Shown one piece after another: positions 1 through 64,000 of a stretch of DNA of 64,000 nucleotides. Every line of letters begins with the position of its first letter. Positions within the stretch are counted from its first letter, which is position 1. The stretch lies in assembly GCA_037447605.1 (NCBI GenBank), contig CM074815.1, positions 2,170,001-2,234,000 of the forward strand, read 5' to 3'. This DNA is from Zygnema circumcarinatum SAG 698-1b (lineage: Eukaryota > Plantae > Zygnematophyceae). Below the pieces are notes generated by a model. It worked only from the letters and a program-made list of their open reading frames with translations, searched no databases and was not told where the DNA came from. The position numbers and the translations under genes were made by a program.

Positions 1-71
1 CAGAAGCGAAAAACTTTTCCATCTGTGGGCTATGTTTTTTTTTTTATGTGCTTTTTTTTTTCAAATTTTCA

Positions 72-2705
72 GGGGCTGCCCGTTCTTAAATTCCACGACG
101 TGGGAACGGACAAGTACGGGAGCAGAGCCTCGGGACGTGAATTTGAGAAAAGATCGAGAAGACCCCATAAAGCATTCCTTCGTGTACGGACTCTCTCTTT
201 CCTGCCTCTCTCTCCATCTCTCTCCATCTCTCAGTCCTTCACTTTCTCTCCCTCTCACAGTCCTTCTCCCTCATTCCTTCTCTCTCATTCCCACTTTCTT
301 CCACTCTCATTCCCTCTCTCGCATTTCCCTTCACTCTCTCTACCCCACTTTCATACTTTCCCTCATGCCCCCTCCCCCTCTTCGCATTCCACACTCATTC
401 CGTCCATCTCTCCCTCTCTCGCTCCCTCTCTCCCTCTCTCCCGCACCCCTTCCCCAACCCATTGAGACATTCATTCATTCATTCGTTCAATTCATCCAAC
501 TCAAATGCGAATTCAAATCCAACATGTTAAAAGGAATCTGAAATTATATCTGTAGTATACTCATATCTGTAGTCATGATGAAGTGATAATGTGAAGTATC
601 TATCATGTATGGAGTTGCAGGGTCTTGAGAGGCAGAAGGAGAGCGGGAAGGGAGAGCGGCGGCAGGAGTGGAAGGATGTGTGGGAGTGGGAGAAGGCGAG
701 CAGCGCTCATGAAGAGCGAGAAAAAATGGAGGCATGGATCGCTGCCCGGAAAAAAAAACACGAAGAAAACCGAGCCATGCGAGCTTTATGGGGGAAGTCG
801 GATCAAAAAATTTCCGTTCAACCGGGAGAGCAGGAGGACAACATTTGGGAGGAGATGGATGACGTGGCATGGGGGGAAGGAAAGGTTCCGGAGGAAGAAT
901 CAGTACCTACCAAATCGACAGTTTTCGATTTGCAGGCAAGTGAAGCAGCGGCTGCTGCAAAGTGGGGACCTTCAAAGGAGGGAAATTTTGCTTGGAAGAT
1001 TATAAAGGGGTTGTTTGGTGGAGAGAGGAGGGAGGAAGAAGGGAAGGGAGAGGGAGAGGGGGAGAGGAATACTACAGGGCTGCATCCCTTAGAACTGGAA
1101 GTGAAGGAATACTGCCATGAAAATGGCATAGCTAGGCCTCCCCCTGGAGATGCAAAAGAGGATTTTTGTGAACTTGCGAGGTTGATAGAGGAGGAGCAGG
1201 TGGGAGAGGGGAGTAGGGAGAGAGGAGCTTCTGCTGCAGTGGTAGTGGAAGTAGCGAGCGAAGAGAGGGAGCTGAGAGCGGAAGGTGGGAGAGACAAAGT
1301 GAAGGATGCAGAGAGAGAGAGGCTTGCAGCGATGGATGTTTCGGAGAGTCCGGCTATGGACGAAGAGGGCGCAGACGGGGAGCGGTGGGAGGAGGGAGAT
1401 GGAGGGAGAGATATGGAGGGAGAGGCGGTGAGTTTGTTTACTAGAGGGAAGGTTCTCCCTTCCGAGGTTCTCCCTTTTGGAGTAGAGAAACCGGAGGGTT
1501 TGAGAGTGGCGAGAAGGAGAGCGGGAGCAGGATGGGCTGAGAAGGAGATGAGAGAGCTTGATGCGAGACATGGAGCACAAGCTTTTAGAAATGCGCTCGC
1601 TACCCAGGAGAGGAATAAGAAGGTGTCGGAGATAGTGGGAGAAGAGGGAGAGGGAGAGGGAGAGGGAGGGGGAGAGGGAGAAGGTGAGGGAGAGAGCAGC
1701 GGCGTTGTAAAGGTGCGTGAGACAGTGGTGGTATTGGCAGAGCAAGAGGCTGTTACACAGGAGGACGGAGTGAGAGTGACGAGTTTGGTTGCAGTGAGTG
1801 AGAATGAGGGAGAGAGAGAAGAGAAGGTAATGGTAGCGCATGAAGTATCACTGGAGGAGAAGGTGGTTGCAGGGGAGGGAGTGAGTAAGGGAGCCATGGC
1901 CGGCATTCAAGCTGTGTGGGAAAGATGGGTGAATGGAGAGAACTCTCCCTCTGAAGCTACAACTCCTCCTCCTTTAGAGAGTAAGAGGCAGCTGAAATCT
2001 AACGGAGCTTCGTTAAATGGCCGGCGTATTCGACGGAAGAAAGTGAAGGGAGTGGTAGTAGTGGATGCTGGGAGTGTGGGAGAGGGAGAGAGTGAGACAG
2101 CCGAGTCTCTACCTGTACCGGAAGGAAGGAAGCTTCCAGGAAAAGCGCAGGCAAACGGAACAGCCGAGAAGGGGAAGAAGAAGGCGAGGAGAAAGAGAGA
2201 GGGAGGAGGAGGGACAGTGGGAGGAGATCTCATGAGTGAGCCTGCGGAAGAGACTGTAGAGAGAGGCGAAACTGCGGGAGGAGGGAGGATAAGGATGAAG
2301 AGTGGGAGGGGGAGAGGGAGGGAGGAGGACACCTTAGAGAGGGAGAGGGACTCATCGATTCCGGGAGTCCGAAGCGATGTCAACGGCATATTGGAGAATG
2401 CTCCGGAAGTTTCCAGCAGCCCTCTTCCTCCTATTCAATATGAATCTCCGGTTATGAATGGTGCGAATTTCCATGTGGGATCGGACCCGGATCCGTTGTG
2501 GGCAGATGTGAGAACTGTGAAGGACCCGGAATCGGTTGCAACCAAAAAGGGGGGTCAAATTTCGGCGAGGCCGAACAGGGGGGGGCATAGCAGGAGAGGG
2601 TCGGGAGGTGCGGGAGGGAAGAGAGGTGGAGGAGGGGAAGGGAGGAGTTTGGGGACTGTGGGAGGGGAGGAGGAGGAGGTGGATGGGTGGAGACCGGAGG
2701 GCTAG
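72..2705 (+). CDS. 3' part of an unknown spliced gene with a long acidic Glu/Gly-rich low-complexity C-terminal exon (5' end outside the window)
   Basis: Exon 72-182 (ttttcag|GGG...CGT|gtacgg; GLPVLKFHDVGTDKYGSRASGREFEKRSRRPHKAFLR) joins in phase 0 to exon 621-2705 (ttgcag|GGT; GLERQKESGKGERRQEWKDVWEWEK...), an open frame of about 695 codons. No family recognised. Confidence 0.7.
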
Positions 2706-3680
2706 ATGTGTGATATGATTTTGGCATTGTGATATGATTTTGGTATTCGGACATTTCAAGATTAAAACTTTTTTAAAAAGAAGAAAGTCTTGAGGTCTTA
2801 AGTCATAGGTACTTGTGAGATGTTTCGTGGAGCTTAGGACTTGTGAGATGGAATGGTGGCTCAGAGGAAGAGAGGGAGAGGGAGTGGGAGAGAGAGAGGG
2901 AGGGAGAGGGTGCATGTTGATGTATGTGAGAGCAAACCCCAACACTTGGATTGGATTTGTAAGTTAATGTCTGCAAGGTTTTATCAGTGCTGAACTGAAC
3001 TAAACTGAACTGAACTGAACTGTCCAGTGGTACTACTATCACTATAAGAACGGCCAGTAATGTAATTGGTTAAACTTTTTTTTTTTTTTTGAGATCGACA
3101 CCAGAAAGTTTCCTGGCAAAAACGGCGAAGCGAGTTTGCGGCATTCTGTGCTTTACTCGCATCACCAAACCTGCAAAAGGGGCAGAGTTTGGGAAACCCT
3201 CAGCGGGAAAACTCAGAAAACTAGATTTTCCTCAAAAACCCAATAGCTGAGAAATGAACTAAAGGCTTAGGCCACGAGCTTTTTCCTGAGGCGAGCGGCT
3301 TCCAATCGCAGTTTGCCACGTAACAAAAGTGCACACGTGGCGAGTCACCATCGGATGGTGAACTTCAAAAAAAAAACTAAAACCAAAAAAACTAAAACTA
3401 GCGCAAAACAGATGCAACTTCGATGGCACTGATTTTTCTTCTTAGAAAAAAAGTAGTTCTAAACCCTAAATCTTGCCAAATATCCCCTAGGAGGATTATA
3501 AACCGGTACACACCTAAAATAAAAACTAAAGAACTGAAATCATGCAAACCAGCATGAATTGCTGTCCTTTTCTTTTCCGAACCTTTTTGAACTCTATGTT
3601 CAACTAAGCGAACGAATCTTTATCAAGAAAGGATATATGTACGTGCAGAATTTGAAAAAAGTCGTCAAAAATTTAAGGTG

Positions 3681-4901
3681 ATGGAGGAAGCTGATTTCGC
3701 GAAGCTGCTGGAGCAGTTTCCCCGAATCCGGGGGCCGGACTATGTGGTGCGCGCGCTTTGAAAATGCCCTAACAACCAATAATAGTTTCAGATTGAGGCC
3801 CCTTTTCTAAAGAGCTTATTTCGGATTCCTTTCTTTTTCATGTTTCAGTTTGTTAATTTCGTGGACTTATGTTGTTCCGGTCCTAAAGAGCGTTGAAGGT
3901 TTCCGAAATTGCTAATTAGGGCATGACGTGACTCCAGAGCTCTGTTTGAGTAGTTCTGAATGTCTTACAATGATAGATATCTTTGCAGGCTGGCAGCGTC
4001 CGAAATTCGACATCTTCTCCCTTTTCGTCTCCTCAATTTCGAAATCCATTTGATTTTTTTCAGCTACAGACTGCGCAGGTGCACTGACTCAACTCTCACT
4101 TACGGAAGGATGTTTCTTTTTCCGTGAAAAATGCGTAATCAATTCAGTGATTTATTCAGCAGATGCCTTCGTTACAATCGTTTAGTTTCAGGGTTGGAGT
4201 TTGGTTAGGGTCAGGATTAGGGTTAGAGTCAGGGCTAGGGTTAGGGTTAGGGTCAGGGGTAGGTTTAAAGTTAGGGTTGGGATAAGGGTTAGGGTCAGGG
4301 TTAGGGTTAAGGTTAGGGCTAGGGTTAGGGGTAGGGTTAGGTCTGGTTAGGGTTAGGGTTAGGGTTGGGGTTAAGGTTAGAGTTAGGGTTAGGTTTTGGG
4401 TTAGGGGTTCCTCCGCAAGCGTTAAAAAACCTAAAACAGTACACCCCAAACCAAACATTCTACTCCCCTCCTTCAATTTGCAGAACATCGCACCTCGAGT
4501 GAGGGCACTTATTGCGGAGGATACTGAAGAGAGGGCGGAAGACTCTAGCAGCCGCTCTTCAGTTGTCGGTTCGTTGAATTTTCCAAACTGACAAGTGATA
4601 AATAAAATAAAAAGGAAATGCAAGATATTTATTGACTATAGTGTTGACATTAAACAGACTTAAGCTCATTATAAGTCAGCATGGACAAAGGAACTGATAC
4701 TGAAACTGAAGCCATAGAAGCGCTCTGATGGAATGTTTGTGCAGACAACTTTTGGGAGCTGCTCGAGAGCAGAGCTGCGGAAAAGGTGTCAGAATCATCT
4801 CTCTCTCTCTCTCCCCCTGTCTCTCTTCCCGCTCTCTGACTCTCTCGCTCCCCTCCCTCTCTCCCTTCCCGCTCTCTGACTCTTTGACTCTCTCGCTCTC
4901 C

Positions 4902-4950
<49 letters not shown>

Positions 4951-5626
4951 GCGCCTGTGTCTCGCCCTACTCCATGGCCTGTCTACCTTGGGAGCTGGAG
5001 GCTGTCCGCTCGCCCTTTTCTTGCCTCCTTAAACTGTCGAAATTTACTAATTCAGAAAAAGTAGTGCCTCCAAAATTCTGAAAGTAGTTGCATTATTGCA
5101 CTGAGAATTTGTTATTTATTTTTTGTGCAGGTTGGTAAGGAAGCCGCTGCCCGCTTTCATGCAGCCTTTCAGGAGTGCCACGCAGAGCTGGTGAGAAATC
5201 TGAACGCGAACTAAAATATTTCTGTTTTTTAGGATAGTTTTCAGTTTTCTGATTCATCGAGTTTTAGGGTTTGTAGCAGTTTTGGGAGATGTTCAGATCT
5301 TGAGCTCCTTATTGTCCTCAGGAACTTTAGGGTTTCCTTTCATGGAGTGTCTCCTTTTAGTATGGAAATGTACGGCCTTGAACCCTTGGCCATTCGGGCA
5401 GCATTGAAATTTCTTAAACCTTCAGGAAATCTACGAATCCATAGATTTCCACAGATTCCATATATTCTCCTCCTGCTAAACCCTAAACCCTCAACCCTAA
5501 ACCCTAATTTTTGAACCCGGCGTGCAGGTGAAGGAGACTCTCTCTTTGGATGACATTGCGCGCATTGCGGGGGTGGAGTCGTACCGCCAAATCGTGATTT
5601 CAACTGCCGATCCTAAAGAGAGCTGA
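3681..5626 (+). CDS. Conserved plant hypothetical protein (MEExxFxxLLxxFPxxRxxDY ... FWxxL ... AxRFxxAF type), about 120 aa
   Basis: Phase-compatible exons 3681-3746 (MEEADFAKLLEQFPRIRGPDYV), 4064-4078, 4484-4568, 4745-4785 (DNFWELLESRAAEK), 5131-5190 (VGKEAAARFHAAFQECHAEL) and 5528-5626 (VKETLSLDD...*), with GT/AG boundaries. Resembles, from memory, a family of uncharacterised land-plant proteins. Confidence 0.75.
4190..4410 (+). repeat. Degenerate interstitial (TTAGGG)n telomere-like array in an intron
   Basis: Run of GGTTAG/GGTCAG/GGCTAG hexamers between exons 4064-4078 and 4484-4568. Confidence 0.85.
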
Positions 5627-8318
5627 ATCATGCTCTCACGCACTCTCTCCTCCTCTAAATCTCTCTCTCTCTCCTCCTGTTGATCCCACTCTCCCCCCCT
5701 CTCTCCTTCGCTTGCTCTCTCTCTCCCCCCTCTCTCCGCTAGCTCTCTCTCTCCCCTCCCTCTCCTTCTGTAGCTCTCTCTCCCCCTCTCTCCTTCTGTA
5801 GCACTCTCTCCTTCCCCTCTCTCCTTCTCTAGCTCTCTCTCTCCCCCCTCTAGCACTCTCTCTCCCCCTTCTCTCCTCTAGCTCTCCTTCTTCTCTCCCT
5901 CTCTCTCTCCGCCGCTCTCTCAACCCCCATCCCTCTCTCCCCCTAGGAGTTTCCCTAGATGTACAATTTTGACCAGGTAGCATGCATGCATGAATGCGTA
6001 TGTTGTGTCGTGGCCGTCCCACGATGTTCCGTTTGAGGGTTTTTGAGCCCACATTGGCGAGCCCAACTGAGGAACTGTTTGCATGGAAAGAAAACGAAGT
6101 GGCATTGATCTCACCATGGCGATCATGCCATCAAATAAACATGGACAAAATCAGCATTATGGGGAACCACGAGGAACTGGCCGCAAAGGACCTAAGGCCA
6201 AAAGTAAAAAGCTCGGAGCTGAAAGCTACGCCTACGACTAAAAAAAGGTGTCGTTGGGGGCACATGTCAGTCGTTCGTTTTTATTGCAGCATGGAGCCAT
6301 GCCGCGTGGCAGGACGCCATTGGCCAGCCCTTCCAAAAGTGCGCGTGCGTCCGTTTCTATGTGAAAAAATATAGCAAAAAAGAACTTTTTGACGCAGTGC
6401 TTACGTCATTGTTTCGGCAAACCCGGTTTTTCGATTCCAACTGAGAGCTTTGGCCTAGTGGCCGCATTCGCACTCCAAAATGGGGTAAAACTATATTTTC
6501 TTTGGGGTAGTGATATTTCCACCCCTTTTTTGGATCCAAACACCCTTTCCCGGCCGGGCAGATTTCTAAAAGGATTAAAAACGGAAAATGCTTTTTTCAC
6601 ACCTTTTTGGAATCGATACCCACCCTCCATCGGCAGATTTTATTTTTGCGAAACAAGGAAAATGATAAACCGTCACCCCATTTTGAATATCCCGCTTACC
6701 TGAATTTCTTTTCACGCGTGCGGTCAATCGCACCCGTCGATTCCCTCGCAAATCGCAACACGGCAGATCACTATTTGATCTGCAGCCGGGCTCGGTCACA
6801 GCGAATGGCACTGCCCACGTATCCCGCCAAAGTCGCCACAAAAGTTGTTTCGTACAAATGTCGTACGGTCGCAACTTTGAGGAACCCAACATTTCGTACA
6901 TTAGGGGGAGTCAGACCTTGACCATCGCCCGCGGAATTGCAAGATTTCGACCGCGGAAAGGTATTGATTTCGATTTCCGAATTCGGGTCGGAAACCACGG
7001 CTCCCCCCGAACCTGTCTGTCACGTCCGTACGGCGGAATAGGTTACAAAAATGCCCCCAAATTTCAGAATTCTGCGCTCCGAAACGGGGGGCCTCCAGAG
7101 GCCCCCCGTTTCGAAATTCCAGCTTTCCGCCGATCAGGAATCGTGCCCCGCCTTGTCGCCATGCGCGTCACGCACGTGCGAGCGCCTCACCGCCGCCGCC
7201 CGGACGCCGCGACCCGCCGCCGCGCAGAGCAGCGTTTCAGGGCTGGCACAGCTTTAGGGTTTCTCTTTCCCCCACCAACAACACCCACCTTGCGGCAAGC
7301 ACGTCCTCACGGACCTCATAAGCACCACGGGAGAGTGGTCAGCGAGGACGCGAAGTGACGACGGCGGAGTTGAGCAGCGGTGAGTCCTTGCCCTTGCACC
7401 TGCCCCTGCCTCCCTCGCCCTGGCCCATGCCTTCCTTGTCTCCCTTGCTGCTCTTTCTGCTGCTGCTGCTGCTGGTTTTTTTTTTGCTGCTTCTTTTTCT
7501 GCTGCTGTTGCTATTGCTGTGCTGCTGCTGCTCTTGCTGCTGGTACTGGCTGCTGCTGTGCTGCTGCTGCTCTTGCTGCTGGCTGCTGCTGCTGGCTGCT
7601 GCTGCTGCTTCTGCTTCTGCTGTTGCTACTGCTGCTGCTTCTGCTGTTGCTACTGCTGCTGCTTCTGCTGTTGCTCTTATTGCTTCTGCTGCTGCTGCTT
7701 CTGCTTCTGCTGTTGCTCTTATTGCTTCTGCTGTTGCTCTTATTGCTTCTGTTTTTTTTGCTGCTGCTTTTTCTACTGTTGTTGCTCCTATTGCTTCTGC
7801 TTCTTTTTCTGCTGCTGCTGCTGTTGCTGTGCTGCTGCTTCTGCTTCTGCTGTTGCTCTTATTGCTTCTGCTGTTGCTCTTATTGCTTCTGTTTTTTTTG
7901 CTGCTGCTTTTTCTACTGTTGTTGCTCCTATTGCTTCTGCTTCTTTTTCTGCTGCTGCTGCTGTTGCTGTGCTGCTGCTCCTACTCCTACTCCTGCTCCT
8001 CCTCCTGCTGCTGCTGCTGTTGCGGTTGCTGCTCTTGCTGCTGCTGCTACAGCATTCATTATTTTTTTTTGTTGCACAGCAGCATTCATTTTTTTTTTTG
8101 GCTGCTGCATTTCGCATTCTGAATTCCGCATTCCCCATTCCGCATTCGGCATTCCGCATTCCGCATTCTACCTCCCTTGCACCTGCTCCAGCCTCCCTTG
8201 CCTTTGCCCCTTGTTGTGTTGCCCTTGCCTCTGTCTTCCTTGCCTTGTGCCCTTCGTTCCTTTGCTTATGCTTCTGTTGTGTGTATGATTGTATGTCATT
8301 CCTCCCTCTCCCTATTAA

Positions 8319-8389
8319 GTTGAAGTGGCGAATTGGTTACGCAACTGTTGCAAAACAGTAATAAAGGGGTTCAAATCCCCTCTTCAACT
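8319..8389 (+). tRNA. tRNA-Cys(GCA)-like sequence, bacterial/organellar type, anticodon loop one nt short (probable pseudo-tRNA), copy 1
   Basis: Acceptor GTTGAAG/CTTCAAC plus U73; D-arm GCG-AATTGGTTA-CGC; anticodon stem ACTGT/ACAGT around TGCAAA; variable AATAA; T-arm AGGGG-TTCAAAT-CCCCT; T-run just downstream. Confidence 0.65.
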
Positions 8390-8759
8390 TGTAGTGTTTA
8401 TTCACTTTTCTATTTTTATTTATTTAAACTTTTTGTGTTTTTGCTTCATATGCCAAATATTTGTTGTTATTTTTTTTTAGTTGTTTTTATTCTATCTATC
8501 TATTCTTTATTCTATATTTTATCCTATCTGCTGCGGCTGTTGCTCTCGCTGCTGTTGCAGCATTCATTTTTTTTTGTTTTTGATGCTGCATTTTGCAATA
8601 CGCATTTTGCCTCCCTTGCACCTGCCCCAGCCTCCTTTGCCTTTGCCCCTTGTTGTGTTGCCCTTGCCTTTGTCTTCCTTGCCTTTGCTTGTGCCCCTCA
8701 TTCCTTTGCTTATGCTACTGTTGTGTGTATGATTGTATGTCATTCCTCCCTCTCCCCAA

Positions 8760-8838
8760 GTCAAAGTGGCGAATTGGTTACGCAACCGTTGCAAAACATT
8801 GCAACAGTAATAAAGGGGTTCAAATCCCCACTTCAACT
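8760..8838 (+). tRNA. Degenerate tRNA-Cys-like copy 2 (insertion in the anticodon arm)
   Basis: GTCAAAG TGGCGAATTGGTTACGC AACCGTTGCAAAAC[ATTGCA]ACAGT AATAA AGGGGTTCAAATCCCCA CTTCAAC T; acceptor stem mismatched. Confidence 0.5.
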
Positions 8839-9678
8839 TGTAGTGTTTTTATATTCTTCTAATTTTTATTTATTTAAAGTTTTTGTGTTTTTGCTTTATA
8901 TGCCAAACATTTGTTGGTATTTTTTTTAGTTGTTTTTATTGCTTTTTACCATCTCCTTCAAAACTTTGAATTGGGTTGTTGTTGTAGCGCAATTTAGAAC
9001 ATTGAATACGCTTCTCCCATGAATGTACAAATGAAACACAAAGTAATGGCTTGTGTGGAATCTCAAGTGAAGATGCAACGTCAAAGACTGGAGTGGGAGA
9101 AACAACAATGAGAGTTTACTGAGGCAAGGCGAATCCAAGATGAAGAAGAAGAACAAAACTTACAAATATAAGATTCTCAAGAAGAACAAAGATTACACAT
9201 TATTGGAGCAGCGTAAAAAATCTATTAATGTTAAAACATGATATTATTTGCATTTAGAATCGCTTAAAGTAGAGTACAGGAGAACTCAAAAAAGTGTGTG
9301 CACAAAGAGAGGGAGGGAAGGAGGCCAGGGGGGGGGTGTCTTAGTGACACCAGTACTTACTAAATTGAGAATGAATGGCACAAGTTTTTATAATGAGACA
9401 TGGTTTTTATTTTGTATACAAAAAGTATTTTTATATATGTTTGTGTGTATGTATATATGTGTATGAATTATTTGCGTGAATGTGTTTTTATAAGAACAAA
9501 GAAAGAGTAGTAGTTGTGTATGCTACAAGGAAGATTCAGAAACATTTATACAATCTCATCAATTGAAACAAATAAAGGTAAAAAGCAAAAAAGACAACAA
9601 AAAAATAACAACAAATATTTGACATATGAAGCAAAAACACAAAAACTATAAATGAATAAAAATAGAATAAACACTACA

Positions 9679-9749
9679 AGTCGAAGAGGGAATTTGAACC
9701 CTTTTATTACTGTTTTGCAATAGTTGCGTAACCAATCCACCACTTCGAC
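9679..9749 (-). tRNA. Degenerate tRNA-Cys-like copy 3
   Basis: Reverse complement GTCGAAG TGGTGGATTGGTTACGC AACTATTGCAAAACAGT AATAA AAGGGTTCAAATTCCCT CTTCGAC T. Confidence 0.5.
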
Positions 9750-10102
9750 TTAATTGGAAGGGGAGGAATAACATACACTCATACACAACACAAGCATAGG
9801 CAAAGGAACTGGAGGCGGTAGACTGAGGCAAGGGAGGCAGAATGCGGAATGCGGAATGCGGAATGCGGAATGCGGAATGCGGAATGCCGAATAGGGAATG
9901 CGGAATGCAAAATGTAGCAGCAAAAAAAAAGCATGCTGCAACAGCAATAGCAGCAGCAGAAGCAGATAGAATAATATATAGAATAAAGAATGGATAGATA
10001 GAATAAAAACAACTAGAAAAAATAACAACATATGTTTGGTATATGAGGCAAAAACACAAAAACTTTAAATAAATAAAAATAGAAGAATGAATAAACACTA
10101 CA

Positions 10103-10173
10103 AGTCAAAGAGGGGATTTGAACCCCTTTATTACTGTTTTGCAACAGTTGCGTAACCAATCCGCCACTTTGAC
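10103..10173 (-). tRNA. tRNA-Cys(GCA)-like copy 4 (all stems perfectly paired, 6-nt anticodon loop)
   Basis: Reverse complement GTCAAAG TGGCGGATTGGTTACGC AACTGTTGCAAAACAGT AATAA AGGGGTTCAAATCCCCT CTTTGAC T. Confidence 0.65.
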
Positions 10174-12719
10174 TTAATGGGGAGGGGGAGGAATAACACA
10201 CACTCATATACGTAGCAATGGCATAAGCGAAGGAACGGGAGGCACAAGCAAAAGGAAGGGAAGACAGAGGCAAGGGCAACACAGCAAGGGGCAAAAGCAA
10301 AGGAGGCTAGGGCATGGGCAAGGGAGGCAAAATGCGGAATGCGGAATGCGAAATGAGGAATGCAGAATGCAGAATACCAAATGCAGCATCCAAAAAATAA
10401 TAAAAATTGCTGCAGCAGTAACAACATAAAAGCAAAAGCAGAAAAAGCAACTCCAAAAAAAGCAGCAGCAGCAGCATCAACAATAGCAGCAGCATAAACA
10501 GCAGCAACAGCAGCAGTAGTAGAAAAAGAAGCAATAGCAGCAGCAGCAGCAAGAGTAACAACAAATAGCAATAGCAACAGAAAAAGAAGCAGCAGCAGGA
10601 GCAGCAACAGGAGCAGCAACAGGAGCAGCAACGGCAGCAACAGTAGCAACAGCAGCAGCAACAGCAACAACAGCAGTAACAACAGCAATAGCAACAACAG
10701 CAGCAACAGTAGCAACAGTAGCAGCAGGAGCTGTAGCAATAGCAGCAGGATAAGAAGCGACTAGAGCTGCAGCAGTAGCAGCAGAAACAGCAGCAACAGC
10801 AGCAGCAACAGCAACAACAGCAGTAACAGCAACAATAGCAACAACAGCAGCAACAGTAGCAACAGTAGCAGCAGGAGCTGTAGCAGTAGCAGCAGGATAA
10901 GAAGCGACTAGAGCTGCAGCAGTAGCAGCAGAAACAGCAGCAACATCAGCAGCAACAGCAACAACAGCAGTAACAGCAGCAACAGCAGCAACAGTAGCAG
11001 CAGGAGCTGTAGCAGTAGCAGCAGGATAAGAAGCGACTACAGCTGCAGCAGTAGCAGCAGAAACAGCAGCAACAGCAGTAGCAGCGGCAGCAGCACAACA
11101 ACAACAGCAGAAACAGCAGATGAAGAAGAAGAGGCAGCAGCAGCAGCAAAAAAACCAAGAGCAAAAAAAGCAACAGCAACATCAACTGCAGCAGCAGGAG
11201 ATGTAGCAGCAGAAACAGTATCAACAGCAGTAGCAGCGGCAGCAGCACAACAACAACAGCAGAAACAGCAGATGAAGAGGAAGAAGAGGCAGCAGCAGCA
11301 GCAAAAAAAGCAAGAGCAAAAAAAGCACCAGCATAAGAAGCAGGAGCAACATCAACAACAGCAGCATAAAAAGCAGCAACAGCAGCAGTAGCAAAAAGAG
11401 CACCAAGGGAGACAAAGGATGCATGAGCAAAGGCGAGGGAGGCAGGGGCAGGTGCAAGAGCACAGGAGGCAGGGGCAAGGGAAAGGGAGGCAGGGGGAAG
11501 GGCAGGGAAGGCAGGTGCAGAGGCAAGGGCAAGGGAGGCAGGTGCAAGGGCACGGGAGGCAGGGGCAAGGGTAAGGGAGGCAGGGGCAAGGGCAAGGACT
11601 CACCGCTGCTCAAGTCCGCCGTCGTCCCCATAAACCGATCGCGCTCTTGCCGTGGTCGACGGCACACCGCTCACCGTTCACTGGGGTGAGGCGAGAGGAC
11701 GCTCTGCTCGTTCCGCTGCAAGGATAGCTCGGCCATGGCGAGGGAGGAGCCCTAAACCCTAAACCCGAGCTGATATGAGCTCGCAGCGAGCGAGCAGGCG
11801 GGCAGGCGGCGGGCGCGAGGCGCCGCGGCGGGACGCCGGTCGCGCGGTGGTGACGCGCGTAGCGACAAAACGGAGGGCGGCGGGCGGCAGGCGGCGGAGG
11901 GAGCGCGGGGGGGCGAAAAGGGGGGAGTCAAACCTGGCCCGGAGATACGGAGGCAAAATAATTGCTCTCTGGAATTCGTGACGCCCGAGCCTGTCGAACG
12001 TCCACTTTTCGCGGAATTGGGCTGCCGTACAACGCGGAATTAGGGTCGGGGGTTTTCTGAATTGATTTGGCGCTGGTCTAAGTCTGACTCCCCCTATTGA
12101 GAGCTTGGACCAATCAAAATTTCCACGTCAAAAATGTAACACGTGGCACCTGTTGATTGGCTGGGAGCTAACAATGACGAGATCTCGGGCCGATCGACGC
12201 GCGCACTCGCACGTGCGATTCGGCTTTGACGGGACTCGTGGGCGCTTTCCATTCGCTAAGATCGAGCCCGGCTGAAGATCGAACGGTGACCTGCAGTGAT
12301 GCGATCTGCGAGGGAATCGACAGCTGCGATTGACACACACGTGTGAAGGACGGACACCGGCGAACAATCTCGTGGCGGACGGATCTTCCACTTCGAGCGG
12401 ATTCGGGCTGGCAGATATTTCTTTCCCTCAAAAAAAAATTTCAGCTAGGCGGGATACAGTATTCAAAATGCAGTGACGGGGTATCATTTTCCTTGGTTAG
12501 CAAAAATAAAATCAGCCGACGGAAGAAGGTGGGTATCGATTCCAAAAAGGTGTGAAAAAAGCATTTTCCGTTTTTAATCCCTTTTGAAATCTGCCCGGCC
12601 GGGAAGGGGTGTTTGGATCCAAAAAAGGGGTGGAAATATCACTACCCTTTCTTTGCTTTTGTTTAAATAAAACAAGGAAAAACGACAAAAATAAACCACA
12701 GCTAAACGACAAAATTATT

Positions 12720-13205
12720 CCACGTGGCGACCACTGAAGAAGCATAAGCTTCGACCAGCTGTCACGTAACGACAAGTGGACTACACCTGCAACGTGGCCT
12801 GTTTCAAATGGCCAGGCTTCCTTTTGTCCCGCCCCTGCCCTTCCTCTCCGCCAATCACAAACCGACTTCGCACGTGTGAAAAAAACTTTCCAACTCGACT
12901 CGCGTTGAAAAACGAGACTCGGCCCGGTTTGCAACCTGCGAAGTAAACCGGAACAGAGAACGCGCCCAATACCCTCTTTGTACCCGATCCCACGTGGCTA
13001 GCCCCGGCCCGGCCCGGCCCATCGGCGCGATCTCCCGCGCGAACGGTCGACCAATGGGAGCGCTCCGCCGAGCCACGCGGATCAGGCCAGCCGCCACGTG
13101 GACACGAGGACCACCACGTGGCGTGCAGGGATTGGCTGGGAGGCGCCAATCCCGGCGGGTTTCAGCAGGGGAGATCTGGCGGGGCGCTGAGCGGGCGCCA
13201 CGTGG
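12720..13205. promoter_or_regulatory. G-box/ABRE cluster (CCACGTGG) with CCAAT boxes upstream of the F-box gene
   Basis: CCACGTGG at about 12720, 12990, 13094, 13116 and 13198, with CCAATC/ATTGG motifs, directly before ATG 13302. Confidence 0.5.
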
Positions 13206-13301
13206 AGGGAGAGAAGGGAGGGAGGGAGGGAGGGAGGGAGAGAGGGAGGGAGAGAGGGAGGAAGAGGGAGAGGGAGAGGAGGTTTAGGGCGGAGGGGGGC
13301 C

Positions 13302-14317
13302 ATGTCGAAGGGGCTGTGGGCGGAGGAGCTCGCGGCCATGGTGGGGGCGATGAGGCTGGGGAGTGCGGCGGAGTTTCCGGAGGAGATACTGCTTCAGGTG
13401 GGAGAGAGGGAGAGGGAGAGGGATAGGGAAGGGAAGAGGGAGAGAGCAAGGGGAAGGAGAGAGTGAGAGGGAGGAGGACATGGGAGAGAGTGAGTGAGAC
13501 AGGGAGAGAGATGGAGAGAGTGGGAGAGCGAGACGACGATGGAGGGAGAGGGAGAGAGAGGAGGGACGGGGAGGAAGGGAGAGTGGTTGGGAGAGGGATA
13601 CGGAAGTAACAGGGAGAGGGAGCGAGAGAGTTATATAGGACATGGAGAGGCAGGTGGTGCGACAAGGAGTGGGAGCGTGAGAGCGAGAGGGAAGGTGAAG
13701 AAGGAGAGAGGGAGGGAGAGACGCACAGAGAATAGAGAACAATGGGAGAGGAAGTGGGAGGTGAAAGGAGTTCATTTAAACCATGCATGCGATTCTCGCA
13801 CGTGTCAGGATTGTGTGCAGGAAAAAACAGGTTACAGGTTAAAAACAGGTTTCAATTACTTTGAAGAAGTGCAGCAGTTGTTTGCACGAGGGCAGGCATT
13901 TGGAGACCTCCAAGTGTTGTCTGGAGGTCACACGGGAGGGAGAGGGAGAGGGAGTGGGAGTGGGAGGGGAGGGAGGGAGGGAGGGAGAGGGAGAGGGAGA
14001 GGAGAGAGACAGAAAGGGAGGGAGGGAGAGGGAGAGGAGAAGGGAGAGGGAGGGAGGAAAGGGAGGGAGGGAGGGAGGGAGAGGGAGAGGGAGAGGGAAA
14101 AGAAAGGGAGAGGGAGAAAGGAGGGGGAAGAAAGGGAGGGAGGGAAGGGTTCAAGTCCGAGAGGGAAAGGGAGGTTGAAGGACAACGACAAGGAGAATAG
14201 GAAGGAGGGAAGGTGGAGAAGAAGGAAGTTAGTGAGAGATAGAGAGAGTAGAGAGGAGGCAGCAGAGGGAGAGCGAGAGAGAGTGAGGGAGAGAGAGTAG
14301 AGGGAGAGAGAGAGGAG

Positions 14318-14371
<54 letters not shown>

Positions 14372-16591
14372 GCGCTAGTCCCGGTAAAGAAAGGGAAAGG
14401 TACATTTTTATAACACAGGAATGCGAATGCTACAACAGCATGCCAGCTGACGGATTTCGAGAATGACAGAGTTGTCAAATTTTGCATAGAACCGTCAGTT
14501 GCAGTATCTTCCATAATTTGCTATTTTTTTTTTTCAACAGATCTTTTCCCAGCTCAATGCGGACGACCTGATACGTGCCTCCCAAGCAAACAAGAGATGG
14601 CGCCAAATTTCGTGTTCGGAGGAGCTTTGGCAGAGACTCTGCCGCAGGAGGTGGAGGATCTGGGGAGGTTCCATGCCCAGTCCGTTTGAAAATCCGTTGA
14701 GTGTTCCACTAGTCGACGGAACTGCAGCGGAGGACATGGAACCGCCGCGGCCTGCAGAAGCGGGGGAGGGGGCTGACGGCGGTTCTATGCACGCTCGAGC
14801 CGTAGTGGGTGACGGAACGGAGCACATGCGCAGAGGGGTTGATGCTGGTGCTGGAGCAGAAGATGGAGGCGGCAGCGCGGAGAGGGAGAGGGAGAGGGAG
14901 GGGCGGGGAGAGAGGGAGAGGGAGGGAGAGAGGGAGGGGGAGGGGGAAAGGGGAAGGGAGAGGGAAGGGGAGGGGGAGGGAGAGAGGGAGAGGGAGGGAG
15001 AGGGGGAAGGGGAGAGGGAGAGGGAGACAGAAAGGAGGCTGTCGTGGCGGGAAGTGTACAGGGAGAGAGTGCAGATGGAGGGAGAGGTGCGAAGGCTGGT
15101 GGAGGACATGGCATGGCCTTTGAAGCGGCCAGGATGTCTGCGACGCCTTGAAACGTTAGGGGTGCTTGTAGCAGAGGTACTTTCTCTCACTCTCTCTCTC
15201 TCTCTCGCTCTCTCTCTCACCACTCTCTCGCTCACTCCCTCTTTCACTATCTTCTATCCCGAATGTGTACATGATGTTCATTGCTTGTTTCCCTTCCATC
15301 TTTCTCTTACTCTGCCTCGACTGCTTCTCTGTGTCTCACTCTCCCTGCTCCTGTCGATCCCCCCTTTTACCCTGCCTCCATCTCTTTAACAATCATTTGA
15401 TTTCAACTCATATAAACACAACAAGAAGCCAAAGACACCTCCTATTTCCAGAGCAACTTTCTAACCTTTTCAACTCTGAAACCCGGATCTTGAACCCCCG
15501 CTCCCGCTCGCTTCCTCTCTCTCCCACTCCCTTCCTCTCCCTCTCTCTCCCCCTCTCTCCCTCTCTCCCTCTCTCCCTCTCTCCCTCTCTCCCTCTCTCC
15601 CTCTCTCCCTCTATCCCTCTCTCTCCTCTCCCTCTCTCCTCTCTCCCTCTCTCCCTCTCCCTCTCTCCCTCTCTCCTCTCCCTCTTCCTCTCTCTCCCTC
15701 TCTTCCCTCTCTCCCTCTCTCCCTCTCCCTCTCTCCCTCTCTCCCTCTCTCCTCTCTCCCTCTCCCTCTCCTCCTCTCTCCCTCTCTCCCTCTCTCCCTC
15801 TCTCCCTCTCTCCCTCTCTCCCTCTCTCCCTCTCTCCCTCTCTCCCTCTCTCCCTCTCTCCCTCTCTCCCTCTCTCCCTCTCTCCCTCTCTCCCTCTCCC
15901 TCTCCCTCTCTCCCTCTCTCCCTCTCTCCCTCTCTCCCTCTCTCCATCCTCTCCCTCTCTCCCTCTCTCCCTCTCTCCCTCTCTCCCTCTCTCCCTCTCT
16001 CCCTCTCTCCCTCTCTCCTCTCTCCCTCTCTCCTCTCTCCCTCTCTCCTCTCCTTTCCTCTCCCTCTCTCTCTCCCTCTCTCCCTCTCTCCCTCTCTCTC
16101 CCTCTCTCCGTCTCTCCCTCTCCCTCTCTCCCTCTCTCTCCCTCTCTCCCTCTCTCCCTCTCTCCCTCTCTCCCTCTCTCCCTCTCTCTCTCTCCCTCTC
16201 TCCCTCTCCCTCCCTCTCTCCCTCTCTCCCTCTCTCCCTCTCTCTCTCTCCCTCTCTCCCTCTCTCCCTCTCTCCCTCTCCCTCTCTCCCTCTCTCCCTC
16301 TCCCTCTCCCTCTCTCCCTCTCTCCCTCTCTCCCTCTCTCCCTCTCTCCCTCTCCCTCTCTCCCTCTCCTCTCTCCTCTCCTCTCTCTTTCTCATCCTCT
16401 CTCCTCATCTCCCTCTCCTCTGCTCTCTCTCTTCTCTCTCCTCACAGGAGCTGAACCGGCTCAGGAGCGGGGCAGCCTGAGGGGGAGGCTCGTCACTTGC
16501 GCAGCAGCAGTGCAGCGATCACGCGCGGGCCTGCGTGGAGGAAATGCGGACCTTTCTCGCGCTGCCGCAGGAGGAGGTCTCTCTCTCTGTT

Positions 16592-16634
<43 letters not shown>

Positions 16635-19600
16635 TTCTTTCTCTCTCTCTCTCCAGCTCCCTCTCCCACACTCTTCTCTTCCTATATTTGCCCTTCTCTC
16701 CACGTTTCTCGATCGTCCTTCCTCCCTCGACCCCGCTCTCCCTCTGCCCTGCTCTCGTCCTCACTCCTCGTCGTCTTGCTCCCTTCCTCCCTCCTGACCC
16801 CCTCTCCCTCTCCCCTGCTGTCTCCCTCGCTCGCTTTACCTCTCATTTCCACTTCTTCTCTCTTCCTCTCTCCATCTTTCTCCACCCTCCTTCCTCCCTC
16901 TGTCCCTCTCCCTCACCCCTGCTCTCTTCCTCCATCTCTTTTCCTCTCGCCACCTTCTTCCTCCCTCCCTCTCCCTCTTCCCTGCTGTCTCAATCTCCTT
17001 TCCTCTCCCTTTCTCTCTCTCCGTCTTTCTTCATCTCCCTTCCTCTCTCTCCCTGTCCCCTGCTCTCCCCCTCTCCCTCTCCCTCTCTCGTCCCTCCCCT
17101 ATCTCCCTCGTCATCTTTCTGCATCTCCCTTTCCCTCTCCCTCTCTCTCCCGCTCACCCTCCCTCTCCCTCTCCCTGTCCCTTGCTCTCTCCCTCTCTCC
17201 CTCCCCCCCTCTCCCCTCTCCCCTTCTCCTTCTCCCTCTTCTCTCCCCCTCGGAGGGTCATGCAGATGGAGGACCGCATCGCGTCAGGGGCACTCATCAT
17301 CGCCAAACTCCGGTGCAGTCCTCTTCCTTTTCTTCTTTAACTTTGTAAACTTGCCCACTTCATATATAGATATATTCTCCGTTTTCTATATACTTTTAAT
17401 AAAAATATTCTTCGACTTTCGAGTTTCTGATGTTCTCGTCAGTCACCCACGCTTTTTTCTTTTTCTTGTTTTTATCACTTTCATTGAAATATTTTAGAGG
17501 GAATTGTCTTATCGGTTGCTGTGCAGATATCGGAATTTGGATGTCCGAGCTGTCGAGCAGCGATTGGACGAAATCGCAGCGATTCTGCAAAGACGGCTTG
17601 ACAGCGATGCAGAGTAAATTCACCTCGTTTTCTTAAAGTCAACTTTTCACTTCCTCACATGACAGGTTTTTATGAACCATCTTCTTAATTTTTAGTGATT
17701 ACGCCAAAAATTTAGGGTTTGAAATTCTTCAAGTCTTTCCACATTTCTTCAACTGATTCTGTGCATCGATTTTTTTGGGTTTTCTCGGCATTTCCGAGGC
17801 TTTGCACGGTTTAAAATCGAGGGTTTTACTTTATTGAGGTTTGAGGAGTTTATGTTTTTTGACATCTTCAAACCCCTCTCTCCATCTTCACTTCCTCTCG
17901 CCCTCCCGCCTTTCCCCCCTTTCTTCTACTCTCCTCTTTCTCTTCCTCCCCCCTACCTCCCCTCCCTCGCTCCCTCCCCCTCTCCCCCCCTCCCCCCATC
18001 CCTCCCTCCCTCCCTCCCCCCCTCCCCCCTTCCCCCACTCCCCTCCTTCCTTCCTCACCCCCTCCCCCGCTCCCTTTCCCTCCCTCCCTCTCCNNNNNNN
18101 NNNCCCTCCCTTCCTCCCCCCCTCCTCCCTCCCACCCTTCCCCCGCTCCCTCCTCTCCCTCCCTCCCTCCCTCTCCCTTCTTCTTCTTCTTCTTCTTCTT
18201 CTTCTTGTTCAGGATAGCGCAACTCGGCGGGCTGCAGAGTCCCGCGGGGCAGCTCGCCGCTCTGAAGGAGCTCAACGCCCTCCTCTTCGGGCGGGAGGGG
18301 GAGGAGGACCCCCACTGCCTGCGGTTGGAGGGGAACAGGGAGGACTACTACTCGCCGAGAAACTCCTACTTGAATGATGTGTTGGAGTCAAGGCGAGGAA
18401 TTCCCATAAGGTACGGAACTGCAGTTTCAACGGAACGGTGGAGGGTGGGGTCGAGGCGAGAGTTCCCTGTTGGAGAGATGAGGGTTCTGCTCTTGGCTGG
18501 GAAATAGACCGATTAGATAGTAAACTCTGAAATACAATAAGAAAAGGGTGTGCTCTGAGAGTTTTCATGCGTTATAGAAAACGGTGGATCGACTTTGTCT
18601 TGAGTTTTCATAATTTGAGCCTTCCTCTATTAATCTCCAAAGGTACAAAACTGTCCATTTCCCGTACACTGCTAAAGAACCCAAACTCCAAGAAAGCCCC
18701 AACAATCCCAACACAATCCTAACCTTCTTAAGTGCCCAGAAACTGTTGAGCCTTGTTGAGCATATAACTTAACAAGCGAGCGTTGGGGCGATGGGTCCCT
18801 GCATGCATGCATGCATGCATGGGTGCAGTCTGGCGGTGATCCATGCATGCATAGGGCGGCGGTGCGGCATCCCCCTGCGCATGGTGGGCATCCCCATGCA
18901 CTTCCTCACCAAGGTGGGGAGGGAGGGGGAGGAGGGGGAGCGCTTTGTGGACGTGTTCGACCGCGGCCACCTCATGCTGAGGGAGGACTGCGTCGACCTC
19001 GTCAGGTGCCCAACCACCAACCCTAAAACAAAAAATATAAAAAAATAATAATGATAATGATGATAATATGACACGCAAGTATGTTATTTGGTGTCTAGAT
19101 ATATACCCGTGCAAGAGTTGGTCCTAGGAATGAATGCGCCCATCATTTTTAAATTTAAAAAAAGGCAAGCTTGCGCGAAGGTTTGTTGCATGAAACTTGG
19201 TTTTGTAGAAGAACTATTGGTTATTCGTTTCATCTGCATTCATCGATTTCTAACTTTTTATAGCGATTAATGGGGGAAATTGTGCTGTTGCTGACGTGGC
19301 AGATCCATGGGCCTCCCGTTCGCCCCCCTGCACCTGGAGGCGGTGGCCCCGCCACGTGTCCTCGCGCGCATGTGCAACAACCTCCTCGCCATCTACGGGC
19401 AGGCAGGTCGCTGCCGGCCAAAGAACAAACCCTAAAACAATACTTCAACGGAGCAGAATACAATTTACAGAACAGAACGGAATGCAATGGAACAGAACAG
19501 AACAGGAGGGAGACAACGGTGTAAAAGAGAGCGGGACTGCTACTCTAAGTCATGCAAGTGGTTTGGAGTTTTACGGTTTTGAGGCTGGAGGGGTGTTGCG

Positions 19601-22280
19601 CCTTTTCTAAACCCCTCATTCCCTTCTTCCTCTCCATCTCCCTCTCACTCACTCCCACTCTCACGCGCTCTCTCGCTCGCTCTCCTCCTTCTCCCATGCT
19701 CCTCTCCCTTGCCCCCAACTCTCCCTCTCTCTTCCTCCGTATCCCGCCGGCCCTCTCTCTCGTCCCCGCTCTCCCTCCCCCACTCCCGTTCGTGCTCCCT
19801 CTCCCATCTCTCCCTCTCCCTCCTCCTGACTGCAGAAGAACTTTCTCGGGCGGTTCATTGGAGGGGCGCAGAGAGATGCCGACCCCGAGAACCGCCTCCA
19901 CCAGCGCGGCCGCCAATGGATGGCCGTCTCGCTGTTGGACATTCTGTTGACCATAAATCCGTCGGATGTAACGGAACGCTTTCACAGAGTCAAGCAGCTC
20001 ATGACCTCCTACGACTACGAGGGAGCCATGGAGGACTTGCAGGTGGGTAAGGAATGAAGCTGCACTTTGGCTTGAATTGCACTTTCTTATGGTCCGTCGC
20101 ATTGTAACTTTTTTCTATTTTGGGCCCCAGATTTTGATGCAGGTCGCCGGACCCCCCCAACGCGGAGGCGGCGGAATTGAAGGCGTTCATCAAGAGCTGC
20201 TCTCTCAGTACATGCAGAGGGCGCAGGAGATGCAGAGGGAGCATGAGGTGTGTTACTTTGGGGTGTCGAGAGAGAGAGCGAGAGAGAGAGAGAGAGAGAC
20301 AGAGAGAGAGAGAGAGAAAGAGGAGGGAGAGGGAGAGAGAGAGAGAGTGGAGGGAGAGAGGGAGAGGGAGGGAGAGAGCGGGGGAGAGGTGGAGGCGAGG
20401 GCAGGGGTAGGCGTCTCCCTTGGGCTTACCTCTGTCTTTGCTTGCATGTGAAGGCCCGTTGCAATGAACGGAGTACGCCTCGCAGTTCTTTCGTTCAGTT
20501 TTCCGTTGGAGCGATTGTGCGGCACGTGCGGCTCGGATACCGCGGAGTGGTCTACGGGTGGGATCCGGTTTGCAGCGCGAGTGACAACTGGATGGCGAAC
20601 ATGCAGGTGGGAGAGGGAGAGGGAGAGGGAGAGGGAGAGGGAGAGGGAGTGGGCGAGCGGGGGAGAGGGAGTGGGCGAGGAAGAGGGAGAGGGAGAGAGG
20701 GAGGGAGAGATAGAACGGTTTGTTTGCTTCTAAAAACCCCCAGAAAGTTCTCCAGTATATTCTGAATCATTGAGACTGAATGAGAAACTTAAACAAATAA
20801 ACAATTATGTTTATTTGTTTGAAATTAAAGCGGTTTTGTAGTCAAAACATATATGAGTAATTCATACTGAATTTCTCAATTGTTCGATTTTCCAAACATG
20901 TCCTAAAACGGAGTATATTCATTAAGTATGTATTGTGTCTCAAATAGCGTATTGAAAGTATGAATATTCCTATATTGATACTAACTCTCTCTCTCTTTCT
21001 CTCGCTCTCGCTCTTACTCTCTTGCTCTCCCTCTCTCGCTCTCTCGCTTTCTCGCTCTCTCGCTTTCTCGCTCTCTCGCTTTCGCCTTGCTCTCGCTCTC
21101 TCGCTCTCTCGCTCTGTCTCTCTCGCTATCTCCTGTCTCTCTCTCTCCTCTCTCCTGTCTCTCTCTCTTTCTCTCTCTCTCTTACTCTCTATACAGGTGG
21201 ACCGGCTCCGGCAGGGTCGCCCGCAGCCGTTCTATCGTGTGCTTGTGGACGAGAGGGACAAGTGGCCGAGCCAGTCCAGCTATGGTGAGAGAGAGGACGG
21301 CTCCATGCTTCGCCTCCGTTTCCGTTTAAGTTGCCATTTGTGTTTGATTTTTGGCTTTTGTTGAGCTCAGTTGAGGAACCCTGAACCCTGCAAAACCTGT
21401 CTATTGTACCGAGGACTGTTCCCAAACTCTGAAGATTGAGTTAAAAACCCTAAACCTCTTATTCCTAAGAAGCCTCAAGAAGTTAAAAAAGCTCTAAATA
21501 AACCCTGACAGCCCTCCTTCCTTCTCGCAGTGGCGCAGGAGCTGCTTGCCATCTCTCCGGACATGGGACCAATAACACACGAGGAAATTGGGGCATATTT
21601 TCGCGGTTTCCGGTAAAGTTTTTTATAATGACATATTTAGCCCTGCAAAATGCCGACCAATACCACTGGAAAGTAGAACCACACAGCCCTGTGGAGGCTT
21701 TCTATGTGGCCTTTTCCATGTATCCAACCGGTTCCGTTGGCTGTTATGGACGTGCAGGGGGGGGCGATACGTGCCAAACGCCTTTCTCCAGTTCCAATAT
21801 CCGGAAGATTTTGCAACGGATAGCTACGGTTATCAGAGCCATGGAGAGTGGAGTGGTGGTGGGAGAGAAGATCAGGGAGGCAGTGGGAGTGGGAGAGGGG
21901 GAGGGAGTGGAGGAGGGAGAGAAGATCAGGGAGGGAGTGGGAGTGGGAGAGGAGGAGGGAGTGGGGGAGGGAGAGAAGATCAGGGAGGGAGTGGGAGTGG
22001 GAGAGGGGGAGGGAGTAGGGCAGGGAGAGAAGATCAGGGAGGGAGTGGGAGTGGGAGAGGGGGAGGGAGTGGGGGAGGGAGTGGCGCGGAGGGGGGCAGT
22101 AGTAGTACTGGTGGGAGCGGTGCCTCGAGGGGAGGGGGGTTCAGGGGAGGTCCATCTGTGCACCGCGAGGGAGTCACCCCATGGATGCCCTCAGAGTCGA
22201 AGTGCAGCGCTGCAGGACCTGTCTGTAAGGGTGATCGAGAACCTGAACTAGGGTTCCGTTGGCTCACTCTCACTGAATGA
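13302..22280 (+). CDS. FBXO21-like protein: F-box + SirB1/transglutaminase-like + TPR-like helices + YccV/HspQ hemimethylated-DNA-binding-like domain; contains an in-frame TGA
   Basis: Exons 13302-13397, 14541-15176, 16448-16576, 17266-17312, 17527-17613, 18213-18410, 18829-19005, 19303-19402, 19836-20042, 20143-20247, 20454-20606, 21198-21285, 21531-21612, 21758-22280. Motifs: [29 protein letters not shown] (F-box); [28 protein letters not shown] and GIPMHFL (SirB1); [32 protein letters not shown] and YVAQELL (YccV). Confidence 0.85.
21862..22075 (+). repeat. Coding tandem repeat, about 4 x 54 nt ([18 protein letters not shown]), in the last exon of the F-box gene
   Basis: Repeated GGGAGAGAAGATCAGGGAGG...; visible in ORF 21588..22280. 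Confidence 0.85.
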
Positions 22281-22308
22281 GAAGGCAAGTTGGAGCTAGG
22301 GTTTGGAG

Positions 22309-22377
<69 letters not shown>

Positions 22378-23717
22378 GGAGAGAGAGAGGAAAGCGCAAC
22401 TGCTGTTCAGAGCATGCATAACATCCATACGCATATAGACAAGTATTTGCATATGTACACAAAGAGCTTGAAACTATACTGAAATCAGTCTACAGTCCTG
22501 TCCGATAGTCCGTTCCACCTTTCATAGACATTCTGCATATATCACGCACATAGAAACTTGTTGGTATGAACTGTCAAAAATGTAACTTCCTGTTGTAGTC
22601 TGCATAGAGAACGTTCTCAGGTTTCCATGTGCTTTACCTTGAGGTTTCGGTTTTTTGGCTAACGGAACTGCAGTCATATGCACATAGCACAGTTAGGGTT
22701 GTGTACAAAGCAACAGAACGCTTCCAAGACTCGGTGTACAAAAGTGTACCAAGAGCTCCTCTCCCCTTTCCGAGGTTTTCATAATAAAAGAAAAAAGGAG
22801 TACACATGTACCTGTTGCGCAGGTGTGGTCGATGCTCGGCTGTGGTACTGATTCTGACTTTTTGTTGATCATTTGAGAATTTGCTATCAGAATCAGAACT
22901 GGTGAAAGAGACTGTTTTTGTGAGTTGCTGGGGTGGCAGAGTGAGTGGGAGGGGGGGGGGGTTGTGAGAGGCGAAATAGGAGTTGAGGAAGGGGCGAGAG
23001 GGGGGTAGATAGAGGACGAGAGAGGCGTAGAGGGGGAGAGGGAGGAAGAGGGACGGGAAAAGGGCGAGAGAGAGAGAGAGAGAGCGCGAGAGAGAGGGGG
23101 TGTGAAGGGGGAGTGAAAAATACTTCATTTTTCACAGAGTCACAAATGAAGCCGAATTAGGCTGCATCCACAGAACATCTCGTTTAACTGACTATATTCT
23201 TAAGGCTTGAAGAAGAAGCCATAGAACAAAGGAATCTTGCCTTCTTATGGGATTTTAGGGTTTCATAGGAAGCCAAACAACTGCAAAAAGCATCTCCTTC
23301 GGTGGATCGATCCAAATTTTTCTCCTCCCTTGCCTAAATCAAATTTCGGAATTTGAACTGTCGAAAATTGGTTTCAGCAGCCTGAAATTGAATGGAATCA
23401 ATTACGGGAAATGCTGAGTACAGGAGTGGATAATGAAAACCCTAAAAAGACCGTGCATTAAGTGACTTCAACGCATGCCTTGCGTATGAAAATCCTAAAA
23501 GTCTTTAGGAAACCAGTCTTAACGTCTTTAGTCTTCACTCTTAAACCCTAAAAACTGCAGAAACATTCGAGAACCCTAAAAACAAAAAAATCCCTACAAA
23601 CCCGAAACTCCCTAAAACACTTGGTGGGCAAATAAACAGTGGGAACTTTAAAACCCTAAACCCTAAATCCTAGCCCTATCTGCGCCCACCTCTGGTTGTC
23701 CGTCGCCATGGCTGTGC

Positions 23718-24105
23718 CTACTTCCCCCCCTGCTCGCGGTCGATCTGCTTCAAGCGGTCGTCGAGGGAGAGGGGCTGCGCTGCCTTCTGCGCCTTCTTGT
23801 CGGCGGAGGTCAGCGCGAGACCTGCGAGGAGGAAGGGAAGCGGCATGAAGACAGAGACCTCCCTAAACCTTAAACCCTAACCCTAAACCCTAAACCCCAA
23901 CCCTAAACCATAAACCCTAAACTCTAAACGCCAAACCTGTAAACCTTAAACCCTAACCCTAAACCCGAACCCTTAGCCTTAAACCCTAAACCCTAAACCT
24001 ACACCCTAAACCCTGCACCCGAGCCTCCTCCAGGTCGCTGCACCCACCGACCGCGGTGGCGCTCCCGAGCAGCAGCAGGATGCGCAGGCTCAGCTTGTCC
24101 GACAT
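23718..24105 (-). CDS. 53-aa microprotein with an N-terminal hydrophobic helix (MSDKLSLRILLLLGSATAVGLALTSADKKAQKAAQPLSLDDRLKQIDREQGGK)
   Basis: Exon 24105-24048 (donor GTGGGT, phase 1) plus exon 23821-23718 (acceptor CGCAG) gives 162 nt ending in TAG. GC3-rich codon use matches neighbouring genes. A further donor lies 28 nt after the stop. Confidence 0.6.
23862..24014 (-). repeat. Interstitial plant-type telomere repeat array (CCCTAAA/CCCTAA) filling the microprotein intron
   Basis: About 20 degenerate CCCTAAA/CCCTAA units. Confidence 0.9.
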
Positions 24106-24847
24106 CGCCACGTGGCGCTGCGCAACTCCGCCACGTGGCTCGCACCGCCGGCCGGCGCCGCTCCGTTCGACCGCCAACAAACAGACAATTTTTGTTTCTG
24201 AGAAGCTATTTACACACCTTCTTTAGCTAAATACACGCCTTGTTTCGCCGGTCAGATTTTAGGGTTTAGGGTTTTTAGGCTTTTAGGGTTTTTGGGGTCT
24301 TTAGGGTTTTTTTCGTTTTTGAGAAAAATGATTATACGGAGGTGGTACAGTACAAAAACGTACGAATATGTATCGATCTAATATCGTATAATATCGTCTT
24401 ACGATATATCGGCCAATTTTTGTATCGAATATACCGCAATATATCTCGTTGAGATATATATTTAAATATCGTAACTAAAGACAAGAACCAGAAGCGTTTC
24501 CATGGTCCACAGTTAGCTCGAGATTTGAGAAATATTTTCTTTTGGGAACTTTCGGCTCCAGTGAGGTGACCACGTGGCGGTGCCCTCTGCCAGCGTGGCA
24601 CTGTACTGCTTTCAGATTCCCGCTGAGGCCGGCCCTTTTCCCCCTCGGCCCGTTTCCTCGTTTCTCATTATTCTTCGACCGTAATTCGTAGTTTTTTTCG
24701 TCCCTAATTTGTAATTTTTTCCCTGGAATTGCGAGGATTACGGATCTAAAAATTCTTCCTGCAAGAAAGAATTCTTAGATTCGTAATACTTGGTTTTTTT
24801 TTTCTCTTTTTTTTTTTTTTTTTGCTTTTGCTTTTTTTTGGGTTTTG
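24106..24847. promoter_or_regulatory. Bidirectional promoter region between the microprotein and the TRIP4-AlkB gene
   Basis: Head-to-head starts about 740 bp apart. Contains CCACGTGG G-boxes (24109, 24131, 24570), TAGGGTTT telo-boxes (24260-24310) and an ATATCG-rich patch (24365-24470). Confidence 0.5.
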
Positions 24848-27800
24848 ATGGCTACGGCGGAAGGATGGCTGGAGGAGCACCTGCTAGGTTTGGCTTTTCG
24901 GATAAACCCTGAAAATCTAAAACCCTGAATAGGTTTTGATTTTTTTGCTACTTGTTTGCATCCAGCAACCCATAGAAAAATCTTCAAATTCTATGAAATT
25001 CAACCCTCGCATTTTGAATTTCTACTTTTCTCTAATAAAAAAAATAATGTGCGACTGAATATACTATTTGAGCAGAATAATTATGTTTCGAAAGAGGGTT
25101 TCAGGAACTTTTAATCTTTTCACGTTTTCTATCATTTTGGTTTCATAGGGCTGCAGGGTTTTCGATGTTTTAGGTTTGTAGGATTTTAGAGTTGCAGGGT
25201 TGCAAGGTTTTAGTTTTTTAGGGTTTTATATTTTTATGTTTGTAGGTTTTTAGGGCTGTCATAAAACCAAACAACGTTCTGGTTTTCCAGTGAATTTTTT
25301 TCGGATTTTTCAAGAAAAAGTCCTCAAATTGTGCTGATTTCCTCCTTGTGGGGCAGATAACGTGAGTTCAAAACTTTGACTCTAATCTTTTTTCTTCTCC
25401 CCTCCCCCCTCCCCCCTCCCCCCTCCCCCCCTCCCTTCTTTGTTTTTTCCCCCTCAGGAATGCGCGACCTGCTGCCATTTTTGGACGCGGACATGGTGGG
25501 AGGCCTCGTCAGCTACTGCCCGCATGCATCGGACGAAGGCGTGGGGGAGTATCTCAAGGTATTTAAGCCCTAATTTCAAAAAAATTTAGGGGGTTTTTTT
25601 TTTTGAACCCTAAAAACTAACCCTAATATCCTAAACCCTAAACCCTAAACTGTAAACTTAAACCTTAAAATTTAAGCTCTAAACATTTAAAAAAAAGGCG
25701 TTCGTATTAGGGTTCGAAAGTGCCAAGTTCATAACTTGGAAAATTTTGGGGTTCGTTTCTGGTACATGTAGGGCTATAAATGTTATTTTTTTCTGCATTT
25801 CTGGAATTGTTTTTTTCATTTTTCCGCAGAATCTGATCGGCGACAGTCAGCGCGCGAAGGACATCGTCGCGGGATATTTGCAGCGGCGGGCAGCGCAGAG
25901 GGCCAATCAGAGCGCTGCGATCAGCGGCGGGCAGGCGGAAAATTTTAACGGCATGCAGACATATATGAAGCCGAAGGCGGAGGATGATCGGAGCCGAGGA
26001 AGCAAAAAAGCCCCAAAACAAAAGGAGAAATTTTCGGCCCCTCCGGCTGCTCAACAGAGAGGAGGGAGTCTCCCATTGAATGGTAGCAATGGGAGAGGAG
26101 TGGGAGAGGGAGCAGTGGGAGGAGTGGGAGAGAGAGGAGTGGGAGGAGTGGGAGAGAAAGGAGTGGGAGAGAGAGAAGTGGGAGTGGGAGCGGGAGGAGG
26201 GAGGAAGGGAAGGAAGGGGAAGGGAGTGGGGTTAGCTGACATAGAGAAGGGGAGGGTGATCTTCTCTCGCACGGGTGTGTGTGAGTGTGCGGCCGCCCGC
26301 CACCGTCTGGTCAACAACTGTCTCGCGTGTGGGAGAGTGGTGTGTGAGCAGGAGGGGGAGGGGCCCTGCAGCTTCTGCGGAACCCTAGTTTTGAAGGAGG
26401 GGAGTGAGTATGCGGGGCTGGAGGCAGAGGGAGAGGGAGTGGGAGAGGGAGTGGGAGTGGGAGTGGGAGTGGGAGTGGGNNNNNNNNNNGGAGAGGGGGA
26501 GGGGGAGGGAGAGGGGGAGGGAGAGGAGTCTCGGAGGAGGAGGCGAAGGCGATTGCTTTCAAGAATAGGCTTGTTGAGTACGATCGCACTTCCGCCCAAC
26601 GGACGGCTGTGATCGACGATCAGAGCGACTACTTCCAAGTGGAGAGCAGCAAGTGGCTCTCTCCAGAGGTGATTTTTTTTTTTCCCTTTTGGTTCTTTTT
26701 CTTACCTTGTTTGGGTTTAGGGCCTCTAGGGTTAAGGGTTGAAGGGTTCAGGGTCGTAGGATTTCCTCAAAAAAGGATTAGGAAGCCTTAGACCACATCC
26801 ACACTCTAAATATGAAGACCAGATAGGTCCTGAACCCTGAACCCTAAAGAGACTCCAAAGGGGGCCTGAGACGGAGCAGGAGAAGGAGCAGCTGCTTAAA
26901 CGGCAGGTGGCAGAGAAGGAGGCGGCGGAAGCGCAAAGAAAAAAAGTGGTCGTCACTTTCGACCTCGTTGGAAGGAAGGTAAAAAAAAAAAAAAAAAAAA
27001 AAAAAAATGTCAAATCAAGAAACCGAAACCCCGAAAGTCTCTATCTAAGATTCGAGTACCCTAAAAATTCTAAAATTTCTATGCTCTCCTGCAGGTTGTG
27101 ATGGATGCTGCAACCCTAGAAGCGGCTGAGGCAGCCATGGATGGACCTTCCCCTTACTCAGCTTTTGCCCCTCTCGAGACGCGCCCTTCGAAAGGAGTCA
27201 AACCGAACCCTACTTTGCAACTTCCCCCTCCCAAATTTGTCACCTCTCCCTCCTCTCGCCCTGGTGGGAGTGGTGGGAGAGGAGGGAGAGGAGGGAAGCT
27301 GAAGGAGGGAGAGAAGGGTAGGACTGGCCGCATACAGCATGATGACCCCCTAGTGGAAGCTATTAGAGGTGGGAGCCTTGAGGGAAGCTCGGTGGGAGAG
27401 AGAGAGGGAGAGGGAGAGAGAGGGGGAGAGCGAGAAGGAAGCCAAAAGTGGCAAGGGCCCCATGTGAGTGGAGGAGGAAGTGAAGCGTGGGCGGAGGGAG
27501 AGGGAAACTACGAGTGTAATTCGACAACGTCTGGGAGAGAGGGAGGGAGTGGCAGCCATGGCTGGGAGAGGGACGGTCTTAAAGGGAAGGAAAGCGGTTC
27601 AAAATTAGGGTTAAGAGGAGCTTCTGAATCCCCGGAAGTCTTTGATATATGTGAGGAGAAGACAGGTGGCAGCCAAAGAGTGGCCCTGCAGTTAGCACCG
27701 TCAGCTTATCAGGTGAAGCAGCTGAAGAAAGGAGAGAGTGGAGGGGAGGGAGGGAGGGCGGAGGTTCTCATGGATGGCATGGTGCTTCTCCGTCAATGGC

Positions 27801-29112
27801 TGACAAAGGAAGAGCAGGTCAGAGATATTTCATTTCCTTTTTCCTCTTAAAAAGAAACAACAGAAAAGCTCAAAAAAGGGGCGGACAGAGAAAAAGGGAC
27901 ACAGTTTCTGTTTTCACATGTTCCAGAATCTGTGCACCTTCCTTTCCGAACTCAGAATCAATAGCCCCCAATTTCCTTCAGCTTTGCAGAATTCTTCCTT
28001 GTTCCCCTGACCTTCGCTCCCATCCCGAACCCCTAAAGCCTCTCAACCCCAAAAGCCCCAAACTTCAAACTTTCCCTCTTTCTCTCTCTCTCGCTCTCCC
28101 TCTGTCCGCTCTCTCCTCTCCCCCACCCCTTCCCCTTCCCCTTCCCCTCACTCTCGCTCCCACTCCACCTCTCCTCTTTCTCCTCTTCCCCTTCCCCCCC
28201 CTACCCCTCTCCTCCCCTCCCCCCCTCTCACTTCCACTCTCTCTCCCCCCTCCCCCCTCTCCCCCTCCGCACTCTCTCCTCCCCCTCTCCCCCCCTCTCC
28301 CTCCCTCCCTCCCTCCCTCCCTCCCGCAGATCTCCCTCATTCTCGAATGCCGTCGTCTGGGCACCGCCCCTGGAGGGTTCTACGTCCCTCGCTTCCCTGA
28401 CGGCTCCCGCCTTCGCCTCCTCATGCTCTGCCTCGGCCGCCACTGGGAGCCCGCCACGCGGCAGTACGGCCCCGCCCGGCCCCTCCACGACGGAGCCGCA
28501 GCGCCGCCCCTGCCGCCCTCCTTCGCAGCCATGGCCGGCAGGGCCGTGGAAGCTTCGCAGAAGCTGCTGGCCGGGCAGGGCAGCAGAAGCAGGCTGCCCA
28601 GCATGAAGCCGGACGTTTGTTTGGTCAACTTTTACGAGCAGAGCGGCAGTTTGGGCATGCATCAGGTGGGGATATAAGGACTCTACAAGCCCTAAAGTAA
28701 ATAATAATAAAAAATATAATAATTATCTTATCGTCCTGAGCACCCCAAATCCTTAAAGAGATTTAGAGACTAGAAACTACTAAGGAATCCTAATACCGTT
28801 CTTTCGCACTCCGTTCGAGAAATTGCTGCGCTGCAGGATAAGGATGAAAGCCCCACAAGCTTACAGGAGGGCGTGCCAGTTGTCTCCTTCTCATTGGGCG
28901 ACTCTGCGGACTTCAATTACGGAACGGAGCGGAGAGCTGACCTGGCAAAGACCCTCGTTTTGGAGTCGGGCGATGTCCTGATTTTTGGAGGACCCTCGCG
29001 CTTAATTTTTCATGGAATCTCAAAAGTGCATCCTAAGACGGCTCCTGATTGGCTGGTCAGGGCCACAAATTTGCGGCCAGGCAGGCTGAACCTCACATTC
29101 CGAAAATTGTAA
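24848..29112 (+). CDS. Fusion of plant TRIP4/ASC-1-like zf-C2HC5 protein and an AlkB (ALKBH1-like) 2OG-Fe(II) dioxygenase
   Basis: Exons 24848-24887, 25459-25558, 25831-26668 (spans N gap 26480-26489), 26880-26978, 27095-27817, 28330-28665, 28837-29112. Motifs: CECAAARHRLVNNCLACGRVVCEQEGEGPCSFCG; AIAFKNRLVEYDRTSAQRTAVIDDQSDYF; VVVTFDLVGRK; GRIQHD; then PDVCLVNFY, GMHQDKDE (HxD), VVSFSLGDSADF, LESGDVLIFGGPSRLIFHG and RLNLTFR. Confidence 0.85.
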
Positions 29113-29710
29113 ACTTTTGTATGGGCAGCACTTTTGACCTTTTTGTTGCCTTCTGTCATTGAATCCACCGTCTCCTTATTGTTTGGGTACTTGAAATGTT
29201 AGGGTTTACAGGGAGGGTTCAGGGGGGGGGGGGGGGCTGTAACCAGGCTGATCTTTCGGGTCTTTTTTTCCGGGTTTTTTTCGTATTTCAAAAAACCGGT
29301 AAACAAACCACAGAATGTCACTTTACTGATATTGAGCGAGAGGGCTGCTCTATGTTACACACGTTTTGTGACCAAATACTGCTGCTGTAACTGAACTCGT
29401 CAGATGAAACCGGAGCCCTGACTCTTGTACACATTCTTGTTCGCAATATTTACAGGTTTTCAGGACTATGTACAAAGATGCCTCACTCTCTTGAGTATCC
29501 GATACAACTACAAGAAAAAAAGGGGGGGAAAGGAAGAAAAGGCGACTCCTCCACATTCTCCCTCTCCCCCCCCCCTCTCCCTCACTCTCTCCACCTCCCC
29601 CTCTCTCGAGAATCCCCTCTCAACAAGAGAGAGTTCAAACTGAAAAAACTGTGCCCTGCTTTTTCTGACCCTAGTCCACTTTCCTCAAAATTTGAATTTT
29701 GTGCTTCCCG

Positions 29711-31857
29711 TCACTTATCGTGAAACGTGGGCGCCCGTTTTTCCATGAAGGCCGTCATTCCGTCCGTTTGGTCCTCCGTCCCAAACGTCGCATGGAATAG
29801 GTTGCGCTCCGTTCTGATGCCCTCCCTCAACCCTAATTCGTAGGCGGAGTTGACCGCCTCTTTAGCCATCATGACGGCCGGCTTTGACAACTTAGCAATC
29901 TGCTTTCCTATTTCGACCGCCTGCTCCAAAAGGGCTTCGTTGTCTCCCTCCACCTGCCCATTCAACAGCCCATTCAGCAAAATTTACCATTCCACACACT
30001 TTCTATACTTCCTTACATTTTAATTTCACTAGTCAGTTAATTAATTAGTTAGTTAGCTTTTTTTTATGTGTGTGTGTAACGGCACAGTTGTGAGCTTACC
30101 ATACGAGAAGCAAGCCCTCTCTGTACGGCTTCCCGAGCATCCAGGAAGCTTCCTCCCGTTAGAATCATCTCCATGGCCCGGGACTTGCCCACAATGCGAA
30201 CGAGCCTCTGCGTGCCGCCCATCCCCGGGATGACGCCCAGCTTCACCTCTGGTTGTCCAAAAAGGGCCCTCTCTCCCGCCAAGACGATGTCACACATCAT
30301 GGCGAGTTCGCACCCACCCCCAAGAGCATATCTGCATCATGCCAATGTGTGGGAGGGAGTGAGGGACGGAGAGTGAGGGGGGAGAGTGAGGGGGGAGAGT
30401 AAGAGGGAGTTCAGGAGGGGATGTGGGATAGAGTGGGGAAGAAGAATGAGAGGAATTTTAGGAGGGTGTGTAGGATAGAATGGGAGAAGGAGAGTGAGGG
30501 AGTTTAGAAGGAAGTGTGAGATAGAGTAGGGGAGAGAGAGTCAGGAAGAACAGTGGAAAGAGAGAGAAAAGGTTAGAGATGGTGGAAGGAATCGACAGGA
30601 AGGGAGAGGGGGTGAGAGGAGGAGGAGGCGGGGGGAGATAACGAAGAGGGGTTGGAGGGATAAATGAGGCAGAGAATGAGCGAAAGAAGGGATATGGGGG
30701 AAGGCGGAGGGGGAGGGAATATTGGGAGAAACGAGGGAGGGGGAGAGACGATGAGTGTCTTTGATTTTAGAATCACACGTCTCTATGGCTCACCCATTCA
30801 CAGCTGCAATAATCGGCTTCCGAATGCCGAAAATGCCATCCCAGCCGGCGAGAAGATTGGTGCTTCGAGCACTTGTGAAGGTGAAGTCTTTCATCTCGCT
30901 GATGTCAGCACCTGCGGCGAAAGCTTTACCCTCCCCTGTGATTATTATCGCTGCCACCTGTCCACCACCGTGAGGCAGATAGCAAAAGTGAGGGAGGGGG
31001 GGGGGGTGATAAAAATAAAGTGAGGAGACGATCTCTGCTTTTTTCCGCCTGGAAGCAGACACCAAGCAGGAAGTATTGAACTTTGTAAATAGAAGCGAAT
31101 TCTGCTGTTTGAGTTTGTGTTTGTGTTGGGGTTCTAGATATTTGTGTTTAAGAGAAAGGCGAGAGGAGGGGGGAAATAGGGAAAAAACTAACTAAAGGTG
31201 AAATCAGTGGAAGAAAAAAAATAAAAAACATTCATTAACCAATAATAACAATATTTTTTTGGTTGGTTGACATTTGATTACTTTTGGATGGTCGTCGAAG
31301 TCCCGAAAGGCGCCGACGACCTCTCTCATCGTGGCGCTCGAGAGAGCGTTCAGCGCCTTTGGGCGGCTCAGAGTGACCAATCCGAGGCTCTCCTGCTCAA
31401 GCAGCTGGACACGTATCATCTTGTTATTCGCCCAGCTGGCAGATTCTCGCACCTCCTCCTTCGCTTGACCCACACCACTACTTCCCTCGTGGTTTATTTC
31501 TTCCTTTCCTGCAACGCTGCTGAATGAAACGGATGAAGGTGCAACGCTGCTGAATGAAACGGATGAAGGAGCAGATGCCGACATATGCAAGCATGCCATG
31601 TTTCTTGATAAGCATCTTAAGGAGAAGTCTGGAAAGACATTTGAAGATGTTGAGTTTGGAAGTGAGAGAAAGGGAGGCGCTTGTGCATGAGCTGTGGTTT
31701 GTGCTGAGGAAGCCATTGCTCCTGCAAGATAATGGTAAGGCTTGGTCTGCAAAGGCTGAAGTGAAGCAAGGTTTGGAGAATGAGGATATGGATGATGCGC
31801 TTGGAGGGAAGGCAGAACCCTCCAGAGCCTGCTTGCAGCTCCCCTGGAGGAAGCCAT
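29711..31857 (-). CDS. Enoyl-CoA hydratase (crotonase, ECHS1-like) with a long N-terminal targeting-like extension
   Basis: Exons 31857-31282, 30957-30794, 30331-30100, 29953-29711. Motifs: [13 protein letters not shown]; [12 protein letters not shown]; [23 protein letters not shown]; [20 protein letters not shown]; [13 protein letters not shown]. Confidence 0.92.
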
Positions 31858-32403
31858 GGCTGCCTGCCCCTGCTGAGGAAGAGGGAGAGAGAGGAAAGAG
31901 GGGAAGGGCCCTTTTAAAACTGACCAAGAAGAAGGGTGGCCTTGCACGAAACTCCTCTTAGCTGACAGGTGTGTCTGTACGGAAAGGTACAAAATGATAC
32001 GGTATGGTACGGTGTGAATCAAATGCATTGTACGGACGAGAAAGTGACTGTTGGTACAGTACACTGTACATGTACGGACGGCCTTGAAAGGCTCTCACAG
32101 GCGGCCTTCTGGGCGCCGAGTGGAAAAAAAAAAAAAAAACGAGAGAGGCGAAATTTCTAAAGAAATTTGTGTTCACTGATGCACATATTCTTTGATATTC
32201 TTTGATGTCCTCCTCTTTGGATATCTGCGGACATTTTTCTATTTCATGCATTGCTCTTTGGCTGAGGCGGATGCGCCGGAATTAGGCGATTTCATGTGAA
32301 GACGATCATGGACATTGGATGAATGAAGGGAAACAGCTCGAATAGGAGGAGAAAACCCTAAAAAAAATAGGGTTTAGGGTTCAGGGTTCAGGATTTAGGA
32401 TTT

Positions 32404-35400
32404 GATGATGGAACCGCGAGACGGGCGAGTTCGCTGCCGTCCGGATACCAGCGGAGATGGAAAGCGAGTCGTTGCGGATTACGGAACTGGGAGCAGTTCC
32501 ATGCTGCCCTGCAGCTCGGAGTACCCCCTGCTTGCAATGCTGCACCAGGCAATGAAGGATGAGAAGGTGAAGCTCGCCCTCAGCACGGCGGGGATTGTGC
32601 TCTGCCGGCACCTGGCCATGTATGCTGAAAAGGTAGCAACAGCCAACCAACTTGGTTTTTAATTGTATATGCAGATGCATACGAAGTTTTTTTTATAAAA
32701 AAAGAAGTAAATGACAACTGGCTAATCAGGTTAACCAAACCAGTTAACTAGTACTGGTTTTTGAAAGCTGGTATTGTTTGGGGTTCAGAGACTTTGCTTC
32801 CTACTTGGGTTGGATGCTTTTAGGGTTTTTTATTGCTTGGAGTGTGTGACTGTCAATTTTTTTTTGTTGTTTGAATTAAAGTCATCGCAATCTCCAAATT
32901 TCTAACTAATTTTGTTAATTGTTCATAGGTTAATTGCTAATGTTAAGGATCAATCACATAGCAATGAGTCAGTCAGGTTCCTCTATCAACCAATTCATCG
33001 TTCTCCCTCCTCCCTCTCCCACCCCTTCCCCCACCCCTCTCCCTCCCCTCCTCCCTCTCCCTCCCTCGAAGCCTTCAAGTAGCTAAACCATACAAACTCT
33101 TACAACCCATGAAGACCGAACAGACTTCCTCTGAACACGAACCCCTCTGAACCCTAAGACTCTGACATTCCAAACCCTAAATTTGGGTTGCAGGAGCTTC
33201 TGGTGAACACGCTCTATGGTGAAGGCCGAGACACCTTTCCTGCATACTCTGACTTTCTCAGTCTTGTGCACGCTATAGCGGCATGCATTGTAGCTCTCCT
33301 GCACTACCTCGTACGGCTCCGATACCCTAAACCCTAAAAATATTTTGTCCTTAACCCTGAAGATTCCTTGAAACTAAACCAAAAGCCCCTTTCTGGATTG
33401 ATGTCAGCAATTTTTTTTTTTGAGATGTTCACTGTTCTTGATGAGTTGGATGTAGTTTTTTCTAAACAAATTTTATGTAGGGCCAGTAACTTTTTTGCTG
33501 TTGGTCGATTCTTTTGAAAGATAGTAGATTCTACTGTTTCAAGGGCTTTTTGATTTTTTGAAAATTCTGAAATATTGAAAAAAGTTGAACTCTTGTTACT
33601 TACAATGACCCTAAAATCAAAACCTTAATGTTCTTTTCTTTTTTTGGAGCAGAATCCCAAATCTAAAACCCCAAATCTCCACTTACTTGATTTGACAGAT
33701 GAGAAGAAAATGGGTAATTCCCATCGCTCCCATATCCACCTACACGGTAATCGCTTCCTTTGGAACGCTCGCTGTGGCAAGCGAACATCAGGTCAGCTGT
33801 TGCCGGTTCCGTTCCATTGCTGTTACTGTTACAGTTATGCACCTTTGTCATTTCTCTTGGACTGAACTGGACAGTTTAGTGCAGATCAGCTCAGCTTAGA
33901 TTAGTTCAGTTCAGTTCAGTTCAGTTTCAGCTCAGTTCAGTTCAGATCAGTTTAGATCAGTTCTGAACTGAATTGATCATAACTGAGCTGATCTGAATTG
34001 AACTGAACTGAACTGAAATGAACTGGAACGATCTGATCTAATATGAACTGAACTGATCTAAGCTGAGCTGATCTGAACTGAATTGATCATAGCTGAGCTG
34101 ATCTGAATTTAACTGAACTGAACTGAACTGAACTAAACTAAACTGAACCGAACTGAACTGTTTTGAACTGAACTAATCGTAGCTGAACTGAACTGAACTC
34201 AACTGAACTCAACTCAACTCAACTCAACTCAACTCAACTGAGCTCAACTGAACTGAACTATCCAACTGAATCCGTACGAGGGGCGTAGGCGTGCAGGTCG
34301 ATCATCATTACAGCATGGGAACGGCGGCCACATGGAAAGCCTTCGTTGTGCCCGCAGTCATGGTGAGTGGCAGTTTTAAAGTTTTGGGGATTCGCGATTT
34401 TGTCAGCCATTCAGCACCTGCAAACTCTGTATGATTAGGAGTTGTCAGCTCAATTTTCTATCGTCAAGTAATAATAGTAGTTCTATGTTTTCGGGTCCGT
34501 TCGATTCTTAATGGTTTTGGGTAGTTTGAGACTTGCTCAAGTGTGAGGGTTTGAGAGTATTTTTTAGGGTTTGAAGTCCTTTGTCCGACCTGACCGATTC
34601 CTTTCTATCAGGTCTGCTACGTCTGTTTTGGAGCTTTAGAAAATACGCAGCGCCGGAAGCTCTCTGTGAGTAAGCATGTGTTAAAAGGACATAAAATGTG
34701 TAGTATACTATGGTATTGTATAGTAATGATAATAATGTGTAGCTTGTATGTGCAAATATCATAGCAAGGAGGTATGTCAACAGTTACTGTGACTGTATGA
34801 ACAGTGAAGTGGATTGTCGCTTTCTGGGTTGTGGGACTCCCCCTCTCTCTTCTTACTCTCACCCTCACTTAGTTCTCTGTTTTTCGGTTTTCACACTTCT
34901 GTCAGTTTCTATCAAAATTTGAGTTATCTTTCAGTCTGCATCTCTCCCTCTCACATCTCTCTCTCGCTCACCCTCTCTCTCTTTTCAGTATCTTTGAAAC
35001 CCTCTTTCCTTCTACTCTGCATCTCGGCACGTCTTTTAGCTACCCAGCTTTCCCCCTTCCCATCGTTCTCTGCATCTCTCTCTCTCTCTCTCCTTCTCTT
35101 CCTTTCCCACCATCTCAGTCCACTCTCTGCCTTCCCGTTCATAGCGAAGCGGGGGAGGATTGTGGGAGTTTGTTTCCAGCTCCTCCAGTGTTTGCTGCTG
35201 AGAATAAAAGTGGGGTGGAAGGACTGCCTGCTTGTGGCCGCCTTCACAGTGGCGGCAATACTCGCTGCAGTTCCATGGGTGAGCTTCTGCCCAACTCTCC
35301 TTTTCTTCTCTCTCTCTCTCACTCATACACAGTCACTCTCTCGCTTTCCTCCCGCTCCCTCCCTTCCTCCCCCCCTCCCCCCCCTCCCCCNNNNNNNNNN

Positions 35401-36386
35401 TCTTCCCCTCCCCCCCGTCCCCCCTCCCCCTCCCTCTCCCCTTGCTCTCTCTCTCTCCCCCTCGCTTCCTCTCACTCTCTCTCTATCTCTCCCACTCTCA
35501 TTTTGTGAATGTTGTCTATTTGTTGGCATGCAGGCGGGTGCAATGGAGGTTTCAATGGGGGGGTCTACTATGGGGGAAATAAAATTGGACCGCGCTTTTT
35601 GGAGTCCCACTGCCGCAATTCTGCTCTCTCTCCTTTACATATGGTGAGCAGCCCTTATCCTCTCCTCCCATTCCTCTCCCCCCTTTCCCCCTTCCCTCCT
35701 ACCCCCCTTCTCCCTCCCTCGCCTTTCACCATCCAGACTACTTTCCCGAATCCAATCTAAAATCTTTGGATATGGTCAAAATTCAGCTTCTGACATCTAC
35801 TAAGGGAACTTCTATCTCTTCTTGAGGAATTTAGGAAATACAATGTATACAATATATACAATGTCTTGATACAAGGAAAGCAGATCAACCATACAAAGTT
35901 ATAAACTTTTCGGCAATGCTTTTGCTCGTTCTTGATCAGGTCTGTACTTTATAGTGTTCGATGCATGACTTCGATAACTTTGTTTGATATTGTAAGTACT
36001 TTCTGCCACGTGATGCAATGTGCAGGAGTGATAGTATAAGTCAGAGTTATCAGGACAAGCTCTACCGCGAGCGCGGAACGAGCTTATCCGAACAAATTTT
36101 TTTCATCTTCATTTTTTCGGGGCTTATCAACCTCGTTGGTAAGAAAACAAAAAGTGCAAAAGGAAAGCAAAACCTTAATAGTCTTTGAAACCTGCGTACT
36201 CCTTTCTTTTGAAGATTGTGATTTTCTCAGTCTTCTGGGAATCAATCGAAAGGGGTACTTAGCGACTAGCTGACTTTACAGGACCAACTAACAATCCTTC
36301 TGCTGCTGCTCATCTTTCATACTCATATTTTCCTTCTTCTTCTCGAGAGGAAAGAGTGTTAAGGGCTCTAGAAACTGTAATCATTT

Positions 36387-36418
<32 letters not shown>

Positions 36419-37881
36419 TTTATGTCTTCCCCCTCCAACTCTTGCAGGTTTTCTGATCGGCAAGCATAAGGCCGCCATTGTGGGTTTTGTGATCGATCAT
36501 CCTCAAGTCATCTTCAGCGTCGCCATCTCATCACTGGTATTTTAATCTGACCCTCCAAAACAATATCATTCTCCTTCCGCATCTCTCTCCTCTCCTCTCC
36601 CCTCCCATTCCCTGAACTGCTGTTACCATACAAAGCATTACAAGAATCTGTAGAGATTCAATCAACTTTCGTCACCGCCGCTCCCTTCTCTTTTCTCCTC
36701 TCTCCCTCTTGTCCTTTGACTCGTAAACCTTCATGTGGAATCACTCACTCACTCTCTCTCCCTCTCCCTCTCCCCCTCCCCCCGAAAGAAACTCACTCTT
36801 CCTTTCGTTGACTAGCTTCTCATACTTTGCTGCCTTAGGATAGGATTTTCCAGCACCTACCACTCCAATAGAGTTCAGAGGTTTTAGGGTTAGCTGACTC
36901 CTTGACAGGCCGAGGGTTGAGGGTTGAGGGGTCTCAGCCTGTGGTAGCGCGTCTCTACCTCATGGCATACATGCTCCGCCTTTGTGGGGCTCTCATCTGC
37001 GTGATGATCCATCAGGTGGGTTTTTAGGGTTTGTTCCATATACATGAGAATGGATATGAATCATGCATGCACATGTGAAAGAACTCTCATATGAATGGTT
37101 GGTTTAGTTCTGATTTTCGCCCTGTGCTTATATAGAGAAGAGTTTTCTTCATCCATCTGTTCGTTATTGTTCTGCAGAAGTTTACAGGCACCAGGTGGGA
37201 AGGGGCGAGGGTGTATTGGGTTATTTTCTGATGGTGATGATGTTGCGGATGATGATGATGGTGATGATGATGATGATGGTGATGATGATGGTAGGTGATG
37301 ATGGCGGCTGCGGTGGTTGTCAATCTTGGGCTCATCTACAGCAGGGATAGCCCCTTTCGGTGGCTCGGCACAGTGAGTACTATCCCTCCTTCCGCATGCG
37401 GAAGATAGCAACGTATCATCCTCATCACCCCTCTCCCACTTCTCTCTTCCCACCTCTCTGCTTCTCTTCCCCCTCCCACCTCTCTCTCACTCTCTCTCTC
37501 CCCTCTCTCCCTCCCGCCCTCTCTCTCTCTCTCTCTCGCCCCCGCTCTCTCTCTCTCTCTTTCTCACACACACACACACACACACACACACAGCCCTTAG
37601 GATGAGGTTGCATGCAGCGATGTATAACAGTCCTGCAAACCCCCACCCATGGTATGGCATGCATGCAGGGCGCCATGGCGGGCATCCTGCTGTACATGAT
37701 GTGGGCCATGCCGCACGCCACCATGGCCATGGAGAAGGACCTCCACGAGGGCCACTCGCGCTATGAAGGGCGCTCCATATCAAAGCAGGAGCAGGAGCTG
37801 CTGCTCAAAGCAGGGGGGAGCAAACCGACGACTGACCTGGTAATGGTTGAACTGGGGGACAGTTGTGACCTTCCGAAATAG
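32404..37881 (+). CDS. Divergent UAA-family (SLC35B/UTr-like) nucleotide-sugar transporter; exon structure only partly resolved
   Basis: Hydrophobic exons near 32404-32631, 33193-, 34297-34362, about 35178-35278, 35533-35643, 36026-36138 (SDSISQSYQDKLYRERGTSLSEQIFFIFIFSGLINLV, like the QDKLF...QIFY motif of SLC35B2/UTr5), 36449-36536, 36938-37015 and 37670-37838. The 3' end is uncertain. Confidence 0.55.
33862..34270. repeat. Inverted pentamer array (CAGTT)n switching to (AACTG)n, hairpin-forming, in an intron
   Basis: Orientation flips at about 33963 (cagttctgaactg). Related short copies at about 2985-3030, 53695-53720 and 54082-54100. Confidence 0.8.
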
Positions 37882-37893
37882 AGAGAGAGAGAG

Positions 37894-37989
<96 letters not shown>

Positions 37990-38029
37990 AAAAAAGAAAA
38001 AGAAAAAAAAAAAAAAAGAAAAAGAAGTG

Positions 38030-38065
<36 letters not shown>

Positions 38066-38939
38066 AAGATGGGGCCGTGCTTTTTTGCAGTGGCATTATT
38101 GTACTATAACGCCTAAGGTTGAATTTTCATGTTTATAAGTTTTCCAGTCAATTGTAAAGCTTGCTGACGTTTTCTCACGGCTTCGTCACACATGTTGATT
38201 TTTCTGTCATTTTGTTGTTGATGACGTCATGTCTCGTGTGGAATGGTTGAAAGGTTGAATGACAAAGCTTGCCACGTGGCATATGGCTAAAACCATTCCA
38301 TTCTTAAAGGACAGCATTTGTTTTTTGTGGTTTTGTTGGATGCCAACTTGACAAATGGCGCAATCTTAGTGGTCGAGCAGGTCAAAAACCAGTCCCCTTG
38401 AACCAGTTTCCACATGCGGACAATTCAAATGTGGAGGTTGAAAATTTTGAGAATCCGGAGACCCCCAAAACCCTAAAATTTTCTTCCGACCTTCATTCGG
38501 TTTCAACTCCCGAGATTTTAACTCTTTTTAACAAAGGTCTAAACATGAGCATACACTTCAAGTGTTAATAGAATTTTCAACTCTTAGAACTAGGACCATA
38601 AGTCAAAAAGCTTTGAACCGTGGTGGAAGGTGTGGGTCCCACCGGACATGAGGGCTAAATGTGTAATTAATTACGTAAAATCCTCTCCTTATAGATACAT
38701 GCTCAGCAATGACCTTAAATTTAGACTTCCGCCTTCTGACGTATCCAACATTTTACAAATTTCATCACATTTTACATCATTGCTATAGAAAGGCACAAAT
38801 TTGAGTCCACAATGGTGTCCAAATCGGCTCAAAATATGCTTTTATTCCTGAAAAAATGACTTTTTTTATTGGGTTTCCGTGTTACATTGTTTAAGCAGTA
38901 CGACCCCACATCCAACCTATAAACTGTTACAGGGAAACC

Positions 38940-41289
<2,350 letters not shown>

Positions 41290-41800
41290 GCCTCCCTCGC
41301 ACGTGCAGACGCCCCAGGCAGGTGCCAAATGTTTTTCTCGCTGCTGCCCGGCTTCCACAGCCACTCCCCGCGAGCTGAGAAGAGGGGGGAGGAGGGGTAG
41401 TCCCTATTTGTTATATTTTTCAGTGTTTTAAATGTAACCTCTGAAAAAAAAAACTTCCTTTTTGAGCCCGTTTTCATGTGGGTGTTTTGCTGTCCCAGTC
41501 GCTGTTTCACGATGAACTGCTGACTGGAACGGAGTTCAGAATCATGTACATGGCTGCCACGCTGGCAGACCATTCGCCATTCGGAAGGCACTATTTGATG
41601 ACGTGGCGAAATGAGCCAATCAGAAGGGGGATGGACTGGATCGTGTCCGTAACCTGTACGGCCATAGGAGGAAGTTGTACGGAAGCAGTCCCTTTCTCTC
41701 TCCCTCTCGCTCTCTCTCTCTCATCCGACCTCTCCCCTCATTCAATCCCCCTCTCTCTTTATCTATCTTGTCTTGCCCTAGCTCTCGCCTACGTCTTCCT

Positions 41801-41854
<54 letters not shown>

Positions 41855-42917
41855 NNNNNNNNNNTCTCTCTCTCTCTATCTCTCCCTCTTTCCCTCTTTT
41901 TTTCTCTCTCTTCCCCTCTCCCCCCCCCATGATGATGCTGCTACAGGCAGAGCTCTTTCCCCCATTCTACTTTCAGCGAGGTCATGGCGTGAAGGTATCC
42001 AAGCAATGCCTCCCCGATGTTTCTATTTTTAAATGATATTATTATTTTCATTATTTTTATTAATGTCCAGGGGACCTTAGGGTTTGCAGATCCTTCTTAA
42101 GCTTTCTGAATTCTGGCTTATTTCCTTAAACTTGTGTTTTTTAGCCCTGATGAAGGTTTTCGATTTAATTAATTTAGATCCTTTAACCTAACTCGGGGGG
42201 GAGTGAGAGACGGGAGGAAGAGGGAGAGTTGGAGGGGAGAGAGAGTTGTGGGGGGAAGAGAAAGTGGGAGAGGGGGAAAGAGAGAGAGAGAAGGGGGGGA
42301 TAGAGAGATGTGGTGGGAAAGAGAGAGAGGTAGAGAGAGAGAAGGGGGGAGTAAGAGTGGGAGAGGGAGAGAGAAGGGGGGGAGAGAGAGTGGGAGAGGG
42401 AGAGAGATGTGGAGGGAAGACAGTGGGAGAGAAGGGAGGAAGAGAGAGAGAGAGAAGGGGGTGATAGAAAGATGTGGGGGGGAAGAGAGAGAGGGAAAGA
42501 GAGAGAGAAGGGGAGAGAAAGAGTGGGAGAGGGAGAGAGATGTGGTGGGAAGAGAGTGGGAGAGAAGGGGGGGATAAAGAGATGTGGGGGGGAAGGGAGA
42601 GAGGGAGAGAGAGAAAGCAGGGGGAGAGAGAGTGGGAGAGGGAGAGAGAAGGGGGGGAGAGATGTGGAGGGAAGAGAGAGTGGGAGAGAGAGAAGGGGGG
42701 AGAGAGAGAGTGGGAGAAAGAGAGGGAGAGAGAGAAAAGGGGGAGAGAGAGAGACGTAGAGGGTGAGAAGGGGGGGAGAGAGAGAGGGTTTCATTTCCTT
42801 TTGGAACAAATTTCTGAATTCTTTAAAATCCTCCGCAATGCAGGCGGACACCTGAAATCTCTCGATCGATTCTTTTTTTCTACCGCTACTTTTCCATACA
42901 TTGGAGGTTTCTGAGCC

Positions 42918-45900
42918 ATGCGGCGGGCCAATAGCTTCGCGCCACCTGTCCCCTCCCCCCCCCTTCACATGATCCATGGCCTCCCTCACCAAGTTCGAAA
43001 TTTTCGACTCCGGCCAGGCTCGATGCTCTCCCGCTTCCTATTTTTTATTTTTTTCTGCTCCGTTTTTTTTTCAATTGTGGGCATTCTCTCATTCAAGGAA
43101 GAGCTAGTGACCGAAAGGGAAAGGTTAAAAATGGCTCAAATGGACAGCTGGCGCTCTCCCATTGGTCGAGCCCCCCAGGAAAATCTGACAAAAGAGGGTG
43201 CGGTCGAGAAGGTGGAATTTTCGGAATTGAAAGAGGAAATAGGAATTAGAAATTTAAATTTAGGAAATGTAGAATTTGGGGGTACTGGGGAGGGCCTCCG
43301 GAAATGTATTTTAACCCTAAATAGGGGTGAATTAGAGAATAGGACAAAAAGGCCAACGGAGGATATTTGTTGGAGCCGAACTGAACAGCCGTTGTATCGC
43401 TGTTCACGGAATTCCGTTGGGCCTCCAACGGCGAAATTTACGGAACTGTTAAACAGATACGCTACGCTTCACAGAAACTGCACGCAACATGTCACGAATT
43501 GGACCACTTATTTTTTGACACGTGGCGTTGGAGGCCATAGGGGAGTCCCAAAGGAGCCCACAACACGACAAAGATGGAGACGGAGAATTCCGGATTCGGA
43601 AAATTCTGCCTCAAATTCGGATTTTGATTTCCGAAAATGTCAGTTTCTGGTGTGGCTAGAGCCGCCGGCGGGTTTGGGAAACCGGCTCTCCTCATTGGTC
43701 GGAGCTTTCCTTTACGCAGTTCTAACGGAACGCGTGTTACTTGTGAACGGAAATCCGTCACTGTTACCGCGACTTCTATGTGAGCCCTTTCCGGAATCTT
43801 CCTGGTACCTTCCGCAAGAGTCCGCATCTTCCATCATTTCAGAGCTCAACAATGCGCCACGTGTCGGCGAGGTATTGGACGGGAAGCCAACGGAACGGAA
43901 CGGAACTGAAACTAGGGCGAGTACGGCGTACATATATCTCCTTTACGATTTCCAAAAATCGGATTGGAGTTTTTTTTGTGCCAAGGGCCAAAAGGCGCTT
44001 CATGAGAAGCAATGGGTCGCGTACATGGCGGATGAATATGTGGGGCCCGCCTTCTACTTTTTGGAATCGTTTCGGAAAATACTCGACGATGTTTCTCCAG
44101 AGAGGTAAAAATATATCACAATTTGATCCCTCTCTCTCTCTTTCTCTTTCTCCCTCTCTTTCTCCCTCTGTTTCCCTCTCACTCTCTCTCCCTCTCTTTC
44201 TCCCTCGCTTTCCCTCTCTCTCTCTTCCTTTTTTCTACCTCTCTTTCCCTCTCTCTCTCTCTTTCTCCCTCTCTTTCCCACTCTCTCTCTCTTTCTCTCT
44301 CTCTCTCTAGGAGTCATGAGCTATTCTTCATGTACCATTTGTGACCCAAACATTCCTTACACCCTATTTACACCCAATTGTGAAGGTTAAATTAACGTTG
44401 CAAATGTCTTCTGCTGCAAAGCCTTTTGTTAGGAAGTGCCTTCGCAGTTTTATGTTGTAGTTCGCAGACAGAGATTGGACCTTCTGTTTCTCTCCCTCCC
44501 CTACCTCCCACCTTCTCCCACTTCCTCCATCTCCTCTCCCTCTTCTCTCCTTCCCCCTGTCACTCCCCCTCTTCCTTTCCTTGTCCCTCTCTCCCCTCCT
44601 CCCCCACTCTCTCCCTCCCTCACCCTCTCCCGCCCCTCCCTTTCCCTCTCCCAATCTTCCTCTCTCCCCCACACTCTCCCCCACCATCTCCCTCACCCTC
44701 TCCTCGCTCTCCCTCTCCCTCTCCTTCTCCCCTCCTTCCTCTCCCCCCCCCTCAACTTCCCTCAGTCCCTTACCCTAAAAACCCTCAAAACAGCCTCTAA
44801 ATTCCACCTAATTTCTACCATATATTCGATCTGTGCTACCCTTCTATTTAATAAACCCTACATTTCCTTGTTCTTATCCCCTTCCTTCGTCTCCCTCCCT
44901 CCCTCCCTCCCCCCTCCCATTTCCTGCAGGCATGTTTTCACCCACCTTGCCCGCCACCTTTTGAGTCCCTCCAACTTCATGTGGGAGCGGATCACGCGCA
45001 TATATCGGAACATGGCGCGTGACGTGACAAAGACAGTGGGGGTGCAGGTTCGAACCTTCAACGCGTACGAAAATGTGAACGTACGGATCTACGACTGCCT
45101 CACGAATACGACAAAAACGTTGCCGGAAGCGGTGAATGCGGAGGAAATTCTGGCACAAGAGGAAGGGCCCAAAAATGTAAATTTTAATCCGAGGGGAAAA
45201 TTCGTGTCCGTTTTTTTGACTTCACTTCAGGTATGAAGGCTCGACGCGTGGCAATCGATGTTCAACAGAAAGGGGGGGGGGGGGGGGGGGGNNNNNNNNN
45301 NATATATCTCCTTTACGATTTCCAAAAATCGGATTGGAGTTTTTTTTGTGCCAAGGGCCAAAAGGCGCTTCATGAGAAGCAATGGGTCGCGTACATGGCG
45401 GATGAATATGTGGGGCCCGCCTTCTACTTTTTGGAATCGTTTCGGAAAATACTCGACGATGTTTCTCCAGAGAGGTAAAAATATATCACAATTTGATCCC
45501 TCTCTCTCTCTTTCTCTTTCTCCCTCTCTTTCTCCCTCTGTTTCCCTCTCACTCTCTCTCCCTCTCTTTCTCCCTCGCTTTCCCTCTCTCTCTCTTCCTT
45601 TTTTCTACCTCTCTTTCCCTCTCTCTCTCTCTTTCTCCCTCTCTTTCCCACTCTCTCTCTCTTTCTCTCTCTCTCTCTAGGAGTCATGAGCTATTCTTCA
45701 TGTACCATTTGTGACCCAAACATTCCTTACACCCTATTTACACCCAATTGTGAAGGTTAAATTAACGTTGCAAATGTCTTCTGCTGCAAAGCCTTTTGTT
45801 AGGAAGTGCCTTCGCAGTTTTATGTTGTAGTTCGCAGACAGAGATTGGACCTTCTGTTTCTCTCCCTCCCCTACCTCCCACCTTCTCCCACTTCCTCCAT

Positions 45901-47663
45901 CTCCTCTCCCTCTTCTCTCCTTCCCCCTGTCACTCCCCCTCTTCCTTTCCTTGTCCCTCTCTCCCCTCCTCCCCCACTCTCTCCCTCCCTCACCCTCTCC
46001 CGCCCCTCCCTTTCCCTCTCCCAATCTTCCTCTCTCCCCCACACTCTCCCCCACCATCTCCCTCACCCTCTCCTCGCTCTCCCTCTCCCTCTCCTTCTCC
46101 CCTCCTTCCTCTCCCCCCCCCTCAACTTCCCTCAGTCCCTTACCCTAAAAACCCTCAAAACAGCCTCTAAATTCCACCTAATTTCTACCATATATTCGAT
46201 CTGTGCTACCCTTCTATTTAATAAACCCTACATTTCCTTGTTCTTATCCCCTTCCTTCGTCTCCCTCCCTCCCTCCCTCCCCCCTCCCATTTCCTGCAGG
46301 CATGTTTTCACCCACCTTGCCCGCCACCTTTTGAGTCCCTCCAACTTCATGTGGGAGCGGATCACGCGCATATATCGGAACATGGCGCGTGACGTGACAA
46401 AGACAGTGGGGGTGCAGGTTCGAACCTTCAACGCGTACGAAAATGTGAACGTACGGATCTACGACTGCCTCACGAATACGACAAAAACGTTGCCGGAAGC
46501 GGTGAATGCGGAGGAAATTCTGGCACAAGAGGAAGGGCCCAAAAATGTAAATTTTAATCCGAGGGGAAAATTCGTGTCCGTTTTTTTGACTTCACTTCAG
46601 GTATGAAGGCTCGACGCGTGGCAATCGATGTTCAACAGAAAGGGGGGGGGGGGGGGGGGGGNNNNNNNNNNGGGGGGGGGGGGGGGGGGGGGGGGTTAGG
46701 GTTTAACGCTTAGGGTTTAACGTGCAGGGTTTAACCTTCAGGGTTTAATCTTCAGGGTTTAACGCTTAGGGTTTAACGCTCAGGGTTTAACGTTTTGGGT
46801 TTCACGTTCAGGGTTTAACATTGAGGGTTTAACGCTTAGGGTTTAACGCTTAGGGCTTAACGTGTAGGGTTTAACCTGCAGGGTTTAACGCTTAGGGTTT
46901 AACGCTTAGGGTTTCACGTTTTGGGCTTCACGTTTAGGGTTTAACATTGAGGGTTTAACGCTTACGGTTTCACATTGAGGGTTTTCACGTTTAGGGTTTG
47001 GAGTCTAGGGTCTAGGTCTAGGCTGTAGGGTTCAGGGTTTCAGTTGCAGGTATTCATGTATATCGTCTAGGCTTCCACAAATGACGCTTTTGCAAACTGA
47101 GAACTCATAGATCAGTCGGTGACATTGTCCTCTTTCCCTCCCATGTTTTTGTTCAGTCCTCGCACTACGAGTACCTGAAGTCACGGTACACGGACGGAAC
47201 TGCGGCGGATGGAACCGTTGTCTCGGTCTACTCCGAGAGCCACCAAGAGGCCGAAGACTACGGAACGTGGGGATGGAACCAGACAAAACTGGCTTTTACG
47301 GAAATCTGGGTCCTCAGTTTCACGGACGAGTTATTTATCACATATACCTCCAGTTTCGGGTACTTAGCGGCGGGGCTGGCAGGGATCCGGCCGTACATTT
47401 TGAATGTGGCTAATAGGTTTGGGGGGGGGTATTGGCGTACGAATAAAAGGGGGGTTTGCGAATTAGGGAGGGGGCCCGAGCCGTGCTATCAGACCCCCCC
47501 GTTCCTTGCGGACTGCGTGGAGCACAACGGAACTGACATTGGGGAAGTGGTGCCACATGTGAAGAGGTGTTTGGACTTCCCGAGAGGAGTGCAAGTGGTT
47601 TCAAACATGATGCCCTCTTTGGAAAATTTGGAATCAAATGGAAGCCGAGTTGGGGTCGTGTAA
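42918..47663 (+). CDS. Xyloglucan (alpha-1,2) fucosyltransferase-like, GT37/FUT family, type II membrane protein
   Basis: Exons 42918-44104 (N-terminal TM helix FLFFIFFCSVFFSIVGILSF; AGLGNRLSSLVGAFLYAVLTERVLLV; LCEPFPESSW), 44928-45230 (RHLLSPSNFMWERITRIY; VGVQVRTF; VSVFLTSL) and 47157-47663 (AFTEIWVLSFTDELFITYTSSFGYLAAGLAGIRPYIL; EPCYQTPP). Confidence 0.88.
45302..46661 (+). other. Apparently exact duplicate of 43932-45291, bounded by N gaps (probable assembly overlap artefact)
   Basis: Identical ORF sets offset by 1370 nt; both copies end in poly-G followed by 10 N. Confidence 0.8.
46694..47040 (+). repeat. Telomere-derived 14-nt minisatellite (GGGTTTAACGCTTA and variants) in the FUT intron
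   Basis: About 22 units such as agggtttaacgctt, agggtttaacgtgc and agggtttcacgttt. Confidence 0.85.
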
Positions 47664-48678
47664 AAGAGTGGAATCTAGCCGTTGAAGCTATGTGACAAGT
47701 GTCACGTTTCTTCCATGTTTTCGATGATCTGTGCTTGGAAGTTTGCATGGATGGTGATGTAAGCTTTCAGTGCGCAATGGTCATGTTCCATGTGCTTGTT
47801 ACAGTAACGGTGTTCTGTGCTGTTGGCTTCCAACGGTGCTATGTGCGCATACGCGTCAGCATGCGCCAGCATGGGCCCGACAACAGTTCCTCGTGGTTTC
47901 ATTGCAGGCAGCGTCCGTACACACGAGCTGCCCATACATCGCACATTGCGCGGCTGCTTTGGCGAAACACAGGAAACCACAGGTCGGACCATTAGACCAA
48001 CCATTTGAATGGTTGCCAACCATTGGCGCCAGACCGAAACAACCATTCAAGTACGTTTCATTAGCATCAGAATCCTACGTATACATGCATTTTTTTTGCC
48101 ACATTCAAGTTCCAAACAGCCCATTAGAATATTGGCCGATGAAAATTCCGTCAGGAATTTGCAATAAGTCTGCCAAAAACCCACCGTACTCTTGGCTCGA
48201 ATACAGTACCCCATGCCACCCCTCCACGTGACACCTGTCACACCTCACCTTCCTTTCACTTATTTTTACTTACTTTCATTCATTTCATTCTTTTTTTTTT
48301 TTTTTCCAATTTGGGGCTTTTAGAACTCTATGACCACGTGTGGCTGAATGTTAAAATTAGCGAGGATGAGTTAACGAAGGAAAACATTTCTTGATGTCTT
48401 GGTGCAAGTGCTGCGTTAAGCACCTGAATATTTGTTTCATTCTTAACAAATTTACGGTTTACATTACAAGTAGACTGAAAGCAGACTGCATCCACCCATC
48501 CTCCAAACCAACCAAGAAAGCCAACCATTCTTCTCCGTAACCATAACCACGACCACCATAACCACCACAACGTAACCATTCTTCTTCTCCATTCTTCTTC
48601 GTTTTTTACAGAAAAAAAAACAAGAAAAACAAAATGTAAACTATCATGCTAAATCGCTAATCGTCAAATGCCCTCAAT

Positions 48679-51580
48679 TCATGCTTCGGCCTCTCCCCCC
48701 TCCTCCCCTCTCTCCTCCTCCGCCACAAACGCCCTCTTAGACGCTTCATACACAGCAAAAGAAATCGCCGTCATTGGCACAATCATCAATAGCTGCGCAG
48801 TCAACCCCCTATACAGCCCCCCCCCTCCCTCCTCCCTCACTATTCCCTGCAGTGCGCTCACCACATTGCCATAACTCCCTCCCCTGAGGGCCCCTTCAGA
48901 ACCCAACGCACTGATACTGATCTTCTTTCTCGCCGCTTCAAGAGGGTACGTGAGAGTGCTCGAGACCATGCCGGAGGCTGCTCCCAAGGCGACCGTTATG
49001 AAGCTTTCCGGATGTTCCTGACCCGTGTGGTCCTAGAGAGAGAGAGAGAGAGAGAGAGAAGAGTGAGAGAGGAGAGGGAGAGAGGGGGGAGAGAGAGAGG
49101 GGGCAGAGAGGGAGAGAGATAGAGGTGCTCGGAGAGAGAGAAGAGAGGCGAGAGAAAGAAGAGTGAGAGAGGAGAAGGAGAGAGTGGGGAGAGAGAGAGG
49201 GGACAGAGAGGGGGAGAGAGAGAGAGAGGTGTTCAGAGAGAAAGAACGAGATGGGAGAAAGAAAGATGAGGGGGGAGGGATAGAGAGGGAGAGAGAGAGA
49301 GAGAGATTACATGATAAGCATATGATGTACTGATTTCTGCTGTCGTTTTTCCACCCATGAAAGAAATGCTTGCGAAGTATGCAAAATACCTGCCACGTGT
49401 CCTTCAATTTGTTGTAAGTATAAAACCCGAGAGCAGAAGTCGGTACGAGCGAAATCATCGCCGGCACAATCCCGCGGTAGAGTCCCGGAAGGCCCTCCGC
49501 AGCAATGATCTTCCTAACACCGTCCCCAAATCCTTTGTACACTTCTTTCTGCAAACACAAAGGAAAAAAAGGACAAAAAAATCAAAAATTAAGAATCTTT
49601 CGTGATCCATGGGTTATGAAAAGAGTCAAAGAGATAGGGTTGTTAAGCATGTGACCCCTCTCCCCCCATCCCCACCACCCCACCTTCTCCCNNNNNNNNN
49701 NCCCGCTTCTTCCCCCTCCCACTCCCCCCTCTCCCTCCTTCCTCTCCCTCCCCCTCCCCCTCTTTCCATGCCGCCATCTCCACCTTGAGGAGCACGCGGT
49801 CGAGCACAACGTCAATGGGGTACGCGGCGAGAGTGGAGGCGAGTCCGGCGGCGGCTCCCGCCAAAGTGGCGAAGGGCGCGTTGCGGGGGAGAGGGGGGGG
49901 GAGGACCCTAGGGTTGGGATCGGCCATGGCGGACCGACCGTGCTGCTGCTTCCTCTTCTTCAATTCTTCCTTCGCCGTTTCATAAACAAGAAACTGCAAA
50001 AGACAATATTTATTAATATGATGGTGCTGAGGAGAAAGCGCAACAAGGACAAAAAAAGGGAACAGGAAAAGAAGGAATTTTAGATACAAATGAGGGAGGG
50101 AAGAGATGGTGACCTCTATCCCCTTGCTGAGGGCGGCTCGGAGGAGGCTGACTGTGGGGTCCGCCTTTGTGAGGTTGCTCTGAAAGCCCTCCTTCCGTAC
50201 AGATGTACGGACAACCTCCGCAGCCGACGAGCTGCCCGCGAGGACGCGCACGCGAAGGGCCGCGAAAGGAGAGCAGAGGAAACCGGAGATAGCGCCCGCG
50301 GAGATGGCGCAGAGGAGCTGGAGGNNNNNNNNNNGAGGGGAGGGAGGGGAGGGGAGGGAGGGGAGGGGAATAGCATTAGTTTGGATAAGATTGAAGAAAA
50401 GGGAGAGAGTGTGTGTGTGTGTGAGAGAAAGAGAGAGAGAGGGAGAGAAAGGGAGGAAAAGCCCACACGGAACCTATCTGTGGAGCTTTTAAAGAAGAAA
50501 ACTCGCCAGATTTCACGATATTCAGGACAAGAAAATTAAACTCAAATTAAAAAAAGGAAATATAAGAGAGTAAATAAGTATTTATACTAACGGGAAATGT
50601 CATCTCTGAATCCATCCACACTTTTTTAAACGGAGGTCGAAATGGTTCACATGGAAACGCATTGGACACGTGGCAGGGTTTCCATGTGAACAGGAAAAAG
50701 TCAGCTGCCTTGCTGCGACACCATTCAGAAATGGAATATATTTTTTATTATTAAGTAAAAAAAAAAAAGCTGGAATATATAAAGTTTACCTGTTTCACTT
50801 GACAACTGCTCACATAGCCGACCCCCTTCACGGGAATTCGAAATTTTCCAACGGTCCCTTTTGCTGATTTGCCGGCGTTTTCCAATTTCTGATCGACGTG
50901 CTAAAAAAAAGAAGAAATAAAGCAAGGTAAAAAAGGGCAAGAGTTAATAATTTCATCAAAGAAATTTTAACACGTAAATGCATCAGTTTCTGTGCGCAAG
51001 ATGATGCAAAATTCAGTGAAAGGAATCTCTTTTTTTAAATATTTTGAAGTCAATAAACGTTCTCGCTCAGCCTCCCTCTGTGCCCCCCCCCCCTTTGCTG
51101 CTCTCACTCACCCTTAAGGATCATCAAACCTCAGACTTCTCTCTCTCTCTCTCTCTCTCTCCCTCTCTCTCTCTCGCTCTTCTCCATTTCCTGCCTCTCC
51201 CTCTTTCTCCTCTCCCAATCTCCCTTGACAACTCCAACTCTCTCTCTCTCTGTGTCTCTCTCTCGCTTCTCTCTCCCTCCCTCTCCCTCTCCCCCTCCTC
51301 ACTCCCCCCCCCTTCTCACCTTCAATCGGTTCTCCGCTCTCTCCACCGCCGCCCGCTCTCTCTCCTCCGCCTCCCTCCCTACCCCTCCCATTATCCTCCC
51401 CTCCTCTCTCTCCCCTCCTCCCCCTCTCCCTCTCACCATCTCCCCTCCCACTACCTCCCCTGCCTCCATCACTGCCTCCCCCGCCTCCCTCCCTTCCTCC
51501 TTCAGCTCCTCCAATGCTCCCCCAAAAGTCCTCCCTATCTTCTTGAACCTCTTGGAAAGTTTTTTCTGCTGATCCAACAT
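48679..51580 (-). CDS. Mitochondrial carrier family (SLC25) protein, BT1/Brittle-1-like, divergent
   Basis: Exons about 51580-51320, about 50324-50114 (cut by an N gap), 49996-49787, 49549-49394 and 49033-48679. Motifs: GIEFLVYETAKEEL; AGAAAGLASTLAAYPID; EGLPGLYRGIVP; GAASGMVSSTLTYPLEAARKK; GLYRGL; ISFAVYEASKR. Confidence 0.85.
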
Positions 51581-52238
51581 TGAAATTTCTATCCCTTTAA
51601 AAATATCTGAAGGGCTAAGATTGATAGATTTTCGCTTTCTCCTTCTCCGTCTCTGGGCTGGGCGGATCGAAGCAACCGGAAAATTATCCAGGGGCAGAAA
51701 AAAGTCATTTTCGGGCAGGTTAAAGGGCCTTTTTTGGAGGGGTTTTATCAGGTTTGAAATCGAATGAAGGAATTTTTGGGGAGAGAAGGGAAGGGTGCAA
51801 ATAGGGTCTCCTGATTCTACATTTTTTTTGGTCGAAATTTCGGTTGTTTTGGGGGTTGAATGGGGGGTTGAATGGGGGGTTAAGGGGGGGAGGTGCAGGG
51901 TGAAAGGGGGGTCGGAGAAAATAGGAAAAGGGGGGTGGGGAACAAATGAAAATGAATTTTGGCTGCAATTAATTTCTGTAATTTTGGGGGAGACTGAAAT
52001 TTGGAGCTTCTTTGAGGGCCACATCTTGTGGGCATCAGAGTAAGAAACAGAGCGAAGGAGGGAGAGAAAGTGAGAGAGAAAGAGAGAGATAGGGAGAGAC
52101 TGTTTCAAGAAGAGAAAGGGGGGGATTGCGAGAGAGAGGCGGCGAGAGGGAGAGAGAGGCGGTGAAGGAAAAAGATAGAGAGAGAGAGGGAGAGAGAGAG
52201 TGATCGAGGGAGAGATTAAAAGAAAGAGAGTCGAGCCT

Positions 52239-52285
<47 letters not shown>

Positions 52286-52394
52286 TAAGGGAGAGAGAGA
52301 GGGGCGACGTCAAGAAAGTTCGATCCAAGCAAGTGCGAGCGCCGCCGACCAACCGCGAGGAAGGTTCGCGTCCTCGGCCGCTCCAAAACTTCAC

Positions 52395-52990
52395 GCCACG
52401 TGGTGGCCCGAGCGCTCTGAACTGACTTTTGATAACACGTGGCACGATGTCATGAGTGCATTCTCGCCACGTGGTGGAATGGCGTCGCCCCACGTCAAAA
52501 CCATTTGTTACATGGCGCCACGTGGCATTGAATGGGCGAGCGGACGACAATTGGAAACCGCGGGCCAATTATTGTCGGCTCCAATAATGGCGAGTGATGA
52601 CGTGGCGGGTCAGTTATGAGTTTACGACAAGTGCGAAGGCATTGTCAACACGACAAAATATGTGAACTGAACGAATCATTTGATGCCACGTGGCGCTTCT
52701 TTGTGAACGGGAAAATTAACGTTCGGCTGAACCTTTTTTGGATTGCCGTATTTGAAGGGAAATTTAAAATATCAAATTTAAGAAATATTTACAAAAGTTG
52801 TAAACGCGCTTGCTACGTCGAACATTCCCATTGATGAGTCAGCATGTGATTCGCATGGAAGCCACGTGACGACCTATCATTGGATATGTCGACATGTGCT
52901 ACGTGGAGTCCCACCATTGGCTATGATTCGCATGCACGTCACCCGGCGTCTTTCCATTGGAAGGCGTTCTCATGCATGCCACGTGGCGTC
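52395..52990. promoter_or_regulatory. Dense G-box/ABRE cluster upstream of the carrier gene
   Basis: About seven CACGTG cores (mostly GCCACGTGG) plus ACGTGG/ACGTC variants and CCAAT motifs in 600 bp. Confidence 0.5.
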
Positions 52991-53123
52991 CACCTATTCG
53001 AAAAGAAAACCACGTTTAAGTAGCGCACCTTTGCATGAGAAAGGATCACTTCCATTTCTGCCCGTATTTTTTTTTTTTTTTTTTTCCGTCAACTAAAAGT
53101 ATGAGGGATTATTGTCTCCAATA

Positions 53124-53256
53124 GGGGGTGTCAGACTTAAAAATTGTTCGTAAGTTTGAGACCAGAACGAGTACTTCGGTGACATAGCAATCCTGTTGCG
53201 GCGGAGTACTTACAAGACTTTTTTGTTCGTAAGATTTCGTTAAGTCTGACACCCCC
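53124..53256. mobile_element. 133-bp MITE with 17-bp TIRs, TA-flanked, same terminal family as the nested foldback element
   Basis: TA|GGGGGTGTCAGACTTAA ... TTAAGTCTGACACCCCC|TA. Confidence 0.85.
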
Positions 53257-54372
53257 TAATGTCGATTCAGAGCGCGAAGAAGGAGCCGTTCGAAGCACAG
53301 GGATTCTATTTTGACCAAAAAAAGGAAGGGACCTGTGATAGGCAAATGCAGCCTAATTCGATCACTTTCACCCTTTCTTAAAATTTTCATCGTTCCTTTC
53401 CTATTCACTGGGAAAAAAACCTTAAACTTAAAATTAAAATTAACATTGTAAATTAAAATTGTGAAATATCTTCCCACTCTGAGCATCTTTACTCTCTGTA
53501 ACTTTTAATTACCATGCTCTTGATCCCTTACTTTTCGCGAATTATTTCAAAATTGACGTCGGGCAGTAGCAGATTGAAAATGCCATCAGACATATTATCC
53601 ATGAAAAGTAGCCCAGATTGAATTTTTTTTGAAAAGATGATCAGTTTCCATGAGAGAATTGAAGCTTAATCAATCAACACAGAAACCGAGGGAAAAGAAC
53701 TGAAACTGAACTGTCCACAAAACAAAGAGAGAGAGGAAGAAAAGGAAAAATGTGACTCAGTTCAAATCTGCAAGAAACGCAGCGATAAATTAATTGATTT
53801 TTACGGCTTGTTTAGCCAACCGTTTAACGGAAACGGAGACCACATGTGACTGCCTGCCTGCAGGCGCCTTCCTCAGTTCACTTTCTTCCGGCTTCCTATT
53901 GGCCCAACCATTCGTCGGCCACACTAAAAAAAAAAAAGAAAAAATTCCGGGCTGCCCGACTCTTTGATCGGACCCCGATAATTCACAATTCACCAACTGG
54001 TTCTATGCTTCACTTCCTCGCCCTCCGTTAAACGGTAACTGCCACCGTTCGTCTACGCCGCATGGTACATGGAACGGGAAGAACTGAACTGAACTGAAGG
54101 CCAACTGAAGGGCATCATGGCTTGGCGGCTGCCGCCGATATCCACACGTCGAAAAACCGACGCATTTAGTCGACTAAAGTGACTAACCAGGCGACTAAAC
54201 CTTTAGCGGCCAGCGGCCATGGGCAAACCCTAAAAAATCCAACTCTCTTTTAAGAAAAAAAAAAAAAAAAGACTATACACGGCTTATCTTCACAAAGTGG
54301 AGAAACCCAACAAAACCCACTTGACCCAAACCCCAATTAAGCAAAAGAAATTAAAAGAAAAAAAAAGGGGCT

Positions 54373-54825
54373 CTAAAACTCGTCTTCCGATTCGACCTCC
54401 TCGACCCCATACCCCATCACCATGGCCAGCGACTTCTCATACTCATTGATCTCATCTTCGTCGTCTAGCGCCAGCCTCTCCATCAAGCACATGTCCTGCA
54501 CATCCTCCATAGTGAAGGGAAAGCCCTCCCCCTCGAAGTCTATTTGGGGACTATCAAACCACGTGTAGAAGTGCGTGTCCAGGTCCGCCCAGTCCTCGAC
54601 TATGTACAGGTTCCGCCGCCCGATGCGGACATAGCCGTTGGGGGGCATGCGGCACGCGAACCATCCATGGCGGCCCACAATGACGAGGGTCTCCATAGCG
54701 CCGCGGATCCACTTCTCCTCCTCGCCGGGAACCACGAGGACGGGGGCCGCGTCGAAAGAGGGGATGGAGGAGGACGTGACGGAGACAAGGACGAGGAAGT
54801 CGGACTTGTTGTCGACGGCGACCAT
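54373..54825 (-). CDS. Intronless 150-aa protein of unknown family (paralog A), acidic C-terminal tail
   Basis: Clean ORF with strong GC3 bias and CCACC-ATG-G context; 68 of 116 ungapped identities with paralog B. Confidence 0.85.
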   Translation of the reverse strand: MVAVDNKSDFLVLVSVTSSSIPSFDAAPVLVVPGEEEKWIRGAMETLVIVGRHGWFACRMPPNGYVRIGRRNLYIVEDWADLDTHFYTWFDSPQIDFEGEGFPFTMEDVQDMCLMERLALDDEDEINEYEKSLAMVMGYGVEEVESEDEF

Positions 54826-57800
54826 GGTGGGAGGGAGGGAGAGGGGGGGGGGGAGGGAGGGAGGGAGGGAGGGGCTAGGAATGGGTATAAATTTCTACAC
54901 AGGGGCCTACGAAAAAGCAGTTGACAGAGACGAAGGCTTCGCTCGAGTGACCATCGCTTTGGAACGCTTCTCTCTCACTCTCTCTCTCCTCTTCTACCTC
55001 CCTCGTTCTCGCTCTCCTGGCGCGTGCAGTAGTTTCGTCCTATACGACTCCCTCTGTCTGCCTCCCTTCACCTCTCCGTTTATGTCTTCTCCACCGCACG
55101 CTCACTCTCTCTTCTTCCGTCAGCTTCTTCCTCTCCCTCTCTCCTCTCTCTCCCTCTCCCTCTCTCCTCTCTCCCTCTCCCTCCCTCTCCCGCCCTCTCT
55201 CCCTCTCTCCTCCCTTTCTTTCTCCCACTTTCCCTCTCTCCCCACTGTCTTCCTCTCCCTCCGACTAAATCCACTCGCAAATCGAACCCCGACACCCTTC
55301 GCCGTCGCGCGCCCCTCCCATATAAAACACAGACCGGCGCTGACCTCCTCTCGCGCGTGCGAAAGTACATCCAGTGTACGAATTGTACGGTATTTGTACA
55401 CATACATCATTTCCGTACATATCCGACGAATTCTGAACACAGTCACTGTACGAAAACCCTGTCGCCACATGCCTAAAACGGCCAAGCGCTGCCGCCCAGC
55501 TGGCCCCCTGAGGGCGCCAAACCGATCCCCAGAAACCGCCAATCCCTAATTGCAGATATTGTCTTTTTGTGCCGGCTGAGAGCCTGCGATATTTTGTTCT
55601 TTGAATTCTGTGGCTGATGTGGCGACCGGAGAGTCAGCCACGTGTGCATGATTTGTCACCCGCGGCCAGGCGTCAGTCCTACGGTTTACCAAATCGACAA
55701 AATAGCGCGGAACGGTCAAATTGGCGCCGAGCTGCATCGCCTAGCCTCCCCTTTTAGAATCGTGTGGGCAATTTAACGGTTTGTGCCGACCAAAACATGT
55801 GCCGACAAAAGAAGCGTGTCCGTACAAGGACCTAAGAAATTGACAGCGCGCCATGTGCTCAAAACGACAAATTTTTTTGAGTTCCAGGACATGATCAACC
55901 AATGGACGCAGCTCACATGGCTGTACGGACGACATCGGTCATGGATTCAGGCGGACATATCGAGACAGATTCGGCTGTTTTGGACACATGCGTCCCCGGG
56001 CGGCAGAAAATTAGAATGTTCCATTAAATGCGGGAATCACGTGGTCACCCGCGATTGGAAATCGACGGCTGCCAGCGGTAAGGCATTCAGAAAACGACAA
56101 ATATAAAACGGCCAAGATCTAGGCCCTCCTCTGTGATCCGATGCAAAATCCTCCAATGGCAATTTGAAACGTGGGCAAACGTGGGCAATGTGTACACGTG
56201 GCACACTCCCATTAGTTGAAATTGCTCTCAGTTCGTGGAATCTGAACCGTCCTTTCCGTTGTAGGCGGAGAATACGATTGGCCCGAAGCAGTAACGCACA
56301 TTTTGAGCATAGAAATGTCGTTCCCTACCGTCCAGCAACTGTCGTACGGACGGACGGAAGGTACTCGAGGGGCCACCGCGACGCGCAGTGGCCTGCCAGC
56401 GCTCACTCTCGCTGCCCGTCTCTCGATGTCCCAGAAGCGAGAGAGAGAGAGTGAGGAGAGGTGGGAAGAGGGAGAGCGGGAGAGGGAGAGCGGGAGAGAG
56501 AATGAGAGAGCGAGAGGGAAGGGCGGAGGGAGGGGGCGATAGAGAGAGACAGAGAGTGAGAGTAGGGAGGTGGGGAGAGGGAGAGCGGGAGAGGGAGTGA
56601 GAGAACGAGAGGGAAGGGTGGAGAGAGGGGGTGTGAGAGAGAGACAGAGAGAGTGAGAGAAGAGGGGTGGGGAGAGGGAGAGCGGGAGAGGGAGTGAGAG
56701 AGCGAGAGGGAAGGGTGGATGGAGGGGCTGTGAGAAAGAGACAGAGAGAGTGAGAGAAGAGAGGTGGGAAGAGGGAGAGCAGGAGTGAGAGAGCGAGAGG
56801 GAAAACGGAGGGAGGGGGTGTGAGAGAGAGACAGAGAGTACGAGAAGAGAGGTGGGGAGAGGGAGAGCTGGAGAGGGAGTGAGAGAGCGAGAGGGAAGGG
56901 CAGAGGGAGGGGCTGTGAGAGAGAGACAGAGAGTGAGGAAGAGAGGTGGGGAGAGGGAGAGCGGGAGAGGGAGTGAGTGAGCGACAGGGGAGGGCGGAGG
57001 GAGAGGTGTGAGAGAGAGACAGAAAGAGGGAGAGAGGGGGGTAGCCGGGAAGGGGAGAGATAGCGACGGGAAAAGGGAGATTCAGGTAGGAAGAGAGAGG
57101 GAAAGGAGAGTGGGAGGGTTCGAAAAAAGGTTTAGTAAGAGCTACCAGACAGAAACGGGACGGAGAGAGAAAGGGCGAAGTGGGGGAAAGACAGAGAGAG
57201 GAGCGAGAGAGGGCGCCAGAGAGAGGAAGCGTGATGGGGAGGGGGAGGGGTCGAGGGGGGAGAAACACAGAGAGAGTGAGCGAGAGAGAGGCAGAAACTG
57301 GCGGTGAAGCAGGGAGTTGGAGAGCGAGCGTGGGTGGGAGATTAGATTTAGATAGGAAGAGGGAAGGGAAGGCCGCACAGTGAGTGGGTTTTGAAAGAGA
57401 GTTAGGAAGAAAGCTGTAGTACAGCTACAGTGAGGAAGGGAGAGAGAGGAGAGGGAGAGAGAGAGAGAGACTGCTTCATGAAGAGAAGGAGAGGAGATTG
57501 TGAGAGAGAGGCGGCGAGAGGGAGAAACAGAGGGAGACACACAGAGAGAGAGGCGGCGAAGGAAACATATGAAGAGAGAGTGGAAAAAAGCGAGAGCGCG
57601 CGAGAGAGAGTGAGCGAGGGAGAAAGAGAAAAAGAGAGAGTCTCAGAGAGACACAGAGAGAGAGCGAGAGATCATGACAACGAATCGTAGAGTGGTGCGA
57701 GCAGCATGAAGCAGCGGGTGGTTGCATTTTTCCGTCTCCCAAAATGCAGAGCGCGTCCGGTTCAAGCCGAGGGGCGCAGTGGCACAAGGGCAGAGCTGAG

Positions 57801-59354
57801 AGGGATCGAACACTCGACCTCGGGGCTACGTCCCGGCGGTACCGGCGGCCCTAGGTCGGCCCCGGCAGCCCCTTATAGGTCGGTGTTGGCGGCCACAGTG
57901 TCGGTGCGGGCCGCCCGGACGGTTTGTCGGTGGCGCTTGGAGTTTTGGAATTCAGATTTCGGACAAACGATATGCGTCAGCATACCGCGATTGTGGATGG
58001 AAAAAGGGGACTCAAATGGGCCCTTCGGTACGGAAATGGTCCGGCTGGCAAGGTTTGTGAGAGCGCAATGGTTGCCAACCATTGCCAATGGTCGAAACGT
58101 TGGATGTCAATGGTTGCCAACCATTTCCAATGGTTGGATGCCAATGGTTGCCAACCATTGGCGGCCAACCATTGCCATTCAAAGGTTGTCCAATTGCTTC
58201 CGATCCCATGTTCCGACATGTGCCTGTGATTGCCCAAACTCCCGTTGTTGTTGCTTAGAACGGATCGCACCAAGTTCTCGTGCCGCACGCATTGTTAGGA
58301 CGATGGCATGCGACACTGCGGCTCGACAGCAACAACAACACCACCAACAACAAGAGGGAGGCCAAGCTAGGCGTGCTCCATGGGAGGCTGTCGACAGAAA
58401 GCAAAAACTGCATCACGATTGCATCGACGACACGTTCTCTCTCGCCATAGCGTACAATCACTGTACGGTCCAGGCACCATGTTCGAGTTACAGCTCTACT
58501 TTTGCGCATCGGAGGGTTCGGACCGCGGACCGCCAAACAGACTTTTGTCATCTCACGTCACGTCACATCACGTCACTTTATTTCATGACATGACGCAACG
58601 CACGCTCCGATGAGCGCACATCCACCGTCATCAATGCCACGTGGCACTACCGTACGCTGTTATTGTCGCGGTCGTAGGGTCCGTACGCAATTGTCAGAAA
58701 AAATCAGATCCGATTCTCGTCAATGCACAAGATTCTCCGCTGTCTGGCGCGCACGAAACGCAATTTTTTGCGGCGCGCTGCGCGATTGGATGAGAGAGAT
58801 TTCGTAAGATCTCGGCTGTGATGGAGCCATAAGGGGGGCGTAAGACATAGAACCAGTACTCGCAGTTGTAAATTTCTATTCAGTTCTATTCTGCAAGCGA
58901 CTGTTTCTTTTCTCGCTCATTTCGATTAAACTGACCGGTGAGCCTGCTCGTGGTTTCCTGTTGAGACGAGGCGGTGCCGCGCGACCGAGTGGTTTGCAAT
59001 TTGCAGTTGGAAACCTGGGCGGGCCGGTTTGCAACTGGAAACTGGAGACTGAAAACTGGGAAATGGAAAGGGACCCTGAGGAAGTTCCTCGATGGGTGGT
59101 GTTAGGAAGTGAACACTGAGTCATATGAGTCCATGTTGTTGTTGTTGAACATGTGCTCACAACATGGTTAACATGGGTCAATAGCATGGCTTGCAAAAAG
59201 GGTTACAACATAGATTCAAACATGGGGCTTACCAACATCCACATAGAGAAAGGAAGGAGTCAAGGTGGTAGAAGGTCAGGTGGATAAGGTGAAATATTTC
59301 TGATGCAGCGATATGGCAGGAGGGAAAGACAAATAGGTAAAGAGTGGCAGGGAG

Positions 59355-59593
<239 letters not shown>

Positions 59594-60283
59594 GGGAGTC
59601 GAGGTGGTACAAGGTCAGGTGGATAGAGAAAGACGGAAATCTGAGATTGAAAAAAAACTGGAAGAGATATGGGAGGAAGAAAAAGCTTCACCATACATAT
59701 TCCATTAGCTGGGAAACAATCACAATCGACAAAATAAAGAAAAGGTTTCATGAAAGAGAAATTGCCTTCGTCTTTATTTCTGCAAAAATCCCAGTCTTTG
59801 CGATCCCTAGCTCTGACTAAGTACTGAGGAGACAAGCTGTAAAGTGACTGTTTTGTCCTTTCTGACCAATCAAGCTGAAGTACGACCGTACAGAGAGCCT
59901 CAGTGCGACGGATTTCCGTAAAACAAACCGCTGCATTCTATGCTACGCCAAACGAGTCTAAAGAATCAATTATCTAGGAAAGGTACAAACGCAAAAAAGT
60001 GCGCCGATGAATTTCTAAAAAACAAAAAAAAAAAAATATGTTCGAGAATCGAACAAAAGAATCTCACCAATCTGTGAAATTTCTAAGTACGAAAAAAATC
60101 TCAATCCGTCACTGCTTTCCAAATTTCGTGACTTTGAACGTATATTCACATGCTCACGTCTGAACCCAAAACGGAACAGAACTGAAGCCTCCTCGTAGAA
60201 CCCCTCGACCCCTTGTTAAAAAGCCGTCCAGACGCCGAATACCCCATTTACGTACAGCATCTTATACCCCATTTACTCAATAA

Positions 60284-60736
60284 TCATGCTCCGCTTGCCG
60301 CCACCTCGGACCCGCCACACGTCGCCGAAAACCCAGCCGAAAATCCGCAATCCGCCGCAGCCCCATTTGCTTGACGTGACGACGTGTGTTCCATATGGCA
60401 TATTTCCCTAACTTCCTCCATGGAGAAGGGGAAGCCTCCCTCGCTCAAATCAACCTCCTGGTCGTCGAACCACGTGTAGTAGTGTGAGTCAAGATCCTCC
60501 CAGTCGCCGACCACGTACAGGTTCTTGTTTGTGATGCGCACGTACCCGTCCGCGCCGACGGGGCACGAGACCCACCCATGGCGGCTCATGACCACGACGC
60601 GCTCCCGCGCCCCACGGAGCCACTTCTCCTCGGAGGCGGGGGAGACCAGGACAGGGGCCGCGTCGAAGGCGGGGATGGCCTTGTTGCCAACGGACACGAG
60701 GACGCGGTAGTCCGACCGGTTGTCCACGACCACCAT
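60284..60736 (-). CDS. Intronless 150-aa protein of unknown family (paralog B)
   Basis: ATG at 60736 in CCACC-ATG-G context (the track ORF starts upstream in CT repeats); homologous to 54373-54825; candidate TATA (TATATA) at about 60956-60961. Confidence 0.85.
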   Translation of the reverse strand: MVVVDNRSDYRVLVSVGNKAIPAFDAAPVLVSPASEEKWLRGARERVVVMSRHGWVSCPVGADGYVRITNKNLYVVGDWEDLDSHYYTWFDDQEVDLSEGGFPFSMEEVREICHMEHTSSRQANGAAADCGFSAGFSATCGGSEVAASGA

Positions 60737-61369
60737 GGTGGAGGGCGGCTTTAGGGAGAGGGGGAGAGAGAGGGAGGAAGACGGAGAGGGAGCGGAAGAG
60801 GTAGAGATAGAGAGAGACACAATTGGTGTTCACCTTGACAGAGCGAGAGGGGATGGGAGACGGCAATGATAGAGGAAGAGTAAGTGAAGGGGGGAAGGAG
60901 AGGAGGAGAGGGAGGGAGAGCGGAGAAACTTGAGATGTCAGATGAGCGCGGGCGCTATATACTTAGCTGTCACTGCGCGCCGCGGAGGGTCGGCGGGCGG
61001 TTATTTCCGTACGGCTGCCTTGGAGGAGCCGGAGTGGCGGCGCAGAGGCCGGCTCTTGGACGGACGCGCGGACTTTTGTCGCTTTTGCGGCTGGCGGCGG
61101 ACTGGATCCGAGCGGCCGCATCGGTCCTGGCTGGCGGTTGGAAAACGACACATGGGTAGGTTTGGCGCGTTCTAAAAATCTTCAATGTAGGGTTTGACCG
61201 TACTTGGGTGAATCTGGATAGGATCTCGAGATCGGTCAACGAATCTCGATATGGACAAAAATTTTGCTGTCGGGAGCGTACGGACGGACGGGAGCCTTTT
61301 GGAAGAGGGCTGTCCAGCTGGCACTCGTCAGAAATAGCGGGCCAATGAAAAGGCTCGGTGAACGTACGG

Positions 61370-62730
61370 ACGCCACGTGACGGTAAGCTATTGGATGTAA
61401 ATTTGCAAGTTTAAGAGAGCCACGAATAGTACCGCAAGTGGAAATTGACCGGAGAGGGCCCAAGCTGGCGGGACAGCCACAAAACGACAAAAGTTTGCTC
61501 CGTGATTGACGGAAATTGCAAGGGGAAAATCAGAAGGTCGGGACGTGTGTGTACCAACGGCATCGTGGAAATTTTCTGATTTTAAAATTAACCAATCAGA
61601 CGACGCCACGTAGGAGATGTTGCTGACGTGAGCAGCTCTGATTCGATCTTGTTATAATGTATTTTTCCGTGGGATCTGTCCACATGGGACACCGTACGGA
61701 CGAGCCGTTGAAGGGACAGCCCAAGTGGAACACGACGGCGAAAATTAGGGCACCCACTCGAAGGGGCAAGTTCTCGAATCTTAGGGTGGGGGTCCATCAG
61801 CGTTTGCCTGTACCGCCACATCGGATCATGAGTCATGAAGGGAGAATTGCGGGTTCCATCAGAGGTCCCGCGAGCCAATCAGCGGACGCCACGTGGACAC
61901 ATTTATTCGTCCACCGTGGCCGCGCGTCCACCGCGCATTGGCGGCTGTGCGCCAGCGTGGTCGCCGTACCCCCGTGGCATCTCGAACGGATCTTCAACGC
62001 CACGCGGCGGCGCACGATTGGAAAACTCAGGCATAGTTCTAGGGAATTTTTTTCAGGGGGTATGTTTTGGGGAACTACGCCTGTACCTCCACGTCGGTCC
62101 TAGTCGGCGCCACGACGGCGCCACATCATCCTCCAAAACAACGCCTGTACCTCCACGTCGGCGAAAAATCGCTGATGGACCCCCACCCTTCGAATCTTCC
62201 GTACCAAAGTAGGACCCTCTATTACGCCGGATCAATAACAGGTCGCCACGTGTTCAGATTGGCTGACATGGCGATCCGTGATTGACCAGATTTCGACCAA
62301 TGAGGGGCCGACACTGTGCGGTGAATCGGCCCATAGACATAAGGGAGGGCGCCGGATTTTGTCCCGACGTGAAAGATTTCATCGGCGACCGTTGATTGAG
62401 GTAAGTGACATTGTACCGACATTTATCGTACCACTCGTACGGTACCAGTAATTTGGGAGACACGTGGTTGTACCGTACGGTAAAACTCTAGAACCTCTAC
62501 AGTACAGTACTGTACTAGAGGCTACCGTACGGTTTTGGTATAAAACCAAGTTTTGGGGAAAACTTGGTTTCTACTTCCGGGAAGTTTCGAACGCGAGAAA
62601 GCGCATCCAATCAGCGCTTGCGCTTGCCACGTGGTCACAGTGGCACGTGGCAGCACGATGGATCCTGATGGGCCAGGTGGCAGATTTCGATAGGAAGAAT
62701 ACAATCATGAATAGCCACGTATATGCCACG
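61370..62730. promoter_or_regulatory. G-box/ABRE and CCAAT-rich region upstream of paralog B
   Basis: GCCACGTG at about 61373, 61605, 61887, 62245, 62625 and 62725, with several CCAATCA motifs. Confidence 0.45.
61783..62189. mobile_element. 407-bp Mutator-like MITE with 20-bp perfect TIRs and a 9-bp TSD
   Basis: AGGGTGGGGGTCCATCAGCG (61783-61802) and CGCTGATGGACCCCCACCCT (62170-62189); direct repeat TCGAATCTT at 61774-61782 and 62190-62198. Confidence 0.88.
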
Positions 62731-64000
62731 TAGGCAGCGCTTGCCTTGATGGAACCCTCAAAGCCCTCGCTGTGTTCCAATCCCGCCCGCAACTGGATGC
62801 CCGCCGTTCCATGCTCGAATTCCCCACATTTTGACGCTAACTGCACACATGGAGCCGACAGGAGGGCTTGTCCATCTCTTGAAAAGTCGACGTGACGGTT
62901 TGGCCTAGTGCGTTGGTTCGAATGTTGATAGCACTCTTGTGACATTGTTGGGAACAATTCCAAGTGAGTGAACTATACTTTGCCCTATTGCTCTAGCGAG
63001 TGAGGGCTTATATATGACCAAGTGTGTGTCTCTCTCTCTCTCTCCCCCTCTTTCTCTCGCTATCCCTCTCTGCCCTCTCTCTCTTTCTCTATGTGAAGGA
63101 GAAGATTGCCATTGGTCTCGCGCATGGAGATGGCATGAATGGAACATGTTCAACAACAAAAACATGGGGAACCACGAGGAATCAAACCGCTCGTGAAGGA
63201 CTTGACGAAAGGGACGAGCCATGCGCGTAAATTTGCTTCTAGACCCAATTGGAAAGTGTTGGAAAAGTACCCCCTTGCGGACGCCCATGGGACATGTCCA
63301 CGGACGCCGGACCCTGTACCAATTCGTCACCCGCGGCCGCTGGCGATGTTACGGACGCGCAATTTCTGACTCGTTCCGTGTTCTTAGTTTCGGTCTCGCA
63401 ACACAGAACCCAACCCAGTTTGGTGAATCTTGATTGTTTGCAGTTTTGCCAACGTGGCAGGTCGGACGGTTGAGATTGCTTGAAATCCCAGATGTCCAGT
63501 TCGGCTGGAAGGGCTTCAAGCGGCGGTCCGTACTCTTTGCCTTCCCTGCTTCGCTTCGGAGAATTTCGCGGATTGGGGGTTGGATGCCGAGAAATCGCTG
63601 GTCGCCAATTTGAGGAGAAAATGTAGAAAACAATTGCTAAAAATTAAATTGCAAAAAAAAAAAATGTTTTTGTAGCTGCAACGCTGTAGAAAGAAATGGA
63701 AGAGATGGGACTTGTGGTGTGCTTCAAACGTTTGTAAGTGACGCATATTGGAGAGCGTGACATGCGTAACGTGCGGCGGAAGGCTGTTACAGAAGGGTAG
63801 AGTGAAGGAGGGAATGAAAAGAAAAAAAAATGGGGAACGGGGACATTCAATATGGGGGGCAGTTTGAGTGAGGAACAACTGGTGAGAAAGTGGGACGATA
63901 GCAGGGGTCTGTCTGTGTGTGTGAGAGAGCGCGAGAGAGGGGGGGAGACAGGGAGAGAAAGGATCGGACGTGAGACAGAGAGAAGAGTGAAGAGAGGGAG

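Follow-up and report, generated by a model that had tools for sequence, protein, structure and literature searches.

A foldback-type transposon insertion in Zygnema circumcarinatum carrying four inward-facing tRNA-Cys-like copies

The foldback element and its boundaries

We analysed a 64-kb window of contig CM074815.1 from Zygnema circumcarinatum SAG 698-1b. The window contains a 6,143-bp foldback element with inverted ends at 6505-12647. Its parts, with positions counted from the first letter of the window, are as follows.

6497..6504, no strand: left target-site duplication, TTTCTTTG, read directly; the same as 12648-12655
6505..6712, plus strand: left terminal inverted repeat (TIR), starting GGGTAGTGATATTTCC; matches 12432-12647 in reverse complement at 89% identity
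6713..7384, plus strand: left outer arm, CpG-rich, diverged from its partner arm (global alignment); only short ORFs
7385..8048, plus strand: left block of 21-nt CCCTTGC-type repeats, then a degenerate (CTG)n microsatellite whose higher-order repeat is 140 nt long (TRF and repeat search)
8049..8500, plus strand: arm subrepeat unit 1, about 440 bp (alignment to the other units; TRF heptamers)
8319..8389, plus strand: tRNA-Cys-like copy 1, well preserved (Rfam, 51.7 bits; ARAGORN)
8501..8950, plus strand: arm subrepeat unit 2 (repeat search, unit alignment)
8760..8838, plus strand: tRNA-Cys-like copy 2, degraded (Rfam, 25.7 bits, below the gathering score)
8951..9576, no strand: unique AT-rich central loop of the foldback, without a second copy in the window; only short ORFs
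9577..9989, minus strand: arm subrepeat unit 3, mirror of unit 2 (inverted match, unit alignment)
9679..9749, minus strand: tRNA-Cys-like copy 3, degraded (Rfam, 30.2 bits, with permissive filters only)
9990..10420, minus strand: arm subrepeat unit 4, mirror of unit 1 (inverted match, unit alignment)
10103..10173, minus strand: tRNA-Cys-like copy 4, well preserved (Rfam, 51.5 bits; ARAGORN)
10421..11600, minus strand: right block, comprising (AGC)n microsatellite in higher-order repeats of 147-152 nt, together with 21-nt GGCAGGGGCAAGGG repeats (TRF; inverted match to 7385-8048)
11601..12431, minus strand: right outer arm, CpG-rich, without a coding-looking ORF (alignment to the left arm)
12432..12647, minus strand: right terminal inverted repeat (alignment to the left TIR)
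12648..12655, no strand: right target-site duplication, TTTCTTTG, read directly

Self-comparison of the window showed that the inverted arms, 6505-8950 and 9577-12647, are homologous, and global alignment of the left and right outer arms found homology all along, with indels. The TIRs (6505-6712 versus 12647-12432) are about 210 bp long, and a perfect 8-bp target-site duplication (8/8 identical) lies directly outside both element ends. The 16-mer that starts the left TIR occurs in the window only at these two ends. A foldback had originally been predicted at 8280-10210; it is real, but much larger than proposed. Its attribution to a DNA transposon is borne out by the TIRs, the whole-length arm homology and the target-site duplication, which support a foldback-type class II (cut-and-paste) element.

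Both element ends, taken as TIR plus outer arm, are rich in CpG (observed/expected 1.26 for 6505-7384 and 1.25 for 11601-12647). Unit 1 is made up of GCATTCC heptamers, 21-mers, tRNA-like copy 1 and a T-rich tail, and is 87-89% identical to its mirror unit in the right arm and 88.5% identical to unit 2. Repeat and end-16-mer searches detected no second copy of the carrier within the 64-kb window. The element contains no coding-looking ORF, its ORFs being short or of low complexity, and no relatives were found for the two that were searched, one of them from the left outer arm. No transposase that would place the carrier in a superfamily was seen among the ORFs of either outer arm. A member of the hAT superfamily would combine an 8-bp target-site duplication with short, YARNG-type TIRs and a transposase of its own kind; 8-bp duplications are also made by P and some Mutator-like elements. 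Here the duplication fits hAT, but the TIR start GGGTAGTG differs from YARNG.

Structure and type of the tRNA-Cys-like copies

Four tRNA-shaped units, two per arm and all facing inward, had been proposed from the sequence, and the Rfam tRNA model RF00005 (gathering score, 29 bits) confirmed them at their predicted positions. Copies 1 and 4 scored 51.7 and 51.5 bits (window E ~3e-8); with permissive filters copy 3 reached 30.2 and copy 2 25.7 bits, so that three of the four copies exceed the gathering score and copy 2 misses it. ARAGORN called the outer copies (1 and 4) as 'tRNA-???' and left the inner copies uncalled; the anticodon it assigned, gcaa, has four bases and implies an 8-nt loop on a 4-bp stem.

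The absence of one anticodon-loop base, also predicted, holds for every copy: all four have a 6-nt TGCAAA loop in place of the expected 7 nt, and the Rfam alignment places a one-column deletion there. The 7-nt loop, U33 and three-base anticodon of a normal decoder are thus not found together in any copy. In the minimum-energy fold of copy 1, the anticodon arm is a 6-bp stem with a GCAA loop. As had been described, 4/4 copies have U73, downstream T-runs and an acceptor stem that AA upstream and TT downstream can extend to 9 bp; the extended helix takes in the discriminator base.

Other predicted details stood only in part. The acceptor stems of copies 1, 3 and 4 (GTTGAAG/CTTCAAC, GTCGAAG/CTTCGAC and GTCAAAG/CTTTGAC) are indeed perfectly paired; copy 2 (GTCAAAG/CTTCAAC), whose two mismatched pairs had passed unmentioned, further has an extra 8-nt insertion in the anticodon arm/loop and one T-stem mismatch. 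Copies 1, 2 and 4 have the quoted A-box and B-box, but copy 3 reads TGGTGGATTGG and GGTTCAAATTC instead; this copy keeps the ancestral acceptor stem and has mismatches in the anticodon and T stems.

The type of the tRNA is bacterial. Cytosolic eukaryotic tRNA-Cys differs from the bacterial-type D-arm. In the Rfam alignments, the copies present the GCA triplet, U73 and A37 of bacterial-type tRNA-Cys, and their D-arm has its layout, with a 3-bp GCG/CGC stem, an unpaired 13/22 position and a ..TGGT.A loop. Shared with bacterial and phage tRNA-Cys(GCA) are the D-arm form TGGCG[G/A]A.TGGTTACGC, the loop form ..TGCAAAA and the B-box GGTTCAAATCC. Among the matches listed for a pattern combining D-arm architecture, TGCAAA and B-box, the bacterial genomes number more than 120 and the viral contigs more than 117; 94 of the 120 bacterial genomes fetched with this pattern were Alphaproteobacteria and none was cyanobacterial. 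The exact D-arm, GTGGCGGATTGGTTACGCA, is present in 24 metagenomic tRNA-Cys genes, and ARAGORN run on six of these loci called tRNA-Cys in all six. The bacterial type is therefore borne out by U73, the TGCAAA loop and the layout of the D-arm, which are shared with tRNA-Cys genes mostly of Alphaproteobacteria and of phages.

A "foreign" origin, in contrast, is unproven. Best identities to bacterial, phage or metagenomic tRNA-Cys were 65-76% (among the sampled genes, at best 76% for bacterial/viral genes and 73% for genes that have the exact D-arm), and phage and plasmid collections yielded no near or significant match. Because no sequence found exceeds 76% identity, we name no donor. The module also departs from bacterial and phage genes in its missing loop base, in its location in nuclear repeat DNA and in its stems, all four of which differ from those of every sampled gene. 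Mitochondrial tRNAs of streptophyte algae descend from an alphaproteobacterial ancestor (PMC13578239), and a candidate mitochondrial, alphaproteobacterial-type donor from the host itself would be the simplest alternative, equally or more likely than a foreign one.

Decay and duplication history of the module

Conservation and covariation were assessed on the four copies of this one insertion. Variable columns amount to 19/79 in the tRNA part and 43/145 in the flanks (p=0.44): within the insertion, the tRNA part is not more conserved than its flanks and decays at its neighbours' rate. The acceptor stems had looked compensatory; however, their covariation was reached by 129 of 500 shuffles and is indistinguishable from CpG decay, and decay at the two paired CpGs of a palindromic TCGA accounts for the double changes.

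Two observations count against a passenger status of the module. Both acceptor-stem double changes in the outer pair restore Watson-Crick pairing. Moreover, CpGs have decayed in 6/8 acceptor-stem site-copies (2/8 kept) versus 1/8 in the D-arm (A-box; 7/8 kept), with a Fisher value of about 0.04 for copies that are not independent; this retention could hint at constraint on a putative internal promoter. Because only four copies from one insertion were studied, selection may still have acted on master copies of the family. The module might then be a functional part of the transposon family, serving as a boundary or transcription unit bound by TFIIIC/Pol III or as a structured small RNA with a GNRA-capped arm. 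Beside the CpG retention, this reading could draw on the intact A-box and B-box, on T-runs that follow both outer copies within about 35 nt and on the perfect cloverleaves that both outer copies have despite flanks diverged by ~9-13%. We consider it unlikely: two of the four copies are broken, conservation is not significantly higher than in the flanks, covariation is no better than in shuffles, and T-runs are expected anyway in the T-rich tail. Its more specific form, a selected Pol III/TFIIIC-recognised tRNA-like element of mitochondrial/bacterial ancestry used by the foldback family in both arms, appears distinctly unlikely; there, the one-base-short arm would form a GNRA-capped helix and the acceptor helix would have 9 bp, with a role as, for example, a chromatin boundary or structured small RNA. 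The suggestion in the original prediction that the copies act as Pol III promoters, a source of tRNA fragments or a tRNA mimic fares poorly for the same reasons, two copies being degraded and the tRNA part as variable as its flanks. Judging from sequence, residual binding of Pol III or TFIIIC by the two intact A-box/B-box pairs is possible.

A tRNA-like head followed by an unrelated tail is the general layout of plant SINEs, and here an A/B-box head precedes a conserved, T-rich tail of ~110 nt unrelated to tRNA. Head and tail might accordingly have begun as a tRNA-derived SINE inserted in a foldback arm and later duplicated with it. This origin is very improbable, as SINE heads come from nuclear tRNAs and not from the bacterial/mitochondrial type found here, in none of the four units are head and tail together bracketed by a convincing target-site duplication, and no free-standing copy exists elsewhere in the window. 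That the copies are working genes, for cysteine tRNAs or for four-base-codon frameshift-type tRNAs with an 8-nt loop, is hardly credible in spite of the gcaa models, the two high cloverleaf scores and the presence of U73 and GCA: a normal decoding arm has neither a 6-nt loop nor an 8-nt loop on a 4-bp stem, the discriminator base lies within the extended acceptor helix, the D-arm is unlike that of cytosolic eukaryotic tRNA-Cys, and the copies, half of them damaged, sit in a decaying non-coding transposon.

The order of duplication can be read from the flanks. Mirror-partner units are closer (flank identity 0.91 and 0.91) than tandem neighbours (0.88 and 0.85), which means that the arm already had two units before the arms diverged. 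Our preferred account, which is probably correct as a whole, is that 6505-12647 represents a single, old insertion of a foldback-type class II transposon that is non-autonomous and whose long inverted arms are composed of nested tandem repeats. The ~440-bp unit would hold a module derived once from a bacterial-type (alphaproteobacterial/mitochondrial style) tRNA-Cys(GCA) gene, and this module would have lost one anticodon-loop base ahead of amplification. With that base lost, the arm is predicted to be a 6-bp stem with a GCAA tetraloop, unable to present an anticodon. Copies of the module may then have arisen passively, initially as the arm unit was duplicated in tandem and afterwards through the mirror symmetry of the arms, which is why the copies face inward. 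Given the missing loop base and a decay like that of their surroundings, the copies are most likely passenger DNA rather than a working gene set.

Relation to known elements and significance

Foldback-like elements include Foldback (FB) of Drosophila, with a target-site duplication of 9 bp against 8 bp here, Galileo (P superfamily), which has 'two-TIR' non-autonomous copies, and Tnr8 of rice. The Zygnema element resembles them in its very long inverted arms that make up nearly the whole element, in tandem repeats within the arms whose copy number or length is unequal between arms, and in a short target-site duplication; most copies of such elements are likewise without transposase. In Galileo, the target-site duplication is 7 bp, and TIR-internal tandem repeats of ~210 bp expand and contract (PMC3573991). 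The arms described here, 2.4-3.1 kb, are far above the Galileo maximum of 1.2 kb. Unlike Foldback, Galileo and Tnr8, the element resides in a streptophyte alga and its arm subrepeat bears a tRNA-derived module.

A precedent for a bacterial-type tRNA-Cys outside its normal place in a plant-lineage compartment is the bacterial-like tRNA-Cys(GCA) gene of the sugar-beet mitochondrial genome (Kubo et al. 2000, as cited in PMC13578239). As that citation describes it, the sugar-beet sequence is a reported gene of the mitochondrial DNA, whereas the copies here are nuclear, transposon-borne and structurally defective. In the zygnematophyte Penium margaritaceum, about 1,450 tRNA genes have been counted, with transposable element (TE)-driven inflation of nuclear numbers (PMC13578239). 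In both cases, TE activity in a genome of zygnematophyte type has multiplied tRNA-shaped sequences; for Penium, the review names neither a mechanism nor an element, whereas at this locus a specific foldback carrier and a defective tRNA-Cys module can be named.

If the module were transcribed or bound by TFIIIC, for which we found no support here, it would add a new example of Pol III elements spread by a transposon. Units of this kind pass covariance-model thresholds, so that tRNA genes are overcounted in algal and plant genomes rich in TEs; with the carrier and the diagnostic 6-nt loop known, annotators can mask them. All together, the locus suggests that a foldback DNA transposon can capture a tRNA gene of organelle or bacterial type and multiply it in the nucleus.

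Extent and structure of the carrier transposon

Self-comparison of the region revealed an inverted symmetry that reaches well past 8280-10210, the interval to which the original prediction had confined the foldback. The foldback itself stands, but its extent does not: the real element occupies 6505-12647, with arms that can be aligned throughout. The octamer TTTCTTTG is found directly outside both ends (6497-6504 and 12648-12655) and is a classical 8-bp target-site duplication. The ends of the element read GGGTAGTGATATTTCC..., a 16-mer found at no other place in the window. The main features are the following.

6505-12647, the foldback transposon (6,143 bp)
6505-8950, left arm, alignable with the right arm over its entire length
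9577-12647, right arm
8319-8389, plus strand, tRNA-Cys-like copy 1 (outer)
8760-8838, plus strand, tRNA-Cys-like copy 2 (inner)
9679-9749, minus strand, tRNA-Cys-like copy 3 (inner)
10103-10173, minus strand, tRNA-Cys-like copy 4 (outer)

From the outside in, each arm is built as follows.

Outermost: CpG-rich sequence (CpG o/e 1.25-1.26) in which no ORF looks coding
Second: 21-nt repeats
Third: a microsatellite block of degenerate CTG/AGC repeats that also shows a higher-order period of 140-152 nt
Innermost: two tandem units of ~440 bp, each with heptamers (GCATTCC), 21-mers, one tRNA-like sequence and a T-rich tail
Centre of the foldback: 626 bp of unique, AT-rich loop sequence

The terminal ~210 bp of the arms are 89% identical (92% without gap columns), and the mid-arm sections show higher divergence and indels. 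An inner foldback nested in an outer element was considered and rejected: its would-be boundaries, 7357/11637, show neither a target-site duplication nor a discontinuity, and the arms remain alignable through them. ORFs in the loop and outer arms are short or of low complexity, and no homologues were found among predicted proteins for an ORF spanning the tRNA units or for one arm ORF. These features mark the element as a non-autonomous foldback-type DNA transposon. The superfamily candidates compatible with an 8-bp duplication are hAT, P and some Mutator-like elements; the ends are unlike the usual hAT type, and the element contains no transposase.

Because the four tRNA-like units are sited in mirror-image arms, they face inward. 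Flank identity is higher between mirror partners (0.91 for copies 1 and 4, 0.91 for copies 2 and 3) than between tandem neighbours (0.88 and 0.85), and the two-unit arm is therefore older than the divergence of the arms.

Several other features of the element and its surroundings were recorded. The outer arms (6505-7384 and 11601-12647) have a GC content of 55-57% and the high CpG o/e of the outermost stretch, against 0.46-0.64 (depleted) in the tRNA-bearing units and 0.59-0.68 in the remaining window; the transposon ends resemble GC-rich DNA that is unmethylated or was recently acquired. Plant-telomere-type motifs lie at mirrored arm sites, 7254-7263 and 11750-11766 (TTTAGGGTTT; two CCCTAAA units), and the left outer arm holds a 34-nt near-perfect palindrome (94%) at 7080-7113. 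Outside the element, the window contains 18 copies of the palindromic G-box CCACGTGG, against an expectation of 0.37; they form three tight clusters at 12720-13205, 24108-24577 and 52396-52986. These are probably G-box/ABRE-type promoters, in which case the transposon adjoins one, the first cluster starting 65 bp to its right. Further inverted repeats of low complexity (13936-14365 and 15500-16443, ~77-78% identity in many registers) are possibly another foldback-like structure.

Condition of the four tRNA-like copies

Across the entire 64-kb window, only copies 1 and 4 scored above Rfam gathering scores, with 51.7 and 51.5 bits to the tRNA model RF00005. Under permissive filters the same model also recovered copy 3 (30.2 bits) and copy 2 (25.7 bits, under the gathering score of 29). 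The covariance-model search therefore matched tRNA-shaped units exactly where the original prediction had placed all four, two of them needing the permissive filters. ARAGORN, which had been proposed as a check, called the outer copies only, listing them as 'tRNA-???' and giving gcaa, four bases, as the anticodon.

Alignments of the four copies bore out most of the predicted anatomy: in every copy the anticodon loop is one column short (TGCAAA, 6 nt), U73 is present, the acceptor helix is longer by two base pairs (AA upstream, TT downstream), and T-runs occur within the T-rich tail. The description did not hold for the promoter boxes of copy 3, which departs from both the A-box and the B-box, and it left out the two mismatched pairs in the acceptor stem of copy 2. 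Copy 2 additionally carries an 8-nt insertion at the anticodon-loop site. Both inner copies, 2 and 3, show visible damage. A local duplication accounts for the insertion in copy 2 and leaves a perfect 7-bp hairpin at 8786-8806 (GTTGCAA AACA TTGCAAC), a structure open to misreading as a tRNA intron.

Decay of the stems and fold of the anticodon arm

The tRNA-like sequence varies about as its flanks do, with 19 of 79 columns variable in the tRNA and 43 of 145 in the flanks (p=0.44, Fisher, four units). The three perfectly paired acceptor stems, earlier read as possibly compensatory, all differ at two CpGs that pair with each other, the stem holding the palindrome TCGA. The states at these two sites are CG/CG in copy 3, TG/CA in copy 1, CA/TG in copy 4 and CA/CA in copy 2. 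Were each CpG to decay to TG or CA independently of the other, double decay would leave the sites Watson-Crick paired in 1/2 of cases, G-U paired in 1/4 and mismatched in 1/4; among the double-decayed stems, two copies are paired and one is mismatched. This outcome is as predicted by chance CpG decay. A formal count agrees: both partners have changed in two stem pairs, and 129 of 500 shuffles attained the covariation score, so the compensatory reading is not sustained.

CpG decay affected 6 of 8 site-copies in the acceptor and 1 of 8 in the D-arm (A-box), with p~0.04 by Fisher test on copies that are not independent. The distribution of shared changes also suggests that units have exchanged sequence, and retention of the D-arm CpGs is for these reasons an oddity and at most a hint. 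A function maintained at the level of the family, as a Pol III/TFIIIC element or a structured small RNA, is unlikely. That the tRNA-like sequence and its T-rich tail began as a tRNA-derived SINE inserted into the arm appears somewhat more doubtful still.

In the minimum-energy fold of copy 1 the anticodon arm closes into a 6-bp stem with a GCAA tetraloop, because one loop base is missing. Such an arm is predicted to be unable to present an anticodon, and that the copies are genuine decoding tRNAs is highly improbable.

tRNA type and candidate source

A degenerate pattern describing the architecture only (TGGCG.A.TGGT.A.GC, 6-8 nt, TGCAAA, 11-16 nt, GGTTC.A.TCC) matched over 120 bacterial genomes and over 117 viral contigs, both lower bounds. 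The 120 bacterial matches listed comprise 94 Alphaproteobacteria, 11 members of Saccharibacteria or other candidate phyla, 7 Actinomycetota, 3 Clostridia and 5 unclassified records, with no cyanobacterium among them. The D-arm shared by copies 3 and 4, GTGGCGGATTGGTTACGCA, has exact matches at 24 metagenomic loci that also have the TGCAAA loop and the B-box start, and ARAGORN called tRNA-Cys(GCA) in all six that were checked; the specific D-arm pattern had no match in viral contigs. One of the metagenome contigs with this D-arm (L261, 41% GC) was considered as mitochondrial and rejected: it encodes a Mur ligase, LeuRS and an aldo-keto reductase, and is thus bacterial. On another (L249), the tRNA-Cys with the exact D-arm belongs to a tight six-tRNA array at 29-680, probably derived from a phage or a bacterium; its members are Ser, Cys, Val, Thr, Leu and a tRNA for which an unusual four-base anticodon was called.

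The architecture pattern in bacterial genomes and the exact D-arm in metagenomic tRNA-Cys genes show that 'bacterial-type tRNA-Cys' was right as a type. The foreign origin also claimed was not demonstrated: the closest gene sampled is 76% identical overall, all four stems of the module are unlike those of every sampled gene, and no donor was found. A 'distant' blastn search of phage and plasmid collections with the 77-nt unit gave partial, insignificant matches only (E >= 0.05), and an exact 23-mer of the module had no match in the metagenome collection or in that of viral contigs.

Since the mitochondrial tRNA genes of streptophyte algae descend from an alphaproteobacterial ancestor (PMC13578239), the simplest candidate source is the host's own mitochondrial trnC, by way of mitochondrial DNA transferred to the nucleus. 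Bacterial-to-organelle tRNA transfers have also been reported, one example being a tRNA-Cys gene in sugar beet (PMC13578239). All together, we consider a single ancestral capture, followed by passive amplification and neutral decay, the probable history of the module: a bacterial/mitochondrial-type tRNA-Cys gene, or a pseudogene already one loop base short, would have been captured once, would have entered the arm subrepeat of the foldback transposon, and would then have been amplified passively before decaying neutrally.

Follow-up and report, generated by a model that had tools for sequence, protein, structure and literature searches.

The window analysed here, a stretch of 64,000 nucleotides from Zygnema circumcarinatum SAG 698-1b, carries seven plus-strand exons between 24848 and 29112, which encode in order a TRIP4/Rqt4-like N-terminus, a C2HC5 zinc finger, the TRIP4_3rd domain, an open exon and an AlkB dioxygenase. 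We consider it quite likely that these exons form one expressed gene of about 800 codons, the orthologue of an old TRIP4-AlkB fusion protein of the green lineage.

Exons, domains and the gap in exon 3

Exon 1 (24848-24887) consists of the ATG, 13 codons and one further nucleotide (MATAEGWLEEHLL), with which the TRIP4 N-terminal helical domain begins; it was read from the sequence, and the fused orthologues of Riccia and Closterium align to it at their N-termini. Its joint to exon 2 lacks direct support, as the transcript contigs have 27-77 unplaced letters upstream of exon 2, adjoining a masked T-rich repeat. Exon 2 (25458-25558; MRDLLPFLDADMVGGLVSYCPHASDEGVGEYLK) carries on the helical domain, collinear with the orthologues. 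Exon 3 (25830-26668) holds a low-complexity G/E/V stretch, the zinc finger (26280-26381), a tandem repeat (26421-26526) with an N gap (26480-26489), and the start of TRIP4_3rd up to WLSPE (26654-26668). The remainder of that domain (EKEQLLKRQ...VVVTFDLVGRK) is in exon 4 (26880-26978), whose start, by the splice joint, is 26880 and not about 26868. Exon 5 (27095-27817) is the junction exon. It contains the TRIP4 motifs KPNP (27200-27211) and GRIQHDDP (27326-27349), a GA-rich repeat (27394-27439), the motifs WQGP (27449-27460), YEC (27509-27517) and FDIC (27641-27652), and finally the AlkB start VLMDGMVLLRQWL (27764-27802). The N-terminal half of AlkB occupies exon 6 (28330-28665) and the C-terminal half exon 7 (28837-29112), which closes with the stop codon TAA (29110-29112). 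Beyond it, run X2 contains a plus-strand 3'-UTR intron (29119-29246, joint 29118>29247). An alternative donor at 29109 is used in run X6 (joint 29108>29247); it removes the stop codon, and a tail of about 50 extra residues is predicted from the sequence.

The Pfam search was run on the exon translations one by one. The zf-C2HC5 domain (PF06221) was found in exon 3 (2.3e-11, 43.9 bits, cut-off 25.8), with all eight zinc ligands present at 26280-26378 (C151, C153, H158, C164, C167, C172, C180 and C183 in exon 3 numbering). TRIP4_3rd (PF23134) appeared in two pieces, at the end of exon 3 (7.7e-6, 26.6 bits, profile 1-17) and in exon 4 (3.8e-7, 30.8 bits, profile 15-50); both lie near the cut-off of 27.7 because the domain is split by intron 3 and the exons were searched apart. 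Unsplit, in the orthologues, it scores 58-69 bits. The 2OG-FeII_Oxy_2 domain (PF13532) was likewise detected in exon 6 (1.4e-10, 42.1 bits, profile 18-113) and exon 7 (8.1e-25, 88.6 bits, profile 115-194), and the end of exon 5 aligns with the first AlkB strand of the orthologues (VLxPGxVLLKxWL). The ASCH domain, which forms the C-terminus of animal TRIP4, had no Pfam match in any exon of the window.

The catalytic residues of the AlkB half align with those of E. coli AlkB and rice 5XEG. Intron 6 interrupts the HxD motif between H (28660-28662) and D (28837-28839); the third iron ligand is H 29011-29013, and the two arginines of RxxxxxR are at 29083-29085 and 29101-29103, within RLNLTFR (29083-29103). 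All of these had been called intact in the preliminary description and could be located, together with the N and Y of the 2-oxoglutarate contact NxY (28624-28635). Judging by this alignment, the AlkB half has intact catalytic residues, and demethylase activity is predicted. The window gene also agrees with 69 of the 71 columns that are invariant among 12 fused orthologues.

The N gap lies between the zinc finger and TRIP4_3rd, inside an in-frame tandem repeat of 6/12/18 nt. For the frame that enters the gap (from 25830) to agree with the conserved frame that leaves it (from 26492), the true gap length must be 2 mod 3; the nominal 10 N is not, and the frames on its two sides disagree. Therefore, frame continuity across the gap is not demonstrated, although order, strand and collinearity with the orthologues are demonstrated on both sides. 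A gap of this kind, together with several in-exon repeats that break public contigs, could mean that neighbouring genes have been mis-joined across the N gap or a low-complexity repeat, and that the fusion is an artefact of assembly or gene modelling. However, the gap is within the TRIP4 half, over 600 nt before the point where TRIP4 and AlkB meet, which it leaves untouched; the junction exon is contiguous sequence; independent runs from three studies carry exon 5 at 99-100% identity, spliced to the AlkB exons; and at least ten other species have the same architecture. This makes an artefact extremely improbable, and we regard that reading as close to refuted. Compared with the fused orthologues, the window copy has extra G/E/V/R low-complexity inserts, around the gap in exon 3 and in the linker.

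The junction exon and its transcripts

Both GRIQHDDP of TRIP4 and the start of the AlkB domain lie inside exon 5, which has a single open frame of 241 codons with no stops, versus 11 and 12 stops in the other two frames. The preliminary description had claimed that TRIP4 and AlkB join in frame within one exon, and the open exon, the Pfam domains and the spliced contigs bear this out. It had further taken GRIQHD as the usual terminal motif of TRIP4. The motif is present, but it is not strictly terminal: stand-alone seed-plant TRIP4 continues about 45 residues beyond it, through W.GP and EC.LDY, and in human TRIP4 the RIQ(H)D motif sits before the ASCH domain.

Transcript data came from spliced contigs of four public runs from three studies; the runs are not recorded as RNA, and their RNA nature follows from their splicing. 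Five of the six introns (introns 2-6) are confirmed by these contigs. The GT..AG joints from 25558 to 25830 and from 28665 to 28837 occur in all four runs, and that from 26668 to 26880 in X2 and X6; the length of X1 record 2 is consistent with 26908-26978 joined to 27095-27385. Contigs of all four runs cover exon 5 at 27093-27385 and 27440-27817. In X6, the 1025-nt record 20 runs from 27440-27817 on into exons 6 and 7, thus placing W.GP and EC, which in seed plants are part of the TRIP4 gene, on one contig with the AlkB exons. None of the listed contigs of the four runs crosses the 54-nt GA-rich repeat 27386-27439, which the search tool masks, though contigs from either side extend about 36-39 nt into it and the X6 depth is similar on both sides (99 versus 88.5). 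The check proposed earlier, reads over 27340-27817 and 28330, is therefore answered in part: the distal segment 27440-27817 is joined to exon 6, and the repeat is unbridged. The gene is transcribed and spliced as modelled, and it is very likely that the zinc finger and AlkB share one transcript, although no listed contig reads directly through 27386-27439.

A different use of the same exons would be that the locus mainly yields two proteins, a TRIP4-like one through an undetected alternative end and an AlkB one from an internal ATG, with the fused frame as a minor read-through. The only two in-frame ATGs of distal exon 5, 27770 and 27779, directly precede the AlkB core; seed plants do produce two separate proteins; Ginkgo has a 426-aa TRIP4-only model beside a 665-aa fused one; and contigs cannot reveal where transcripts start or end. 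Nevertheless, we consider this arrangement improbable. The 421-nt linker, 140 codons, stays open in only 0.0008 of mononucleotide shuffles (0.08%), and its motifs are conserved between species. RNA contigs extend at least 330 nt upstream of the two ATGs with similar depth on both sides, and, within the reach of such contigs, the four runs gave neither a splice joint nor a transcript end in exon 5. Moreover, fused open reading frames derived from transcripts exist in Psilotum, Prasinococcus and many Logan assemblies.

Relatives of the fusion and its history

A search for this domain architecture among algal and plant proteins had been suggested as a check, and the architecture proved to be widespread. 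The three domains occur together in Closterium, two species of Riccia, Calypogeia, Ceratodon, Sphagnum, Diphasiastrum, Psilotum, Adiantum and Ceratopteris, and Pfam calls all of them in Closterium, Riccia, Diphasiastrum, Psilotum and Adiantum; in Prasinococcus it calls TRIP4_3rd and AlkB but not the zinc finger. A cluster of the TRIP4-AlkB fusion in the ESM Atlas has 54 members. Fused orthologues, several of which are transcriptome-derived, include those of Closterium sp. NIES-68 (GJP34498.1, 835 aa), Riccia sorocarpa (KAL3691554.1, 735 aa), Diphasiastrum complanatum (KAJ7531020.1, 762 aa), Ceratopteris richardii (KP509_18G051500), Sphagnum fallax (BDL97_15G031200) and Ginkgo (GbALKBH1B, 665 aa). 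They share with the window gene, in the same order, the N-domain, zf-C2HC5, TRIP4_3rd, RVQHDDP, the W.GP / EC / FDIC linker and AlkB, and the window exons are collinear with them, linker motifs included. One further protein, P0138 (937 aa), combines ASCH with AlkB.

The spread over green algae, mosses, liverworts, a lycophyte and ferns overturns the idea of a lineage-specific hard-wiring; what Zygnema has is an ordinary orthologue and not an invention of its own lineage. Nor is the architecture undescribed, as had been supposed: a 2026 Ginkgo paper lists in passing a zf-C2HC5 domain for the 665-aa GbALKBH1B (PMC13296198), and the deposited orthologues bear only the names 'hypothetical' or 'Fe2OG dioxygenase domain-containing protein'. 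A fusion that is widespread and already annotated, which the preliminary description had named as evidence against itself, is thus largely what was found. Its statement that plant TRIP4-like proteins normally have no catalytic domain is true of the sampled seed plants and of Selaginella, where TRIP4 stands alone without AlkB, but not for the sampled bryophytes, ferns and Diphasiastrum. No functional study of the TRIP4-AlkB fusion was found in the literature, and the window gene is a new member of an existing, uncharacterised green-lineage family.

A profile built from 12 fused orthologues was searched against the PDB. On the TRIP4 side, it matches residues 18-431 of human TRIP4 (8ALZ, 2e-60), whose LRIQDQEF (424-431), just before ASCH, aligns with the fused RVQHDDP, and it also matches yeast Rqt4 (7ZPQ, 9e-20). 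Human TRIP4/ASC-1 and Rqt4 have in common with it the N-terminal domain, the C2HC5 zinc finger, the third domain and the lasso to RIQ(H)D; the human protein differs in its C-terminal ASCH, in whose position the window gene has the AlkB dioxygenase. Since Pfam finds only the zinc finger and TRIP4_3rd in the seed-plant homologues, ASCH is not universal in the TRIP4 family.

On the AlkB side, rice OsALKBH1 (5XEG) is the best solved relative, matching exon 7 at 9.4e-34 and the orthologue profile over the whole core at 5e-108, compared with about 1e-10 for exon 7 against human/mouse ALKBH1 and E. coli AlkB. Named top library matches are 'DNA N(6)-methyladenine demethylase ALKBH1D-like' or DNA oxidative demethylase. 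By these matches, the AlkB half belongs to the rice OsALKBH1 / plant ALKBH1B-D clade. Orthology to ALKBH3 was rejected, as no ALKBH3 or ALKBH2 chain was among the PDB matches (exon 7 at E<=0.001, orthologue profile at E<=0.01). E. coli AlkB shares NxY, H, RxNLTFR and an identical HQDKDE motif at the iron site (orthologue profile 2e-23), but it is a single-domain enzyme of about 216 residues without a targeting module.

The two halves also show features that would fit a later separation. The TRIP4-part tree tracks the species tree and holds one stand-alone seed-plant clade (93/100) plus Selaginella; stand-alone TRIP4 proteins have C-termini of the form W.GP...EC.LDY. Angiosperm AlkB-only proteins of the ALKBH1B/C/D-like type have neither the zinc finger nor TRIP4_3rd, and their N-terminal extensions are unrelated, yet they retain the distal linker segment FDIC...L.PS. 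We infer that seed plants later split the gene between EC and FDIC, giving 'activating signal cointegrator 1' and the ALKBH1B/C/D-type enzymes. The AlkB-half phylogeny against ALKBH1B/C/D, another of the checks proposed, agrees with a plant ALKBH1B/C/D - OsALKBH1 placement but is poorly resolved. Given the spread over green algae, bryophytes, a lycophyte and ferns, the fused state looks ancestral in the green lineage; the direction from fused to split rests on the species tree, without a rooted gene tree.

A proposed tethered dealkylase and its possible partners

The N-terminal part is a TRIP4/ASC-1/Rqt4 homologue, with helical N-domain, C2HC5 zinc finger, TRIP4_3rd and a 'lasso' to GRIQHDDP; after it come a partly conserved, mostly disordered tether (W.GP, EC, FDIC) and then a complete AlkB Fe(II)/2-oxoglutarate dioxygenase. 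The AlphaFold2 model of the Riccia orthologue has an ordered N-domain and AlkB core with a low-confidence tether of ~160 residues between them, in which local confidence peaks at FDIC. The human TRIP4 zinc finger alone docks on the C-terminal cassette of ASCC3, with ASCH at the DNA exit (PMC10076317), and that of Rqt4 packs on RecA1 of the C-terminal cassette of Slh1 on the ribosome (PMC9938168). By analogy, we propose that the zinc finger of the fusion may dock on the ASCC3/Slh1 cassette, where the tethered AlkB could meet single-stranded DNA or RNA extruded by the helicase and oxidatively strip base methyl groups (m1A/m3C-type lesions and/or 6mA).

The human equivalent would be ASCC3 with a separate ALKBH3, an AlkB-family dealkylase served by a helicase that supplies single-stranded substrate (PMC10076317). 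The preliminary description had drawn this analogy; its Rosetta-stone logic is reasonable, but the parallel is not exact, as human ALKBH3 is a polypeptide of its own and a competitor of TRIP4, the two binding ASCC3 mutually exclusively (PMC10076317), and the AlkB half is not ALKBH3-like. TRIP4 knockout leaves MMS sensitivity unaffected (PMC10076317); together with the mutual exclusion, this means that in humans the TRIP4 module does not serve repair in its own right.

The fusion could also be real without an ASCC3 role at stalled ribosomes or in repair, its TRIP4 part acting as a co-activator or chromatin tether that aims an OsALKBH1-type 6mA DNA demethylase at transcribed genes. OsALKBH1, to which the AlkB half is closest, is reported to demethylate 6mA in DNA, with activity on ssDNA and a flowering-time phenotype (PMC8118384); co-activation of transcription was the role in which TRIP4/ASC-1 was first described (PMC4738411); and ASCH, here replaced, was a predicted reader of modified bases. 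Against this, the conserved TRIP4 parts are the zinc finger and the region after it, which make the ASCC3/Slh1 contacts in both solved complexes, and HQDKDE is identical to the motif of E. coli AlkB, a repair enzyme. On balance, such a co-activator or chromatin role appears unlikely, and the helicase-coupled dealkylase is the reading that we carry forward.

We suggest tentatively, as a possibility short of even odds, that the fusion is the ancestral form of the plant ASC-1/Rqt4 homologue and of OsALKBH1/ALKBH1B-D, with AlkB in the ASCH position. If true, this AlkB clade, which is now treated as a free '6mA eraser', arose as a dealkylase of single-stranded RNA/DNA coupled to ASCC3/RQT, and the two halves separated in seed plants may still cooperate. 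The persistence of the fusion from prasinophytes to ferns, with two genes in its place in seed plants, hints strongly that the halves are functionally linked. It points to plant ALKBH1B-D / OsALKBH1 enzymes, whose substrates are still debated, being tied to the ASCC3-TRIP4 (RQT) helicase machinery, and gives a testable hypothesis for them. The fusion would also be a natural counterpart, in one chain, to the pairing of ALKBH3 with ASCC3 in humans, where TRIP4 and ALKBH3 exclude each other as partners of the helicase.

A TRIP4-AlkB junction inside one exon

The fusion of a TRIP4/ASC-1/Rqt4-like half to an AlkB dioxygenase half in Zygnema is confirmed: the gene is real, intact and expressed, with a single stretch, 27386-27439, bridged by no contig listed. 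It comprises seven exons on the + strand (24848-29112), separated by GT..AG introns, with boundaries refined by RNA joints. Exons 1 (24848-24887) and 2 (25458-25558) are placed by the sequence and the RNA-refined model. Pfam searches, run on each exon translation separately, divided TRIP4_3rd between the end of exon 3 (25830-26668), which also carries zf-C2HC5, and exon 4 (26880-26978), and divided 2OG-FeII_Oxy_2 between exon 6 (28330-28665), with its first part, and exon 7 (28837-29112; stop TAA at 29110), with the remainder. The junction exon, exon 5 (27095-27817), gave no Pfam domain in this single-exon search.

Exon 5 is one open frame of 241 codons without a stop, whereas the remaining frames contain 11 and 12 stops, and its 421-nt linker is open in only 0.08% of shuffles. 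It holds the TRIP4 motif GRIQHDDP (27326-27349) and, 138 codons past it, the first AlkB-fold strand VLMDGMVLLRQWL (27764-27802). The preliminary description had claimed an in-frame junction within a single exon, and this is borne out, exon 5 being open with both motifs in uninterrupted sequence; its further claim of intact HxD...H and RxxxxxR residues agrees with our residue check. NxY, HxD...H and RxxxxxR are all in place, as are the eight zinc ligands of the zinc finger, and the window has the consensus residue in 69 of the 71 columns invariant among twelve fused orthologues. Intron 6 interrupts the AlkB HxD motif. A GTGAGT at about 26403-26408 was considered as a cryptic splice donor and rejected, as it codes for the conserved SEY of 'EGSEYAGLE'.

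The assembly carries a gap in exon 3, where Ns at 26480-26489 lie inside a tandem repeat of 6/12/18 nt (26421-26526) coding for a G/V/E low-complexity stretch between the zinc finger and TRIP4_3rd. Only a true gap length of 2 mod 3 would bring the upstream frame into register with the conserved downstream frame (VSEEEAKAIAFKNRLVEY...). The nominal 10 N does not satisfy this, and frame continuity across 26480-26489 is therefore not established. Both flanks align with the TRIP4 half in the order common to every orthologue. More than 600 nt separate the gap from the TRIP4-AlkB junction downstream, where the sequence is unbroken.

Repeats occur elsewhere in the window. Overlapping ORFs of GVGVGEGEG-type units at 21588-22280 resemble the low-complexity inserts of the gene, and purine-rich coding repeats seem to be common in this genome. 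Telomere-like heptamers (TTTAGGG / AACCCTA) at 25146-25254 and 25606-25691, within introns 1 and 2, gave rise to many false joints in the aligned public contigs.

Transcription on both sides of a GA-rich repeat

The stretch is present in seven public runs from three studies, and 5401 letters of the window were compared with the contigs of four of them. The records carry no RNA label; these contigs omit introns 2, 3, 5 and 6 at GT..AG sites, and the runs were therefore deduced to be RNA-derived. The length of one contig exactly fits the joint between exons 4 and 5, and the contigs of the four runs contain no direct joint for the splice between exons 1 and 2.

On the AlkB side, record 20 (1025 nt) of run X6 has 27440-27817 spliced to exons 6 and 7. 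On the TRIP4 side, a separate contig in each run spans exon 4 and 27093-27385, beyond GRIQHDDP. Both sets end about 36-39 nt into a GA-rich repeat (27394-27439) that was masked in the search, and with this masking none of the contigs listed from the four runs bridges the 54 nt at 27386-27439, which are the sole missing link for one transcript from zinc finger to AlkB. Of the RNA across exon 5 and into 28330 that the preliminary description envisaged, the part from 27440, spliced to exons 6 and 7, was thus found, and these 54 nt were not covered. The AlkB-side contigs include W.GP and EC, motifs that belong to the separate TRIP4 gene in seed plants; therefore, the RNA crosses the point at which the two genes are divided there. 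Contig depth in X6 is alike on either side of the repeat (99 and 88.5).

The contigs also vary between runs. X6 uses an alternative donor at 29109 with an acceptor at 29247, so that the stop codon is lost and a tail of about 50 residues would take its place; in X2, a 3'-UTR intron (29119-29246) is spliced. Two differences in X4 are likely strain polymorphisms: 15 nt inserted in frame after 26143, where exon 3 encodes G/E/V low-complexity sequence, and, at low depth, T>A at 26323, which changes Leu to His at the residue following a zinc ligand. RNA contigs over the AlkB 3' exons extend beyond 29700 towards a convergent gene on the - strand (29711-32064) with enoyl-CoA hydratase/crotonase-like exons.

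Spread of the fusion and its separate halves in seed plants

A phmmer search of 1.84 billion representatives with exon 7 returned 1392 matches with a best identity of 71%; the window's own protein is absent from that set. Many of the closest matches are 640-940 residues long with the AlkB domain C-terminal, and their architecture was judged from Pfam, source names and further local searches with the remaining exons of the window. Proteins with zf-C2HC5, TRIP4_3rd and AlkB were found in two Closterium species, Riccia sorocarpa, Diphasiastrum complanatum, Psilotum nudum, Adiantum nelumboides and several unnamed transcript assemblies. The prasinophyte Prasinococcus capsulatus has Pfam matches to TRIP4_3rd and AlkB and none to the zinc finger, with a cysteine pattern that aligns with it. 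Searching with the TRIP4 part of the fused Adiantum orthologue (P0160, residues 1-330) added fused proteins in Ceratopteris, Ceratodon, Sphagnum, Calypogeia and Riccia fluitans, and a 54-member cluster in the ESM Atlas, mainly Streptophyta, has this architecture. The window exons are collinear with the fused orthologues, including the linker motifs KPNP, GR[IV]QHDDP, W.GP, EC, FDIC and L.PS..KQ, and exon 6 clusters with Closterium in the AlkB tree (SH-aLRT 91).

The preliminary description took the fusion for a trait of this lineage and was aware of no account of it. With the same architecture and collinear motifs in so many species, it is not peculiar to one lineage, and databases already contained it: Closterium, Riccia, mosses, Diphasiastrum and ferns share it, and a 2026 study of m6A genes in Ginkgo mentions zf-C2HC5 in GbALKBH1B (665 aa) in passing (PMC13296198). 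The Zygnema gene is a further member of an existing, widely spread fusion family. That plant TRIP4-like proteins normally lack a catalytic domain holds for the sampled seed plants and Selaginella, whose TRIP4 stands alone, but not for the sampled liverworts, mosses, ferns and Diphasiastrum, where it is fused. Stand-alone proteins named 'activating signal cointegrator 1' (375-435 residues) came from all angiosperms among the matches listed, Cryptomeria, one Ginkgo gene model and Selaginella.

The tree of the TRIP4 part matches the species tree, with liverwort, moss and fern clades entirely fused; stand-alone seed-plant TRIP4 forms a single clade (support 93/100), and Selaginella is a second stand-alone case. 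Seed-plant TRIP4 extends about 45 residues beyond GRVQHD and ends in W.GP...EC.LDY, and, of the linker, angiosperm AlkB-only proteins (ALKBH1D-like and similar) retain just the distal FDIC...L.PS ahead of the AlkB core; thus, the ancestral linker was shared out between two seed-plant genes. This division, together with the fused forms in algal outgroups, points to an ancestral fusion that would later have split between EC and FDIC. The argument for fission draws on the TRIP4 tree and the divided linker motifs, with the fused-to-split direction taken from the accepted species tree rather than a rooted gene tree; the AlkB-domain tree, in which exons 6 and 7 of the window are separate fragment rows, resolves too poorly to nest seed-plant AlkB-only proteins in the fused clade. 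For Selaginella, fission in situ with an AlkB gene left next door found no support: the downstream gene encodes an LRR protein, and there is no AlkB gene within 10 kb downstream of TRIP4.

Several relatives depart from the common form. A Welwitschia mirabilis transcript (P0015, 429 aa) runs from the TRIP4 N-terminal helical domain straight onto the distal linker and AlkB, without zinc finger or TRIP4_3rd, and may represent either an isoform or an intermediate stage in the seed-plant split. In Riccia fluitans, R1flu_002774 and R1flu_002776 (proteins P0031 and P0176) share a contig, with locus tags two apart, and have near-identical AlkB domains, one fused (736 aa) and the other (775 aa) without a detectable TRIP4 part; the pair looks like a recent tandem duplicate. 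Protein P0138 (run SRR29179181; L001 1-2903), with zf-C2HC5, TRIP4_3rd, ASCH and AlkB in 937 residues, is by its predicted domains a complete animal-type TRIP4 plus an added AlkB domain.

Structural counterparts and a possible mechanism

A profile built from the twelve fused orthologues matched human TRIP4 (8ALZ) over residues 18-431 (2e-60) and yeast Rqt4 (7ZPQ; 9e-20). By the same values, the AlkB half resembles rice OsALKBH1 (5XEG; 5e-108) better than E. coli AlkB (about 2e-23) or human and mouse ALKBH1 (about 3e-13); ALKBH2 and ALKBH3 chains were matched neither by the profile nor by exon 7 alone. RVQHDDP aligns with LRIQDQEF (424-431) of human TRIP4, directly before ASCH; therefore, where human TRIP4 continues into ASCH, the fused orthologues carry the tether and AlkB at the same position. 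For the Riccia orthologue, AlphaFold2 predicts an ordered N-domain and AlkB core; the tether between them, about 160 residues long, has low confidence that rises locally to a peak at FDIC.

Structural work on human ASCC3-TRIP4 places ASCH at the DNA exit and shows that the zinc finger suffices for stable docking on the C-terminal helicase cassette; binding of TRIP4 and ALKBH3 to ASCC3 is mutually exclusive (PMC10076317). On the yeast ribosome, the zinc finger of Rqt4 packs against RecA1 in the C-terminal cassette of Slh1 (PMC9938168). OsALKBH1 is reported to be a 6mA demethylase, acting also on ssDNA (PMC8118384). In the mechanism that we propose, the fusion protein would be anchored on ASCC3 by its zinc-finger half, and the AlkB domain on its tether would dealkylate the single strand made by the helicase. 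The setting may be ribosome rescue, DNA repair or transcription. Recruitment of the human ALKBH3-ASCC complex works through ASCC2, which binds ubiquitin.

No functional study of the fusion was found in the open-access literature searched, only the passing Ginkgo domain mention; a family history of ancestral fusion and seed-plant fission, with AlkB standing where ASCH would be, appears to be undescribed there. At the level of the family, this picture offers a testable link between the ALKBH1B-D enzymes of plants and the ASCC3/RQT machinery.
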